The translations under genes and the position numbers were made by a program. Positions 1 through 64,000 of a DNA stretch of 64,000 nucleotides are shown in pieces (within the stretch, counting starts at the first letter, position 1; the number at the start of each line of letters is the position of its first letter). Where the stretch lies: contig CAXXMU010000008.1 in the NCBI GenBank assembly GCA_963667785.2, positions 32,001 to 96,000 of the forward strand, given 5' to 3'. The stretch is from Alphaproteobacteria bacterium (GTDB lineage: Bacteria; Pseudomonadota; Alphaproteobacteria; UBA828). The notes beneath the pieces are model-generated. The model was not told where the DNA came from, did not search any database, and saw only the letters and a list, made by a program, of their open reading frames with translations.

Positions 1-909
1 TCCGGTGCCGCCGTCTCCCTCTCGCGCGGGCTTGCCGCCGCCGCTATCGGCTCCGACACCGGCGGCTCCGTGCGTGTGCCCGCGGCCTGGAACGGCCTGG
101 TCGGCCTCAAGACCAGCGTCGGCCGGCTGCCGCTGGAGGGCGTGCTGGGGCTCAGCACCAGCATGGACACCGCCGGCCCGCTCACGCGCGACGTGGCCGA
201 TGCCGCCGCCCTCTTCGCCGTGCTCGACGGGCGGATCGGCGGCGGCAACCGGCCCGCGCCGGACCTCGCCGGCGCCACGCTCGCCCGCGCCCGCCTGGCG
301 CTGCCGACGACGCTCGTCTGGGACTCGCTCGATGCCGGCGTCGAGGTCGCGGCATGGGGCGCGATCGAGCGCCTGCGTGCAGCCGGCTGCGCCATCGAGG
401 AGGCGCCGGTGCCGGAGTTCGACGAGGCCGAGGCCCTGGTCGGCCGCTTCGGCCCCTATCACGCCGCCGAGTGCCACGCCATGTGGCACGACGAGATCGA
501 GGCGCGGCCGGAGCTGGTCTACGCCCCGATACTCGAGCGCATCCGCACCGGCGCGCGCATATCGGCCACGGACGCCGAACGGGCGAAGCAGGGGCTGGCC
601 GCCGCCGCCTCGTCCCTCCACGGGCGAATCAGGCGCCACGGCACCCTGCTGCTGCCGACGGTGGCCGTCGGCCCGCCGCCCATCGCCGCGCTCGAAGCCG
701 ATATCGAGGTCTACAAGGCGGCCAACGCCGCGATCCTGCGCAACACGCGCCTCGCCAACTTCCTCGGCTGCTGCGCGCTGACGCTCCCCTGCGGGCGCGA
801 TCGCGACGGCGTGCCGGTGGGTCTCATGCTGATGGCGCCGCCGGGCGAGGACGAGCGCCTGCTGCGCCTGGGCCGCGCTATCGAGCCCGTGATCGCTGCG
901 GCCGGGTGA
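1..909 (+). CDS. Amidase signature family enzyme (5' truncated by window)
   Basis: Frame is open from base 1: SGAAVS...[22 protein letters not shown] amidase signature; C-terminal PVGLMLMA...DERLL. Confidence 0.9.
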
Positions 910-2467
910 GGGGCGCGGCGTCCGCAGCAGTGGCGGGGGTGAGCAGCGAGCGCCCCGTCATCGCCGCCGGCGCCGCCAGACCCATCAGGTCGAGCACCGT
1001 CGGCGCGATGTCCGCGAGCGCGCCGTCGCGGAGCGCAAGCCCAGGTGCGCCCGCCAGCACGGCGGGGACCGGCCCGTGGGTATGCGCGGTGTGGGGAGTC
1101 GCGTCGTCGGCGCCCCGCATCTGCTCGGCGTTGCCGTGATCGGCGGTGATGAGGAGCGCGCCGCCCGCCGTCGCCACCGCGTCCGCCAGCCGGCCGAGGC
1201 AGCGGTCCACCGCCGCGACCGCCTTCATCGCCGCCGCGAGATCGCCCGTGTGCCCCACCATGTCGGTGTTGGCGTAGTTCACGACGATCAGGTCGAAGCG
1301 CCTGCCTTCGACCGCCTCGATCACGCCGTCGGTGACCTCCGCCGCCGCCATCTCGGGCTGCAGGTCGTAGGTCGCGACCCTGGGCGAGGGCACGAGCACG
1401 CGCTCCTCGCCCGGCATCTCCCGCTCCTCGCCGCCATTGAGGAAGAAGGTGACATGGGCGTACTTCTCGGTCTCGGCGATCCGGAGCTGGCTGAGGCCCG
1501 CCGCAGAGACCACTGCGCCGAGGCCGTCGGCCACCGGGGAGGGCGGGAACAGGGTCCCCATCAGGCCGTCCAGCGTCTCCGAGTAGCTGCACATGCCGCA
1601 TGCCGCGGCGAAGCGCACCCGGCGCTCGCGGGCGAAGTCGTCGAAGGCCGGGTCGAGCAGCGCCGCGACGATCTGGCGCGCGCGGTCGGCCCGGAAGTTG
1701 GCCATGACCAGCCCGTCGCCGTCGGCGCCGCCGGCGTAGCCCGCGACCACCGCAGGCTCGACGAACTCGTCGCCGACATCCTCCACGTAGCTCTCGGCGA
1801 CGGCTGCCGCCGCGCTCGCCGCCGCCCGGCCCTGCGCCGCCACCACGGCCTCATAGGCCCGCGCGGTCCGCTCCCAGCGCCGGTCCCGGTCCATGGCGTA
1901 GTAGCGGCCGGCGACGGTCGCGATGCTCACGCCGGGGAGCCCGGCGATCGCCGCCTCGAAATGCGGAAGCTCGCCCGCAGCCGAGCGCGGCGGCACGTCG
2001 CGGCCGTCCAGGAAGGCGTGGATTGCCACGGGCACGCCGGCTTCGCTCAGGATGCGCGCGAGCGCCGTGATGTGGTTCTCGTGCGCGTGCACGCCGCCCG
2101 GAGAGACCAGGCCCATCAGGTGGCAGCGGCCGCCGCTCTCCCGCAGCCGTTCGATGAGAGCGAGGAGGGCCGGGTTGCGGGCGAGAGAGCCGTCGGCCAC
2201 GGCCCGGTCGATGCGGGGCAGGTCCTGCAGCACGATGCGGCCCGCGCCGATGGTCATGTGGCCCACCTCGGAATTGCCCATCTGGCCCTCGGGCAGGCCC
2301 ACGGCGGCGCCGGCGGTAGCCAGCAGGCCCCAGGCACGGTCCGCGGTCAGCCGGTCCCACACCGGCGTCTCAGCCAGCGCGATGGCGTTGTTCTCCGTCT
2401 CCGGCCGATGCCCCCAGCCGTCCAGCACGCAGAGGACGACGGGGCGGTATGCGGTCTTGCCGGCCAT
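878..2467 (-). CDS. gpmI: 2,3-bisphosphoglycerate-independent phosphoglycerate mutase
   Basis: [51 protein letters not shown] motifs; start re-picked at MAGKTAY. Confidence 0.95.
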
Positions 2468-2514
2468 GACCGCGCCTTCTACCCCGCCGCCCCCGCGTTG
2501 GCCACGCCGCGGGC

Positions 2515-3036
2515 TCAGACCGGCGCCGGGCGGTCGCCGCGGCTGATCGTCACCGGCGCGCCGCCGCTGATCGTCCGGTAGACGACGCAGTAGCGCTCGG
2601 TGAGCCTGAAGAGCTTCTCCAGGTCCTCCTGCGCGGCGTCGCTCGCCACGTCGAAGTGCAGGCGAATGGCGCGGAAGCCCACCGGCGCGTCGCGGTCGAC
2701 GCCGAGGGTGCCGCGCACGTCGAGATCGCCCTCCGCGCTCACCCGGGCGTCGCGGATCTCGATGGAGAGCGCGGTCGCGACCGCCTTGAGGGTGACGCCG
2801 GCGCAGGCGACCAGCGCCTGGAGCAGCATGTCGCCGGAGCATGCCTGCAGGCCCGAGCCGCCGCCCGAGGGATGCAGCCCCGCCTCGACCAGTGCCTTGC
2901 CGGTATCGACCGAGCAGGCGATTCCCGATTCGTCCACCGCGCCCGCGGCCCTGAGCACGATGATGGCCGCGTCCGCGTCCTCGCGGTAGCGTTGCTTGAG
3001 CGGCGCCTGCAGCGACCTGAGTTCGTCGGCATCCAT
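2515..3036 (-). CDS. OsmC/Ohr-like family protein
   Basis: MDADELRSLQAPLK...ACSGDMLLQALVACAG...TERYCVV, with the two conserved Cys. Confidence 0.85.
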   Translation of the reverse strand: MDADELRSLQAPLKQRYREDADAAIIVLRAAGAVDESGIACSVDTGKALVEAGLHPSGGGSGLQACSGDMLLQALVACAGVTLKAVATALSIEIRDARVSAEGDLDVRGTLGVDRDAPVGFRAIRLHFDVASDAAQEDLEKLFRLTERYCVVYRTISGGAPVTISRGDRPAPV

Positions 3037-3071
3037 GTCGTGTGTCCCTTTCTGGTGCCCTCTGGCGCCCC

Positions 3072-4424
3072 CTAGCGCCGGTAGCGCGCGGCGGGGTGCT
3101 GCGCCGGCAGCCGCGCCCGCCCGAACAGCTTCTCGCGCAGGCTGCCCGGCGCGTAGTCCGGCTGCACCAGCCCGCGCCGCTGCAGCTCCGGCACCACGCC
3201 GTCCACGAAGTCCGCGAAGGTGCCGGGGGTGACCGCGTAGACGATGTTGAAGCCGTCGACTCCCACCTCGTGCCATGCCTGGAAGCGATCCGCGATCTGC
3301 TCCGGCGTGCCGGCGAGGAACTGGCCGGAGGCGCGCGAGCGCACGAGGTCGCGGAAGGTGAGCGAGGTATCGGGCGCCGATTCGATCAGCCCCCTGACCA
3401 CGCCCTGCATGGCGTCGGTCTCGAGGCTGGCGAGCGGCGCGTCGAGGTCGATGGCGCCGAGGTCCACGCCGACGCTCCCGCTCATGTGCGCGAGCCCGCC
3501 TTCCACGCTCGACTGCGCCAGATAGTCCGCCGCCTTGGCCTCGGCCTCCGCCTCGGTGCCGCCCACCACCGGGGTGACGCCCTGGAAGAAGAGGATGTCC
3601 TCCGGCCGCCGCCCTCGCCTGGCGGCGCGGGCGCGGATGTCCCGGACGACGCCGGCAGACGCCTTCAGGCTCCGCATGGAGGCGAACATGAAGACGCACT
3701 CCGCGTGGGTCGCGGCGAACTCCCGCCCGCGCTCGGACGATCCGGCCTGGAAGAGCAGCGGGGTGCGCTGCGGCGAGGGCTCGGAGAGATGCGGCCCCTT
3801 CACCTCGTAGTAACGGCCCGCGTGGTCGATGGGGTGGATCTTCGCCGGGTCGGCGTAGACGCCGCGGGCCGTGTCGCGCAGCACCGCGTCTTCCTCCCAG
3901 CTTCCCTCCCACAGCTTGTAGGCGACCTCCAGATACTCCTCGGCGCGGGCGTAGCGCTCGTCATGAGGCGGCAGCCCGCCGAAGCCGAGGTTCTCGCCCG
4001 CGTTCGGCAGGTAGGAGGTGACGATGTTCCAGGCGATGCGCCCCCGCGTGAGGTGATCCAGCGTCGAGATCTGACGGGCGAAGGTGAAGGGCGGCACCTG
4101 GAGCACCGAGTTCGTGAAGGCGAAGCCGAGATGCTCGGTCGCCATCGCCATCGCCGGGATCAGCGGCATCGGGTCGTTCGCCGGGATCTGCACCGCTTCC
4201 TCGATCGCCGTCCCGGGCCCGCCCCGGTAGAGGTCGTAGGCGCCGATCACGTCGGCGAGGAAGAGAGCGTCGAAGCGGCCCCTCTCCAGGAGCTGCGCGA
4301 GCTCGATCCAGGGCTCGATCCGGTTGTACTCGCGCTGGCGCGTGTCGCCCCGCACCCACAGGCCATGCTGGATGTGGGAGACGCAGTTCATCGAGAACGC
4401 GTTGAGGTGGATGCGCTTGCTCAT
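3072..4424 (-). CDS. LLM-class flavin-dependent monooxygenase (NtaA/DmoA/DszA-like)
   Basis: FDALFLADVIG, TLDHLTRGRIAWNIVTS, PSPQRTPLLFQAGSS, VVPELQRRGL. Confidence 0.9.
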   Translation of the reverse strand: MSKRIHLNAFSMNCVSHIQHGLWVRGDTRQREYNRIEPWIELAQLLERGRFDALFLADVIGAYDLYRGGPGTAIEEAVQIPANDPMPLIPAMAMATEHLGFAFTNSVLQVPPFTFARQISTLDHLTRGRIAWNIVTSYLPNAGENLGFGGLPPHDERYARAEEYLEVAYKLWEGSWEEDAVLRDTARGVYADPAKIHPIDHAGRYYEVKGPHLSEPSPQRTPLLFQAGSSERGREFAATHAECVFMFASMRSLKASAGVVRDIRARAARRGRRPEDILFFQGVTPVVGGTEAEAEAKAADYLAQSSVEGGLAHMSGSVGVDLGAIDLDAPLASLETDAMQGVVRGLIESAPDTSLTFRDLVRSRASGQFLAGTPEQIADRFQAWHEVGVDGFNIVYAVTPGTFADFVDGVVPELQRRGLVQPDYAPGSLREKLFGRARLPAQHPAARYRR

Positions 4425-4568
4425 GCGCCGTCGTCTCCGGGGCCGCGGCCCTGCGCCAGCATGGCACGCCCGTGCCGTGCGCGAAACGTGCGCGCCCATG
4501 CCCCCGGCGGGCGCGCCTTGCTGTATGGTCGTGCTCCCCGAACGGAGTCATGCAGAGCGAGGGAAGCG

Positions 4569-5360
4569 ATGGCGGAGGATCGTGCCGCGGACCGCGAGGT
4601 CGGCGTCGACGGCAAGGTGGTGCTGGTCACCGGCGCGTCGCGGGGCATCGGCGCCTGCTGCGTCCGCTCCCTGCTCGCCGGCGGCGCCAGCGTCGTCCTC
4701 CACTACAACGAGCGCAGGGAGGCGGCGCAAGCGGTGGCCGAAGCGGCGCCCGAGCACTGCCACCTGGTGGGGGCCGACCTCGCGGAGGAGGAGGCGCCGC
4801 GCGCGCTCTGGCAGCGGGCGCTCGCCTGGCAGGGCCGCATCGACGTGCTGGTCAACAACGCCGCCGTCTACGAGGCCGAGCCCGAGAGCGCCGGCGAGGC
4901 CGATGACGCCGCCTGGCGCGCCGTCTGGCAGCGCACGCTGCAGATCAACCTGATCGCGCCGGCGGCGCTCGCCCGGCTTGCGGTGGACCACTTCCGCACA
5001 CGCGGCGGCGGCATCCTCATCCACCTCTCGAGCCGGGCCGCCCATCGCGGGGAGAAGCCGCTGCTCGGCTCCTATGCCGCGAGCAAGGCCGGCCTCAACG
5101 CGCTCAGCCACACCATCGCCCGCAACGACGGCGCTGCCGGCGTGCTCTCCTATGCGGTGGCGCCGGGCTGGGTCGGCACCGACATGTCCTGGGACTACAT
5201 CAACGAGACCGGCGATCGCGGCCCGCTCGGCGAGAACGCGCTGGGCACGCTGATTCCGCCCGAGGAGGTGGCGAACATCGTGGCCTTCCTCGCCTCCGGC
5301 GCGGCACGCCACGCCACGGGCACCGTCATCGACATCAACGGCGCCACCTTCCCACGCTAG
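4569..5360 (+). CDS. Short-chain dehydrogenase/reductase
   Basis: TGASRGIG, LVNNAA, YAASK motifs. Confidence 0.92.
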   Translation: MAEDRAADREVGVDGKVVLVTGASRGIGACCVRSLLAGGASVVLHYNERREAAQAVAEAAPEHCHLVGADLAEEEAPRALWQRALAWQGRIDVLVNNAAVYEAEPESAGEADDAAWRAVWQRTLQINLIAPAALARLAVDHFRTRGGGILIHLSSRAAHRGEKPLLGSYAASKAGLNALSHTIARNDGAAGVLSYAVAPGWVGTDMSWDYINETGDRGPLGENALGTLIPPEEVANIVAFLASGAARHATGTVIDINGATFPR

Positions 5361-5563
5361 TGTCCGGAGAGAGAAGTTCGCTCGATTGCGGGTTGGTTGC
5401 GCTGCCTCCCCCCCGTTAGCAATCCTCGTCATGCCCGGACTTGTTCCGGGCATCTCGCTCAGCCGGACCAGTCGAACGCCACGCGAACACGTGGATGGCC
5501 GGGACAAGCCCGGCCATGACGTGGGGGGGTATGCGCACACGAACGTCGCGATCAGGACACTAG
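5357..5563. mobile_element. Putative MITE (207 bp) bounded by CTAG, with imperfect terminal inverted repeats
   Basis: Left end CTAGTGTCCGGAGAGAGAAGTTCG versus reverse complement of right end CTAGTGTCCTGATCGCGACGTTCG (19/24 identical); no transposase. Confidence 0.55.
5427..5521. repeat. REP/RIME-like palindromic intergenic element, copy 1
   Basis: CGTCATGCCCGGACTTGTTCCGGGCATC...GTGGATGGCCGGGACAAGCCCGGCCATGACG; two hairpins with terminal complementarity; close copy at 45481-45571. Confidence 0.85.
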
Positions 5564-5677
5564 GCCGCGACTGCGGCCAGCGCGGACTCTTCTTTCGCGC
5601 TCGTGACCTTTTTGTGCCGCGCTCGTGACCTTGCAGGCACGAGCGACTCAGGCGCGCGCTCCCAGCCTGTCACCCGG

Positions 5678-5925
5678 ACCATGGTGCGGTGCACGGCGTG
5701 GGGCGTCTCCGCCAAGATCGCGCCATGCGACGGAAGAACCAGCGGCGGCAGGCGGAAAGGGCGGGAACAACGCCCGGCGCCACCTCGCGGTCACGGGATT
5801 CATCCCGGAAACCCGCCCGGATATCCCAGCGGAATCCCACCTTCTTCGGAAAATGTCCCGCGCGGAATCCCTTGCCATCCCGGCGAATCCCGCGTGCCCC
5901 CCCTTTTTGGTGAATCCCACTTTCA
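5678..5925 (+). repeat. Dispersed non-coding element with AATCCC array, copy A
   Basis: 5678-5703 matches the reverse complement of 45771-45796 at 23/26; 5862-5925 aligns with the reverse complement of 45609-45670. Confidence 0.7.
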
Positions 5926-6202
5926 GTCGCCATGGCGGGGCGCGACGCCCGGCCCCCGTCGCGTCCCCGGAACACGTCCGCGCATGGTCCGGGCATGACG
6001 AAGGGAGGGCGGGTATGACGGCCAGGGGTGCCGTTCGAGCCGTGGTGACCTCGTATGGTCGGATCGTGCTCCAGGGCGGCTGCGGGCCGGTGACAAGTCG
6101 CGCGCGCTGCGGGATCGCTCGTTGTTGGACGATCGTGTTTTCGATGCTAGCGTGCCGACAAATGCCGACCGATTCCTTGTAGACCTCCAGAGGAAAAGCG
6201 TC

Positions 6203-6613
6203 ATGGGTCCTGGTGCAGGAATAAGAAGTGCTGTCGTCTTGACGCTTCTTCTATTTGTTTTTGCATGCGCGCCCGCCTATCAGCCCCTGACGGAGAGAAA
6301 CTCGACATTGACCCAGGGGAACGTTCAGCTGAATCTTCAGGTGGGCAAGACGACCAAGGCCCACGTGCTCGAGACATTCGGCTCGCCCAACATCACCACC
6401 AGAGACGGAAGCGGTCGCGAGGTCTGGACGTATCAGAGAAGCGCCCAAGTAACCCAGTCGTCATCGGAGTCCGGTTACTGGTCCATATTGATCGTGGGTC
6501 AATCCTTCGACAGTTCCGGGCTCGAGACGTCCACTAGAATGATCACGCTTATCATAAAATTCGATAGCGACGACGTGGTCGTGGACTTCAGAAGCCAGAC
6601 GTCGGATTTCTAG
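6203..6613 (+). CDS. Lipoprotein with SmpA/BamE-like domain
   Basis: RBS AGAGGA; lipobox VFA-C; LQVGKTTKAHVLETFGSP...EVWTY and terminal IKFDSDDVV resemble the BamE-like fold; lower GC than flanks. Confidence 0.7.
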   Translation: MGPGAGIRSAVVLTLLLFVFACAPAYQPLTERNSTLTQGNVQLNLQVGKTTKAHVLETFGSPNITTRDGSGREVWTYQRSAQVTQSSSESGYWSILIVGQSFDSSGLETSTRMITLIIKFDSDDVVVDFRSQTSDF

Positions 6614-6626
6614 AGAGACCGTAGCA

Positions 6627-7103
6627 ATGAGATATCGCCTTCTGCTCCCGTTCCTTCTGGCGGCGGCCGTGTCGGCGTGCGCCCCGGCGATGCCGCCCCC
6701 GATCCAGACTCCCCTGGCCATTCAGAGCATCCAGAGCAGGCAGTACGAGGCCAGCAGGGAAGTCGTGTTTCCCAGCGTGATCTCGATGTTTCAGGACCTG
6801 GGGTACATCATTACGAACGCCGACATGGCGACGGGGCTGATCTCGGCGGAAAGTGCCGCACAGAGCAGCGACGACTTCGAGAGTTTCCTGATGGGGCAGA
6901 CGAAAGTCTCCCAGACCAAGGCCACGGGATTCGTGGAAACGATCGGCACCATGACGCGGCTGAGGCTGAATTTCGTCGAAATAAACCAGACCTCGACCGA
7001 CTATGGACAAACCGACCGCCACGACACGCCGATTATGAACCCGGGGCTCTATCAGAACGCATTCAGCCGGGTCGAGAACGGGATTTTCCTGCGCTCGGAG
7101 TGA
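6627..7103 (+). CDS. Hypothetical lipoprotein
   Basis: Signal MRYRLLLPFLLAAAVSA-C; globular composition; 13 bp after the previous gene. Confidence 0.75.
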   Translation: MRYRLLLPFLLAAAVSACAPAMPPPIQTPLAIQSIQSRQYEASREVVFPSVISMFQDLGYIITNADMATGLISAESAAQSSDDFESFLMGQTKVSQTKATGFVETIGTMTRLRLNFVEINQTSTDYGQTDRHDTPIMNPGLYQNAFSRVENGIFLRSE

Positions 7104-7231
7104 GGCGAGCGCCGCCGACCGATACGCGTATCAGGCCGGCCTAAACGCCGCCTCTCCATCCTGCCCCCGGCGCGCGGGCGCCCGGAGAAGGGAACGGGCG
7201 CCGCGTGCCTCAGCCGGATGAGGGCAGAGAG

Positions 7232-7258
7232 GCGGCCCCGCGGGCTCCGCGGGGCCGC
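7232..7258. terminator. GC-rich hairpin between convergent genes
   Basis: Perfect 12-bp stem GCGGCCCCGCGG-gct-CCGCGGGGCCGC; no U-tract. Confidence 0.45.
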
Positions 7259-7272
7259 ACGCCGTGCACGGA

Positions 7273-8316
7273 TCAGCCGTAGCGGTAGGGCCGGCCCGCC
7301 TTCTCCATGTCCGCGTTGTACTGCTTGAAGATCTCGACCACCTTGGCCTTGGTCTCGGATTCGGCCGCGATCTCGTCCCAGAAGACGCGCGCGGCGGCCT
7401 CCACCTGGGCCCATTCCTCGTCGGGGATCGAGGTCAGCTCCATCTTGGTGCCGTGGACGCGCAGGCTCGCCTCGCCGCCCCAGTACCACCACTGGCGATA
7501 GTAGTGGGACTGATCGCCGATGACCCGCAGAAGGGTCTGGAGATCCTCGGGAAGCTCGTTCCAGCGCTCCATGTTGGCGTAGAACGAGCCGATCCAGGCG
7601 CCGGAGATGTTGTTGGTGAGGAAGTAGTTGGTCACGTCGGCCCAGCCCACCGTGTAATCCTCGGTGATGCCCGACCAGGAGACGCCGTCGAGCTCGCCGG
7701 TCTGCACCGCGACCTCGATGTCCTCCCAGGGCAGCGTGACCGGAACCACGCCGAACTGGGTCAGGAAGCGGCCCGCGGTTGGGAAGGTGAAGACGCGCTT
7801 CCCCTCCAGGTCGGCGAGCGAGCGGATCGGGTCCTTGGTCGCGAAGTGGCAGGGATCCCAGGCGCCCGCCGAGATGTGCTTGATGCCGACCTTCTCGTAC
7901 TCCGCCGCCCAGATTTCGTTCAGGCCGTACTGGTTGAAGAGCACCGGCACGTCGAGCGAATAGCGCGAGGCGAACGGGAAGTAGCCGCCGAACACGGTGA
8001 CCTCGGTGGGCGAGGCCATCGAATCGTCGTCGGACTGCACCGCATCGATGGTGCCGCGCTGCATGGCGCGGAAGAGCTCGCCCGTCGGCACGATCTGGTC
8101 GGAATAGAAGAGCTCGATCTGCATGCGCTCGCCCGCGATCTTGTTGAACATGTCGATCGCGGGCTTGATCACGTGCTCGGCCAGCGCGGGCCCGGCATAG
8201 GTCTGCATCCGCCAGGTGATCTGCGCCTGCGCCACCGCGGGCGTCGTCAGGGCAGCACCGGCAGCGACGGCCGGTACGGCGGCCGCCGCCTTGAGGAGAT
8301 TGCGCCGTGTGGTCAT
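7273..8316 (-). CDS. dctP: TRAP transporter solute-binding protein (DctP family), Tat signal
   Basis: TRRNLLK twin-arginine leader, ITWRMQT, WNELPEDLQ; RBS AAGGAG; follows dctQM. Confidence 0.9.
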   Translation of the reverse strand: MTTRRNLLKAAAAVPAVAAGAALTTPAVAQAQITWRMQTYAGPALAEHVIKPAIDMFNKIAGERMQIELFYSDQIVPTGELFRAMQRGTIDAVQSDDDSMASPTEVTVFGGYFPFASRYSLDVPVLFNQYGLNEIWAAEYEKVGIKHISAGAWDPCHFATKDPIRSLADLEGKRVFTFPTAGRFLTQFGVVPVTLPWEDIEVAVQTGELDGVSWSGITEDYTVGWADVTNYFLTNNISGAWIGSFYANMERWNELPEDLQTLLRVIGDQSHYYRQWWYWGGEASLRVHGTKMELTSIPDEEWAQVEAAARVFWDEIAAESETKAKVVEIFKQYNADMEKAGRPYRYG

Positions 8317-8363
8317 TGAGTCGTCTCCTTTCGGGTTGAGGCGAGAGAAAGCCCCGTTGCGTC

Positions 8364-9689
8364 TCAGTTGCCGTAGACATAGCCCGGAAACCACAGGGCG
8401 ATTTCCGGGAACACCATGATGATGACGAGTGCCACAATCATCACGCCGACGAAGGGAATGATGGAGCGATAAATGTCGCGCAAGGTTATTTCTGGAGGCG
8501 CCATGGCGCGCATGAGGAAGAGGTTGTAGCCGAAGGGCGGCGTCATGTAGGCGATTTGCGTGGTGATGGTGTAGAGGACGCCGTACCAGATCAGGTTGAA
8601 TCCCAACGCGTCGACGAGAGGGACATAGAGGGGGGCGACGATCACCAGCATCGCCGTGTCGTCGAGAAACGTTCCCATCACCAGGAACGAGAGCTGCATC
8701 AGCACGAGTACCATCCAGGGCGAGAGCCCCATCTGCTCGGTGAACACGTCCTCGATCGCGTGCGCGGCCCCCAGCCCGTCGAACACCGAGCCGAAGGCGA
8801 GCGCCGCCAGGATGATCCACATGAACATGCAGGTGATGCGGAGCGTGTTGCGTACCGAGTTCTCGAACACCTGCCTGGTCATGCGCCGGCGCACGATGGC
8901 GGCGAGGAAGGCGGCGAGCGCGCCGATGGCGGACGATTCGACCAGCGAGGTCGAGCCGCTGACGAAGGGCACGATCATCACCGCGTAGATGAAGAGCGGC
9001 AGCAGGCCGGCGCGGAGCAGCCGCATCTTTTCCGGCCAGGGCACGTCGCGCTCGGCCTTGGGCAGAACAGGGCCGAGACTGGGCGTGATCCAGCAGCGCA
9101 GCCAGATGTAGAGGACGAAGAGCCCGGCCATCATGAGCCCGGGGAAGATCCCCGCGAGCCAGAGCTGGCCCACGGGCTGGCGCGCGATCATGGCGTAGAG
9201 CACGAGCACCACCGAGGGCGGCACGAGGATGCCGAGCGAGCTTCCCGCCTGAATGACGCCGGTCACCATGCGCTTGTCGTAGTTGCGCTTGAGCAGCTCG
9301 GGCAGCGCGATGGTCGCGCCGATGGCCATGCCGGCGACGCTCAGCCCGTTCATCGCCGAGACCAGCACCATGAGCCCGATCGTGCCCACGGCAAGCCCGC
9401 CGGCCATGCCGCCCGTCCACACGTGGAACATGCGGTAGAGGTCGTCGGCGATCCTCGATTCCGAGAGCACGTAGCCCATGAAGATGAACATCGGCAGCGT
9501 GAGCAGCGGGTACCATTTCATGAGCTTCATGGCGGCGGCGAAGCCCAGGTCGTAACCGCCCCGGTCGCCCCAGAGGAGCAGCGCGGAAAGGACCGCGACG
9601 AAGCCGATCGCGGCGAAGACGCGCTGGCCCGTGGCCAGCATGAGCATCATCAGCGCGAACATCAGGACGGTGATCATCTCGTAGGACAT
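8364..9689 (-). CDS. dctM: TRAP transporter large permease
   Basis: SSLGILVPPSVVLVLY, YMTPPFGYNLF; highly hydrophobic. Confidence 0.92.
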   Translation of the reverse strand: MSYEMITVLMFALMMLMLATGQRVFAAIGFVAVLSALLLWGDRGGYDLGFAAAMKLMKWYPLLTLPMFIFMGYVLSESRIADDLYRMFHVWTGGMAGGLAVGTIGLMVLVSAMNGLSVAGMAIGATIALPELLKRNYDKRMVTGVIQAGSSLGILVPPSVVLVLYAMIARQPVGQLWLAGIFPGLMMAGLFVLYIWLRCWITPSLGPVLPKAERDVPWPEKMRLLRAGLLPLFIYAVMIVPFVSGSTSLVESSAIGALAAFLAAIVRRRMTRQVFENSVRNTLRITCMFMWIILAALAFGSVFDGLGAAHAIEDVFTEQMGLSPWMVLVLMQLSFLVMGTFLDDTAMLVIVAPLYVPLVDALGFNLIWYGVLYTITTQIAYMTPPFGYNLFLMRAMAPPEITLRDIYRSIIPFVGVMIVALVIIMVFPEIALWFPGYVYGN

Positions 9690-10198
9690 CACACCGCCTC
9701 GCCGCGAAGCCGCAGCACGTCCTTGAAGAACTCGGAGACCGCCTGGAAGATCATCAGGACGATGCCCGTGACCATGACCACCTTGACCGGCCAGAGATAG
9801 GGCCGCCAGGCGCTCGGGCTGCGCTCGCCGCCGTACTGGAAGCTGTAGATCGTGGAGTCGATTCCGCCCCAGAGAAGAACGGTGAGGTAGAAGAGCAGGA
9901 AGAACACCGTGAAGACGTCGAACCACGCCTTCCGGCGTGCGGACCAGGAGCCGTAGAACAGGTCCATCCGCACGTTCGCATCGGTTTGAACGGCGTAGGG
10001 GCCGCCCAGGATGTAATAGCCCACCATCGCGAACTGGGCCATTTCCAGGGTCCAGAGCGAAGGATTGAAGAACGTCTTCGAGAGCGACGACCAGAGCAGG
10101 ATCGCCATGATCGCGAACATGCCGTACATGATGGTGCGCCCGACACGGCGATTGACCGTGTCGACGACCAGGATGTAGGCGCGCATGGTGCCGGTCAC
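9689..10198 (-). CDS. dctQ: TRAP transporter small permease
   Basis: Four TM segments, NVRMDLFY motif; abuts dctM. Confidence 0.9.
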   Translation of the reverse strand: MTGTMRAYILVVDTVNRRVGRTIMYGMFAIMAILLWSSLSKTFFNPSLWTLEMAQFAMVGYYILGGPYAVQTDANVRMDLFYGSWSARRKAWFDVFTVFFLLFYLTVLLWGGIDSTIYSFQYGGERSPSAWRPYLWPVKVVMVTGIVLMIFQAVSEFFKDVLRLRGEAV

Positions 10199-10389
10199 GG
10201 CGGCGATTCCCTTACCGTGACGCCGCAGCCCTCACGCTGCTCGTCTTCATTGTGCCAGGATCGATATGCTCGAACGGGCAGGCGGCTCTGCTCGGCAGGC
10301 GCGATGGCTGCGGGAGCGGGAGCGGGCGACGCATACCGCTTTCCCTGCTCAACCGGCAACACCGCACGTCTTCCCGCTAACCCCTTCGC

Positions 10390-10439
10390 CATTCCGCAGG
10401 AATTCCCATCTCCGCGATGAGCATAGCGGATGCGGAATG
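10390..10439. other. Inverted repeat / hairpin downstream of the SprT-like gene
   Basis: CATTCCGCA...TGCGGAATG perfect 9-bp arms with inner TCCGC/GCGGA. Confidence 0.35.
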
Positions 10440-10490
10440 CTTCTCTAGTCGGAATTTGACCGGGCGCCCGGGGCGGCCCCGGCGCCGCCC

Positions 10491-11207
10491 TCACCGCCGC
10501 CTGTGCTCGTAGACGTTCGCGCGCGGCGTCGCGCCGATGCGTCGTGCCGCGGCCTTCCATGCGGGCCCGTGGCGGGCCTCCGGCCCGGCCAGCGCGTGGG
10601 CGATCTCGTGCAGGATCGTGTCCCTGACCTCGGCCTCGCCGGCATCGAGCGCGTGCCCCCGGCCGATGCGGATCAGGCGGTCCTCGAAGTGGCAGTCGCC
10701 GAGGCGCCGCTCGGCCTCGAGGAAGGCGAAGGTCCACGCGCCGAGCCCGTGCTCGTCCATCAGCCGGCGAGCCATCGCTGCGACCCGCGCGAGCCGTTCC
10801 GCGCCCTGCCGCCCGCTCGCCGCGGGCGCGCCGTCCGCGCCGTCGAGCAGCCGGTAAGGAACGTTCCAGCAGCCCCTGCCGCTCCGCACCCGCGCGCAGG
10901 CCGGGTTGAGCTTCACGATCCGGCCCCGGCGCGGCTCGTCGCGGGCCGTGAACGTCACCCGGTCGCCCTTCCGCCAGCGGGCGCGCGCGGCATCGTCGCG
11001 GGTCACGATCGTGCTGCGGCGGGGGCCGCCCGAAGGCGTGAGCGCCGCCTCCGGCACCTGCCAGAGCCGGTCCGCGCCGTCGATCACCGTGGCGGCGCGG
11101 CGGGGCCCCTGACGCCGAAGGAGGTGGCCCTCGACGGTCCGCCCCCTGCGGGTGAAGCTGACGGCGGTGCCGGCGGCGAGTCGACGCTTCTCCTCGCGGT
11201 CACCCAT
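10491..11207 (-). CDS. SprT-like zinc metalloprotease with two N-terminal SH3/KOW-like repeats
   Basis: RRLGDC...DTILHEIAHAL...HGPAWK SprT signature; RBS GAAGGAAGGG. Confidence 0.8.
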   Translation of the reverse strand: MGDREEKRRLAAGTAVSFTRRGRTVEGHLLRRQGPRRAATVIDGADRLWQVPEAALTPSGGPRRSTIVTRDDAARARWRKGDRVTFTARDEPRRGRIVKLNPACARVRSGRGCWNVPYRLLDGADGAPAASGRQGAERLARVAAMARRLMDEHGLGAWTFAFLEAERRLGDCHFEDRLIRIGRGHALDAGEAEVRDTILHEIAHALAGPEARHGPAWKAAARRIGATPRANVYEHRRR

Positions 11208-11488
11208 TCCCCTTCCTTCGCCCTGTCGGCCGCCGCGTTGGCCGCCGAATCGGTGTCTGCCGCCCGCAGCGACTCGACGCACGAATTCCGGGGATTTCCG
11301 CAGGAAATGCAAGAAACCGCATCGCATGGCGGACGTCGCGGGCGGCATCTCGGCAGGTTCGCACGCGCTGGTCAGGCGTCGTCATGCCGGACCGACGCAT
11401 CCACTTTTCTCAGTGTTACAGGCATCTTTGGTCGAATCGTCTCCACACTGTGAGGCATGCGCCCGACTGTATTGATTGCATTGAAGTA

Positions 11489-11516
11489 TTGACAAAGTAA
11501 GCCCGAGGGCTACAAG
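11489..11516 (+). promoter_or_regulatory. Putative sigma70 promoter of serS
   Basis: TTGACA-N16-TACAAG ending 10 nt before the ATG. Confidence 0.55.
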
Positions 11517-11526
11517 GCGCGCCGTC

Positions 11527-12795
11527 ATGTTCAGCGCCCGGTGGATTCGCGAAAACAGCACGGCCTTCGACACTGGCCTCGCCCGGCGCGGCCTGGAACC
11601 GCTCGCCCAACATGTAATCTCTCTCGATGCGGCCCGGCGCCAGCTCCTGACCACCGTTCAGCAGCACCAGAGCACGCGCAACCGCATGTCGAAGGAGATC
11701 GGTGCCGCGCGTGTCAGGGGCGAGGACACTGCCGCCCTCGTTGCAGAGGTCGCGGAGTTGAGGGACAGCACCCAGGTACTTGAACGCAAGGCAAAGGAGC
11801 TGGGCGACGAGCTCGACGAGTTGCTTGCCGGCCTCCCCAACCTGCCGGCCGAGGGCGTGCCCGACGGTGCCGACGAGAGCGCCAACCTGGAGATCAGGCG
11901 CTGGGGCGAGCCGCGCAGTGTCGAGGGCGGCGCGCGGCAGCACTACGAGATCGGCGAGGCCCTTGGCTTGATGGACTTCGAGCGGGCGGCGAAGCTCTCG
12001 GGCTCGCGCTTCGTCGTGCTTTCCGGCGCGCTGGCCAGGCTCGAACGCGCGCTCGCCGCCTTCATGCTCGACATGCACACGGCCGAGTTCGGCTACACCG
12101 AGACGGCGCCGCCGCTGCTGGTGCGCGATGCCGCCGCCTTCGGCACCGGCAACCTGCCGAAATTCGAGGAGGACCTGTTCCACACCACCGACGGTTACTG
12201 GCTGATCCCGACGGCCGAGATGCCGCTCACCAACCTCGTTGCCGGCGAAATCCTTGGCGAAGACGCGCTGCCGCTGCGCTTCACCGCCTATACCCCGTGC
12301 TTCCGCGCCGAGGCGGGCGCCGCCGGGAAGGACACGCGGGGCATGCTGCGCCAGCACCAGTTCTCAAAGGTCGAGCTAGTGAGCGTGACCAGGCCAGAGG
12401 AGTCCGACGACGAGCACGAGCGCATGACCGCCTGCGCCGAGGAGGTGCTGCAGCGCCTGGGCCTCGCCTATCGGGTCGTCGTGCTGAGCACGGGTGACAT
12501 GGGCTTCTCGGCGCGCAAGACCTACGACATCGAGGTCTGGCTGCCGGGGCAGGGGCGCTACCGCGAAATCTCGAGCTGCTCCAACTGCGGCGACTTCCAG
12601 GCGCGGCGCATGAACGCCCGCTGCCGCAAGGCCGGCGAGAAGCAGACGCGCTTCGTGCATACGCTGAACGGGTCTGCGCTCGCGGTGGGGCGGACCCTCG
12701 TCGCCGTGCTCGAGACCTATCAGGACGACGGTGGCGCCGTGACCGTGCCCGACGCGCTCCGCCCCTATCTCGGCGGCCTGGAGACGATCGGCTGA
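11527..12795 (+). CDS. serS: Serine--tRNA ligase
   Basis: LIPTAE, FRAEAG...[36 protein letters not shown]. Confidence 0.97.
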
Positions 12796-13550
12796 TGCGC
12801 ATCCTCGTCAGCAACGATGACGGCATCGAGGCGCCCGGCATCAAGGTGCTGGAGCGGGTGGCGCGCGGCTTCTCCGACGACGTGTGGACGGTGGCGCCCG
12901 AGACCCAGCAGAGCGCGGCCTCCCACTCGCTCACGCTGCACCGCCCGCTGCGCATTCGCCGCATCTCCAGGCGCCGGCACGCGGTCAACGGCACGCCCAC
13001 CGACTGCGTCTTCCTCGCCTTCAACAAGATCATGGCCGACAGCCCGCCCGATCTGGTGCTCTCCGGCGTCAACGACGGCCCCAATGTCGGCGAGGACGTG
13101 ACCTATTCCGGCACCATTGCCGCGGCGATGGAGGCGACGCTGCTCGGCGCGCCGGCGATCGCGTTCAGCCAGGCCTACGGCGTTGGGCGCAGGCACCACT
13201 GGGCGACCGCCGAGCAATGGGGCGGCCGCCTCCTGCGCACCCTGGTCGGGAGCGGATGGCCCGAGCGCGTGCTCATCAACGTGAACTTCCCCGACCTCGC
13301 GCCTGCCGACGTGCGCGGGATCAGGGTCGCGCGCCAGGGTCTGCACGAGATTGCCGATACGCTGGAGGAGCGCATCGACCCGCGCGGCGCCCCCTACTAC
13401 TGGATCGGCGCGACCCCGCGCGAGGACGGCGCCGGGCAGCGCGGCACCGACATGGTCGCGATCGACGAGGGCTACGTCGCCGTCACCCCGCTGCACATGG
13501 ACCTCACGCACAGGCGGACCCTGTCATGGCTGCGGAAGGTCATCGGATGA
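12795..13550 (+). CDS. surE: 5'/3'-nucleotidase SurE
   Basis: [31 protein letters not shown]. Confidence 0.96.
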   Translation: MRILVSNDDGIEAPGIKVLERVARGFSDDVWTVAPETQQSAASHSLTLHRPLRIRRISRRRHAVNGTPTDCVFLAFNKIMADSPPDLVLSGVNDGPNVGEDVTYSGTIAAAMEATLLGAPAIAFSQAYGVGRRHHWATAEQWGGRLLRTLVGSGWPERVLINVNFPDLAPADVRGIRVARQGLHEIADTLEERIDPRGAPYYWIGATPREDGAGQRGTDMVAIDEGYVAVTPLHMDLTHRRTLSWLRKVIG

Positions 13551-14665
13551 GCGGCGATATCCGCCTGTGCCTCCCGGCCCGGACGCTCGCGGGCGCGGCC
13601 CTGCTCGCCGGCCTGCTGTCTGTCGCGGCCTGTGCGCCGGGGCTGGTCGGCTTCGGCAGCGAGGAGCAGGAGGCGGATGCCGTCGCAGGCGCCACCCCGC
13701 CGGCGAAAGCGGCACCGCTCGAGCTGCCCGTGCGGCGGGCGGCGCCGCAGGAGGAAGCGGCCCTCTACGACCCGGCCCCGCCGCTCCCGCACACGAAGCC
13801 CGGGCGGCTGGTGACGGTCGAGCCCGGCGACACCGTCATCGGCATCGCCCGCCGCTATGGCGTGGCGGCGGACGCGATCATCGCGCTCAACGGGCTGACC
13901 TCTCCCTACTGGCTGCTGGCGGGCACCGGCCTGCGCCTTCCCGAGGACGGGTATCGTCCCGCCGTGCTCAACGGCCGGCGTCCGGAGACGGCGATTCGCG
14001 TCGCGTCGCTGGACGACGGGCCTGCCGGGGACGGGATTCGCATCGCTCCGCTGGATGAACCGCCAACGGCCGTGCCGCCCGCCGCCGCGCCGGCCGCGCA
14101 TTCGCCGTCGCTCGGGACCGTGTCGCCTGCCGGCGGGGCTGGGGACAGCGCGGTGTTGCTCCCTCCGGCGTCGCCGGCCTCTCCGGCCGAGCCCGCCGTG
14201 CAGCTCGCGAGCGCGACGCCGATGCCGGCCCTGCCGCCGCCGCAACGCGGGGCAGGCTTGGGGGACGTGCCGCTCCCGCCCTCGCGCAACTCGTTCCTCT
14301 GGCCCATCGAGGGCCGGGTGATCTCGGGCTTCGGTTCCAAGCCCGGCGGCATGCACAACGACGGAATCAACATCGCCGTGCCGGTCGGCAGCGAGGTCCG
14401 TGCCGCGCAGAGCGGTGTGGTGGCCTATGCCGGTAACGAGCTCAGGGGGTATGGAAACCTCGTGCTCATCCGCCACGGCGACGGCTGGATGACGGCGTAT
14501 GCCCACAACGAGACGCTTCTGGTTGAGAGGGGAGACGAGGTGCGGCGCGGCCAGGTGATCTCGCGTTCGGGCCGGACGGGCCGGGTCTCGCGGCCGCAGT
14601 CCCATTTCGAGATCCGGCGCAACGGCGAGCCGCAGGATCCCCTTCGCCTGCTCACCCGCAAGTAG
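13547..14665 (+). CDS. nlpD: LysM/M23 peptidase-family lipoprotein (NlpD-like)
   Basis: Lipobox VAA-C, LysM (VEPGDTVIGIARRYGV), Pro/Ala linker, M23 domain (HNDGINI, YAHNE, SHFEIR). Confidence 0.85.
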   Translation: MSGDIRLCLPARTLAGAALLAGLLSVAACAPGLVGFGSEEQEADAVAGATPPAKAAPLELPVRRAAPQEEAALYDPAPPLPHTKPGRLVTVEPGDTVIGIARRYGVAADAIIALNGLTSPYWLLAGTGLRLPEDGYRPAVLNGRRPETAIRVASLDDGPAGDGIRIAPLDEPPTAVPPAAAPAAHSPSLGTVSPAGGAGDSAVLLPPASPASPAEPAVQLASATPMPALPPPQRGAGLGDVPLPPSRNSFLWPIEGRVISGFGSKPGGMHNDGINIAVPVGSEVRAAQSGVVAYAGNELRGYGNLVLIRHGDGWMTAYAHNETLLVERGDEVRRGQVISRSGRTGRVSRPQSHFEIRRNGEPQDPLRLLTRK

Positions 14666-14669
14666 GGGT

Positions 14670-15548
14670 TCAGGCCGGGTCGTCTCCGCCCGGCGTCAGC
14701 CCGACTCCGAGCCGTCCGGCGAGATCCTGCACGAACTGCCAGGCGACCCTGCCCGAGCGGGCGCCGCGGGTCATGCTCCACTCGATCGCCTCGGCGTGCA
14801 GCGTGTCGCGATCGATGGCGAGGCCGAAGTGGTCGGCATAGCCCTCGACCATGGCGAAGAACGTCGCCTGGTCGCAGGGGTGAAAGCCGAGCCAGAGGCC
14901 GAAGCGGTCGGAGAGCGAGACCGATTCCTCCACCGCCTCGCCGGGATGGATGGCGGTGGAGCGCTCGTTGTCGATCATGTCGCGCGGCATCAGGTGGCGG
15001 CGGTTCGAGGTGGCGTAGAAGAGCACGTTGTCGGGCCGGCCGCTGATGCCGCCCTCGAGCGTCGCCTTGAGGGACTTGTAGGTGGTGTCCTCGGAATCGA
15101 AGGAGAGGTCGTCGCAGAAGAGGAGGCAGCGCCTGTCGGAGCCGCGCAGGCGCCCGAGCAGGACCGGCAGGCTGGCGATCTCCTCGCGGTGAATCTCGAT
15201 CAGCTTGAGGTCGTCGGGCGAGTCCGCCGCCACCACGCCGTGCACGGCCTTGATGAGGGAGCTCTTGCCCATGCCGCGCGCGCCCCAGAGCAGCGCATTG
15301 TTGGCGGGCAGGCCGCGGGCGAAGCGCCGCGTGTTGTCCAGCAGGATGTCGCGCACCCGGTCGATGCCCTTGAGCAGCGAGATGTCGAGCCGGTTGATCC
15401 GGTGCACCGCCTCGAGGCGCGCGCCGTCCGCATGCCAGATGAACCCCTCCGCCGAATCGAGCGGCGCGTCCGCCGGGCCTTGCGGCGCGAGTCGCTCCAG
15501 CGCCGCCGCGACGCGCCCGAGGAGAGGCGCCAACTCCGAGTCCGCCAT
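14670..15548 (-). CDS. AAA+ ATPase, DUF815 family
   Basis: LLWGARGMGKSS, FCDDLSF, YATSNRRHL, LSDRFGL; usual position between nlpD and yajC. Confidence 0.9.
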   Translation of the reverse strand: MADSELAPLLGRVAAALERLAPQGPADAPLDSAEGFIWHADGARLEAVHRINRLDISLLKGIDRVRDILLDNTRRFARGLPANNALLWGARGMGKSSLIKAVHGVVAADSPDDLKLIEIHREEIASLPVLLGRLRGSDRRCLLFCDDLSFDSEDTTYKSLKATLEGGISGRPDNVLFYATSNRRHLMPRDMIDNERSTAIHPGEAVEESVSLSDRFGLWLGFHPCDQATFFAMVEGYADHFGLAIDRDTLHAEAIEWSMTRGARSGRVAWQFVQDLAGRLGVGLTPGGDDPA

Positions 15549-15686
15549 AACCGCTCCGGCTGGTGGGAAAATCGCGGCGACCCTAGCACAGGGATCCGCG
15601 CGCGGCATATTCATGCGGCTTACTCGTTGCCCGCACCCGCGTTTGGGCCTATCGTGCGGCGTTTTTCTGGCCAGGAGTACGAATCC

Positions 15687-16247
15687 ATGGTTGCGACGAA
15701 GTTGGTGAGTGCGCTCGCCAAGGCGGGTGCGCTCGGGCTTGTCCTGATCGCGTTGGCCGGCTGTCCGCCCATGCAGCAGGGCGGGGAGGGCGGCGAAGCC
15801 GGCGGCGGCGACATGCTCATGTCGATCCTGCCGCTCATCCTGATCTTCGTGGTGTTCTACTTCCTGCTGATTCGACCGCAGCAGAGAAAGCAGAAGGCCC
15901 ACCGCGAGATGCTGCATAACGTGAACCGGGGCGACGACATCGTGACCAACGGCGGTCTGGTCGGACACGTCATCAAGGTTGGCCGCGGCGACAGCCTGCT
16001 CGTGGAGATCGCGCCCGACGTGCGCGTCCGGATCAGGCGCAACATGCTCTCCGAGATCATTCCGCGCCACGAGGACCTCGACGACGAGGAGGACGACGAC
16101 GAGGACGAGTTCGACGAGCGCGAGGAAGAGCGCGAGGACGAGCCCCTCGAGGACGAAGAAGACGAAGAGGACGACGACGAGGACTACGAGGACCTCGACG
16201 AGGAGGAGGACGAGGAGGAGGACGAGCGGGATCGACGCCGGCGCTGA
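15687..16247 (+). CDS. yajC: Preprotein translocase subunit YajC with N-terminal lipobox and polyacidic tail
   Basis: RBS AGGAG; FYFLLIRPQQRKQK...GDDIVTNGGLVG core; precedes secD. Confidence 0.9.
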   Translation: MVATKLVSALAKAGALGLVLIALAGCPPMQQGGEGGEAGGGDMLMSILPLILIFVVFYFLLIRPQQRKQKAHREMLHNVNRGDDIVTNGGLVGHVIKVGRGDSLLVEIAPDVRVRIRRNMLSEIIPRHEDLDDEEDDDEDEFDEREEEREDEPLEDEEDEEDDDEDYEDLDEEEDEEEDERDRRRR

Positions 16248-16274
16248 TCGGGTCGCTTCGCTCCCGCGCAGCCC

Positions 16275-17852
16275 ATGCTCCGCACCCGTCTCTGGCAAGT
16301 CGTCGTCGTCGCGGCGGTCATCGTCGCGGCGGTCATCTTCGCCGTACCCAACATGGTCGGGCGGGACTCGCTCGCCACCTACCCGTCGTGGCTGCCGTCG
16401 AGCCAGGTCAATCTCGGCCTCGACCTGCAGGGGGGCTCCCACCTGCTGCTCGAGGTCCAGGTCGCCGACATCCTGCGCGAGCGGATCACGACGCTGGTCG
16501 ATGATACGCGTGTCGAGCTCAGGCGCGCCGGCGTCAAGTACACCGGGCTGAAGGCGGCGCGGGACCGCGTCGTCTTCCAGCTCATCGATCCCGCGCAGAT
16601 CGACGCCGCAACCGAGGCGGTGGACGACCTCGACCCCGAAGCCGAGATCGAGAGCGATTCCAGCGGCGGCTTCCAGATCGTGCTCACCGAGGAGGCGGTC
16701 GAGGGGCGCCGGGCCGCCGCGGTAAGCCAGTCCATCGAGATCATCCGGCGCCGGATCGACGAGACCGGCGTGCGCGAGCCCACGATCCAGCGCCAGGGCG
16801 AGGACCGCATCCTCGTCCAGCTGCCCGGCGTGGATGATCCGGAGCGGGTCAAGCGCCTGCTGGGCAAGACGGCGAAGCTCACCTTTCACCTGCTCGACGA
16901 GAACGTGACAGCCGAGGACCGGCGCAGCGGGCGCGTGCCGCGCGGCGCGCAGCGGCTGCCGTCGGACGAGGTGGGCGAGAACGGCGAGGAGGTGTTCTAC
17001 ATCATCCGCAAGCGGGTGATGGTCAGCGGCGATTCGCTGGTCGACGCGGCGACGACCCGCGACCAGACCGGGCAGTGGGCGGTCAGCTTCCGCTTCGATT
17101 CGAGCGGCGCGCGGAAGTTCGGCGACGTGACGACGGAAAACGTCGGCAAGCCGTTCGCCATCGTGCTGGACGGCCGCGTGATCAGCGCGCCGGTGATCCG
17201 CGAGCCCATCGTCGGCGGCACCGGGCAGATCACCGGCAACTTCACCGTGGAGGAGGCCAACGACCTCTCGCTGCTGCTGCGCGCGGGCGCGCTGCCGGCG
17301 CCCATGAAGATCCTGGAGGAGCGCACGGTGGGGCCGGACCTCGGCGCCGATTCCATCGAGGCCGGCAAGATCGCCTGCATCATCGGGCTGGCCGCGGTGA
17401 TCGTGTTCATGGCGATCTACTACGGCCTGTTCGGCCTGGTCGCCGATCTCGCGCTGGTCCTAAACCTGGTCATCATGCTCGGCGTGCTCTCGCTCCTGCA
17501 GGCGACCCTGACCCTGCCCGGCATCGCCGGCATCGTGCTGACCATCGGCATGGCCGTCGACGCCAACGTGCTGATCTTCGAACGAATACGCGAGGAGGCG
17601 CGCGCCGGGCGGGCACCCTTCTCGGCCATGGAGGCCGGCTACCGTCGCGCCTTCACGACCATCATCGACTCGAACCTGACGACGCTGATCGCCGCCATCA
17701 TCCTCTTCATCATCGGCACCGGCCCGGTGCGGGGCTTCGCCGTGACGCTCGGCATCGGCATCGCCACCTCGATGTTCACCGCCATGCTGGTGAGCCGGAT
17801 CATCCTGGTCGCCTGGCTCAAGCAGCGGCGGCCGGCGGCGTTGCCGCTTTAG
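16275..17852 (+). CDS. secD: Protein translocase subunit SecD
   Basis: NLGLDLQGG, RILVQLPG, GMAVDANVLIFERIREE. Confidence 0.97.
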   Translation: MLRTRLWQVVVVAAVIVAAVIFAVPNMVGRDSLATYPSWLPSSQVNLGLDLQGGSHLLLEVQVADILRERITTLVDDTRVELRRAGVKYTGLKAARDRVVFQLIDPAQIDAATEAVDDLDPEAEIESDSSGGFQIVLTEEAVEGRRAAAVSQSIEIIRRRIDETGVREPTIQRQGEDRILVQLPGVDDPERVKRLLGKTAKLTFHLLDENVTAEDRRSGRVPRGAQRLPSDEVGENGEEVFYIIRKRVMVSGDSLVDAATTRDQTGQWAVSFRFDSSGARKFGDVTTENVGKPFAIVLDGRVISAPVIREPIVGGTGQITGNFTVEEANDLSLLLRAGALPAPMKILEERTVGPDLGADSIEAGKIACIIGLAAVIVFMAIYYGLFGLVADLALVLNLVIMLGVLSLLQATLTLPGIAGIVLTIGMAVDANVLIFERIREEARAGRAPFSAMEAGYRRAFTTIIDSNLTTLIAAIILFIIGTGPVRGFAVTLGIGIATSMFTAMLVSRIILVAWLKQRRPAALPL

Positions 17853-17869
17853 CCTGCTAGGTCCGCGTC

Positions 17870-19081
17870 ATGTGGCGATTCCGGCTCATCCCCGACAAGA
17901 CGGCGATCCCGTTCCTCAAGCTTCGCCGCACCTTCTTCATCGTCTCCGTCGTGCTCGCCGTGGCCTCCGTGGCGGTGCTGGGCGGCCGCGGCCTCAACTT
18001 CGGCATCGATTTCGCCGGCGGCATCCTGATCGAGGTCGGCACGGAGCGGGAGGCCGACATCGGGCAGATGCGGAGCGCGCTGACCGGCCTCGGCCTCGGT
18101 GAGATCGCGCTGCAGGAATTCGGCTCGCCCACCGAGGTGCTGATCCGCATCGAGCGCCAGCCCGGCGACGCCACGGCGCAGCAGGCGGCGGTCGCCACCG
18201 TGCGCGACGCACTCAGCGCGAACTATGGCGACACGCTGAACTACCGCCGGGTCGAGACGGTGGGGCCCAAGGTCGGCGCCGAGCTGATCCAGGCCGGCAT
18301 CATCGCGGTCGTGGTCTCCGTCTTCCTGATGCTGGTCTATATCTGGTTCCGGTTCGAGCTGCCCTTCGCCATCGGCGCGGTGATCGCGCTCATCCACGAC
18401 GTGGTGCTCTCGCTCGGAATCTTCGCGGCGCTCGGACTCGAATTCAATCTCCCCATCGTCGCCGCGATTCTGCTCATCGTCGGCTACTCGATGAACGATA
18501 CCGTGGTCGTCTACGACCGCGTGCGCGAGAACCTGCGCAAGTACAAGACCATGTCGCTTCTCGCGCTGCTCAACCAGAGCGTCAACGAGACGCTGTCGCG
18601 CACCGTCATCACCTCGGCGACGACTCTGCTGGCGCTGCTGGCGCTGCTCATCTTCGGCGGCGCGGTCATCCGCGACTTCAGCTTCGCGATGATCTGGGGC
18701 GTGATCGTCGGCACCTATTCGTCGGTCTTCATCGCCGGTGCCCTGCTGCTCTACGTGCAGCCCCAGCGGGGCGGCCAGAAGAAGGCCGTCGGCCAGGCAG
18801 AGCGGCTGGCTGCGCTCGAGGACGAGGCGGCGGCCGACGCGGCGCCGCGCGGGGCGGCGCCCGCGCTGCCGGAGCCGGACGCCTCCATCGCCGAGACGGT
18901 CGCGGCGGCAGAAGCGGCCGAAGCCGCTGGAGCGACCCAAGAGGCCGAAGCGACTGGAGCGACGCAGGCCGCCCCGGATGACGGGGACGACGAGCCGCCG
19001 CCGACCACCGGCTCCCGGCGGCAGCGCCGCGCGAGCTCGTCACGGGAGCGCCGCCGCAGGCGCCGGCGCGGCAAGCGCTGA
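17870..19081 (+). CDS. secF: Protein translocase subunit SecF with long disordered, basic-ended C-tail
   Basis: GIDFAGG, GYSMNDTVVVYDRVREN, GTYSSVFIA. Confidence 0.96.
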   Translation: MWRFRLIPDKTAIPFLKLRRTFFIVSVVLAVASVAVLGGRGLNFGIDFAGGILIEVGTEREADIGQMRSALTGLGLGEIALQEFGSPTEVLIRIERQPGDATAQQAAVATVRDALSANYGDTLNYRRVETVGPKVGAELIQAGIIAVVVSVFLMLVYIWFRFELPFAIGAVIALIHDVVLSLGIFAALGLEFNLPIVAAILLIVGYSMNDTVVVYDRVRENLRKYKTMSLLALLNQSVNETLSRTVITSATTLLALLALLIFGGAVIRDFSFAMIWGVIVGTYSSVFIAGALLLYVQPQRGGQKKAVGQAERLAALEDEAAADAAPRGAAPALPEPDASIAETVAAAEAAEAAGATQEAEATGATQAAPDDGDDEPPPTTGSRRQRRASSSRERRRRRRRGKR

Positions 19082-19091
19082 GCCCGCGCCC

Positions 19092-19475
19092 GTGGACATC
19101 ACGCCGCTCGTCCCCGAGGGCCGGCACGTCATCGAGAGCTACGGCGACGAGGGCTTCAGGATCAACGGCGAGCGCTACGCCGGCCCGGTCATCGTCTGGC
19201 CCGAAGGCGTGGTGCCGTGGGCGGTATCGGACATCGCAACCGCCGCGATCGAGACGCTGGATGCGATGTTCGCCGCCGAGCCCCCCATCGAGATCCTGCT
19301 GATCGGCAGCGGCGCGACCTTCGAGATGGCGCCGCCCGCGTTGCGGAAGGCGCTTGGCGCCCGCAGCATCGCGCTTGAGAGCATGGACACCGGCGCGGCC
19401 TGCCGCACCTACAACGTGCTGATGGCCGAGGACCGGCGCGTCGCCGCGGCGCTGATCCCGACGAGTACGGGCTGA
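19092..19475 (+). CDS. Mth938-like (NDUFAF3 homolog) protein
   Basis: IESYGDEGFRING, MDTGAACRTYNVLMAEDRRVAAAL. Confidence 0.9.
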   Translation: MDITPLVPEGRHVIESYGDEGFRINGERYAGPVIVWPEGVVPWAVSDIATAAIETLDAMFAAEPPIEILLIGSGATFEMAPPALRKALGARSIALESMDTGAACRTYNVLMAEDRRVAAALIPTSTG

Positions 19476-19517
19476 GCGTTCCGTTTCGGCCGACCAGTCA
19501 GGAGCGCGCCGCGACGC

Positions 19518-20540
19518 TCACGCGCCTGCCGATGACGCCACGTAGCCGTCCAATCGGCCGTGCAGGGCACGCTTCTCGTCGGCCGGCAGCCAGCTAGCCT
19601 CGAAGGCGTTGGCGACCAGGCGAACGACCTGGTCCCGGCTCAGGTCGGCCGCTTCCTGGGTCGCAACGAGGTTCTCGTTCATGTAGCCCCCGAAATACGC
19701 CGGATCGTCGGAGTTGACGGTCGCCCGCATGCCCATCTCCAGCATGCGCCGAATCTCCAGGGCCTTGAGGCTGCCGGTGACGCAGTCGTTGGAGATCGGG
19801 CAGACCGTGAGCGCCAGACCCCTCCGCACGATCTCGTTGCAGAGCTCCTCGTCCTCGAGCGCGTTGACGCCATGGTCGATTCGGTCGACCCCGATGTCGT
19901 CGAGAGTCTGCCGGATATGGCGGGTCGAGTTCTCCTGGTCCACGTCGCAGTGCATGGTCAGCCGGAAGCCCTCGGCGCGCGCCCGGGCGAACACCGCCTT
20001 GAACTTGATCGGCGGATTGTCCTTCTCGTCGGAGTCGAGCCCCACGCCCACGATCCACTCCCTGTACGGCAGGGACTGTTCCAGCGCCTCCGCCGCCGAG
20101 TCGGCGCTCATGTCTCGCAGGAAACACATGATGAGCTGGCTGCGGATGCCGAGCCGGCTCCGCGCATCCTCCTGCGCCCGGCGAATTCCGCAAATGACCG
20201 TGTCGTAGGCGATGCCGCGCGTGGTGTGCGCCTGGGGGTCGAAGAACATCTCGGCGTAGAGCACGTTCTGGGAATGCGCCTTGGTCAGGTAGGCGGTCGC
20301 GAGATCGTGGAAGTCCCGCTCGGTCACCAGGACGCTCATGCCTTCGTAGTAGGCCTCGAGGAACGACGGCAGATCGTCGAAGTCGTAGGCGGCCCGCATC
20401 TCCTCGACCGATCGGTACGGCAGCTCGATGCCGTTGCGCCGGGCGAGGTCGAACTTCAGCGCCGGCTCGAGCGTCCCCTCCACGTGCACGTGCAGCTCGG
20501 CCTTCGGCATTCCCTCGATGAAGCGTCTCATGTCCGTCAT
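19518..20540 (-). CDS. add: Adenine/adenosine deaminase
   Basis: PKAELHVHVEG, RIDHG, TVCPISN, TVNSDDPAYF. Confidence 0.9.
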   Translation of the reverse strand: MTDMRRFIEGMPKAELHVHVEGTLEPALKFDLARRNGIELPYRSVEEMRAAYDFDDLPSFLEAYYEGMSVLVTERDFHDLATAYLTKAHSQNVLYAEMFFDPQAHTTRGIAYDTVICGIRRAQEDARSRLGIRSQLIMCFLRDMSADSAAEALEQSLPYREWIVGVGLDSDEKDNPPIKFKAVFARARAEGFRLTMHCDVDQENSTRHIRQTLDDIGVDRIDHGVNALEDEELCNEIVRRGLALTVCPISNDCVTGSLKALEIRRMLEMGMRATVNSDDPAYFGGYMNENLVATQEAADLSRDQVVRLVANAFEASWLPADEKRALHGRLDGYVASSAGA

Positions 20541-20670
20541 GACTTCAGGCCCGTGGTTCGGAGTCCGGTATTGAGACGTCCGGCATGCGGGAAATCAACA
20601 GGCCGCCGCGTTGCGCGGGGTCCGAGCGGCGCGCCGAGCGACAATCCGGGCCGCGACTCGCCGGCGGCGA

Positions 20671-20698
20671 TTGCAACCGCCCGTCGGGTCACTATGCT
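20671..20698 (+). promoter_or_regulatory. Putative sigma70 promoter for the small ORF and puuD-like gene
   Basis: TTGCAA-N16-TATGCT. Confidence 0.45.
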
Positions 20699-20736
20699 AG
20701 TCACTTGCGATTCGTGATTGCAGGGGGGCACACGAC

Positions 20737-20829
20737 ATGACCAACCCGCTGACATCGCTCACCCAGACCGTGATCATGGGGGTCATCCTCACCGTGATCA
20801 TCGTCGCCATTCTCTACGGCATAAGCTGA
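20737..20829 (+). CDS. 30-aa single-TM small protein (MTNPLTSLTQTVIMGVILTVIIVAILYGIS), absent from the ORF track
   Basis: RBS AGGGGGG, GC3-rich codons, one hydrophobic helix; resembles the N-terminal helix of PuuD-like membrane proteins. Confidence 0.65.
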   Translation: MTNPLTSLTQTVIMGVILTVIIVAILYGIS

Positions 20830-20845
20830 CCGAGGGGGCGAGGCG

Positions 20846-21376
20846 ATGGATATTCCCTTAGTCGACTACGCTTGGTGGCAGTTCTTCTTCCGCTGGACCC
20901 ATGTCCTCGCGGGCGTGATGTGGATCGGGCTGCTCTGGTACTTCAACTTCGTCCAGATTCCGAACATGCCGAAGATCCCGGACGAGCAGAAGCCCGCGAT
21001 CGGCAAGGTGATCGCGCCGGCGGCGCTCTTCTGGTTCCGCTGGGCGGCGCTCTTCACGGTGGCGACCGGCATCGTGCTCGCGCTGATGAACGAGTACTTC
21101 TCCGATGCCATCACCTTCGGCATCCTCGGCGCCGCGACCGACGGGTACGTGCTGAGGCACTCCGCCATCGGCATCGGGATGTGGCTCGGCATCATCATGA
21201 TGGCGAACGTCTGGCTCATCATCTGGCCGAACCAGAAACGCGCGCTGGGAATCGTCGAGGTCGAAGCGGACCGCAAGGCGCGGTCTGCGCGCTATGCCAT
21301 GCTGGCGTCGCGCACCAACACGATGCTCTCCATCCCCATGCTTTACGCCATGGTCTCGGCGCAGAACGTCTACTGA
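20846..21376 (+). CDS. PuuD-like (urate oxidase N-terminal domain) membrane protein
   Basis: RWTHVLAGVMWIGLLWYFNFVQ, NVWLIIWPNQKR, SRTNTMLSIPML; no cytochrome c domain. Confidence 0.75.
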   Translation: MDIPLVDYAWWQFFFRWTHVLAGVMWIGLLWYFNFVQIPNMPKIPDEQKPAIGKVIAPAALFWFRWAALFTVATGIVLALMNEYFSDAITFGILGAATDGYVLRHSAIGIGMWLGIIMMANVWLIIWPNQKRALGIVEVEADRKARSARYAMLASRTNTMLSIPMLYAMVSAQNVY

Positions 21377-21395
21377 GGCCGCGAGTCGCGCTGCT

Positions 21396-21429
21396 CCATC
21401 CGCCGCCGGGTCTCTCCGGCGGCGGATGG
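21396..21429. terminator. Hairpin between convergent puuD-like gene and hpnE
   Basis: Perfect 14-bp stem CCATCCGCCGCCGG-N6-CCGGCGGCGGATGG. Confidence 0.55.
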
Positions 21430-21443
21430 GGCGCATCCTCCGA

Positions 21444-22715
21444 TCAGGGAGCCGCGAGCGCGCGGAGCGCGTGCCTTGCTGCGGTGACGCCGGAGCGGAC
21501 GGCGCCCTCGATCGTTGCGGGCAGTCCCGTCGCGGTCCAGTCGCCGGCGAGGAAGAGATTGCGCAGCGGGGTCTCGGCAGGAGGCCGCAGCGGCAGCGCC
21601 GAGGGGATCTGGGCGAAGGTCGCGCGCTTCTCCTTCACGATGCGGCAAGGCGGCGGGGCCGGCGGCCGGTAGTCGAGCGCGCTGGCGACGTCCGACCAGA
21701 TATCCCGGGCGATCTCGTCTGCCGGGCGGTCCGCGAGGTCGCCGGCGGCGCTGACCGTGACCGAGGCGATGTCGCCGCGGGCGAAGATCCACTGCGCCGT
21801 TCCGCCGATCACGCCGAGGATCATGCTGCCTCCCGGCATCGGCACCGGCCGGTCGAGGCGGAAGTGGGCGTTGACGATGGGCCGGGTCTCCAGCGGCGCC
21901 GGGATTTCGGGCAGGAGCTGGGCGCAGATCTGGGGCGTCACCGCGAGCACCGCAATATCGCCGGCCTCGAACGCGGCGCCATCGCCGGCGCCGGCGATAT
22001 CGAGACCCGTCACCCGGCGTTCGTCGTGAGCGATGGAGCGGAGCCGGCGGTTGAGGTTCACGCGCCCGCGCCCGCGCTCGATGTAGCGCAGCGCCGGCGC
22101 CACCAGGTCGGGGCCGAGTCCGTTCCGGGTGAGATAGGCGCGGCAGGCCGCCTCGCCCCGGCCGAAGGTGAGGCGCAGCACCGGCCAGAGCAGGCTGGCG
22201 GCGGCCTCGTCGGGCGCGGCATTGAGGACCGCCACGGTGAACGGCTCCCACAACCGTTCCAGCAGCGGGCCGCTGCCGCGGAGCCGGCCGGCGGCGGTGT
22301 CACCGGGCCGGGCGCGCGCCAGCGCGAGGCCGGCCAGGTAGTGCCGCACGCGGCTGCCGGGCACGCGGCGCCCCGGCGCCACGATCCACCAGGGCACGGG
22401 CCCGGCATTGGGGCGCACCGTCCAGCGCTCGCCCGAGCGCAGGTCGACGAAGGGAAAGCACGCACGTGCCTGCCCCACGAGACCGTCGCGCGCGCCGATC
22501 GTCTCCAGGTAGGTGAAGACTGCGGGATTGGCGCCCAGGATCAGGTGGTTGCCATTGTCGATTGTCCGGTCCAGGGTGGCGTCGTGGAACGAGCGGCAGC
22601 GCCCGCCGGCCTGGGCCGCCGCTTCCCAGAGGACAACGCGCTGCCCCGCCTTCACCAGCTCGACGGCGCAGGAAAGCCCGGCGATGCCGGCGCCGATCAC
22701 GTGAACGGTCGCCAT
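21444..22715 (-). CDS. hpnE: Squalene-associated FAD-dependent oxidoreductase (hydroxysqualene dehydroxylase)
   Basis: GAGIAGLS, GGRCRS, IDNGNHLILGAN, LAGDWTATGLPATIEGAVRSG. Confidence 0.85.
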   Translation of the reverse strand: MATVHVIGAGIAGLSCAVELVKAGQRVVLWEAAAQAGGRCRSFHDATLDRTIDNGNHLILGANPAVFTYLETIGARDGLVGQARACFPFVDLRSGERWTVRPNAGPVPWWIVAPGRRVPGSRVRHYLAGLALARARPGDTAAGRLRGSGPLLERLWEPFTVAVLNAAPDEAAASLLWPVLRLTFGRGEAACRAYLTRNGLGPDLVAPALRYIERGRGRVNLNRRLRSIAHDERRVTGLDIAGAGDGAAFEAGDIAVLAVTPQICAQLLPEIPAPLETRPIVNAHFRLDRPVPMPGGSMILGVIGGTAQWIFARGDIASVTVSAAGDLADRPADEIARDIWSDVASALDYRPPAPPPCRIVKEKRATFAQIPSALPLRPPAETPLRNLFLAGDWTATGLPATIEGAVRSGVTAARHALRALAAP

Positions 22716-22812
22716 GCTCCCTCGCATCCCTCCCGGCGGCCCCCTGGGTGCGTCCATGTATAGGGGAGGGGCGGCCGCTGGCAAACGCGCGGTAGCGCCG
22801 GAAGGCGTCTGA

Positions 22813-23658
22813 ATGGCTCCGCCTCTCTCGCCCGTCGGTGTGCTCGCGCGCGCGGCCGACTACGACCGCTATCTCTCCGCCCTGTTCGTGCCTGCCGGTC
22901 GGCGCGAGGCGCTGTTCGCGCTGATCGCCTTCAACCACGAGATCGCGCGCATTCCCGAGGCGGTGAGCGAGCCGATGCTGGGGCGCATCCGGCTGCAGTG
23001 GTGGCGCGAGACCTTGGAGGCGATCCACGCCGGCGAGGCGCCCCGCCGCCACGAGGTGGCGCTGCCGTTGGCAGACGCGATCCGCGCGCACGGCCTCGAC
23101 CGCGACGCCTTCGACCGCCTGCTGGATGCGCGGGAAGCGGACCTGGAGCCAGATGTCCCTCCTGATCTGGCGGCGCTGGAGCGCTACGCTGCCGCCAGCG
23201 GCGGCGCGCTGACGACGCTCATGCTGCAGGCGTGCGGCGTAACCGCCGCGCCGGCGCTTGAGGCCGGCTGCCAGGTGGGCACCGCCTGGGCGCTGGTCGG
23301 CACGCTCCGTGCCGCCCCCCGCGCCGCGGCCCGGGGTCGCTGCATGCTGCCGGCGGCGCTGCTGGCCGATGCGGGAATCGACGTGGAGGACGTGCTGGCG
23401 GGCCGGGCGTTCGGGCGCCTCGCCGGAGTCGCCGAGCCGGTGGGGCGTCGCGCCGAAGGCCTGCTCGGCGCGGCACGACAGGCGCGGCGCGCGGTGCCCA
23501 GGCGGGGCCGCGGGCCGCTCCTGATCGCGCGGCTTGCCGATCTCTACCTCGCCCGGCTGCGGTCCGCCGCCTGGGAGCCGCGCGATCCGCGCCTCGGCGC
23601 AAGCCTGCTCCGCAAGCAGACCGCGATGCTGGCGGGCGCACTGACGGGTCGCTACTAG
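22813..23658 (+). CDS. Phytoene/squalene synthase-like protein (NDUFAF6 homolog)
   Basis: DYDRYLSALF, AFNHEIARI...EPMLGRIRLQWWRE; lacks DDxxD motifs. Confidence 0.85.
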   Translation: MAPPLSPVGVLARAADYDRYLSALFVPAGRREALFALIAFNHEIARIPEAVSEPMLGRIRLQWWRETLEAIHAGEAPRRHEVALPLADAIRAHGLDRDAFDRLLDAREADLEPDVPPDLAALERYAAASGGALTTLMLQACGVTAAPALEAGCQVGTAWALVGTLRAAPRAAARGRCMLPAALLADAGIDVEDVLAGRAFGRLAGVAEPVGRRAEGLLGAARQARRAVPRRGRGPLLIARLADLYLARLRSAAWEPRDPRLGASLLRKQTAMLAGALTGRY

Positions 23659-23695
23659 CCGGCGGTTGGGAGCGGCTCACGCCTCCGCCCGGCGC

Positions 23696-25051
23696 TCACG
23701 CAGCCGCGGCGCGATCGCCTTCCAGCCAGCGGCCGAGATCAGCGCGGGCGCGCGCGACCATCGCGGCCTTGCGCGCCCGCTTGGGTAGCCGGCCGGCGAC
23801 GGGCGGGAACAGGCCGAAGTTCACGTTCATCGGCTGGAAGGTGCTGCCCGCGCCGAGATGCCCGCCGGTGATGTGGCTCAGCAGGGCGCCGAATGCCGTG
23901 GTCGCGGGCGGCGGGCAGGCATCGGCGTCCGCGCGCTCCGACGCGGCGAAGCGGCCCGCGAGCAGGCCGATGGCCGCGCTCTCGACATAGCCCTCGACGC
24001 CGGTGATCTGGCCGGCGAAGCGGAGGTGCGGCGCCCGGCGCAGCCTGAGCTCGTCGTCCAGCAACGCCGGACTGTTGATGAAGGTGTTGCGGTGAATGCC
24101 GCCGAGCCGCGCGAAGCGCGCCCCCTCGAGCCCCGGTATGAGGCGGAACACCCGCCTCTGGTCGCCGTGGGTGAGCTTGGTCTGGAAGCCCACCATGTTG
24201 AAGAGGGTGCCGAGCGCGTTGTCCTGGCGGAGCTGGACCACGGCATAGGCGCGGGCGCCGGTGGCGGGGTCGGTCAGGCCCACGGGCTTCATCGGGCCGA
24301 AGCGCAGCGTCTCGCGCCCGCGCCCGGCCATCACCTCGATGGGCAGGCAGCCTTCGAAGTAGGGGGTGTCGCGCTCCCAGTCCCTGAAGGGGATCGTGTC
24401 GGCGGCAAGCAGCGCATCGATGAAGGTGTCGTAGCGCGCGTGGTCGAGCGGGCAGTTGATGTAGGCGGCGCGGTCGCCGCCCGGCCCCTCCTTGTCGTAG
24501 CGGGACTGGAACCAGGCGCGGCCGAAATCGATGCTGTCGCGATGGACGATCGGCGCGAGCGCGTCGAAGAAGGCGAGGTGATCCTCGCCGGTGGTCGCGA
24601 GGATGGCCTGGCTGAGCGCCGGCGCGGTGAGGGGGCCGGTGGCGACGATGGCGGGGCCGGCAGCCGCATCGGGCAGGCCGGACACTTCCTCCCGGCGCAC
24701 GCGGATGGCGGGCTCCTCCTCGATCGCCTGCTGGACGGCGTCTGCGAAGCCCGTGCGGTCCACCGCCAGCGCCTGGCCCGCGGGCACCTTGTTGCGGTCG
24801 GCCGCCGCCATGACGAGCGAGTTCGCGCGCCGCATCTCCTCGTGCAGGAGCCCGACGGCGTTGGTCTCGGCGTCGTCGGAGCGGAACGAGTTGGAGCACA
24901 CCAGCTCGGCCAGCCGGTCGCTGACATGCGCCTCGGTGGCGCGCGCGGGCCGCATCTCCCAGAGCTCGACCGGCGCGCCCTGGCGCGCGATCTGCCATGC
25001 CGCCTCGCAGCCGGCCAGTCCGCCGCCGATGATCCGGATCGGCCCCGCCAC
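23696..25051 (-). CDS. trmFO: Folate/FAD-dependent tRNA (uracil-5-)-methyltransferase
   Basis: [40 protein letters not shown]. Confidence 0.96.
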
Positions 25052-25081
25052 CCGTGCGCTCTCCGTCGCCCGCCGCCGGTC

Positions 25082-27973
<2,892 letters not shown>

Positions 27974-28131
27974 GGGCGCGGTCGGAACGGCTCGGGGATA
28001 GGAACCGGACTATAGGCACTTCCCCCGGCGAAGGCGAGCACCGCTGGCGCGCGGCGCGCCGGTTTGAGGCGGGCCGGGGGATCGGCTACAAACCGTTGGC
28101 AACGGCTGCATGCGAGGCGGGAGTTCGGGCG

Positions 28132-28590
28132 ATGGCGGGAAGCGTCAACAAGGTCATTTTGGTCGGCAATCTGGGGCGCGATCCGGAGACCCGGCAGACC
28201 CAGGACGGCAGGCCGATCGTCAACTTCACGGTCGCCACCAACGAGACCTGGAAGGACCGCCAGACCGGCGAACGCCGCGAGCGTGTCGAGTGGCACCGCG
28301 TCGTGATCTTCAACGAGCACCTCGCCGACATCGCGCAGCGCTATCTGCACAAGGGCTCCAAGGTCTATCTCGAAGGCCAGTTGCAGACCCGCAAGTGGAC
28401 CGACCAGTCGGGGCAGGAGCGCTACACCACCGAGGTGGTGATCCAGCGCTTCCGGGGCGAGCTCACCATGCTCGACAGCCGCGCCGACGGCGGCGGCGGT
28501 GGCGGGCGCGACTACGGCGCTGCGTCGGCGGACCGCGGCGCACCTGCGGCCGGGTCTTCCAGCGACCTCGACGACGACATCCCGTTCTAG
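28132..28590 (+). CDS. ssb: Single-stranded DNA-binding protein
   Basis: [15 protein letters not shown]...DDDIPF; divergent from uvrA. Confidence 0.97.
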
Positions 28591-28823
28591 ATAGAGTCGT
28601 CGCGCCGGCAGGGCGACGGCGCCGCCACGTCACCGGAATCCCATGATGAGGCGGCGCGTCACATTTACATTTGCGTAATTCGTATTATCTGGACTCGATC
28701 AAGATAGACATCGCACGCGGTCGAATTCGAACGGCCGCAGACCACCGGACAATGGACGGGCGATCGCCACGGCGCGGAAGCGCACGCCGCCGACCCGGCG
28801 GACGGCGGGCCAAGGGGCAGAGG

Positions 28824-29849
28824 ATGAGCAGGACGGGGAAAGACCTGATCGTGAGCGCGGTGGCGGGCATCGCCATCGTGGCGGTGTTCGCAAGCTTCGA
28901 CCTGGTGGAGAGCCTGTTCGAGGCCACGCGAGAGCACGAGGACTGGGACCTGGACGAAATCATCGCCTGCATCCCGGCACTCGCCATCGTGGCGACGTGG
29001 TTTTCCCTGCGGCGCTGGCGCGAGGTCGCGGAGCTGAACAGGACCCTGAAGCGACAGGCCGGCGAACTCGCCGACGCGCTGGAGCAGCGCCAGGCCATGG
29101 AGGAGCAGCTTCGCGAGGGATACAAGGTCGCGGCCATGGGGACTCTCGGTCGCGGCTTCGCCGGCGAGCTTCGACGCGCGCTCGAGCCGATCGAACGGCT
29201 CTCCGGGGAAGGACTGGACCGGACCACTCTGGACGCGGACGAGAAGACCCGACTGGAGCGGATCTCGGACGCGGCGAAGGGAGGGCTCACGATCGTCGGT
29301 CGAATGCTCGCGTTCGGCGACGGCGGCATGCGCGTGAAGGAGGAGATCGTCGCCGCCGACGGGATGCTGGAGAGCCTCTCGCGTGCCAGGGCGGAAATCG
29401 ATACGTCCCTCGAAGTCGCGTACCGCGCGAACGACGACGCGTCCCGAATCCGCGTCAACCGCTGGGAGCTTCACGAGGTCGCAGCACAGATCGTCGCCAA
29501 CGCCGCCGACGCGATGGGCCCGGGCGGGCGGATAGAGGTCACCGTCGACCGTGCGACGATCGACGCGTACGGGGCAACCGCGCGCGGCCTGGCTGCCGGC
29601 GATTATGTGCGGGTCACGGTGCGAGACGACGGGCCGGGGATACCGTCCGGGCTCCAGAGCCACGTGTTCGAGCCCTTCTTCACGACCAAGGGAGCGGGGG
29701 ACGGCAAGGGCCTCGGCCTCGCCATCGCCTACAGCCTGATCCGCGGATGGAACGGCGATCTGTCGGTGGAGTCCGAACCGGGAGAGGGCGCAACGTTCGA
29801 GATCCTGATCCCGGCCAGAGACGCGAGCGGAGACCGAAGCGGCGGCTGA
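28824..29849 (+). CDS. Membrane histidine-kinase-like protein lacking the phospho-acceptor His
   Basis: Two TM segments, coiled coil, degenerate H-box (GFAGELRRAL), intact N, G1, F and G2 boxes. Confidence 0.85.
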   Translation: MSRTGKDLIVSAVAGIAIVAVFASFDLVESLFEATREHEDWDLDEIIACIPALAIVATWFSLRRWREVAELNRTLKRQAGELADALEQRQAMEEQLREGYKVAAMGTLGRGFAGELRRALEPIERLSGEGLDRTTLDADEKTRLERISDAAKGGLTIVGRMLAFGDGGMRVKEEIVAADGMLESLSRARAEIDTSLEVAYRANDDASRIRVNRWELHEVAAQIVANAADAMGPGGRIEVTVDRATIDAYGATARGLAAGDYVRVTVRDDGPGIPSGLQSHVFEPFFTTKGAGDGKGLGLAIAYSLIRGWNGDLSVESEPGEGATFEILIPARDASGDRSGG

Positions 29850-30007
29850 ATGGGACCGCTCGCCGCCGTCCGCAACGGGGCCGAAGGCACCGCATTTCGC
29901 GGCCAGCAACATTGTGGACGGGCGTCGTTTCCTGTAGTCTCGGGCGGGTGAGGATCGAGTCGCGTCGCGCGACCTAATCCCCTGAACCCAAACAATCTTT
30001 TCGGTCA

Positions 30008-32737
30008 TTGGTGACAGAGACACCGTCCTCCGCGCCACTCCGCGAGCCGCCCGGCGGCCCGCCCTCGACCCCGCCCGTCGCCATCGAGGAGGAGATGAAA
30101 CGCTCCTACCTCGACTATGCGATGAGCGTGATCGTCAGCCGCGCGCTGCCCGACGTGCGCGACGGGCTGAAGCCTGTGCATCGCCGCATCCTCCATTCGA
30201 TGCACGAGAACGGCTATGACTGGAACAAGCCCTACCGCAAGTCGGCCCGCGTGGTCGGCGACGTCATGGGCAAGTATCACCCCCACGGCGACGCCGCCAT
30301 CTACGACGCCATGGTGCGCATGGCGCAGGAGTTCTCCATGCGCCTGCCGCTGCTCGACGGGCAGGGCAACTTCGGCTCCATGGACGGCGACCCGCCGGCG
30401 GCGATGCGCTACACCGAGGTCCGCCTCGGCGAGCCGGCGCATGCGCTGCTCGCCGATATCGACAAGGAGACGGTCGACTTCCAGGCCAACTACGACGAAT
30501 CGGCGCACGAGCCCGTGGTGCTGCCGGCGGCCTTCCCGAACCTGCTCGTCAACGGCGCCGGCGGCATCGCGGTGGGCATGGCGACCAACATCCCGCCCCA
30601 CAATCTAGGCGAGGTCGTCGACGCGGCCTGCGCCTGTCTCGACGACCCGGAGATCACGGTCGACGCCCTGATGGAGCACGTTCCGGGGCCGGACTTCCCG
30701 ACCGGCGCCACGGTCATCGGTGCCGCCGGCATCCGTCAGGCCTATCACACGGGGCGCGGCTCCGTGATCATGCGCGGCCGCACCAGCTTCGAGCCGAGCG
30801 ACGACGACCCCAAGAGGATCGTCGTGGAGGAGATCCCGTATCAGGTCAACAAGGCCCGGATGATCGAGCGCATCGCCGCGCTCGTGAACGAGCGCCGCAT
30901 CGAGGGGATCGCCGACCTTCGCGACGAATCGGACCGCGACGGCGTGCGCGTGGTCATCGAGCTCAAGCGCGGCGCGATGGCCGAGGTGGTGCGCAACCAG
31001 CTCTATCGCTACTCGCCGCTGCAGACCAGCTTCGGCGTGAACATGCTGGCGCTGCGTGGCGGCCGGCCCGAGCTGCTGACGCTGAAGGACATCATCGCGG
31101 CGTTCATCGACTTCCGCGAGGAGGTCGTCACCAGGCGCACGACCCATCAGCTCGCCCAGGCGCGGACGCGCGCGCACGCGCTCGCCGGCCTCGCCATCGC
31201 CGTCGCCAACATCGACGAGATCATCGCGCTGATCCGCAAGGCGAAGGACCCGGCCGAGGCCCGTGCCGCCCTCACCGGCAGGGATTGGCCGGTCAAGGAC
31301 GCGGGCCCGCTGATCGCGCTGATCGCCGACCCCAGGCAGCAGGTGAGCGAGGGGGCCTCGGGCGGCACCTGCCGCCTCACCGACGAGCAGGCGCGGGCGA
31401 TCCTGGAGCTGCGCCTGCAGCGGCTCACCGCCATGGAGCGCGACAAGATCGCCGACGAGCTCTCGGGCATCGTCGAGCAGATCAAGGACTACATCGACAT
31501 CCTGCGGAACCGGGACCGGCTGCGGGCCGTGCTGCGGGACGAGCTCGTCGCGACCCGCGACAAGTTCGCCGACGAGCGGCGGACCGAGCTGCAGCCGATC
31601 GAGTTCGAGCACGATGTCGAGGACCTGATCCAGCGCGAGGAGATGGTGGTCACGCTCAGTCACCGCGGCTACGTCAAGCGGGTGCCGCTGTCGACCTATC
31701 GGGCGCAGCGGCGCGGCGGCAAGGGGCGGGCCGGCATGAGCACCCGCAACGAGGACTTCGTCTCGCAGGTCTTCGTCGTCAACACCCACACGCCGGTGCT
31801 GTTCTTCTCGACCGCCGGCAAGGTCTACAAGCTCAAGGTCTATCGCCTGCCTCAGCTCGCGCCGCAGGCGCTGGGCAAGGCGCTGGTCAACCTGCTGCCG
31901 CTGGCAGACGGCGAGACCATATCGACCATCCTGCCGATGCCGGAGGACGAGGACGACTGGGCCAAGCACCAGCTCATGTTCGCGACCGCGTCGGGCTCGG
32001 TGCGGCGCAACAGCGCGAGCGACTTCGCGAACGTGCCGTCCGCCGGCAAGATCGCCATGAAGCTCGGCGACGACGACCGCATCATCGGCGTGCAGACCTG
32101 CAGGGACGAAGACGACGTCCTGCTGGCCGCCCGCGGCGGCAAGTGCATCCGCTTCGCCGCCGCCGACGTGCGCCTGTTCCGGGGCCGCAGTTCGTCAGGC
32201 GTGCGCGGGATGGAGCTTGCCGAGGGCGACCGGGTGATCTCGATGAGCGTGCTCGCACACGGCGACCCCTCCGCCGAGGAACGTGACGCCTATTTCCGGC
32301 GCAAGCGCGAGGGGGCGTCGCCCAAGCTCGCGAAAGAGCGCCGCGCGGCGCTCGCCGCTCAGGAGCAATTCCTGCTTACGGTGCGCAACGACGGCTTCGG
32401 CAAGCGCACCTCCAGCCACGACTATCGCCTGACCCGGCGCGGCGGCAAGGGTATCATCAACATGGTTACCGGCACCGGAAAGAACGGAGAGACCGAGGTG
32501 GTCGCCACCTTCCCCGTGGCGGAGCAAGACGAGATCATGCTCGTGACCGACGGGGGGCAGCTCATTCGCTGCCCGATCAAGGGCATCAGGAAGACGGGCA
32601 GGGACACCCGCGGCGTGACCATCTTCCGCCTGGGCAAGGGCGAGCGGGTGGTGTCGGTGGCGCGGCTTGCCGACGTCAACGGCAATGGTGCGGCCGGCGA
32701 GAGGGCGGCGAACGTCGGGGCGGCGCAGGATGGTTGA
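30008..32737 (+). CDS. gyrA: DNA gyrase subunit A
   Basis: [30 protein letters not shown], GyrA-box QRRGGKG. Confidence 0.97.
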
Positions 32738-33236
32738 GCGGGTAGGCCTCTATCCGGGAACCTTCGACCCGATCACGACGGGCCACCAGGACATCATCCG
32801 GCGCGCGCTCAGGGTGGTGGACCGGCTGGTCGTGGCGGTCGCCGTCAACGCCGGCAAGGGCCCGCTGTTCGACGTCGACGAGAGGGTGGCGCTGACCGCC
32901 CAGGATCTCGCCGCCCTCGGGCTCGTCCCGCCGCAGCTCGAGGTCCGGCCCTTCGACACCCTCCTCATGCAATTCGTCCACGAGGTCGGGGCCACGGTCA
33001 TCGTGCGGGGGCTCCGGGCGGTTTCCGACTTCGAGTACGAGTTCCAGATGGCGGGCATGAACGCGCGCCTCGATCAGGAGGTGGAGACCGTGTTCCTGAT
33101 GGCGTCGGAGCGCCATCACTTCATCGCCTCGAAGCTGGTGAAGGAGATCGCCTCCCTCGGCGGCGACGTGTCGAGCTTCGTCTCCCCGCTCGTTGCCAGC
33201 CGCCTCGCCGAGCGGTTCGGGACGGCGCCATCCTGA
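32730..33236 (+). CDS. coaD: Phosphopantetheine adenylyltransferase
   Basis: [24 protein letters not shown]. Confidence 0.96.
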
Positions 33237-33260
33237 GGCCTGCGGCGCCGGCTTTCATCG

Positions 33261-35374
<2,114 letters not shown>

Positions 35375-35389
35375 CGGTCCACCCGAGGC

Positions 35390-38300
35390 TCAGGCGATCT
35401 CCGCCTCCGCCTCCTCGACCAGCGGGTGGCTCAGCCGGGAGATCATCTCGCGCGGGCAGATCTGCCAGAAGTTGCCGATCTCCAGCGTCCAGTCGGCGAG
35501 CAGACGCTCGCTGTAGCGCGAGCGGGTCTCGGCATGATGCTCTTCGACCAGGGTGCGGCACTCGCGTTCCCAGTGGGCGCTGGCGATTCGCTGCCAGACC
35601 ACCGTGTCGGCGTTGACGCGCCGCTCGAACGTGGCGTCCGGGTCGTAGACGAAGGCCATGCCGCCGGTCATGCCGGCGGCGAAATTGTCGCCGACCGGCC
35701 CGAGGATTACCGCGACGCCACCGGTCATGTACTCGCAGCCGTTGGAGCCGCAGCCCTCGACCACGGCGCGGGCGCCGGAGTTGCGCACGCAGAAGCGCTC
35801 GCCCGCCTGGCCGGCGGCGAACAGCTTGCCGCCGGTCGCGCCGTAGAGAACGACGTTGCCGATGATGGTGTTCTCGTTGGAGACGAGCGGGCTGGAGGTC
35901 GGCAGGCGCACGACGATCGTCCCGCCCGAGAGCCCCTTGCCGACATAGTCGTTGGAATCGCCGATCACGACGATCTTGAGGCCCTGCACGGCCCAGGCCC
36001 CGAGCGACTGTCCGGCGGAGCCGCGCAGGCTGATGGTGAAGTAGTCCGGCGGCAGCCCCGACATGCCGAAGCGGCGGGTGAGCCGCGAGGAGAGCTTGGC
36101 GCCGATGGAGCGGTGGGTGTTCCGGATCGTGTAGGCGAGCTGCATCTTCTCCGGCACGTCCAGCGCATCGTCGGCGTCGCTGATCATCTGCTCGTCGAGC
36201 GTGCCGTGCACCTCGATCCGGCCCTGGCGCGTCGAGTGGCGGGGATGGCCGCCCGGATCGGCCTGGACCAGAAGCGGGTTGAGATCCAGATCGTCGAGAT
36301 CGGCGCTGCCGCGGCTGACCTGCCGCAGCAGGTCGGTGCGGCCGATGATGTCGTCGAGCGCCGTCGCGCCGAGAGAGGCCAGGATCTCGCGCACCTCCTC
36401 GCCGATGAAGCTGAACAGGTTGACGACCTTTTCCGGCGTGCCCTCGAACTTGGCGCGGAGCGTCGGGTCCTGCGTGCACACGCCCACCGGGCAGGTGTTG
36501 CTGTGGCACTGGCGCACCAGGATGCAGCCCATTGCGACCAGCGAGGTCGTGCCGATGCCGAACTCCTCGGCCCCTAGCATGGCGGCGATAACGACGTCGC
36601 GGCCGGTCTTGATGCCGCCGTCGACGCGCAGCGTCACGGTGTGGCGCAGGCGGTTCAGCGTCAGCACCTGGTGCACCTCGGCGAGGCCCATCTCCCAGGG
36701 CACGCCGGCGTACTTCACGCTGCTCTGGGGCGAGGCGCCGGTGCCGCCGTCGTGGCCGGAGACCAGCACCACGTCGGCCTTGGCCTTGGCGACGCCGGCG
36801 GCGATGGTGCCGATGCCGGCCTCGGCCACGAGCTTGACCGAGACGCGGGCGCGCGGGTTGATCTGCTTGAGGTCGTAGATGAGCTGCGCCAGGTCCTCGA
36901 TCGAGTAGATGTCGTGGTGCGGCGGCGGCGAGATGAGCGTCACCCCCGGCGTCGAATGGCGCAGCCGCGCGATCTCTTCCGACACCTTGAACCCCGGCAG
37001 CTGGCCGCCTTCGCCGGGCTTGGCCCCCTGGGCCATCTTGATCTCGATCTCGCGGCAATGGTTCAGGTACTCTGCCGTCACGCCGAAGCGCGCGGACGCG
37101 ATCTGCTTGGTCGCGGACGATGCGTTGTCGCCGTTCTCGCGCGGCTCGAAGCGCTCGCGCGCCTCGCCGCCCTCGCCGGAGCACGACGCCGCGCCGATCC
37201 GGTTCATGGCGATGGCCAGCGTCTCGTGCGCCTCCTTGGAGAGCGCGCCGTGCGACATGCTGCCGCTGCTGAAGCGCTTGCGGATCTGGGTGATCGATTC
37301 CACTTCCTCCAGCCCGATCGGCGTCCGCTCGTGCTTGAAGTCGAGCAGGCTGCGGACATGGATCGGGGGCAGCGCGTAGACGCCCTCGGCGTATTTCTTG
37401 TAGGTCGCGTAGGAATCGGTCGCGAGCGCCGACTGCAGCATGTGGATCAGCGGTCCGTCGAAGGCGTGCACCTCGCCCGAGCGGCGATACTTGAGGAGGC
37501 CGCCCACCGGCAGCACCACCGGGCTCTCCTCGTAGGCCTTGCGGTGCTGGTACAGCACGCGGCGCTTGATGCCGCTGAGCCCGATGCCCGAGAGGCGCGC
37601 CGTCATGCCGGGGAAGAAATCGGCGACCAGCGCCCGGCTGAGGCCGACGGCCTCGAAATTGTAGCCGCTCCGGTAGGAGCTCAGCACCGAGATGCCCATC
37701 TTCGAGAGGATCTTGAGAAGCCCCGCATCGACGGCGCTGCGGAAGCGCGCCTCGCAGTCCGCCAGGCTGCGCGTGCCGAAGAGGCCGCGCTCCTGCCGGT
37801 CGGCCACGCTTTCGAGCGCGACATAGGGGTTGATCGTGGTCGCGCCGACGCCGATCAGGACCGCGAAGTAGTGCACGTCCAGGCATTCGGCGGCGCGCAC
37901 GTTGATCGAGGTGAAGGTCCGCAGACGCTGGCGCACCAGGTGGCTGTGGACGCCGCCGGCCGCGAGGATCATGGGGATCGGCGCGCGCTCCTCGGAGACA
38001 TGCTCGTCGGTCAGGATCAGGTGGATCGCGCCGCCGCGCACTGCCTCCTCCGCCTGCCCGCGGATGCGCTCGATCGCCGCGGTCAGCCGGCCCGGGCCGG
38101 GCTCTGCGTCGAAGGTGCAGTCTATCCACACCGCCTTGTCGCCCAGTTGCTCGATCAGGCCCGCGAACTCGCCGTTGGTCAGCACCGGCGAATCGAGCTG
38201 CGGCAGCGTGGTCTGCTCGGGCTCGTCGGCGAAGATGTTGCCCATGTTGCCGAGCCGGGTGATCAGGCTCATGACGCTGTATTCGCGCAGGGAATCGATC

Positions 38301-39901
38301 GGCGGATTGGTCACCTGCGCGAACATCTGCCGGAAGTAGTAGTGCAGGCCCCGATACTGGCCGGAGAGCACGGCGAGCGGCGTGTCGTCGCCCATCGAGC
38401 CGGTCGGCTCCTTGCCGTCGTCCACCATGGGATGGAGCACCAGCTCGAGCTCCTCCATGGAATAGCCCACCATCCGCTGGCGGCGGCGGAGCTCGTCGCG
38501 CTCGAACATCCGCGGCGCCGACCGGCCGGCGACCAGAGCGCTGGCGTCGGTCACTTCGGCGGCCCACTTGCCGTAGGGCTTGGCGTCCGCGAGCATGTCC
38601 TTGATCTCGCGGTCGTGATAGAGGCGGCCTTCGGCGAGATCGACGCAGACGAGCTGGCCCGGGCCGAGGCGGCCGTTCTCGACGATTTCCTCCGGCGCGA
38701 GCGGGACCATGCCGGTCTCGGAGCCGACCACCAGCATGTCGTCGGCGGTGACGCTGTAGCGCATCGGGCGCAGCCCGTTCCGGTCCATCCCGGCGAGGAT
38801 CCAGGTGCCGTCGGTCGCGGCGACCGCGGCCGGGCCGTCCCACGGCTCCATCAGCCAGTTGCAGACGCTGTAGAAGGCGCGGTGGTTGGCGGGCATGTCC
38901 TGCTTCTTCGACCAGGCGTCGGGAATCAGCAGGCTGTATGCCGCCGGAACGGAGCGGCCGGCCCGGACCAGGCCCTCCAGCACCCCGTCGAGCGCCATCG
39001 AATCCGAGGAGTCCGGCTCGATCAGCGGAAAGAGCTCGTTGTTGTAGGCGCCGAAGACGTCGCTGGCGGCGCGCGTCTCGTGGCTCGCCATCCAGTTCTT
39101 GTTGCCGCGGATCGTGTTGATCTCGCCATTGTGGGCGAGCATGCGGAAGGGCTGCGCCAGCCGCCAGGTGGGGAAGGTGTTGGTCGAATAGCGCTGATGG
39201 AAGATGGCGAAGCGGGAGACGAAGCGCTCGTCCAGCAGGTCGGGGTAGAACGCCGAGAGCTGCTCGGCCAGGAACATGCCCTTGTAGATCAGGGAGCGGC
39301 TGGAGAACGAGCAGATGTAGAAGCCGTTGACGTGGCGGGCGAGGACCTGCTTCTCGATGCGCCGGCGGATGATGTAGAGGTCGATCTCGAACTGATCGTC
39401 ATCGACGCCGCGCTCGTTGGCGATCATGATCTGCTCGATTTCCGGCCGGCTGGCGTTCGCCTTCTCGCCGATCACAGACGAATCGATGGGCACCTGGCGC
39501 CAGCCGAGGATGGCGTGGCCGAAGTGCAGGACCTCGGTCTCGACGATGCTGCGGCAGATGTCCTGCGCGCCGAGGTCGGTCTTGGGCAGGAACACCATGC
39601 CGACGGCGAGCCGCCCGCCCCTGGGCCTCTGGCCGGTCGCCTCCACATGCTCCCGGAAGAAGTCCTGCGGGATCTCGACGTGGATACCGGCGCCGTCGCC
39701 GGTCTTGCCGTCGGCATCGACCGCGCCCCGGTGCCACACCGCCTTGAGCGCGTCGATGCCGGCCTCCACCACGTCGCGCCTGGGCGTGCCGTCGAGTGCG
39801 GCGATCAGCCCGACCCCGCAAGCATCGTGCTCGAAGGCGGGATCGTAGAGGCCGACGCCAGGGCCCGTCCCGCCGGGTCCGGCCGGGTGCCCGCTCCTCA
39901 T
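35390..39901 (-). CDS. gltB: Glutamate synthase large subunit
   Basis: EHDACGVG, HQRYSTNT, KMAQGAKPGEGGQLPG, CHSNTCPVG, C-terminal GXGXG repeats. Confidence 0.97.
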   Translation of the reverse strand: MRSGHPAGPGGTGPGVGLYDPAFEHDACGVGLIAALDGTPRRDVVEAGIDALKAVWHRGAVDADGKTGDGAGIHVEIPQDFFREHVEATGQRPRGGRLAVGMVFLPKTDLGAQDICRSIVETEVLHFGHAILGWRQVPIDSSVIGEKANASRPEIEQIMIANERGVDDDQFEIDLYIIRRRIEKQVLARHVNGFYICSFSSRSLIYKGMFLAEQLSAFYPDLLDERFVSRFAIFHQRYSTNTFPTWRLAQPFRMLAHNGEINTIRGNKNWMASHETRAASDVFGAYNNELFPLIEPDSSDSMALDGVLEGLVRAGRSVPAAYSLLIPDAWSKKQDMPANHRAFYSVCNWLMEPWDGPAAVAATDGTWILAGMDRNGLRPMRYSVTADDMLVVGSETGMVPLAPEEIVENGRLGPGQLVCVDLAEGRLYHDREIKDMLADAKPYGKWAAEVTDASALVAGRSAPRMFERDELRRRQRMVGYSMEELELVLHPMVDDGKEPTGSMGDDTPLAVLSGQYRGLHYYFRQMFAQVTNPPIDSLREYSVMSLITRLGNMGNIFADEPEQTTLPQLDSPVLTNGEFAGLIEQLGDKAVWIDCTFDAEPGPGRLTAAIERIRGQAEEAVRGGAIHLILTDEHVSEERAPIPMILAAGGVHSHLVRQRLRTFTSINVRAAECLDVHYFAVLIGVGATTINPYVALESVADRQERGLFGTRSLADCEARFRSAVDAGLLKILSKMGISVLSSYRSGYNFEAVGLSRALVADFFPGMTARLSGIGLSGIKRRVLYQHRKAYEESPVVLPVGGLLKYRRSGEVHAFDGPLIHMLQSALATDSYATYKKYAEGVYALPPIHVRSLLDFKHERTPIGLEEVESITQIRKRFSSGSMSHGALSKEAHETLAIAMNRIGAASCSGEGGEARERFEPRENGDNASSATKQIASARFGVTAEYLNHCREIEIKMAQGAKPGEGGQLPGFKVSEEIARLRHSTPGVTLISPPPHHDIYSIEDLAQLIYDLKQINPRARVSVKLVAEAGIGTIAAGVAKAKADVVLVSGHDGGTGASPQSSVKYAGVPWEMGLAEVHQVLTLNRLRHTVTLRVDGGIKTGRDVVIAAMLGAEEFGIGTTSLVAMGCILVRQCHSNTCPVGVCTQDPTLRAKFEGTPEKVVNLFSFIGEEVREILASLGATALDDIIGRTDLLRQVSRGSADLDDLDLNPLLVQADPGGHPRHSTRQGRIEVHGTLDEQMISDADDALDVPEKMQLAYTIRNTHRSIGAKLSSRLTRRFGMSGLPPDYFTISLRGSAGQSLGAWAVQGLKIVVIGDSNDYVGKGLSGGTIVVRLPTSSPLVSNENTIIGNVVLYGATGGKLFAAGQAGERFCVRNSGARAVVEGCGSNGCEYMTGGVAVILGPVGDNFAAGMTGGMAFVYDPDATFERRVNADTVVWQRIASAHWERECRTLVEEHHAETRSRYSERLLADWTLEIGNFWQICPREMISRLSHPLVEEAEAEIA

Positions 39902-41346
39902 GCCGCCGCCTCCCTCAGGGCGTTGCCTTCCGCCGCGTTCGCTTCGATGTAGCGGTGGATCGAGGCCGCGGCGTCGCGCCCGTCCTTGATGGCCCAGACG
40001 ACCAGGGAGGCGCCGCGCACGATGTCTCCGATGGCGAACACGCCGTCGAGGCTCGTCATCATGGTGCTCCAGTCGATCAACAGCGTGCCCCAGCGCGTCG
40101 TCTTGAGTGCCGGCTCGTCGAAGAGCGCCGGCAGATCCTCCGGATCGAAGCCGAGCGCCTTGATCAGCAGGTCGGCATCGATGGAATAGCTGGAGCCCGG
40201 TATCGGCTGCGGTGTCTGGCGGCCGCTCGCATCGGCGACGCCGAGATGGATGCGCACCGCGCGCACCCCTTCCACGTCGCTGTCGCCGAGCACCGCCTCG
40301 GGCTGCGACAGCCAGACGAACTCGACGCCTTCCTCCTCGGCGTGGCGCACCTCCTGCATCGAGCCCGGCATGTTGATGCGGTCGCGCCGGTAGAGGCAGC
40401 GCACCGACCGCGCTCCCTGGCGCACCGCCGTGCGCACGCAGTCCATCGCCGTGTCGCCGCCGCCGACGACCACGACGTCCTTGCGGCGGGCGTCGAGGGT
40501 GCCGTCGTCGAAGGCCGGCACCGCATCGCCCAGTCCCTTGCGGTTGCTCGCCGTGAGGTAGTCCATCGCCTGGAAGATGTTGCCGAGGCCGATCCCCGGC
40601 ACGCTCATGTCGCGGGCCTTGTAGGCGCCGGTCGCGATCACCACGGCATCGTGCCGCTCGCGCAGTTCGGCGAGCGACACGTCGCGCCCGACCTCGACGT
40701 TGAGGTGGAAGCTGACGCCGCCGTCGATCAGCAGGTCGGCGCGGCGCTGGACGATGGATTTTTCCAGCTTGAAGTTGGGAATGCCGTAGATCAGCAGGCC
40801 GCCGACGCGGTCGTAGCGGTCGTAGATGTGCGCCTGATAGCCGAGGCGGCGCAGCTCTTCGGCGACCGTCATTCCGCCGGGGCCGGCGCCGACGATGCCC
40901 ACCGACTGCGGCCGCTCGGCCCGGGGGCGCGGCGGCTGGACCCAGCCGTTGTTGAACGCGGTGTCGGTGATGTAGCGCTCCACGGCGCCGATGGTGACCG
41001 AGCTGAATCCCTTCTCGATCACGCAGTTGCCTTCGCAGAGGCGATCCTGCGGGCAGATGCGGCCGCAGATCTCCGGCATGTTGTTGGTCGCCGACGAGAT
41101 CTCGTACGCCTCTTCCAGCCGCCCTTCCGCGGTCAGCATCAGCCAGTCGGGGATGTTGTTCGAAACCGGACAGTGAATCTGACAGAAGGGGACTCCGCAC
41201 TGGGAGCAACGCGCCGCCTGGTCGGCCGCCGCCTCGTGGCGGAAGTCGTCGTAGACCTCGCCCCAGTCGCGCCGGCGCAGCGCCGGCGCGCGCTTCTCCG
41301 GATGCTTCTGCGCGAGCGTCACGAACTTGAGCATGTCTGCGCCCAC
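39898..41346 (-). CDS. gltD: Glutamate synthase small subunit
   Basis: RCSQCGVPFC, GRICPQDRLCEG, GGGDTAMDC; GTG start after GAGGGAG. Confidence 0.95.
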   Translation of the reverse strand: MGADMLKFVTLAQKHPEKRAPALRRRDWGEVYDDFRHEAAADQAARCSQCGVPFCQIHCPVSNNIPDWLMLTAEGRLEEAYEISSATNNMPEICGRICPQDRLCEGNCVIEKGFSSVTIGAVERYITDTAFNNGWVQPPRPRAERPQSVGIVGAGPGGMTVAEELRRLGYQAHIYDRYDRVGGLLIYGIPNFKLEKSIVQRRADLLIDGGVSFHLNVEVGRDVSLAELRERHDAVVIATGAYKARDMSVPGIGLGNIFQAMDYLTASNRKGLGDAVPAFDDGTLDARRKDVVVVGGGDTAMDCVRTAVRQGARSVRCLYRRDRINMPGSMQEVRHAEEEGVEFVWLSQPEAVLGDSDVEGVRAVRIHLGVADASGRQTPQPIPGSSYSIDADLLIKALGFDPEDLPALFDEPALKTTRWGTLLIDWSTMMTSLDGVFAIGDIVRGASLVVWAIKDGRDAAASIHRYIEANAAEGNALREAAA

Positions 41347-41662
41347 GCGCTGTCTCCCTCGGGTCTTCGGGTCGCCGGCCAGCGCCGCTCGAAATGCCTT
41401 GGCGCCGCCCTTTGCGTCCACTATAGCCGCAAAGGCGCACTCACGCCATGGTTTTTCGCCTCAATAAGGCAGCCTCACTGTCTCAATGGCGACGGCCCGC
41501 ATTGGTCCATCCAATTGAGGCGCGTGCGGCACTCCCGTTCCTGCCGATTTTCGGGCCGGAACGGGACTTTATGCAGGGCGTGGCGTCCTGTCCCTGAACG
41601 GGCCGGCGATGGTATAAGCGCGGCGGCGGCGAGTCGGCCGCTACCGACGGAGAAGCGCGGCC

Positions 41663-42472
41663 GTGCCGTTCCTTCATATCGTCGTCCTCACGATCATCCA
41701 GGGCATCACCGAATTCCTGCCGGTGAGCTCCTCCGGCCACCTCGTGCTGGTGCCGCTCGTCACCGGCTGGCAGGACCAGGGGCTGGTGATGGACGTGGCG
41801 GTCCATGTCGGCACGCTGGCGGCGGTCCTGGTCTACTTCTGGCGGGATCTCGGGCAGATCCTCCTCGGCTGGCTCGGCGGGAAGTGGGGGCGGCGCGACC
41901 GGCGCCTCGGGCGCGCGCTGGGCTTCTACGTGGTGGTCTCGGCGGTTCCCGTCATCGTTGCCGGCGGCGTGATCTACGCGCTGGGGCACTCTGTGCTCCG
42001 CGACCCCGAGATCGTGGCCTGGGCGACCGTCGGCTTCGGCATCCTGCTCTACCTGGCCGATCGCATGGGCATGACGATCCGCACCGTCGAGCACCTGACC
42101 TTCGCCCACGTGCTCTTCATCGGCCTCGCCCAGGTTCTCGCCCTCGTGCCCGGCGCCAGCCGCTCGGGCGTCACCATGACCGCCGCCCGCTGGCTCGGCT
42201 ACGAGCGCCCGGCGGCGGCGCGCTTCGCGATGCTGATGTCGATACCGGTGATCGCGGCGAGCGGCGCGGTGGCCGGGTTCGAGGTCTGGCAGCAGGGCGA
42301 CCCGATCGTCTACGGCAGCGCGGGGCTCGCCGCGGCGCTCTCCTTCCTGGTGGCGCTGATCGCGATTGCCGGGTTGCTCGCCCTGATCCGGCGCGTGAGC
42401 TTCACCCCGTTCGTCATCTACCGCCTGGCTCTCGGCGGCGCGGTGCTCGTCTGGCTCTATTACTTGACGTAA
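41663..42472 (+). CDS. uppP: Undecaprenyl-diphosphate phosphatase
   Basis: QGITEFLPVSSSGH, PGASRSG. Confidence 0.95.
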   Translation: MPFLHIVVLTIIQGITEFLPVSSSGHLVLVPLVTGWQDQGLVMDVAVHVGTLAAVLVYFWRDLGQILLGWLGGKWGRRDRRLGRALGFYVVVSAVPVIVAGGVIYALGHSVLRDPEIVAWATVGFGILLYLADRMGMTIRTVEHLTFAHVLFIGLAQVLALVPGASRSGVTMTAARWLGYERPAAARFAMLMSIPVIAASGAVAGFEVWQQGDPIVYGSAGLAAALSFLVALIAIAGLLALIRRVSFTPFVIYRLALGGAVLVWLYYLT

Positions 42473-42504
42473 GGGAAGCGGCCGGCTCGCGGCCCGAGGG
42501 GGAG

Positions 42505-43506
42505 TCAGACCTCGCCCGCCGTCGCCGATTCGCTGCTGCCCCGGCGGTGGTCGCGCAGGTAGGTGGGCAGGATCAGCTCCGCCGCCGTCGCCTCGATGCC
42601 GAGCGCGGCGAGCCCGGGCGCATCCGGCGCGACGACGTTGTCGATCCTGAGCAGCTTCACCTGGTCCGGCGTGAGCGGCGGTGCCGGCGCGAATTGCGCG
42701 ATCCGGGAGAGAATGTCCGCTGCGAAGAAGGGGACCGGGGCGAACAGGGCGTTTCGCCCCGTCTCGCGCGCGACCAGCGCCATGAGCTCGGCGTAGCTGT
42801 AGACCGAGGGGCCGCCCAGCTCGTAGGTCTTGCCCTGCGCCGCCGAGTCGTCCAGCGCCCGGTGCGTCGCCTCGGCAATGTCGCCGACGAAGACCGGCTG
42901 GAAGCGCGTGGTGCCCGCGTCGAACTCGGGCGTGAGGAAGAGCCCGTCCAGCTTCAGCCGGGGCAGCCCGTCGAAGAACAGCGGCAGCACCGGCACCAGG
43001 CGAACGATGGAGGCGAAGCGGTTGAAGAAGTCGTCTTCCGGCCCGAACACCAGTCCCGGCCTGAAGATGGTGGCGGCGGGGAAGGCCTCCCTCATCGCGG
43101 CCTCGCCGGCAGCCTTGGAGCGCGCGTAGTCCGACGGCGAGGCGGCGTCCGCGCCGAGCGCGGACACGTGGAGCAGGCGGGAGACGCCGGCGTCCGCCGC
43201 CGCGCGGGCGATACGCTCGGCGGAGGCGACGTGGACGGCGTAGAAGGTCTGGCGGCCCCGCTCGTTGAGGATGCCGGTGAGGTTGACGACCGCATCCGCG
43301 CCGTCGACCGCGCGGCGCACCGACGCCTCGTCGCGCACGTTGGCCTGCACCGGCGCGATCTGCCCCACGTCGCCGCAGGGGCGGAGGAAGCCGGCGAGCT
43401 CCGGCCGCCGGGTCGCGACACGGATGCCGCAGCCCTCCTTCGCGAGCCGCTGGACGATGTGGCGCCCGAGAAACCCGGTGCCGCCGAAGATGGTGACGAG
43501 TTGCAA
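42505..43506 (-). CDS. Complex I NDUFA9-family NAD-dependent epimerase/dehydratase
   Basis: TIFGGTGFLGRH, GDVGQI, YARSK, FGPEDDFFNRF. Confidence 0.9.
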   Translation of the reverse strand: MQLVTIFGGTGFLGRHIVQRLAKEGCGIRVATRRPELAGFLRPCGDVGQIAPVQANVRDEASVRRAVDGADAVVNLTGILNERGRQTFYAVHVASAERIARAAADAGVSRLLHVSALGADAASPSDYARSKAAGEAAMREAFPAATIFRPGLVFGPEDDFFNRFASIVRLVPVLPLFFDGLPRLKLDGLFLTPEFDAGTTRFQPVFVGDIAEATHRALDDSAAQGKTYELGGPSVYSYAELMALVARETGRNALFAPVPFFAADILSRIAQFAPAPPLTPDQVKLLRIDNVVAPDAPGLAALGIEATAAELILPTYLRDHRRGSSESATAGEV

Positions 43507-43597
43507 GGCGTCTCCGCTCGCGCGCCGTTATCGGTGACGAGGCCTGACTATTAGGACAACGCGCCGCCCACGGCCAGAGAAAACCGTTTCTGCCGCG

Positions 43598-43626
43598 TTG
43601 ACATCGCCCGGCCTCGGGACTAGGCA
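43598..43626 (+). promoter_or_regulatory. Putative sigma70 promoter for a leaderless rnd transcript
   Basis: TTGACA-N17-TAGGCA ending 7 nt before the ATG; no SD. Confidence 0.5.
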
Positions 43627-43633
43627 GCACGCC

Positions 43634-44251
43634 ATGGCCTGCCACCTCCATCGCGGCGACCTGCCGCCGGGGCTCACCTTCGGCGATTCGGTGGCGATCG
43701 ACACCGAGACCATGGGCCTCGACCCGCATCGCGACCGGCTCTGCCTGGTCCAGCTCTCGCGCGGCGACGGTGACTGCCATCTGGTCCAGCTCCCGCCCGG
43801 CGAGGCGATCGCCGCGCCGCACCTGGCGGCGCTTCTCGGCGACGAGGCGGTGCTGAAGATCTTCCACTTCGCCCGTTTCGACGTCGCCGTGCTGGAGCAT
43901 GCGCTGGGAGTCGCGTGCGGGCCGGTCTACTGCACCAAGATCGCGTCCCGCCTCTGCCGCACCTTCACCGACCGCCACGGCCTCAAGGACCTCTGCCGCG
44001 ACCTGCTCGGCGTCGAGATTTCCAAGCAGCAGCAGTCGTCCGACTGGGGCGCGGACCGGCTCTCCCAGAGCCAGCTCGACTACGCCGCGAACGACGTCCT
44101 CCACCTGCATGCGCTGAAGGAGAGGCTCGACGCGCTTCTCGCGCGCGAGGGGCGGACCGCGCTGGCCGAGGCCTGCTTCGCCTTTCTGCCCCACCGCGCC
44201 CGGCTGGACCTCGAAGGCTGGCCGGAGGTGGACATCTTCGCCCACGACTAG
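43634..44251 (+). CDS. rnd: Ribonuclease D family 3'-5' exonuclease (short form)
   Basis: AIDTETMG, FHFARFD, SKQQQSSDWG, YAANDV (DEDDy). Confidence 0.88.
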   Translation: MACHLHRGDLPPGLTFGDSVAIDTETMGLDPHRDRLCLVQLSRGDGDCHLVQLPPGEAIAAPHLAALLGDEAVLKIFHFARFDVAVLEHALGVACGPVYCTKIASRLCRTFTDRHGLKDLCRDLLGVEISKQQQSSDWGADRLSQSQLDYAANDVLHLHALKERLDALLAREGRTALAEACFAFLPHRARLDLEGWPEVDIFAHD

Positions 44252-45369
44252 GGTATCGCCGAGCCTTCGCCGGAAAAACCTTCGCCGGCGCTGCCCACGA
44301 GACCGGCCTGCTCGATCCAAACGCGCTTCTCGGGATCGTCGACCACCGTCCCGATGCGCTGGCACGCCTTGCCGTGCGCGCCGAGGATGGCGACGGCGCG
44401 GGCCTCGTGCTCCGGCGGCACGATCGCGCAGAAGCCGATGCCCATGTTGAAGACCCGGTACATCTCCGCATCCGCGACCGCCCCCAGCCGCCGGAGCACG
44501 GCGAAGACCGGCGGCGGCGCGGGCAGCGCGTCGAGCCGCATGCCGACCGTCGCCTCGATGCGGGTCAGGTTGAGGAAGCCGTCGCCGGTGATGTGCGCCA
44601 GCGCATGCACCGGCACTTCGCTCTCCAGCAGGTCCAGCGCCTCGCGGACGTAGATGTGGGTGGGGCGCAGCAGCGCCTCGCCGATGGTCTCGCCGAGGCC
44701 GCCCGCGCTGTCGTCCGCGCCGAGGCCCGCATGCTCGAAGAAGACCCGCCGGGCGAGCGTCAGCCCGTTGCTGTGGATGCCGCTGCTGGCGATGCCGACG
44801 ATGCTGTCGCCGGGCCGGACATCCGCGCCGACGTTGACGGCGTCGAGATCGACGCGGCCGACGGCGGTGGCCGCGAGGTCGAATCCCGCACCGGGCACAG
44901 CCCCCCTGATCACGTCCCGCATCTCGGCGATCTCGCCGCCGGCGATGGAGACGCCGGCCAGCCGCGCGCCCTCGGCGAGGCCCGCACCGAGGGCCTCGAG
45001 CATCGCCGGCTCGGCCCGCTCCACGGCGATGTAGTCCACCAGCGTGATCGGCCGCGCGCCGACGCAGACGAGGTCGTTGACGTTCATCGCCACGCAGTCG
45101 ATGCCCACCGTGTCGTAGCGGCCGGTCATCTGCGCGATCAGCGCCTTGGTGCCGATCCCGTCGGTGCAGACGGCGACGCCGATGCCACCGAAGTCCACGA
45201 CACTCGCAAAGTAGCCGAGTCCCGCCCTGATGGAGCCGGGGCCGGCGTCGCCGGCGGGCCAGGTGGTGCGGACGTGGCGGACCAGGCCGGCGAGACCTGC
45301 GTCTATCGCATCGGCGTGGACGCCGGCGCCGTCATAATCCAGCGATGGCCGCTCCGGCGAGGGTGCCAT
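44248..45369 (-). CDS. purM: Phosphoribosylformylglycinamidine cyclo-ligase (AIR synthase)
   Basis: TDGIGTK, AMNVNDL, GGEIAE, SSGIHSNG, AHITGDG, FNMGIG. Confidence 0.92.
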   Translation of the reverse strand: MAPSPERPSLDYDGAGVHADAIDAGLAGLVRHVRTTWPAGDAGPGSIRAGLGYFASVVDFGGIGVAVCTDGIGTKALIAQMTGRYDTVGIDCVAMNVNDLVCVGARPITLVDYIAVERAEPAMLEALGAGLAEGARLAGVSIAGGEIAEMRDVIRGAVPGAGFDLAATAVGRVDLDAVNVGADVRPGDSIVGIASSGIHSNGLTLARRVFFEHAGLGADDSAGGLGETIGEALLRPTHIYVREALDLLESEVPVHALAHITGDGFLNLTRIEATVGMRLDALPAPPPVFAVLRRLGAVADAEMYRVFNMGIGFCAIVPPEHEARAVAILGAHGKACQRIGTVVDDPEKRVWIEQAGLVGSAGEGFSGEGSAIP

Positions 45370-45480
45370 GCGCGCTCTCTTCTCCATCTGCCCGCGGCGG
45401 GCATGAGCCTCGCCCATCGGCCGGCCGCCGGCAAGGCGCTTGCCCGCCCCCCGCCATGGATCGGCGCGGGTACCTCATCC

Positions 45481-45571
45481 CGTCATGCCCGGACTCGTTC
45501 CGGGCATCCACGTTCTTTGTTGCTGTCGAACGGACAACCCGTGGATGGCCGGAACCAGTCCGGCCATGACG
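45481..45571. repeat. REP/RIME-like palindromic element, copy 2
   Basis: CGTCATGCCCGGACTCGTTCCGGGCATCCAC...GTGGATGGCCGGAACCAGTCCGGCCATGACG. Confidence 0.85.
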
Positions 45572-45608
45572 GCCCGAGAGCATGGCGGCCCGAAAGTACA
45601 CTCCTTGA

Positions 45609-45796
45609 TGGAAGTGGGATTCGGCAGAGGGGGGGCATGCGGGATTTCGTGGGGTAGCGAGGGATTCCGCGGGGTCTGGCGGCCTCCATATCCCACTTCG
45701 CCACCGGCCTGCCTGCCGCGCACCGCTCGTCTCCGCTCTCGCTCATCATGCCGCCACCCTCGCACGTCCACCCCGCGCCCTGCACCGCACTATGGT
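45609..45796 (-). repeat. Dispersed non-coding element with AATCCC array, copy B
   Basis: Reverse-complement homology to 5678-5925 in two blocks. Confidence 0.7.
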
Positions 45797-45926
45797 GCGG
45801 GGAATCACCTTAGCGTCATGGTTGGGCGTGACGACGAGTTGGGGGCGTCAGGATTCGAGAAGGGGCGCGCCGGTACCGACACGCGCACGCGTCGGCGACG
45901 GGACCCTGGTCACACCGGCGATGCGC

Positions 45927-47315
45927 TCAGCCTTGCGGCGCTTGCTCGAAGAAGAAGGACTCGTCGCCGAAGGCGGGTTCGAGCTGGTCGAGCCAGGTGG
46001 CCTGCGGATCGAAGCGCGCGAAGAAGGGCCGGCCGACCCAGTCGGGGTTCCGGCCCTGCAGGAAGCGCAGCACGATGACCTTCTCGCCGCCGACCTCCTG
46101 CACGCCCAGCACCTCCACCTTGCCCGGCGTCGCGCTCATGCTCGGGCCGCGGACGGTGCGGCTCAGCCCCGATACCTGCTGGACGGCGTTCCTGAAGACC
46201 TCCCAGCAGCGCACCAGCGGCACCTCGAAATACTGCCTCGGCCCGGTGTCGCGCTCCACGAACATGTAGTAGGGCACGATCCCGAGACGCACCTGCTCGC
46301 GCCACATCCGTGCCCAGATGGCGGGATCGTCGTTGATGTTGGCGAGCAGCGGCGCCTGGCTGCGGATGACCGCGCCGGTATCGCGGATGCGGCGGATCGC
46401 CTCGCGCACCACGTCGGTCCGCAACTCCTGCCAGTGGTTGAAGTGGGCCATGATCGCGACGTGGCGGCCGGCGCGCACGACATCCTCCATGAGGCGGAGC
46501 AGATCGTCCGCGTCGTCGTCGTTGACGAAGCGGTGCGGCCAGAAGGTGAGCGCCTTGGTGCCGATCCTGATGTTCTGCACGTGGGCCAGCGCCGGGTCGT
46601 CGACGAAGGGCCGCAGGTAGCCTTCCATGACCCGGGTCTTCATGATCATCGGGTCGCCGCCCGTCATCAGGAGGTCGGAGACGTCGGGGCGGTCGGCGAG
46701 ATAGCGATGCAGGCCGACGGCGTCCTTCGACGCGATCTTCAGCTCCTTGTCGCCGATGAACTGGGCCCAGCGAAAGCAGAAGGTGCAGTAGGCGTGGCAG
46801 GTCTGCCCCTGGCTGGGGAAGAACAGGACGGTCTCGCGGTACTTGTGCTGGATCCCGTCGAGAATCTCGCCCTCTTCGGCGGGAATGTTCAGCTCCCGCT
46901 GCCCCGCCGGATGCGGGTTGAGACTGGCGCGGATGTCGTTCGCCGCCCGCTCGATTTCCTGCCTCGTGGCGCCCCGGGTCATGAGATCGGCGATCCGCCG
47001 GAAGTCGCCGTCCGACAGCATGCCCCTCTGCGGGAACACCAGCCGGTAGACAGGGTCATCCGGAATCCGGTCCCAGTCGATAAGATTCTCGATAATGTAG
47101 CTGTTGGTTCGGAAAGGCAGAACTGAGCTGACGACGCGCATGGCAAATAAATCGTCGTCGGTTACCTTTCCATACTTGGAAATCGATTCCAGGCTTTTCT
47201 GTGTTAAGGCCTGATATCGCTCCTTTGGACGTTCGCCCCCGCGCGGGCCGGAGGTGCGATCCGACCTCTGCGATTGGCGAGCGCGGTCAATTCCCTGGAT
47301 GACATGAATGTTCAT
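45927..47315 (-). CDS. KamA-family radical SAM aminomutase (lysine 2,3-aminomutase-like)
   Basis: QHKYRETVL, CHAYCTFCFRW, LMTGGDP, IRIGTK, HFNH, PYYMF, ATPGK; strong RBS. Confidence 0.88.
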   Translation of the reverse strand: MNIHVIQGIDRARQSQRSDRTSGPRGGERPKERYQALTQKSLESISKYGKVTDDDLFAMRVVSSVLPFRTNSYIIENLIDWDRIPDDPVYRLVFPQRGMLSDGDFRRIADLMTRGATRQEIERAANDIRASLNPHPAGQRELNIPAEEGEILDGIQHKYRETVLFFPSQGQTCHAYCTFCFRWAQFIGDKELKIASKDAVGLHRYLADRPDVSDLLMTGGDPMIMKTRVMEGYLRPFVDDPALAHVQNIRIGTKALTFWPHRFVNDDDADDLLRLMEDVVRAGRHVAIMAHFNHWQELRTDVVREAIRRIRDTGAVIRSQAPLLANINDDPAIWARMWREQVRLGIVPYYMFVERDTGPRQYFEVPLVRCWEVFRNAVQQVSGLSRTVRGPSMSATPGKVEVLGVQEVGGEKVIVLRFLQGRNPDWVGRPFFARFDPQATWLDQLEPAFGDESFFFEQAPQG

Positions 47316-47680
47316 TATTGATCTCCCTTAATGTCACTATAGCGTGTACCGGCCAAAATGTGAATGGCGGTCTCGCCCGCGCGCTCAGGCGGCGGCAGCG
47401 GCGGCGGTGGGCGTGGCCAGAGGCCCCGGCGACCGTCCGGGCGCGGGAGGCGGACGGCGGCCGCCCAATTCGAGGGCGCCGACCGCGCTCGCTCGTGCGA
47501 ACGGTCAGGCCGGAAGCGACGTTCGGCAGAGCGTTGTCGAGGCCCCACCATGCCTGCGGAATGTGTCCGAATTCGGGCGATACGGCCGGCGAACGAAGCG
47601 GGTCGAGGGCATGAACTTGTGCGGCCGGCGCCCCTGCAAAAAGTTGTCGTCCCGCCGCGGTTCTCGGGCGTTCGGGCGGC

Positions 47681-51265
<3,585 letters not shown>

Positions 51266-51426
51266 GCGCGCTGCCCGCCCGTCCCGGCCATCGAGCCCGC
51301 CCCCATCGACCACAAAGATGCGCCCTTGTCCAATCGGACGGCCATATCCGATAAGGCATAAAGTGGATGCAGGTTTCCCCGCCGATGGCATAGGATGCAT
51401 ACGCTCCTGCACCCTGGAGGATGACC

Positions 51427-52275
51427 ATGACCATTCGGCTGGTCGACAGGACGGTGGGCATCGGGGACGGCATCGACCTGCACTACGTGGAGGCGGGTTC
51501 GGGCAGGCCGCTCGTCATCATTCCCTCCTGGTCGCTCACCGGGGCGGCCTATCGCCACCAGCTCCAGGAGCTCTCGCAGTCGCGGCGGGTGATGGCCTTT
51601 GACATGCGCGGCCACGGTGCGTCCAGCACGCCGGCCGGCGGCTACAGGGTCAGCCGGCTCGCGGCCGACCTGCGCGCCGTGATCGAGCGGCTGGGCCTCG
51701 ACGAGGTCGATCTCATGGGCCACTCGATCGGCTCGTCGATCATCTGGAGCTACATCGACCTCTTCGGCGAGGACCGGCTTGGGCGTCTCGTCTTCGTCGA
51801 CCAGGCGCCGTCGGTCACCGCGAAGGCGGACTGGTCGGCGGAAGAGCGCGTCACCTATGGCTGCCTGCTGCCCGATCTCGACGCGCTTGCCGAGTTCTAC
51901 CTGCAGGTTCTGGCGGCACAGACGCCCGAGGCCACCGTGCCGGTGATCGCCCGCCTCTTCTCGCCGTCGCTGCCGGCGGCGGAGCTGCTCTGGTTCGCGC
52001 GCGAGATCTGCAAGCTGCCGCGCCGGCATGCGGCCGACCTGCTGCACGATCACTGCGGGCTGGACTGGCGCGACGTGATCAAGCGGGTGCGGCGGCCGAC
52101 TCTGGTGGTGGGCGCGGAGGCGAGCATCTTCTCGGCCGAATCCCAGGAATGGATCGCGGCGCAGATTCCCGGCGCCGAGATCGAGATCTTCAAGGCCGGC
52201 GAGGGCGGCTCGCACTTCATGTGCTACGAGAACCCGGCCAAGTTCAACGCGCTGGTGGACGCCTTCCTCTCCTGA
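51427..52275 (+). CDS. Alpha/beta hydrolase (non-heme haloperoxidase-like)
   Basis: DMRGHGAS, GHSIG nucleophile, GSHFM; RBS GGAGG. Confidence 0.88.
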   Translation: MTIRLVDRTVGIGDGIDLHYVEAGSGRPLVIIPSWSLTGAAYRHQLQELSQSRRVMAFDMRGHGASSTPAGGYRVSRLAADLRAVIERLGLDEVDLMGHSIGSSIIWSYIDLFGEDRLGRLVFVDQAPSVTAKADWSAEERVTYGCLLPDLDALAEFYLQVLAAQTPEATVPVIARLFSPSLPAAELLWFAREICKLPRRHAADLLHDHCGLDWRDVIKRVRRPTLVVGAEASIFSAESQEWIAAQIPGAEIEIFKAGEGGSHFMCYENPAKFNALVDAFLS

Positions 52276-52368
52276 AACCCTGCCCGGTGCGGTTTGACAG
52301 CTTTCGGCCTTTTTCCTAGCGTCGCGCACCGGCACGCGGCCCGCCGGCGCCGGCGAGCAAGCCCGCAC

Positions 52369-52404
52369 AATGGCCCAGGGGATGGCCCAGGGAATGGCCC
52401 AGGG
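52369..52404 (+). repeat. 12-bp tandem repeat x3 upstream of cofC
   Basis: AATGGCCCAGGG GATGGCCCAGGG AATGGCCCAGGG. Confidence 0.85.
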
Positions 52405-52413
52405 GAAGGCGAC

Positions 52414-53094
52414 GTGAGGATCGGGGCGGTGCTTCCGGTCAAGGACTTCAGCCAGGCCAAGCAACGGCTGGCGTGCCTCCTCGGTGCGGCGGAACGCCGG
52501 CGGCTGGCTCACGCGATGGCGGACGACGTGCTGGCCACCCTTTCGCGGGTGCGGGGGCTCTCGGAAATCGTCGTGGTGACCCGCGACCGGGAGGCGCGCG
52601 CGCTCGCCGCCCGTCACGGGGCGCGGGTGCTCGCCGAGCCCTCGAACGACGGCCAGAGCGAGGCCGTGGCCAGGGCGGCCGCGGCGCTGCAGGAGTCCGG
52701 CACGGGCGGCCTGCTCCAGGTGCCGGGCGACGTGCCGGGCGCGAGCGCAGACGAGATCGAGACGGTGCTGGCGAGCCACGGCGGCGGGTGCGACGGCGGG
52801 CCGGCGGTGACCTTGGTGCCGGCGCACGACCGGCGCGGCACCAACTGCGTGCTCTGCTCGCCGCCGGGCGCGCTCCCCTTCGCCTTCGGGCTCGAGAGCT
52901 TCGGCCCTCACTGCGAGGCGGCGCGGGCGCAGGGCATCGCGCCCCGGATCGTCCCGCTGCCGGGCCTCGGCCTCGACATCGACACGGCCTGCGACCTGCG
53001 CGCCTTCATCGCGAGGCCGGTTGCCGGCCGCACCCTGGACTATCTCCGCGAAAGCGGCATCGCCGCGCGTCTCCTGGTCACCGACGCGGCCTGA
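52414..53094 (+). CDS. cofC: 2-phospho-L-lactate/PEP guanylyltransferase (F420 pathway)
   Basis: LPVKDFSQAKQRL, PGDVP, RRGTN, FGLESF, LDIDTACDL; upstream of fbiC. Confidence 0.88.
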   Translation: MRIGAVLPVKDFSQAKQRLACLLGAAERRRLAHAMADDVLATLSRVRGLSEIVVVTRDREARALAARHGARVLAEPSNDGQSEAVARAAAALQESGTGGLLQVPGDVPGASADEIETVLASHGGGCDGGPAVTLVPAHDRRGTNCVLCSPPGALPFAFGLESFGPHCEAARAQGIAPRIVPLPGLGLDIDTACDLRAFIARPVAGRTLDYLRESGIAARLLVTDAA

Positions 53095-53099
53095 GGCGG

Positions 53100-55571
53100 A
53101 TGCTGGAGACGACCCGCGATCTGCTCACGGCGGTGAGGGAGGGCCACCGCCCGGAGCCGGGCGAGGCGCTCGCGCTCGCCGCCGAGAGCGACCTCGACGC
53201 CCTGCTCGACTGCGCGGCCGCGCTGCGCGACCGGGGACATCCGGACCTCGTGACCTATTCGCGCAAGGTCTTCATCCCGCTCACCCATCTCTGCCGCGAC
53301 GTCTGCCACTACTGCACCTTCGCCCGGCCGCCGCGCCGCGGCGAGGCCGTCTTCATGACGCCGGACGAGGTGCTGCGGGTGGCGAAGGCGGGTGCGGCCG
53401 CCGGCTGCAAGGAGGCGCTGTTCACCCTCGGCGACAAGCCGGAGCTGCGCTATCGCGCAGCCAGGGAGAGCCTGGAGGCGCTCGGCCACGGGAGCACGCT
53501 CTCCTACCTCGCCGCCATGGCGCAGCTCGTGCTGGACGAGACCGCGCTGCTGCCGCACCTCAATCCGGGCGTGCTGGGCCGGGACGACCTCAAGGCGCTG
53601 CGCGCGGTCTCGGCCTCGCAGGGCATGATGCTGGAGAGCGCGTCGGAGCGGCTCTCCGCCAGGGGCGGGCCGCACTACGGCTCGCCCGACAAGCGCCCGC
53701 AGGTGCGGCTGGAGACGCTGCGCCTCGCCGGAGAGGAGGCGGTGCCGTTCACCTCCGGCATCCTCATCGGCATCGGCGAGACCCGCGCCGAGCGCATCGA
53801 GGCCCTGCTGGCGCTGCGCGAGGCGCACGAGGCCCACGGCCACATCCAGGAGATCATCGTCCAGAACTTCCGGGCCAAGCCGGGCACCCGCATGGCGGAC
53901 GCGCCGGAGCCGAGCCTCGACGAGCTGCTCTGGACCATCGCCGCGGCCCGCATCCTCTTCGGCGCGCACGCGAACATCCAGGCGCCGCCCAACCTGAGCC
54001 CCGGCGCGCTGCCGCGGCTGGTGGCCGCCGGGATCAACGACTGGGGCGGCGTCTCGCCGGTGACGCAGGACTACGTCAACCCGGAGGCGCCGTGGCCGCA
54101 CCTCGACGCGCTCGTGCGGGAGACCGCGGCGGCCGGCAAGACGCTGGCCGAGCGGCTCACCGTCTATCCGGCTTACGCGCTGGACGGCGCGCGCTGGCTC
54201 GCGCCCCCGCTGCAGCCGCGGGTGCTGGCGATGATCGACGCGAGCGGCCATCCCCGCACCGACGACTGGGTCACCGGCGCGGGCGAGCCGCCGGCGGAGG
54301 CCTGCGCGGCGGCGCCGGCCGTGGTCGCGCCCGACATCGAGCGCCTGCTGGCGCGGGCCGAGGCCGGCGAAGGACTCGGCGAGGACGCGCTGGTGCGGCT
54401 GTTCGAGGCCAGGGGCGGCGCGTTCGACGCGGTCTGCGCGGCCGCCGACGGGCTGAGGGCCGCGCGCAGCGGCCCCGAGGTCAGCTACGTGGTCAACCGC
54501 AACATCAACTACACCAACGTCTGCTACTTCCGCTGCCAGTTCTGCGCCTTCTCCAAGGGCAAGCTGAGCGAGAACCTGCGCGGCCGCCCCTACGACCTGG
54601 CGCTGGACGAGATCGTGCGCCGCGTGCGCGAGGCCTGGGCGCGGGGCGCGACCGAGGTCTGCCTCCAGGGCGGCATCCACCCGGACTACACGGGCGAGAC
54701 CTACCTCGCCATCTGCCGCGCCATCAAGGAGGCGGAGCCCGCGATCCACGTTCACGCCTTTTCGCCGCTGGAGATCTGGCAGGGGGCGGCGACGCTGGGC
54801 CGCACGGTGCCCGACTTCCTCGCGGCGCTGCAGGATGCCGGGCTCGGCTCGCTCCCCGGCACCGCCGCCGAGATCCTCGACGACGAGGTGCGCGCCGTCA
54901 TCTGCCCGGACAAGATCGCCACCGACCAGTGGCTCTCCGTGATGGAGGCGGCGCACGCGCTGGGCCTGCGCAGCACGGCCACGATCATGTTCGGCCATGT
55001 CGACGCGCCGCGTCACTGGGCGCGGCACCTGCTGCGCGTGCGTGCCCTGCAGGAGCGCACCGGCGGGTTCACCGAGTTCGTACCGCTGCCCTTCGTCGCG
55101 ACGGAGGCGCCGCTCTACATCAAGGGCCGCGCCCGGCGGGGGCCGAGCTGGCGCGAGGCGGTGCTCATGCATGCCGTCGCCCGGCTCGCGCTCCACCCGG
55201 TCATCGGCAACATCCAGACCTCGTGGGTGAAGATGGGGCGGGCGGGCGCCGCGGCCTGCCTCGACGCTGGCGCCAACGACCTCGGCGGCACGCTGATGAA
55301 CGAATCGATCACCCGCGCCGCCGGCGCGAGCCACGGCCAGGAGTTTCCGCCGGAGGACATCGAGGCGCTGGTCGAGGGGATCGGGCGCAAGCCCGTGCAG
55401 CGGACGACGCTCTACGGCCGCGCGCCCGCCGCCCGCCGCGCCGCCGCCCGCGACGCGGCCCCGCTGGCCCCGGTGGTGAACGCGCCGGCGCGGCGCTACG
55501 AGCGGCGCGGGGCCGCAGGCGATCTCGTGCGCCCCGGCCTCGAGGCAACCGCCGCCGCCTCCGGCGAGTAG
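53100..55571 (+). CDS. fbiC: Bifunctional FO synthase (CofG-CofH fusion)
   Basis: Two radical SAM motifs, CRDVCHYC and CYFRCQFC; GINDWGGVSP; GANDLGGTLMNESI. Confidence 0.93.
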   Translation: MLETTRDLLTAVREGHRPEPGEALALAAESDLDALLDCAAALRDRGHPDLVTYSRKVFIPLTHLCRDVCHYCTFARPPRRGEAVFMTPDEVLRVAKAGAAAGCKEALFTLGDKPELRYRAARESLEALGHGSTLSYLAAMAQLVLDETALLPHLNPGVLGRDDLKALRAVSASQGMMLESASERLSARGGPHYGSPDKRPQVRLETLRLAGEEAVPFTSGILIGIGETRAERIEALLALREAHEAHGHIQEIIVQNFRAKPGTRMADAPEPSLDELLWTIAAARILFGAHANIQAPPNLSPGALPRLVAAGINDWGGVSPVTQDYVNPEAPWPHLDALVRETAAAGKTLAERLTVYPAYALDGARWLAPPLQPRVLAMIDASGHPRTDDWVTGAGEPPAEACAAAPAVVAPDIERLLARAEAGEGLGEDALVRLFEARGGAFDAVCAAADGLRAARSGPEVSYVVNRNINYTNVCYFRCQFCAFSKGKLSENLRGRPYDLALDEIVRRVREAWARGATEVCLQGGIHPDYTGETYLAICRAIKEAEPAIHVHAFSPLEIWQGAATLGRTVPDFLAALQDAGLGSLPGTAAEILDDEVRAVICPDKIATDQWLSVMEAAHALGLRSTATIMFGHVDAPRHWARHLLRVRALQERTGGFTEFVPLPFVATEAPLYIKGRARRGPSWREAVLMHAVARLALHPVIGNIQTSWVKMGRAGAAACLDAGANDLGGTLMNESITRAAGASHGQEFPPEDIEALVEGIGRKPVQRTTLYGRAPAARRAAARDAAPLAPVVNAPARRYERRGAAGDLVRPGLEATAAASGE

Positions 55572-55589
55572 GGACGGAGGCGGCAGGCT

Positions 55590-55937
55590 TCAGTCCTCGA
55601 GGAGCCGGATCATCATGTGGCGAACGTGATCCTGCCCGCCGACGAACACCGCCAGGACCCGAACCGTTTTCCCCGCCTCGTCGACGTCGAACCAGTAGAT
55701 CGCGCGCCCGATGGCCAGGTGCCGCAGGCCGGGCAGGATGTCGTCGTGGCGCTCGCCCCGGTGGGGGGCGGGCAGGATACGCTCCGCGGCCGCACGGTAT
55801 TCCAGGACGCGCGTGCCGGCACGGTCGAGCGCGCTCTCCAGGTCCTCGCCGAACTCGCGGTAGCTTTGCAGAAGGTGGTCGAAGATCAGCCCGAAGTCGC
55901 GTTCTGCCTCGGCCGAGAACTCAAGACGATAAGCCAC
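55590..55937 (-). CDS. Type II toxin, RelE/ParE family
   Basis: YRLEFSAEAERD...PHRG...GLR...IYW...VRVLAVF. Confidence 0.85.
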   Translation of the reverse strand: MAYRLEFSAEAERDFGLIFDHLLQSYREFGEDLESALDRAGTRVLEYRAAAERILPAPHRGERHDDILPGLRHLAIGRAIYWFDVDEAGKTVRVLAVFVGGQDHVRHMMIRLLED

Positions 55938-56196
55938 GCGCCCGGCGCTTGTCGGCGATCATTCGGGTGAGCCGCGCGTCCATCTCTTCCGCGCTGACGA
56001 ACTCGCCCTCGCGGCGGCGCGAAAGCAGCGCGCGCAGCGCTGCCGTTTCCAGCTCTTCGGTCTCCGTCCGCTGGCGCAGCAGGTCGACGCCCTGCTGCAG
56101 GACTGCGCTGAGACTGGAATAGCGTCCGGCCTCGACCAGCGCCTTGGCGAAGGCGTGCTGCTCGTCGGTGAGCGAGATCGAGGACTTGACCGTCAC
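55921..56196 (-). CDS. ParD-like ribbon-helix-helix antitoxin
   Basis: SSISLTD...LVEAGRYSSLSAVL; RBS AAGGAGG; overlaps the toxin start. Confidence 0.85.
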   Translation of the reverse strand: MTVKSSISLTDEQHAFAKALVEAGRYSSLSAVLQQGVDLLRQRTETEELETAALRALLSRRREGEFVSAEEMDARLTRMIADKRRARGLSS

Positions 56197-56216
56197 GGGT
56201 GCCTCCTTGCCGCGAA

Positions 56217-56235
56217 GGTAATACCTGGTAGTACC
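56217..56235. promoter_or_regulatory. Putative TA autoregulatory operator (two tandem palindromes)
   Basis: GGTAATACC-T-GGTAGTACC just upstream of the antitoxin RBS. Confidence 0.55.
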
Positions 56236-56333
56236 GCAGTCAACGGACCCACGCACGCGGGGAGCGCGCCGCAGGCGTGTGCTAGGCTCGGCCCGCGCGA
56301 AGCAGGGGCGGCCGGAGGGGAGGAGCAGCGACC

Positions 56334-56789
56334 ATGGCGGGTTTCACGATCACGGCGACCAACCACACGAGCTTCACCGTCTCCAGCCTCGACCGCGCGA
56401 TCGGGCTCTTCCAGGGCGCGCTCGGCTTCGAGCTGCTGAACCGGTCGCCGCGCGATCCCAAGTTCATCGAGCAGGTGGTGGGGGTGGCCGGTGCCGACAT
56501 CGAGGTCGCCTACCTGCAGGCGCCGGGCCACCGGCTCGAGCTGATCGAGTACCGCGGTCCGGCCGACCGCGGCCGGGTCGAATCGCGCCCCTGCGATGCC
56601 GGCTTCGCCCATATCGCCTTCGACGTGGACGACATCCACGAGGCCATCGCGGCGGTGCGGGCCGCCGGCTCCGAGCCGCTGGGGGCGCCGATCACCGTCA
56701 ACGCGGGCCCCAACAAGGGCGGCCTCGTGGTCTACACGCGCGATGCCGACGGCATCACCGTCGAGTTCATCCAGAGGCCGCGCGCCTGA
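56334..56789 (+). CDS. VOC/glyoxalase family protein
   Basis: [27 protein letters not shown] metal-ligand pattern. Confidence 0.88.
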
Positions 56790-56795
56790 CCGGCC

Positions 56796-57413
56796 ATGTT
56801 CTACGAGACCGCGCGGAACGATCACGGCCTGCCGCACGACCCCTTCAAGTCCTGCGTCGTGCCCCGCCCCATCGGCTGGATCACCACGATGGACCGGGCC
56901 GGCGTCCTCAACCTCGCGCCGTTCAGCTACTTCAACGCCTGCGGCGACCATCCGCCGCAGGTGATGTACGCGCCGAGCGGGCGGCACGCGGAGGGCGGCG
57001 TCAAGGACAGCCTGCAGAACGTGCAGGAGACCGGCGAGTTCGTCGCCAGCCTCGCGACCTGGGAGCAGCGCGAGGCCATGCGCATCTCGTCCAGCCACGT
57101 GCTGCGGAGCGTCGACGAGTTCGCGCTGGCAGGCCTCGAGACCGAGCCGGCACGGCTGGTGCGTCCGCCCCGCGTCAAGGGCGCGCCGATCCACCTCGAA
57201 TGCCGGCTCAGCAGGGTAGTCGAGCTCTTGGCAGACGATCCGGAGCGCTTCCGCAACTGGATCGTGCTCGGCCGCGTCGTCGGCGTCCATATCGACGATT
57301 CGGTCATCACCGGGGGGCGCGTCGACCAGTCGAAGTTCCGGCCCATCGCCCGCCTCGGCTACGCCGACTACACCACCGTCGACAACCACTTCGAGATGCC
57401 CTTCCCCGACTAG
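56796..57413 (+). CDS. Flavin reductase family protein (DIM6/NTAB)
   Basis: [31 protein letters not shown]. Confidence 0.88.
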
Positions 57414-57429
57414 CCCCACCCACTACATC

Positions 57430-57458
57430 TTGCATTACGGCGTCATTGCGCCTACAAG
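57430..57458 (+). promoter_or_regulatory. Putative sigma70 promoter of pyrB
   Basis: TTGCAT-N17-TACAAG ending 8 nt before the ATG. Confidence 0.45.
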
Positions 57459-57466
57459 GGGCGCCG

Positions 57467-58429
57467 ATGCAGCCCGCGCTTCTGCCCTCGGTGTTCAGCG
57501 ACCGGCATCTGCTGGGGATCGAGGGGCTGTCGGCGGGCGCGATCGGCCACCTGCTCGACCTCTCCGAGAGCTACGTCGCGCTCAACCGCGAGGTGCAAAA
57601 GCGCAAGAGCCTGCTCGGCGGGCGCACCGTGCTGCTGCTCTTCTTCGAGACCTCCACCCGCACCCGCACCTCCTTCGAGCTCGCGGGCAAGCGGCTCGGC
57701 GCCGACGTGATCAACATCGCGGTGGCGGTCTCGGCGATCAAGAAGGGCGAGACGCTGATCGACACGGCGATGACGCTGAACGCCATGCACCCGGACATGT
57801 TGGTGGTCCGCCATCCCGATGCCGGCGCCGCCCGCCTGCTCGCCAACCATGTCGAGTGCGGCGTCATCAATGCGGGCGACGGCAGCCACGAGCATCCCAC
57901 CCAGGCGCTGCTGGATGCGCTGACCATCCGCCGCCGCTTCGGCCGCATCCAGGGGCTGCGGGTCGCGATCTGCGGCGACGTGCTGCACAGCCGGGTGGCG
58001 CGCTCCAACATCCTGCTGCTCAACACTATGGGCGCGGGCGTCCGCGTCATCGCGCCGCCGACCCTGGTGCCGGCGGCTGTCGAGCGGCTCGGCGTCGAGG
58101 TCTTCCACGACATGCGCGCCGGCCTCGCCGGCTGCGACGTGATCATGATGCTGCGCCTGCAGCAGGAGCGCATGCAGGGGACCTTCGTGCCGTCCACGCG
58201 CGAGTACTTCCGCTTCTTCGGCCTCGACCAGAGCAAGCTCGCCGAGGCGCGGGAGGAGGCGCTGATCCTCCATCCGGGGCCGATGAACCGGGGCGTCGAG
58301 ATCGACAGCGCCGTCGCCGACGACATCACGCGGAGCGCCATCCTCGACCAGGTGGAGCTCGGCGTCGCGGTGCGCCAGGGCTGCCTCGATGCGCTCAACC
58401 GCAACCTCGGCCCTGCGCCGGTCTTCTGA
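57467..58429 (+). CDS. pyrB: Aspartate carbamoyltransferase catalytic subunit
   Basis: [26 protein letters not shown]. Confidence 0.96.
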
Positions 58430-58457
58430 TCCGGTGCCCTGACGCGAAGGCCCGCCG

Positions 58458-59765
58458 ATGACGCCCGAACAACCCACCGCCTACCTCAACGCCCGCCTGC
58501 TGGACCCGGACAGCGGCCTCGATACCCCGGGCGCGCTGCTGGTGAAGGAGGGCGCGATCGCCGATCTCGGCCCAGAACTCTTCGCCGGCGGGGTGCCGGA
58601 CGGGATCGAGACGGTCGATTGCGGCGGCCACTGTCTCGCGCCCGGCCTCGTCGACATGCACGTTCACTTTCGCGAGCCGGGGCACGAGCACAAGGAGACC
58701 ATCGCCACCGGCGGCCTCGCGGCGGCGGCCGGCGGGGTGACCAGCGTCGCCTGCATGCCCAACACAAGGCCGGTGATCGACGACGCCGCGCTGATCGAGT
58801 TCGTGCAGCGCCGTGCGCGCGAGGCCAAGGGGGTGAAGGTCTATCCCTTCGGCGCGGTGACCAAGGGGCTGGAGGGGACGCAGCTCACCGAGATGGGGAT
58901 GCTGGCCGAGGCCGGCGCCGTGGCCTTCTCCGACGACGGCCTGCCGGTCGCCGACAGCCAGGTGATGCGGCGCGCGCTGAGCTACGCGCGGACCTTCGAC
59001 CTGATCGTGAGCCAGCACGCCGAGGACCTCTCGCTCACCGGCTGCGGCTGCATGGCAGAGGGCGAGGTCTCGACCCGGCTCGGCCTGCCGGGCATCCCCG
59101 ACGAATCGGAGATCGTGGTGGTGGAGCGCGACATCCGGCTGGTGGAGCTCACCGGCGGCCGCTACCACGTCGCCCACATCTCCACCGCCGGCGCGCTGGA
59201 GGCGGTGCGCCGGGCCAAGCGGGCGGGCCTGCCGGTGACCTGCGAGGTGGCGCCCCACCACTTCGCGCTGACCGAGCACGATGTCGGCGACTACCGCACC
59301 TTCGCCAAGATGGCGCCGCCGCTCAGGAGCGAGGCCAACCGCCGGGCGATGGTGGACGGGCTGAAGGACGGCACCATCGACGCCATCGCCAGCGACCACG
59401 CACCCCACGATCAGGAGAGCAAGCGCCTGCCGATGGAGCGTGCGGCCAACGGGGTGGTGGGGCTGGAGACGATGCTGCCGCTCTCGCTGGAGCTCTACCA
59501 TGCCGGCCATGTGCCGCTCCGCGACGTGCTGCGCCGGCTGACCTGCGCGCCTGCGGACCTGATCGGCATCGATGCGGGCAGGCTCAGGCAGGGTGCGCCC
59601 GCCGACCTCGTGCTCTTCGACCTCGACGCCCCCTGGCGCGTCGATCGCGATGTCTTCCGCAGCAAGTCGGACAACACGCCCTTCGACGGCCGCCCGGTGC
59701 AGGGCCGCGTGCTGAGGACGGTGGTGGACGGCCGCACCCTCTTCGCCGCATCGAACGGCGTCTAG
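58458..59765 (+). CDS. pyrC: Dihydroorotase
   Basis: DMHVHFREPG, CMPNT, KMAPPLR, ASDHAPH. Confidence 0.95.
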   Translation: MTPEQPTAYLNARLLDPDSGLDTPGALLVKEGAIADLGPELFAGGVPDGIETVDCGGHCLAPGLVDMHVHFREPGHEHKETIATGGLAAAAGGVTSVACMPNTRPVIDDAALIEFVQRRAREAKGVKVYPFGAVTKGLEGTQLTEMGMLAEAGAVAFSDDGLPVADSQVMRRALSYARTFDLIVSQHAEDLSLTGCGCMAEGEVSTRLGLPGIPDESEIVVVERDIRLVELTGGRYHVAHISTAGALEAVRRAKRAGLPVTCEVAPHHFALTEHDVGDYRTFAKMAPPLRSEANRRAMVDGLKDGTIDAIASDHAPHDQESKRLPMERAANGVVGLETMLPLSLELYHAGHVPLRDVLRRLTCAPADLIGIDAGRLRQGAPADLVLFDLDAPWRVDRDVFRSKSDNTPFDGRPVQGRVLRTVVDGRTLFAASNGV

Positions 59766-59783
59766 CCGGGGGAGGGGGCCGCC

Positions 59784-61007
59784 ATCGTCACCGCCGCCAT
59801 CGCCGCCATCGCCACCGCCTGCCTCCGCCGACTGCCGCCGGAGACGGCACACGGCACGGCGCTCGCCCTGCTCGGGCGCGGTTGGCTGCCGCCGCCGGAG
59901 CCGCCCGCGCCGGCCCTGGCGACGAACGTCTGGGGGCTGCGCTTCCCGACGCCGGTGGGACTCGCCGCCGGCTTCGACAAGGACGTGCGCTGCCCGGACG
60001 GCGCGGCTGCGCTGGGTTTCGGCTTCGGCGAGCTCGGCACGGTGACGCCCCGGCCGCAGCCGGGCAATCCCCGGCCGCGCCTCTTCCGGCTCAGGCGGGA
60101 GCGCGCGCTGATCAACCGGATGGGCTTCAACAGCGCCGGCCTCGACGTGGTCGCGCGTCGGCTGGAGCGTCGGCGCGCGGAGGGGGCGGCCGTCGCCTGC
60201 CCGCTCGGGGTCAATATCGGCGTTAACCGCGACAGCGCGGAGCCTGCCCGCGACTACGCCGCCGGCCTCGCGCGCGTGGCAGCGCTCGCCGACTACGTGG
60301 CGGTGAATGTCTCCTCGCCCAACACGCCGGGCTTGCGCGCCTGGCAGGAGGGCGACGCGCTCCACCGCCTGCTGGCTGCGCTGGCCGATACCTGCGCCCG
60401 CCTCGACCCCGCGCCGCCCGTCCTGCTCAAGCTCGCGCCGGAGATCGACGACGCGGCGCTTGCGGCGCTGCTCGACTCCGCCCGCGACGCGCCCGTCGCC
60501 GGGCTGATCCTCACCAACACGACGACCACGCGCCCGCCCGGCCTCGCCTCGCGCCGGCGGGGAGAGGCGGGCGGCCTCAGCGGTCCGCCGCTCGCACCGC
60601 GCGCGCTCGCGGTTCTGCGCAGCGCCTGGGCGCTGAGCGACGGCCGCCTGCCGCTGATCGGGGTTGGCGGGATCGATTCGGCCGACGCCGCCTACGCCCG
60701 CATCCGCGCCGGCGCGAGCCTGGTGCAGCTCTACACCGCGCTCGCCTATCGCGGGCCGGGCCTGGTCACCGAGATCACGCGGGGGCTCGCCCGGCTGCTG
60801 GCGGCGGACGGCTTCGCTTGCGTGGCGGACGCCGTCGGTGCCGATCACCGCTCCCCGCCTTCGCGCGCTCAGGATGCAGCGGCGATCTCTCCGGCGATGG
60901 CACGCGCCGCGGCGAGCGGATCGGGCGCCTGCGTTATGGGGCGGCCGACGACCAGCGCCGTCGCGCCGGCGCGCGCCGCATCGGCGGGCGTCGCCACCCG
61001 CGCCTGA
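59784..61007 (+). CDS. pyrD: Quinone-dependent dihydroorotate dehydrogenase (class 2); start codon uncertain
   Basis: LPPETAH, GLAAGFDK, INRMGFN, NVSSPNTPGLR, GGLSG, GVGGI; the conserved N-terminus lies upstream of the first GTG (59955), so the start is tentatively placed at ATC 59784. Confidence 0.88.
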   Translation: MVTAAIAAIATACLRRLPPETAHGTALALLGRGWLPPPEPPAPALATNVWGLRFPTPVGLAAGFDKDVRCPDGAAALGFGFGELGTVTPRPQPGNPRPRLFRLRRERALINRMGFNSAGLDVVARRLERRRAEGAAVACPLGVNIGVNRDSAEPARDYAAGLARVAALADYVAVNVSSPNTPGLRAWQEGDALHRLLAALADTCARLDPAPPVLLKLAPEIDDAALAALLDSARDAPVAGLILTNTTTTRPPGLASRRRGEAGGLSGPPLAPRALAVLRSAWALSDGRLPLIGVGGIDSADAAYARIRAGASLVQLYTALAYRGPGLVTEITRGLARLLAADGFACVADAVGADHRSPPSRAQDAAAISPAMARAAASGSGACVMGRPTTSAVAPARAASAGVATRA

Positions 61008-61594
61008 TCGGCCCTGGCGCTGCCGCTCCCGCCTGCGGGACGGATGCCGGGCACGACGATGGCGAAGTCCGGGCCGTGCTCGGCGCGGAGCGCGGCCACC
61101 TCCTGCGGGCTCGCGATCACGCCTGCGAGCCCCGCTTCGCGCGCGAGCGCGGCGAGGCGCAGCACCTGCGCGCCGGCTGGGCCGGCGATGCCCTGGTGTG
61201 CCAGCGCGGCGTCGTCGAGGCTGGTGAGCACGGTGACGCCGAGCAGGCCGGGCGGTGCGGTGCCTTGGCGCGCGGCTTCCTCCTCGCCCGCCTCGCGCGC
61301 CGCCCGCATCATGGCGAGCCCGCCGGCGGCGTGGATGGTGAGGTAGTGCGGCGCGAGCGCCACCACGCTCCGCACCGCGCCGGCGACGGTGTTCGGGATG
61401 TCGTGGAGCTTGAGGTCGAGGAAGAGCGGCCTTCCCGCCGCGCCCACGGCGGCGACGCCTGAGGGCCCGTGGGCGCAGAAATACTCGAGGCCGAGCTTGA
61501 GGCCGTCCACCGCCGGCGCGAGCAGGCCCGCCAGCCGCTCGACCTCGGGCCGGTCGCGCGCATCGAGGGCGCAGTAGAGGGAGACGTTCGGCAT
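60869..61594 (-). CDS. pyrF: Orotidine-5'-phosphate decarboxylase
   Basis: FLDLKLHDIPNTV, VTVLTS, PGIRP, VVGRPIT. Confidence 0.96.
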   Translation of the reverse strand: MPNVSLYCALDARDRPEVERLAGLLAPAVDGLKLGLEYFCAHGPSGVAAVGAAGRPLFLDLKLHDIPNTVAGAVRSVVALAPHYLTIHAAGGLAMMRAAREAGEEEAARQGTAPPGLLGVTVLTSLDDAALAHQGIAGPAGAQVLRLAALAREAGLAGVIASPQEVAALRAEHGPDFAIVVPGIRPAGGSGSARADQARVATPADAARAGATALVVGRPITQAPDPLAAARAIAGEIAAAS

Positions 61595-61674
61595 CAGCGT
61601 TCCATCCGGGCCGGGTTAGTCTACCCTCGGGTGCGGCGCGGGACGACCGGGCGGCCGAGGTGCGGAGGGCGGCG

Positions 61675-62313
61675 GTGAGCGGGACGGCAGAGGAGATCGC
61701 GGCGGCCCTGCTCGACGCGGATGCGCTGCTGGTGCGTCCCGAAGCGCCGTTCCGGCTTACCTCGGGGCTCCGCGCGCCGTTCTACATCAACTGCCGGCTG
61801 ATCCTGTCGCGGCCCGACGCCCGCGCCAGGGCCGCGGCGGCGCTGGCGGATACCGTGCCGATGTCGGCCACCACGGTCATCGCCGGCGGGGTCACCGCGG
61901 GCGTGCCCTTCGCCACCCTCGTCGCCGAGCGCCTCGGGCTGCCGCTGGTCTATGTCCGGGCTGAGGCCAAGGCGCACGGCACCGCCGGCCGCATCGAGGG
62001 CGGCGCGGTCGCCGGCGAGCGCGTCCTCCTGATCGAGGACCTGATCTCGACCGCCGGCAGCATCCTCGCCTTCACCCGCACCCTGCGCGAGGCGGGCGCG
62101 GCGGTGGACGGCGTCAGCGTGCTGTTCTCGCGCGCTGGCGCGTCGGCGCAAGCCGCGCTGGAGGAGGCGGGCCTCGCATTCACCGCCGTCTGCGATCTCG
62201 ACACGCTGCTCCAGGTGGCGCTCGCCGAAGGGCGCATCGACGAGGCAGCGCTCGGCGAGGTCCGGGCCTTCCTCGCCGACCCCGAGGGCTGGTCCGCCGC
62301 CCACGACTCCTAG
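61675..62313 (+). CDS. pyrE: Orotate phosphoribosyltransferase
   Basis: FRLTSG...FYINCR, KAHG, LIEDLISTAGS PRPP motif; RBS GGAGG. Confidence 0.9.
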   Translation: MSGTAEEIAAALLDADALLVRPEAPFRLTSGLRAPFYINCRLILSRPDARARAAAALADTVPMSATTVIAGGVTAGVPFATLVAERLGLPLVYVRAEAKAHGTAGRIEGGAVAGERVLLIEDLISTAGSILAFTRTLREAGAAVDGVSVLFSRAGASAQAALEEAGLAFTAVCDLDTLLQVALAEGRIDEAALGEVRAFLADPEGWSAAHDS

Positions 62314-62329
62314 AGAGAGTCCGTCCGTC

Positions 62330-63661
62330 TCAAAAATCGATGGCGCGGCCCTTGCGCTCCCAGTCGCCGTAGCGAGTCGGTTCCGGCCCCGCCGGGCCGC
62401 CCGTCTCGGGGATGGATTCCAGTCTGTTTTCGGGGCCATTCCCTGATTGAGGGACCGTCGCAACCTCTGCGAGCTTCGGGGCTGTCTTGCCGGCCCGTGC
62501 CAGAACGTCCGGTCCTATCGAGGCGATGTCGGCGAGACCGCAGAGCCCCATGGCGAGGTCGAGCTCGCGGCGGAGGATGTCGAAGGCGTGGGCGACGCCC
62601 GCTTCGCCCGCGACCGCCAGCCCCCAGAACTGCGCCCGGCCGATGGTGCAGCAGTCTGCGCCCAGCGCCAGCGCCTTGACCATGTGGGTGCCCCGCCTGA
62701 TCCCGCCGTCGAGCAGCACGGCAGCGCGGCCCGCCACAGCCTCCGCCACGCGGGGCAGCGCGTCGAGCGCGCTCGCGGCGCCGTCGAGCTGGCGGCCGCC
62801 GTGATTGGAGACGAACATCCCGTCCACGCCGTTTGCCACCGCCTCGGCAGCATCGGCGGGGTGGAGCACGCCCTTGAGCAGCAGCGGTCCCTTCCAGACG
62901 GCTCGCAACGCCGCGACGTCGTCCCACTGCATGCCCTGGTCGGGCAGCGCCAGCATGCGGTGGTGGAGGGTGGTGAGGTCGTTGGCGCCGCCGGGCCTGC
63001 GGTAGTTGCCGAAGGTAATGTTCGGAATGGTGCGCCGCATCCGCAGCAGCCAGCGCACCTTGGTCGCCATGTTGGCAATCTCGCCGGCGGAAAACCGGGG
63101 CGGGATGACGAATCCGTTGCGGATGTCGCGTTCGCGGTTGCCGAGCATCTGGGTGTCGATGGTGACCACCAGCGCCTCGTAGCCGGCAGCCGCCGCCCGC
63201 GCCGCCATCTCGTGGGTGAGTCCGCGGTCCGTGTAGATGTAGGTCTGGAACCAGCGCGGCGAGAGGCCGGTCTCGGCCAGCTCTTCGAGGGTGCAGACCG
63301 AGCCGTGGCTGAGGCAGTAGATCGAGCCTGCCTTGGTCGCCGCCCGTGCCGAAGCGGCTTCGCCGTTCGGCCAGAGCAGCCCGGCCAGTCCGGTCGGCGG
63401 AACGATGAGCGGCATGGAGAGCCGCCGGCCGAAGAGCGTGGTCGAGAGGTCGCGGCTCGCCGAGCCGCCGATGGGGCGCGGATAGAGGGCCACGTCATCG
63501 AAGGCGGAGACGTTCCGCCGCAGCGTGTGCTCGTCGCCCGCGCCGCCGTCCACGAAATCGAACACCGCGCGCGGCAGCACCCGCCGGGCCTCGGCCCGGA
63601 GCGCCTCGATGTTGTAGGCCCGCCGCTTCCAGCGGGGCATGCGCTCGCTCGCCATCGTCAT
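62330..63661 (-). CDS. FMN-dependent alpha-hydroxy-acid dehydrogenase fused to a C-terminal DUF1674/SDHAF4 domain
   Basis: FDFVDGGAGDE, RERD, LLKG, SNHGGRQLD, DGGIRRG; C-terminus GGPAGPEPTRYGDWERKGRAIDF. Confidence 0.88.
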   Translation of the reverse strand: MTMASERMPRWKRRAYNIEALRAEARRVLPRAVFDFVDGGAGDEHTLRRNVSAFDDVALYPRPIGGSASRDLSTTLFGRRLSMPLIVPPTGLAGLLWPNGEAASARAATKAGSIYCLSHGSVCTLEELAETGLSPRWFQTYIYTDRGLTHEMAARAAAAGYEALVVTIDTQMLGNRERDIRNGFVIPPRFSAGEIANMATKVRWLLRMRRTIPNITFGNYRRPGGANDLTTLHHRMLALPDQGMQWDDVAALRAVWKGPLLLKGVLHPADAAEAVANGVDGMFVSNHGGRQLDGAASALDALPRVAEAVAGRAAVLLDGGIRRGTHMVKALALGADCCTIGRAQFWGLAVAGEAGVAHAFDILRRELDLAMGLCGLADIASIGPDVLARAGKTAPKLAEVATVPQSGNGPENRLESIPETGGPAGPEPTRYGDWERKGRAIDF

Positions 63662-63808
63662 CCCCCGTAGGGAGGTGCGCCAGTATAGGCGGCCGGGCCT
63701 CTGCGCGCATGGGCGCCGGGGCTCGCTTGACCCGTACGGGTGCCGGTAAGACACTGCCCCGCCGCCGGCAACCGATGTCGGCGGACGGACAATCACGCGG
63801 TGCGGCCC

Positions 63809-64000
63809 ATGAAGCTGATCGGCGTCGACGTCGGCGGCACCTTCACCGACCTCATCATCACCGACAGCGAGACGCGCGAGAGCGCGATCCACAAGGTGCC
63901 CACGACCCCGGACGACCCCTCCGACGGCGCCGCGGCGGGCATCGCCCAGCTCTGCGAGCGCAGCGGCACGGCGCCCGGATCCATCGCCCACGTCTTCCAC
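63809..64000 (+). CDS. Hydantoinase/oxoprolinase family protein (3' truncated by window)
   Basis: [15 protein letters not shown]...[11 protein letters not shown]. Confidence 0.88.

Follow-up and report, generated by a model that had tools for sequence, protein, structure and literature searches.

An FMN-dependent alpha-hydroxy-acid dehydrogenase fused in frame to an SDHAF4/DUF1674 tail in a genus of Alphaproteobacteria

In the 64,000-nucleotide stretch of alphaproteobacterial DNA that was analyzed (hereafter the window), a single uninterrupted open reading frame runs on the minus strand from an ATG at 63661 to a TGA at 62330-62332 (62330..63661, stop codon included) and encodes 443 aa. Residues 25-388 (62498..63589, minus strand) form the TIM barrel of an FMN-dependent alpha-hydroxy-acid dehydrogenase/oxidase, which matches Pfam FMN_dh (PF01070) over positions 1-349 of the 350 in the profile (E 2.4e-129, 431.8 bits against a cut-off of 24.9). 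A spacer of ~27-30 residues (389/392-418) leads from the barrel to a second module, and residues 392-418 of it (62408..62488, minus strand) are a variable, disordered linker rich in A/G/P/E/T. The protein then terminates in residues 419-443, ETGGPAGPEPTRYGDWERKGRAIDF (62333..62407, minus strand), an SDHAF4/DUF1674 tail that falls within a match to Pfam DUF1674 (PF07896) at residues 415-443 (E 5.9e-14, 52.6 bits against a cut-off of 23.5; profile positions 22-50 of 50). As the TGA (62330..62332, minus strand) stands immediately behind F443, D442-F443 is the true free C-terminus. Both the reading frame and the Pfam matches bear out the earlier note, which had described a complete FMN-dependent dehydrogenase reading through a ~30-aa linker into a DUF1674 motif and a stop, and the fusion is confirmed as real and in frame. 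The real start is probably a second ATG at 63655 (M-A-S-E-R...), giving 441 aa, because the N-termini of orthologues begin with M-A-S/T-E and a GGGGGA stretch lies 5 nt upstream. An ATG at 62439, which had been suggested as the displaced start of an original small gene, lies out of frame with the motif, and of the 19 distinct orthologous sequences just one has it, the rest reading T-A-P-K or similar.

The region was compared with contigs from several sequencing runs. A 367-nt contig of run X1, which may be the source sample, covers 62345-62711 with zero differences, and a contig of run X3 has 118 nt in place of 85 linker nt (+33 nt) and keeps the frame. Contigs (not reads) of the metatranscriptome run X22 match parts of 62555-63564 at 88-95% and reach a depth of 5.9-13.5 over 62308-62415; they are relatives' sequences, may stem from DNA carry-over, and do not amount to proof of expression. 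The gap in X3 and X22 at 62416-62469 follows from the variability of the linker and carries no meaning. Scans of 62100-64000, which are uninformative in such GC-rich DNA, returned no promoter-like sites and a single terminator-like site within the coding sequence, a yield that shuffled sequences equal. On one side of the fused gene is a hydantoinase A/B pair, transcribed divergently, and on the other a convergent phosphoribosyltransferase gene with pyrimidine genes; no conserved operon partner was found in the loci compared. In two unfused relatives discussed below, an EVE-domain gene lies divergently upstream of the dehydrogenase gene, identified with Pfam in G011 and judged from its N-terminal sequence in G016. 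The neighboring genes are uninformative as to the substrate of the dehydrogenase.

The barrel is predicted with confidence in an AF2 monomer model (pTM 0.81), and its top Foldseek matches are hydroxyacid oxidase 1, glycolate oxidase, and (S)-mandelate dehydrogenase (6bfg_A), all with a probability of 1.00; against solved FMN_dh structures it has 35-38% identity and a TMt of 0.82-0.92. The H and R of SNHGGRQ (H287, R290) and the preceding Lys (K263), Asp (D169) and Tyr (Y161), which we take to be the catalytic/FMN-stabilizing residues of the barrel, are all invariant across a 57-row alignment, as is the whole SNHGGRQLD motif, and SNHGGRQL aligns with lactate oxidase. The protein shares a full-length FMN_dh match and the SNHGGRQ motif with (S)-mandelate dehydrogenase 6BFG, LldD, and hydroxyacid oxidase 1/glycolate oxidase, but a 55-residue C-terminal extension sets it apart from the solved enzymes. 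NCBIfam scores fall under the curated cut-off for every matched model, LldD (NF033901) reaching 288 against 550 and PRK11197 320.6 against 376 bits, and the name L-lactate dehydrogenase is therefore not warranted and should not be given to the barrel. The best full-length structural match is the monotopic membrane mandelate dehydrogenase 6bfg_A (TMq 0.76; the other listed chains, oxidases and soluble mandelate dehydrogenase forms, have 0.65-0.71), and on this model the enzyme may possibly be membrane-associated, like mandelate dehydrogenase or LldD. FMN_dh relatives are usually oligomers. A precedent for joining an FMN_dh barrel to a second module is flavocytochrome b2, the yeast L-lactate dehydrogenase (511-aa chains), in which a folded haem domain at the N-terminus serves as electron acceptor; the module added here is, in contrast, a disordered C-terminal peptide with a known role on another enzyme.

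That role is known from human SDHAF4 (Sdh8; PDB 8DYD, 8DYE). The tail is identical to the C-terminus of the human protein (8dyd_C) at 22 of 25 residues in a phmmer alignment, in which it is placed on human residues 82-108. Counting along this alignment, E419, E427, D442, and F443 correspond to human E84, E92, D107, and F108, and the equivalents of all four are invariant in 19/19 distinct fused sequences. In the part of the human study on which we draw (PMC10784507), mutants of these four residues were impaired in binding or in SDHAF2 displacement; E84 and E92 make the first contact with SDHA away from the active site, whereas D107 and F108 occupy its dicarboxylate site, the terminal Asp acting as a dicarboxylate mimic at the flavin. 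The same part of that study describes Asp-Phe as the last two residues with a free C-terminus as an SDHAF4 requirement, reports that only residues 66/75-108 become ordered, and notes no sequence similarity among homologues in the N-terminal part (PMC10784507). It also reports weaker binding to SDHA-SDHAF2 when SDHAF4 was truncated at its N-terminus than with the full-length protein (PMC10784507), so the disordered N-terminal part has some relevance. In the fusion this part of human SDHAF4 is swapped for the linker and a ~43-kDa enzyme. Residues 391-443 of the AF2 monomer model have a pLDDT of ~32, lack secondary structure, and are not docked on the barrel, and in this model the tail and linker match the behavior expected of a free disordered SDHAF4 peptide. 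The terminal motif, the predicted disorder, the key residues, and the presence of SdhA and of the SDHAF2 homologue SdhE in the genome are all shared with the human system, but SDHAF4/Sdh8 is a free protein of 50-120 aa and here it is the tail of a 443-aa enzyme, in which the linker takes the place of the variable N-terminal half of the DUF1674 profile. Among the 150 best DUF1674 representatives, 148 are no longer than 121 aa, and the motif forms the exact C-terminal end in 149. Stand-alone bacterial DUF1674 proteins of the same class (PDB 2K5K, "uncharacterized protein RhR2", 70 aa; a G011 gene at L132:9132-9344) share the C-terminal core GGxxGPEPxR[YF]GDWExKGxxIDF with the tail but have their own start codons. 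Six stand-alone loci (L014, L015, L018, L025, L028, and L032; frames of 52-138 aa) fall outside the core motif pattern.

The full-length fusion (query residues 1/3-443, no stops) is present in 18 of the 21 genomes of the genus that were examined, several of them assembled in 1-4 contigs, and the same in-frame architecture occurs in 31 of the best 120 protein clusters listed, so the fusion is not a matter of chance. It is retained down to ~75% protein identity. Linkers range from 27 to 37 residues across 19 orthologues, and none of the indels among the 19 distinct nucleotide sequences breaks the frame. In five close clusters (P0015, P0016, P0017, P0038, and P0039; 1-2 members each), a frameshift in the linker or immediately ahead of it has removed the motif, so indels do occur in assemblies of this GC-rich stretch; these frameshifts may be assembly errors or real pseudogenization. 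They are what could be said for an artifact or a very recent accident, in which an indel or a fresh mutation joined two genes, but the genus-wide distribution, the preserved frame, the identical X1 contig (with the proviso that X1 may be the source sample), and the longer in-frame linker of X3 leave this explanation scarcely credible.

Phylogeny points in the same direction. In a tree of the FMN_dh domain, the 27 fused rows form one clade (UFboot 100 / SH-aLRT 99; recovered in 100% of 200 bootstrap trees), and its sister clade consists of the genomes G011, G015, and G016 together with three unfused metagenomic proteins. By this evidence, the fusion is old, conserved, and of single origin, and the recent accidental fusion that the earlier note had offered as an alternative is refuted by a monophyletic group, found in 18/21 genomes, that stays in frame through several linker indels. 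The sister genomes show two other states. The match in G011 covers residues 4-422 only, and its dehydrogenase gene (L132:7793-9043) is followed, after a gap of 88 nt, by a separate DUF1674 gene on the same strand (9132-9344) encoding a 70-aa protein that matches Pfam profile positions 7-50. In G015 and G016, both 100% complete, the match covers only residues 5-399/402 and the dehydrogenase ends after the barrel; a genome profile search did not find DUF1674 anywhere in either of them. As both keep SdhA and SdhE, the function of the tail is dispensable in a close genetic background. A dehydrogenase that stops after its barrel beside an independent DUF1674 gene, which the earlier note had held to speak against a genuine fusion, is thus the arrangement of G011, but 18 of the 21 genomes are fused and G015 and G016 lack DUF1674. 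We suggest that the ancestor of the genus had a small DUF1674 gene directly downstream of the dehydrogenase gene, as is still the case in G011, and that a deletion may have produced the fusion by removing the stop codon along with the spacer and the variable N-terminal portion of DUF1674.

Selection on the fused gene is uneven. Across the 19 distinct sequences, the tail has a pS of 0.340 and a pN of 0.021 (pN/pS 0.06), compared with a pN/pS of 0.28 for the FMN_dh domain and 0.55 for the linker; 16 of the 25 tail codons vary synonymously and only 2 vary in amino acid. Purifying selection is therefore stronger on the tail than on the enzyme or the linker. The genome from which the window derives (98% complete) encodes SdhE and SdhA (943 bits), the latter matching human SDHA over its full length (E 2e-242), and the fused tail is its sole DUF1674 match above the cut-off, two others having E values of 0.18 and 0.45; the separate DUF1674 gene that the earlier note had allowed for is absent from it. 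A second, stand-alone DUF1674 above the cut-off was not found in any fused genome searched, and G001 has two fused-type copies. E. coli, included in the search as a control, has no DUF1674.

Taken together, we believe, with a probability of roughly 0.6, that this is a bifunctional protein in which an intact dehydrogenase carries a disordered tail that still serves as SDHAF4 on SdhA. The N-terminal 390 residues would be an intact FMN-dependent alpha-hydroxy-acid dehydrogenase, and the last 25 residues, held on a disordered linker of 27-37 residues, would be the complete functional core of SDHAF4. By homology with human SDHAF4, the tail would bind flavinylated, unassembled SdhA, its terminal Asp-Phe carboxylate end may enter the dicarboxylate site beside FAD, and it may aid the release of SdhE and shield the flavin until SdhB docks. 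Human structures place SDHAF4 on the surface later taken by SDHB, in a clash with the SDHB position, as described in the portion of the human study cited above (PMC10784507), and the tail would for this reason bind unassembled SdhA rather than working complex II. Fusion to a large protein may be tolerated because the C-terminal segment of SDHAF4 alone orders on SdhA, such that a free C-terminus would be needed and a free N-terminus would not, although a bulky oligomeric carrier could get in the way when SdhA is passed to SdhB. A complex prediction of SdhA with residues 394-443 and FAD (score 0.01; mark 0.32; no controls folded) speaks neither for nor against binding.

The same end could be reached if the tail were freed from the enzyme, either by proteolysis of the linker or by initiation at an internal start, leaving an ordinary SDHAF4 and an ordinary dehydrogenase. 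The linker should be accessible to proteases, as it is long, disordered, and fast-evolving, and the stand-alone form is the norm for DUF1674 (the 148 of 150 best representatives mentioned above). Yet an alignment of the 19 orthologous linkers shows no conserved cleavage motif, and a conserved internal start is excluded because no in-frame ATG, GTG, or TTG occurs in the 45 codons preceding the tail in the window and in locus L126, while the GTG codons that occur there in other orthologues do not share positions. We consider release of the tail improbable. The tail might also have acquired a new target, with its Asp-Phe carboxylate mimicking an alpha-hydroxy-acid and plugging the FMN site of the same or a neighboring subunit, so that SdhA is no longer served. 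FMN_dh enzymes bind a carboxylate in their active site by means of a conserved Arg, a linker of this length could reach that site, and the mimicry of a dicarboxylate by the terminal Asp of human SDHAF4 at a flavin active site, reported in the same part of the human study (PMC10784507), offers a parallel. Such autoinhibition seems very improbable, however, given that residues 391-443 are undocked in the monomer model (pLDDT ~32), that the 22/25 identity to animal SDHAF4 includes the E84/E92 equivalents, which a new target would not need, and that the same tail is found on carriers without such a site, for example a Wzy_C membrane protein.

Carriers of this kind bear on the question of whether the dehydrogenase itself matters. 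DUF1674 is fused to the C-termini of GST proteins (P0130, P0175, L094:1285-2013), of Wzy_C membrane proteins (P0139, P0152, L078:191-1684), and of shikimate dehydrogenases (AroE; P0180 and P0138 checked, at least 12 clusters listed), all in Proteobacteria and, as in the FMN_dh fusion, with the tail at the extreme C-terminus behind a short low-complexity linker. The GST, Wzy_C, and AroE carriers are unrelated to FMN_dh, and these fusions represent independent events. Since DUF1674 has been joined to such unrelated proteins, the partner looks incidental, and judging from these sequences the identity of the carrier is probably incidental. The earlier note knew of no described fusion of this kind; full-text searches likewise turned up no publication on such DUF1674 fusions, but public databases do contain these proteins under automatically assigned names, P0027 for example being the NCBI "DUF1674 domain-containing protein".

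On the other hand, the fusion could exist specifically to bring the dehydrogenase and SdhA together. A monotopic quinone-reducing dehydrogenase might place the tail at the membrane where SdhA meets SdhB/C/D, or the supply of the assembly factor might be tied to the expression of a respiratory hydroxy-acid dehydrogenase. Enzymes of the LldD/MDH type and SDH are both flavoproteins that deliver to the quinone pool, and the resemblance of the barrel to the membrane mandelate dehydrogenase 6bfg_A would fit such an arrangement. The two genes are already same-strand neighbors in the unfused sister G011, whereas no FMN_dh gene was found in the flanks (up to 6 kb) of 76 stand-alone DUF1674 loci from other Proteobacteria, so the pairing of dehydrogenase and DUF1674 is peculiar to this genus, where it has been kept. 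In other genera of the family, the ORFs flanking stand-alone DUF1674 are presumably rsmB or htpX rather than FMN_dh, and aroE adjoins none of 80 stand-alone loci. The persistence of the fusion to ~75% identity, with the tail as its most constrained part, could likewise reflect coupling, and a real functional link between the genes would equally account for their adjacency in G011 and for the long time over which the fusion has been kept. Against this stand the same tail on GST, Wzy_C, and AroE carriers in other lineages, the retention of the dehydrogenase without any DUF1674 in G015 and G016, and the lack of a conserved operon partner for the fused gene; the membrane association of the dehydrogenase is a structural resemblance only, and the clash with the SDHB position (PMC10784507, in the part cited) precludes tethering to working complex II. 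A specific coupling of this kind is accordingly possible but unlikely in our view, and the earlier note's idea that the tail could link oxidation of the substrate with complex II assembly or electron entry finds no support in these comparisons. More speculatively still, and distinctly doubtful, a membrane-bound oligomeric dehydrogenase might act as a platform displaying several tails, capturing fresh flavinylated SdhA and passing it to SdhB/C/D. Complex II assembly would then be spatially organized by, and co-regulated with, a second quinone-reducing flavoenzyme, and bacteria might repeatedly anchor the SDHAF4 peptide on carriers, an integral membrane protein (Wzy_C) among them, and in this way govern the site of SdhA maturation.

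SDHAF4 is, to our knowledge, the least understood assembly factor of the complex II flavoprotein. Its bacterial homologues are described as few and as occurring in species not used as models in the part of a review that we cite (PMC10238741). As a natural experiment, the fusions indicate that the working part of SDHAF4 is its C-terminal ~25 residues with a free carboxyl end, and that the only copy in a genome can stay under purifying selection for a long time with a large cargo on its N-terminal side. They also carry a warning for annotation, as "DUF1674 domain-containing protein" and "alpha-hydroxy-acid oxidase" each conceal half of the protein. Should it be true that the carrier matters, this would imply spatial control of complex II assembly in bacteria. 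With fused, adjacent, and absent states of DUF1674 in one genus, these bacteria would provide a tractable system for the action of SDHAF4 on SdhA.

The fusion gene (62330..63661, minus strand) is an open reading frame of 443 residues that runs from an ATG at 63661 to a TGA at 62330-62332. Pfam places FMN_dh (PF01070, E 2.4e-129) at residues 25-388 and DUF1674 (PF07896, E 5.9e-14, profile positions 22-50 of 50) at residues 415-443, and the protein ends in ETGGPAGPEPTRYGDWERKGRAIDF, after which the stop follows at once. The ORF reading, the Pfam domains, and this C-terminal sequence bear out on all points what the earlier note had described, a hydroxy-acid dehydrogenase running without a stop into a DUF1674/SDHAF4 tail. 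Translation probably begins at the second ATG (63655), because orthologues open with M-A-S/T-E and GGGGGA occurs 5 nt before this codon. Spurious long ORFs of 280 and 407 aa cover the same DNA (61621-62463, minus strand, and 62447-63670, plus strand), and a stop-free frame of 1875 aa surrounds the gene; such long overlapping open frames are typical of very GC-rich DNA. The frame reading MAPKTDWNPS, whose ATG at 62439 had been suggested as the displaced start of an originally separate small gene, stems from these ORFs. That ATG belongs to the +1 frame, in which the motif is not encoded, and is present in only one of 19 fused sequences.

These 19 fused sequences, distinct at the nucleotide level (18 from genomic loci plus the window, two further loci being left out as identical duplicates), all encode the C-terminus E[TVI]GGPAGPEPTRYGDWERKGRA[IV]DF. 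Nei-Gojobori counts over all pairs gave a pS of 0.340 and a pN of 0.021 for the 25 codons of the tail (pN/pS 0.06), 0.279 and 0.078 for the FMN_dh domain (0.28), and 0.460 and 0.252 for the linker (0.55). Synonymous variation occurs in 16 of the 25 tail codons and amino-acid variation in only two, and linker length varies between 27 and 37 residues through indels that all preserve the frame. The low ratio of the tail, its synonymous variation, and the in-frame linker indels show that the tail is translated in the fusion frame, and no other region of the protein is as constrained. The 45 codons before the tail contain no ATG, GTG, or TTG in frame, either in the window or in L126, a locus from another fused genome, which excludes a conserved internal start.

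In the genome from which the window derives (98% complete, 14 contigs), the one full FMN_dh gene lies in the fusion ORF, as does the one DUF1674 match above cut-off (two others have E values of 0.18 and 0.45), and the search for a separate DUF1674 gene proposed earlier thus found none above cut-off. An orthologue is present in all 21 available genomes of the genus; the match is stop-free over residues 1/3-443 in 18 of them, and one (G001) carries two full-length fused copies. The match covers residues 4-422 in G011 and residues 5-399/402 in G015 and G016. Both Pfam domains occur in 31 of the best 120 protein clusters, at 75-91% identity, and below about 74% identity these clusters are plain FMN_dh proteins of 385-419 aa. 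Five close clusters of one or two members each (P0015, P0016, P0017, P0038, and P0039) have lost the motif through a frameshift in or just before the linker, which may reflect assembly indels or real decay; more than 100 residues of wrong-frame GC-rich reading turn them into 458-581-aa “proteins” annotated as FMN_dh only. A 367-nt contig from the public sequencing run X1, which may be the source sample, spans 62345-62711 across the linker with zero differences, and a contig of run X3 has 118 nt in place of 85 nt of linker, a 33-nt difference that is in frame. The fusion is real and old, and we give almost no weight to the idea that it is an artefact. The X3 contigs come from relatives at about 90-95% likeness, one of them with the longer in-frame linker, and many public runs with part of the fusion gene, among them X3 and X4, are labelled as sponge metagenome.

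A midpoint-rooted maximum-likelihood tree of the dehydrogenase domain alone (53 rows, tails removed, the frameshifted P0038 excluded) united the 27 fused rows in one clade (UFboot 100, SH-aLRT 99; 100% of 200 bootstrap trees), with G011, G015, G016, and three unfused metagenomic proteins as its sister clade. G011 has two genes here: the dehydrogenase gene (L132:7793-9043, 416 aa) and, 88 nt downstream in the same orientation, a stand-alone DUF1674 gene (L132:9132-9344, 70 aa) with an N-terminal region of its own and a match to positions 7-50 of the Pfam profile. The dehydrogenases of G015 and G016 stop shortly after the barrel (L128:1507-2685, minus strand, and L129), and no DUF1674 was found anywhere in these complete genomes, in which SdhA, the complex II flavoprotein, and SdhE, the SDHAF2 homologue, are still present; these genomes can be compared with the fused ones as natural knock-outs. 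In G016, the dehydrogenase is followed by a gene that, judged by its sequence, looks like miaB. All six loci read from other genera have DUF1674 as a small gene by itself, with neighbours in three same-family loci that we take from their sequences to be rsmB or htpX, and no FMN_dh was found in the available flanks of 76 stand-alone DUF1674 loci of other Proteobacteria. The simplest history is adjacency, then a single fusion and a separate loss: in the genus ancestor, DUF1674 would have come to sit downstream of the dehydrogenase; a single deletion would then have joined the two in one lineage, and another lineage would have lost the small gene. We infer this direction, with adjacency first, because the G011 DUF1674 gene keeps an ancestral-looking full-length form.

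An exhaustive search of representatives matched 3425 DUF1674 proteins at E up to 0.001; among the best 150, 148 are at most 121 aa long and 149 end exactly at the motif. A separate search for long proteins, run with a stand-alone DUF1674 sequence, gave 70 proteins of at least 124 aa, whose precomputed domains include shikimate dehydrogenase (12 clusters), glutathione S-transferase (GST; 2 clusters), and Wzy_C (2 clusters). A Pfam scan of seven proteins (P0130, P0175, P0139, P0152, P0180, P0138, and P0191), with inspection of four of their sequences, and a check of two loci (L094:1285-2013 and L078:191-1684, both plus strand) placed DUF1674 at the extreme C-terminus, behind the other domain, in every case. 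Proteins with such a C-terminus are 242-278 aa long for GST, 464-497 aa for the Wzy_C or O-antigen-ligase-type membrane protein, and about 300-350 aa for the shikimate dehydrogenase AroE, and the three fusions are independent of one another. The small DUF1674 gene has therefore been captured several times by the gene upstream, with the free C-terminus kept each time.

The tail (residues 419-443) is identical to human SDHAF4 (8dyd_C) at 22 of the 25 C-terminal residues, and a further match is a bacterial protein of 70 aa, PDB 2k5k. In the alignment to 8dyd_C, E419, E427, D442, and F443 correspond to human E84, E92, D107, and F108, and all four are invariant in the 19 fused sequences; the SdhA encoded in the genome of the window aligns with human SDHA along its entire length (E 2e-242). 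According to excerpts of PMC10784507, human SDHAF4 is fully disordered in isolation and gains order on SDHA only at residues 75-108 or 66-108, with D107 and F108 occupying the dicarboxylate site beside the FAD, and D107/F108 variants and E84N/E92N showed weaker binding or SDHAF2 displacement. The same excerpts describe D-F as strictly conserved, alpha- and gamma-proteobacterial homologues included, and the positions of SDHAF2 and SDHB as clashing with bound SDHAF4; the N-terminal part lacks sequence similarity among homologues, yet its truncation weakened binding. In our model of the fusion protein, residues 391-443 are disordered (pLDDT about 32) and undocked on the barrel. Such a tail might be released from the fusion by proteolysis as a free peptide, which we think improbable, or be re-used as a pseudo-substrate of its own enzyme, which seems very improbable. 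We favour, at a probability of about 60%, a bifunctional protein whose tail would still be the cell's only SDHAF4 for SdhA, with the enzyme as a tolerated, probably incidental carrier. However, the predicted binding to SdhA rests on homology, two close relatives manage without DUF1674, frameshifted variants exist in databases, and the disordered N-terminal part aids binding in human SDHAF4.

The barrel is confidently modelled (pTM 0.81) and resembles hydroxyacid oxidase 1, glycolate oxidase, mandelate oxidase, and (S)-mandelate dehydrogenase at 35-38% identity, the best coverage being that of the monotopic membrane (S)-mandelate dehydrogenase 6bfg_A (TMq 0.76). H287, R290, and K263, which we take to be residues with catalytic roles in the family, are invariant in a 57-row alignment. 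As the barrel scores under the curated cut-offs of every NCBIfam model matched, LldD included, no substrate was assigned to it. The loop-4 segment (residues 188-245, window about 62927-63100) is long, helical, and of lower confidence (pLDDT 56-73); together with 6bfg_A as the best full-length structural match, it hints that the enzyme may be membrane-associated. That the dehydrogenase is specifically tied to complex II assembly, for instance by placing the tail at the membrane, is rather unlikely in our view, and the incidental carrier remains the preferred reading. The fusion gene is flanked by a pyrimidine-biosynthesis cluster (window 58443-62313) of a dihydroorotase-like amidohydrolase, a dihydroorotate dehydrogenase, an opposite-strand OMP decarboxylase, and a convergent phosphoribosyltransferase, and by a divergent hydantoinase/oxoprolinase A+B pair (G000:C8 beyond the window, L131:232-4179). 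Pyrimidine genes lie near the fusion in all four of the other fused genomes compared (L041-L043, L126), the convergent phosphoribosyltransferase recurring in three (L042, L043, L126) and the divergent hydantoinase A in two (L042, L126); this context was not seen in G011 or G016.

Full-text literature searches on DUF1674 and SDHAF4 found no description of a natural fusion, the “fused” SDHAF4 in the excerpts of PMC10784507 being MBP constructs, and excerpts of the review PMC10238741 mention only a limited number of bacterial SDHAF4 homologues, in non-model alpha- and gamma-proteobacteria. The fusion proteins already have automatically named entries in public databases, and two known families are joined in them in an undescribed yet recurrent architecture. 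Its main value is that of an experiment made by nature on the working of SDHAF4 and of a bacterial starting point for studying this assembly factor.
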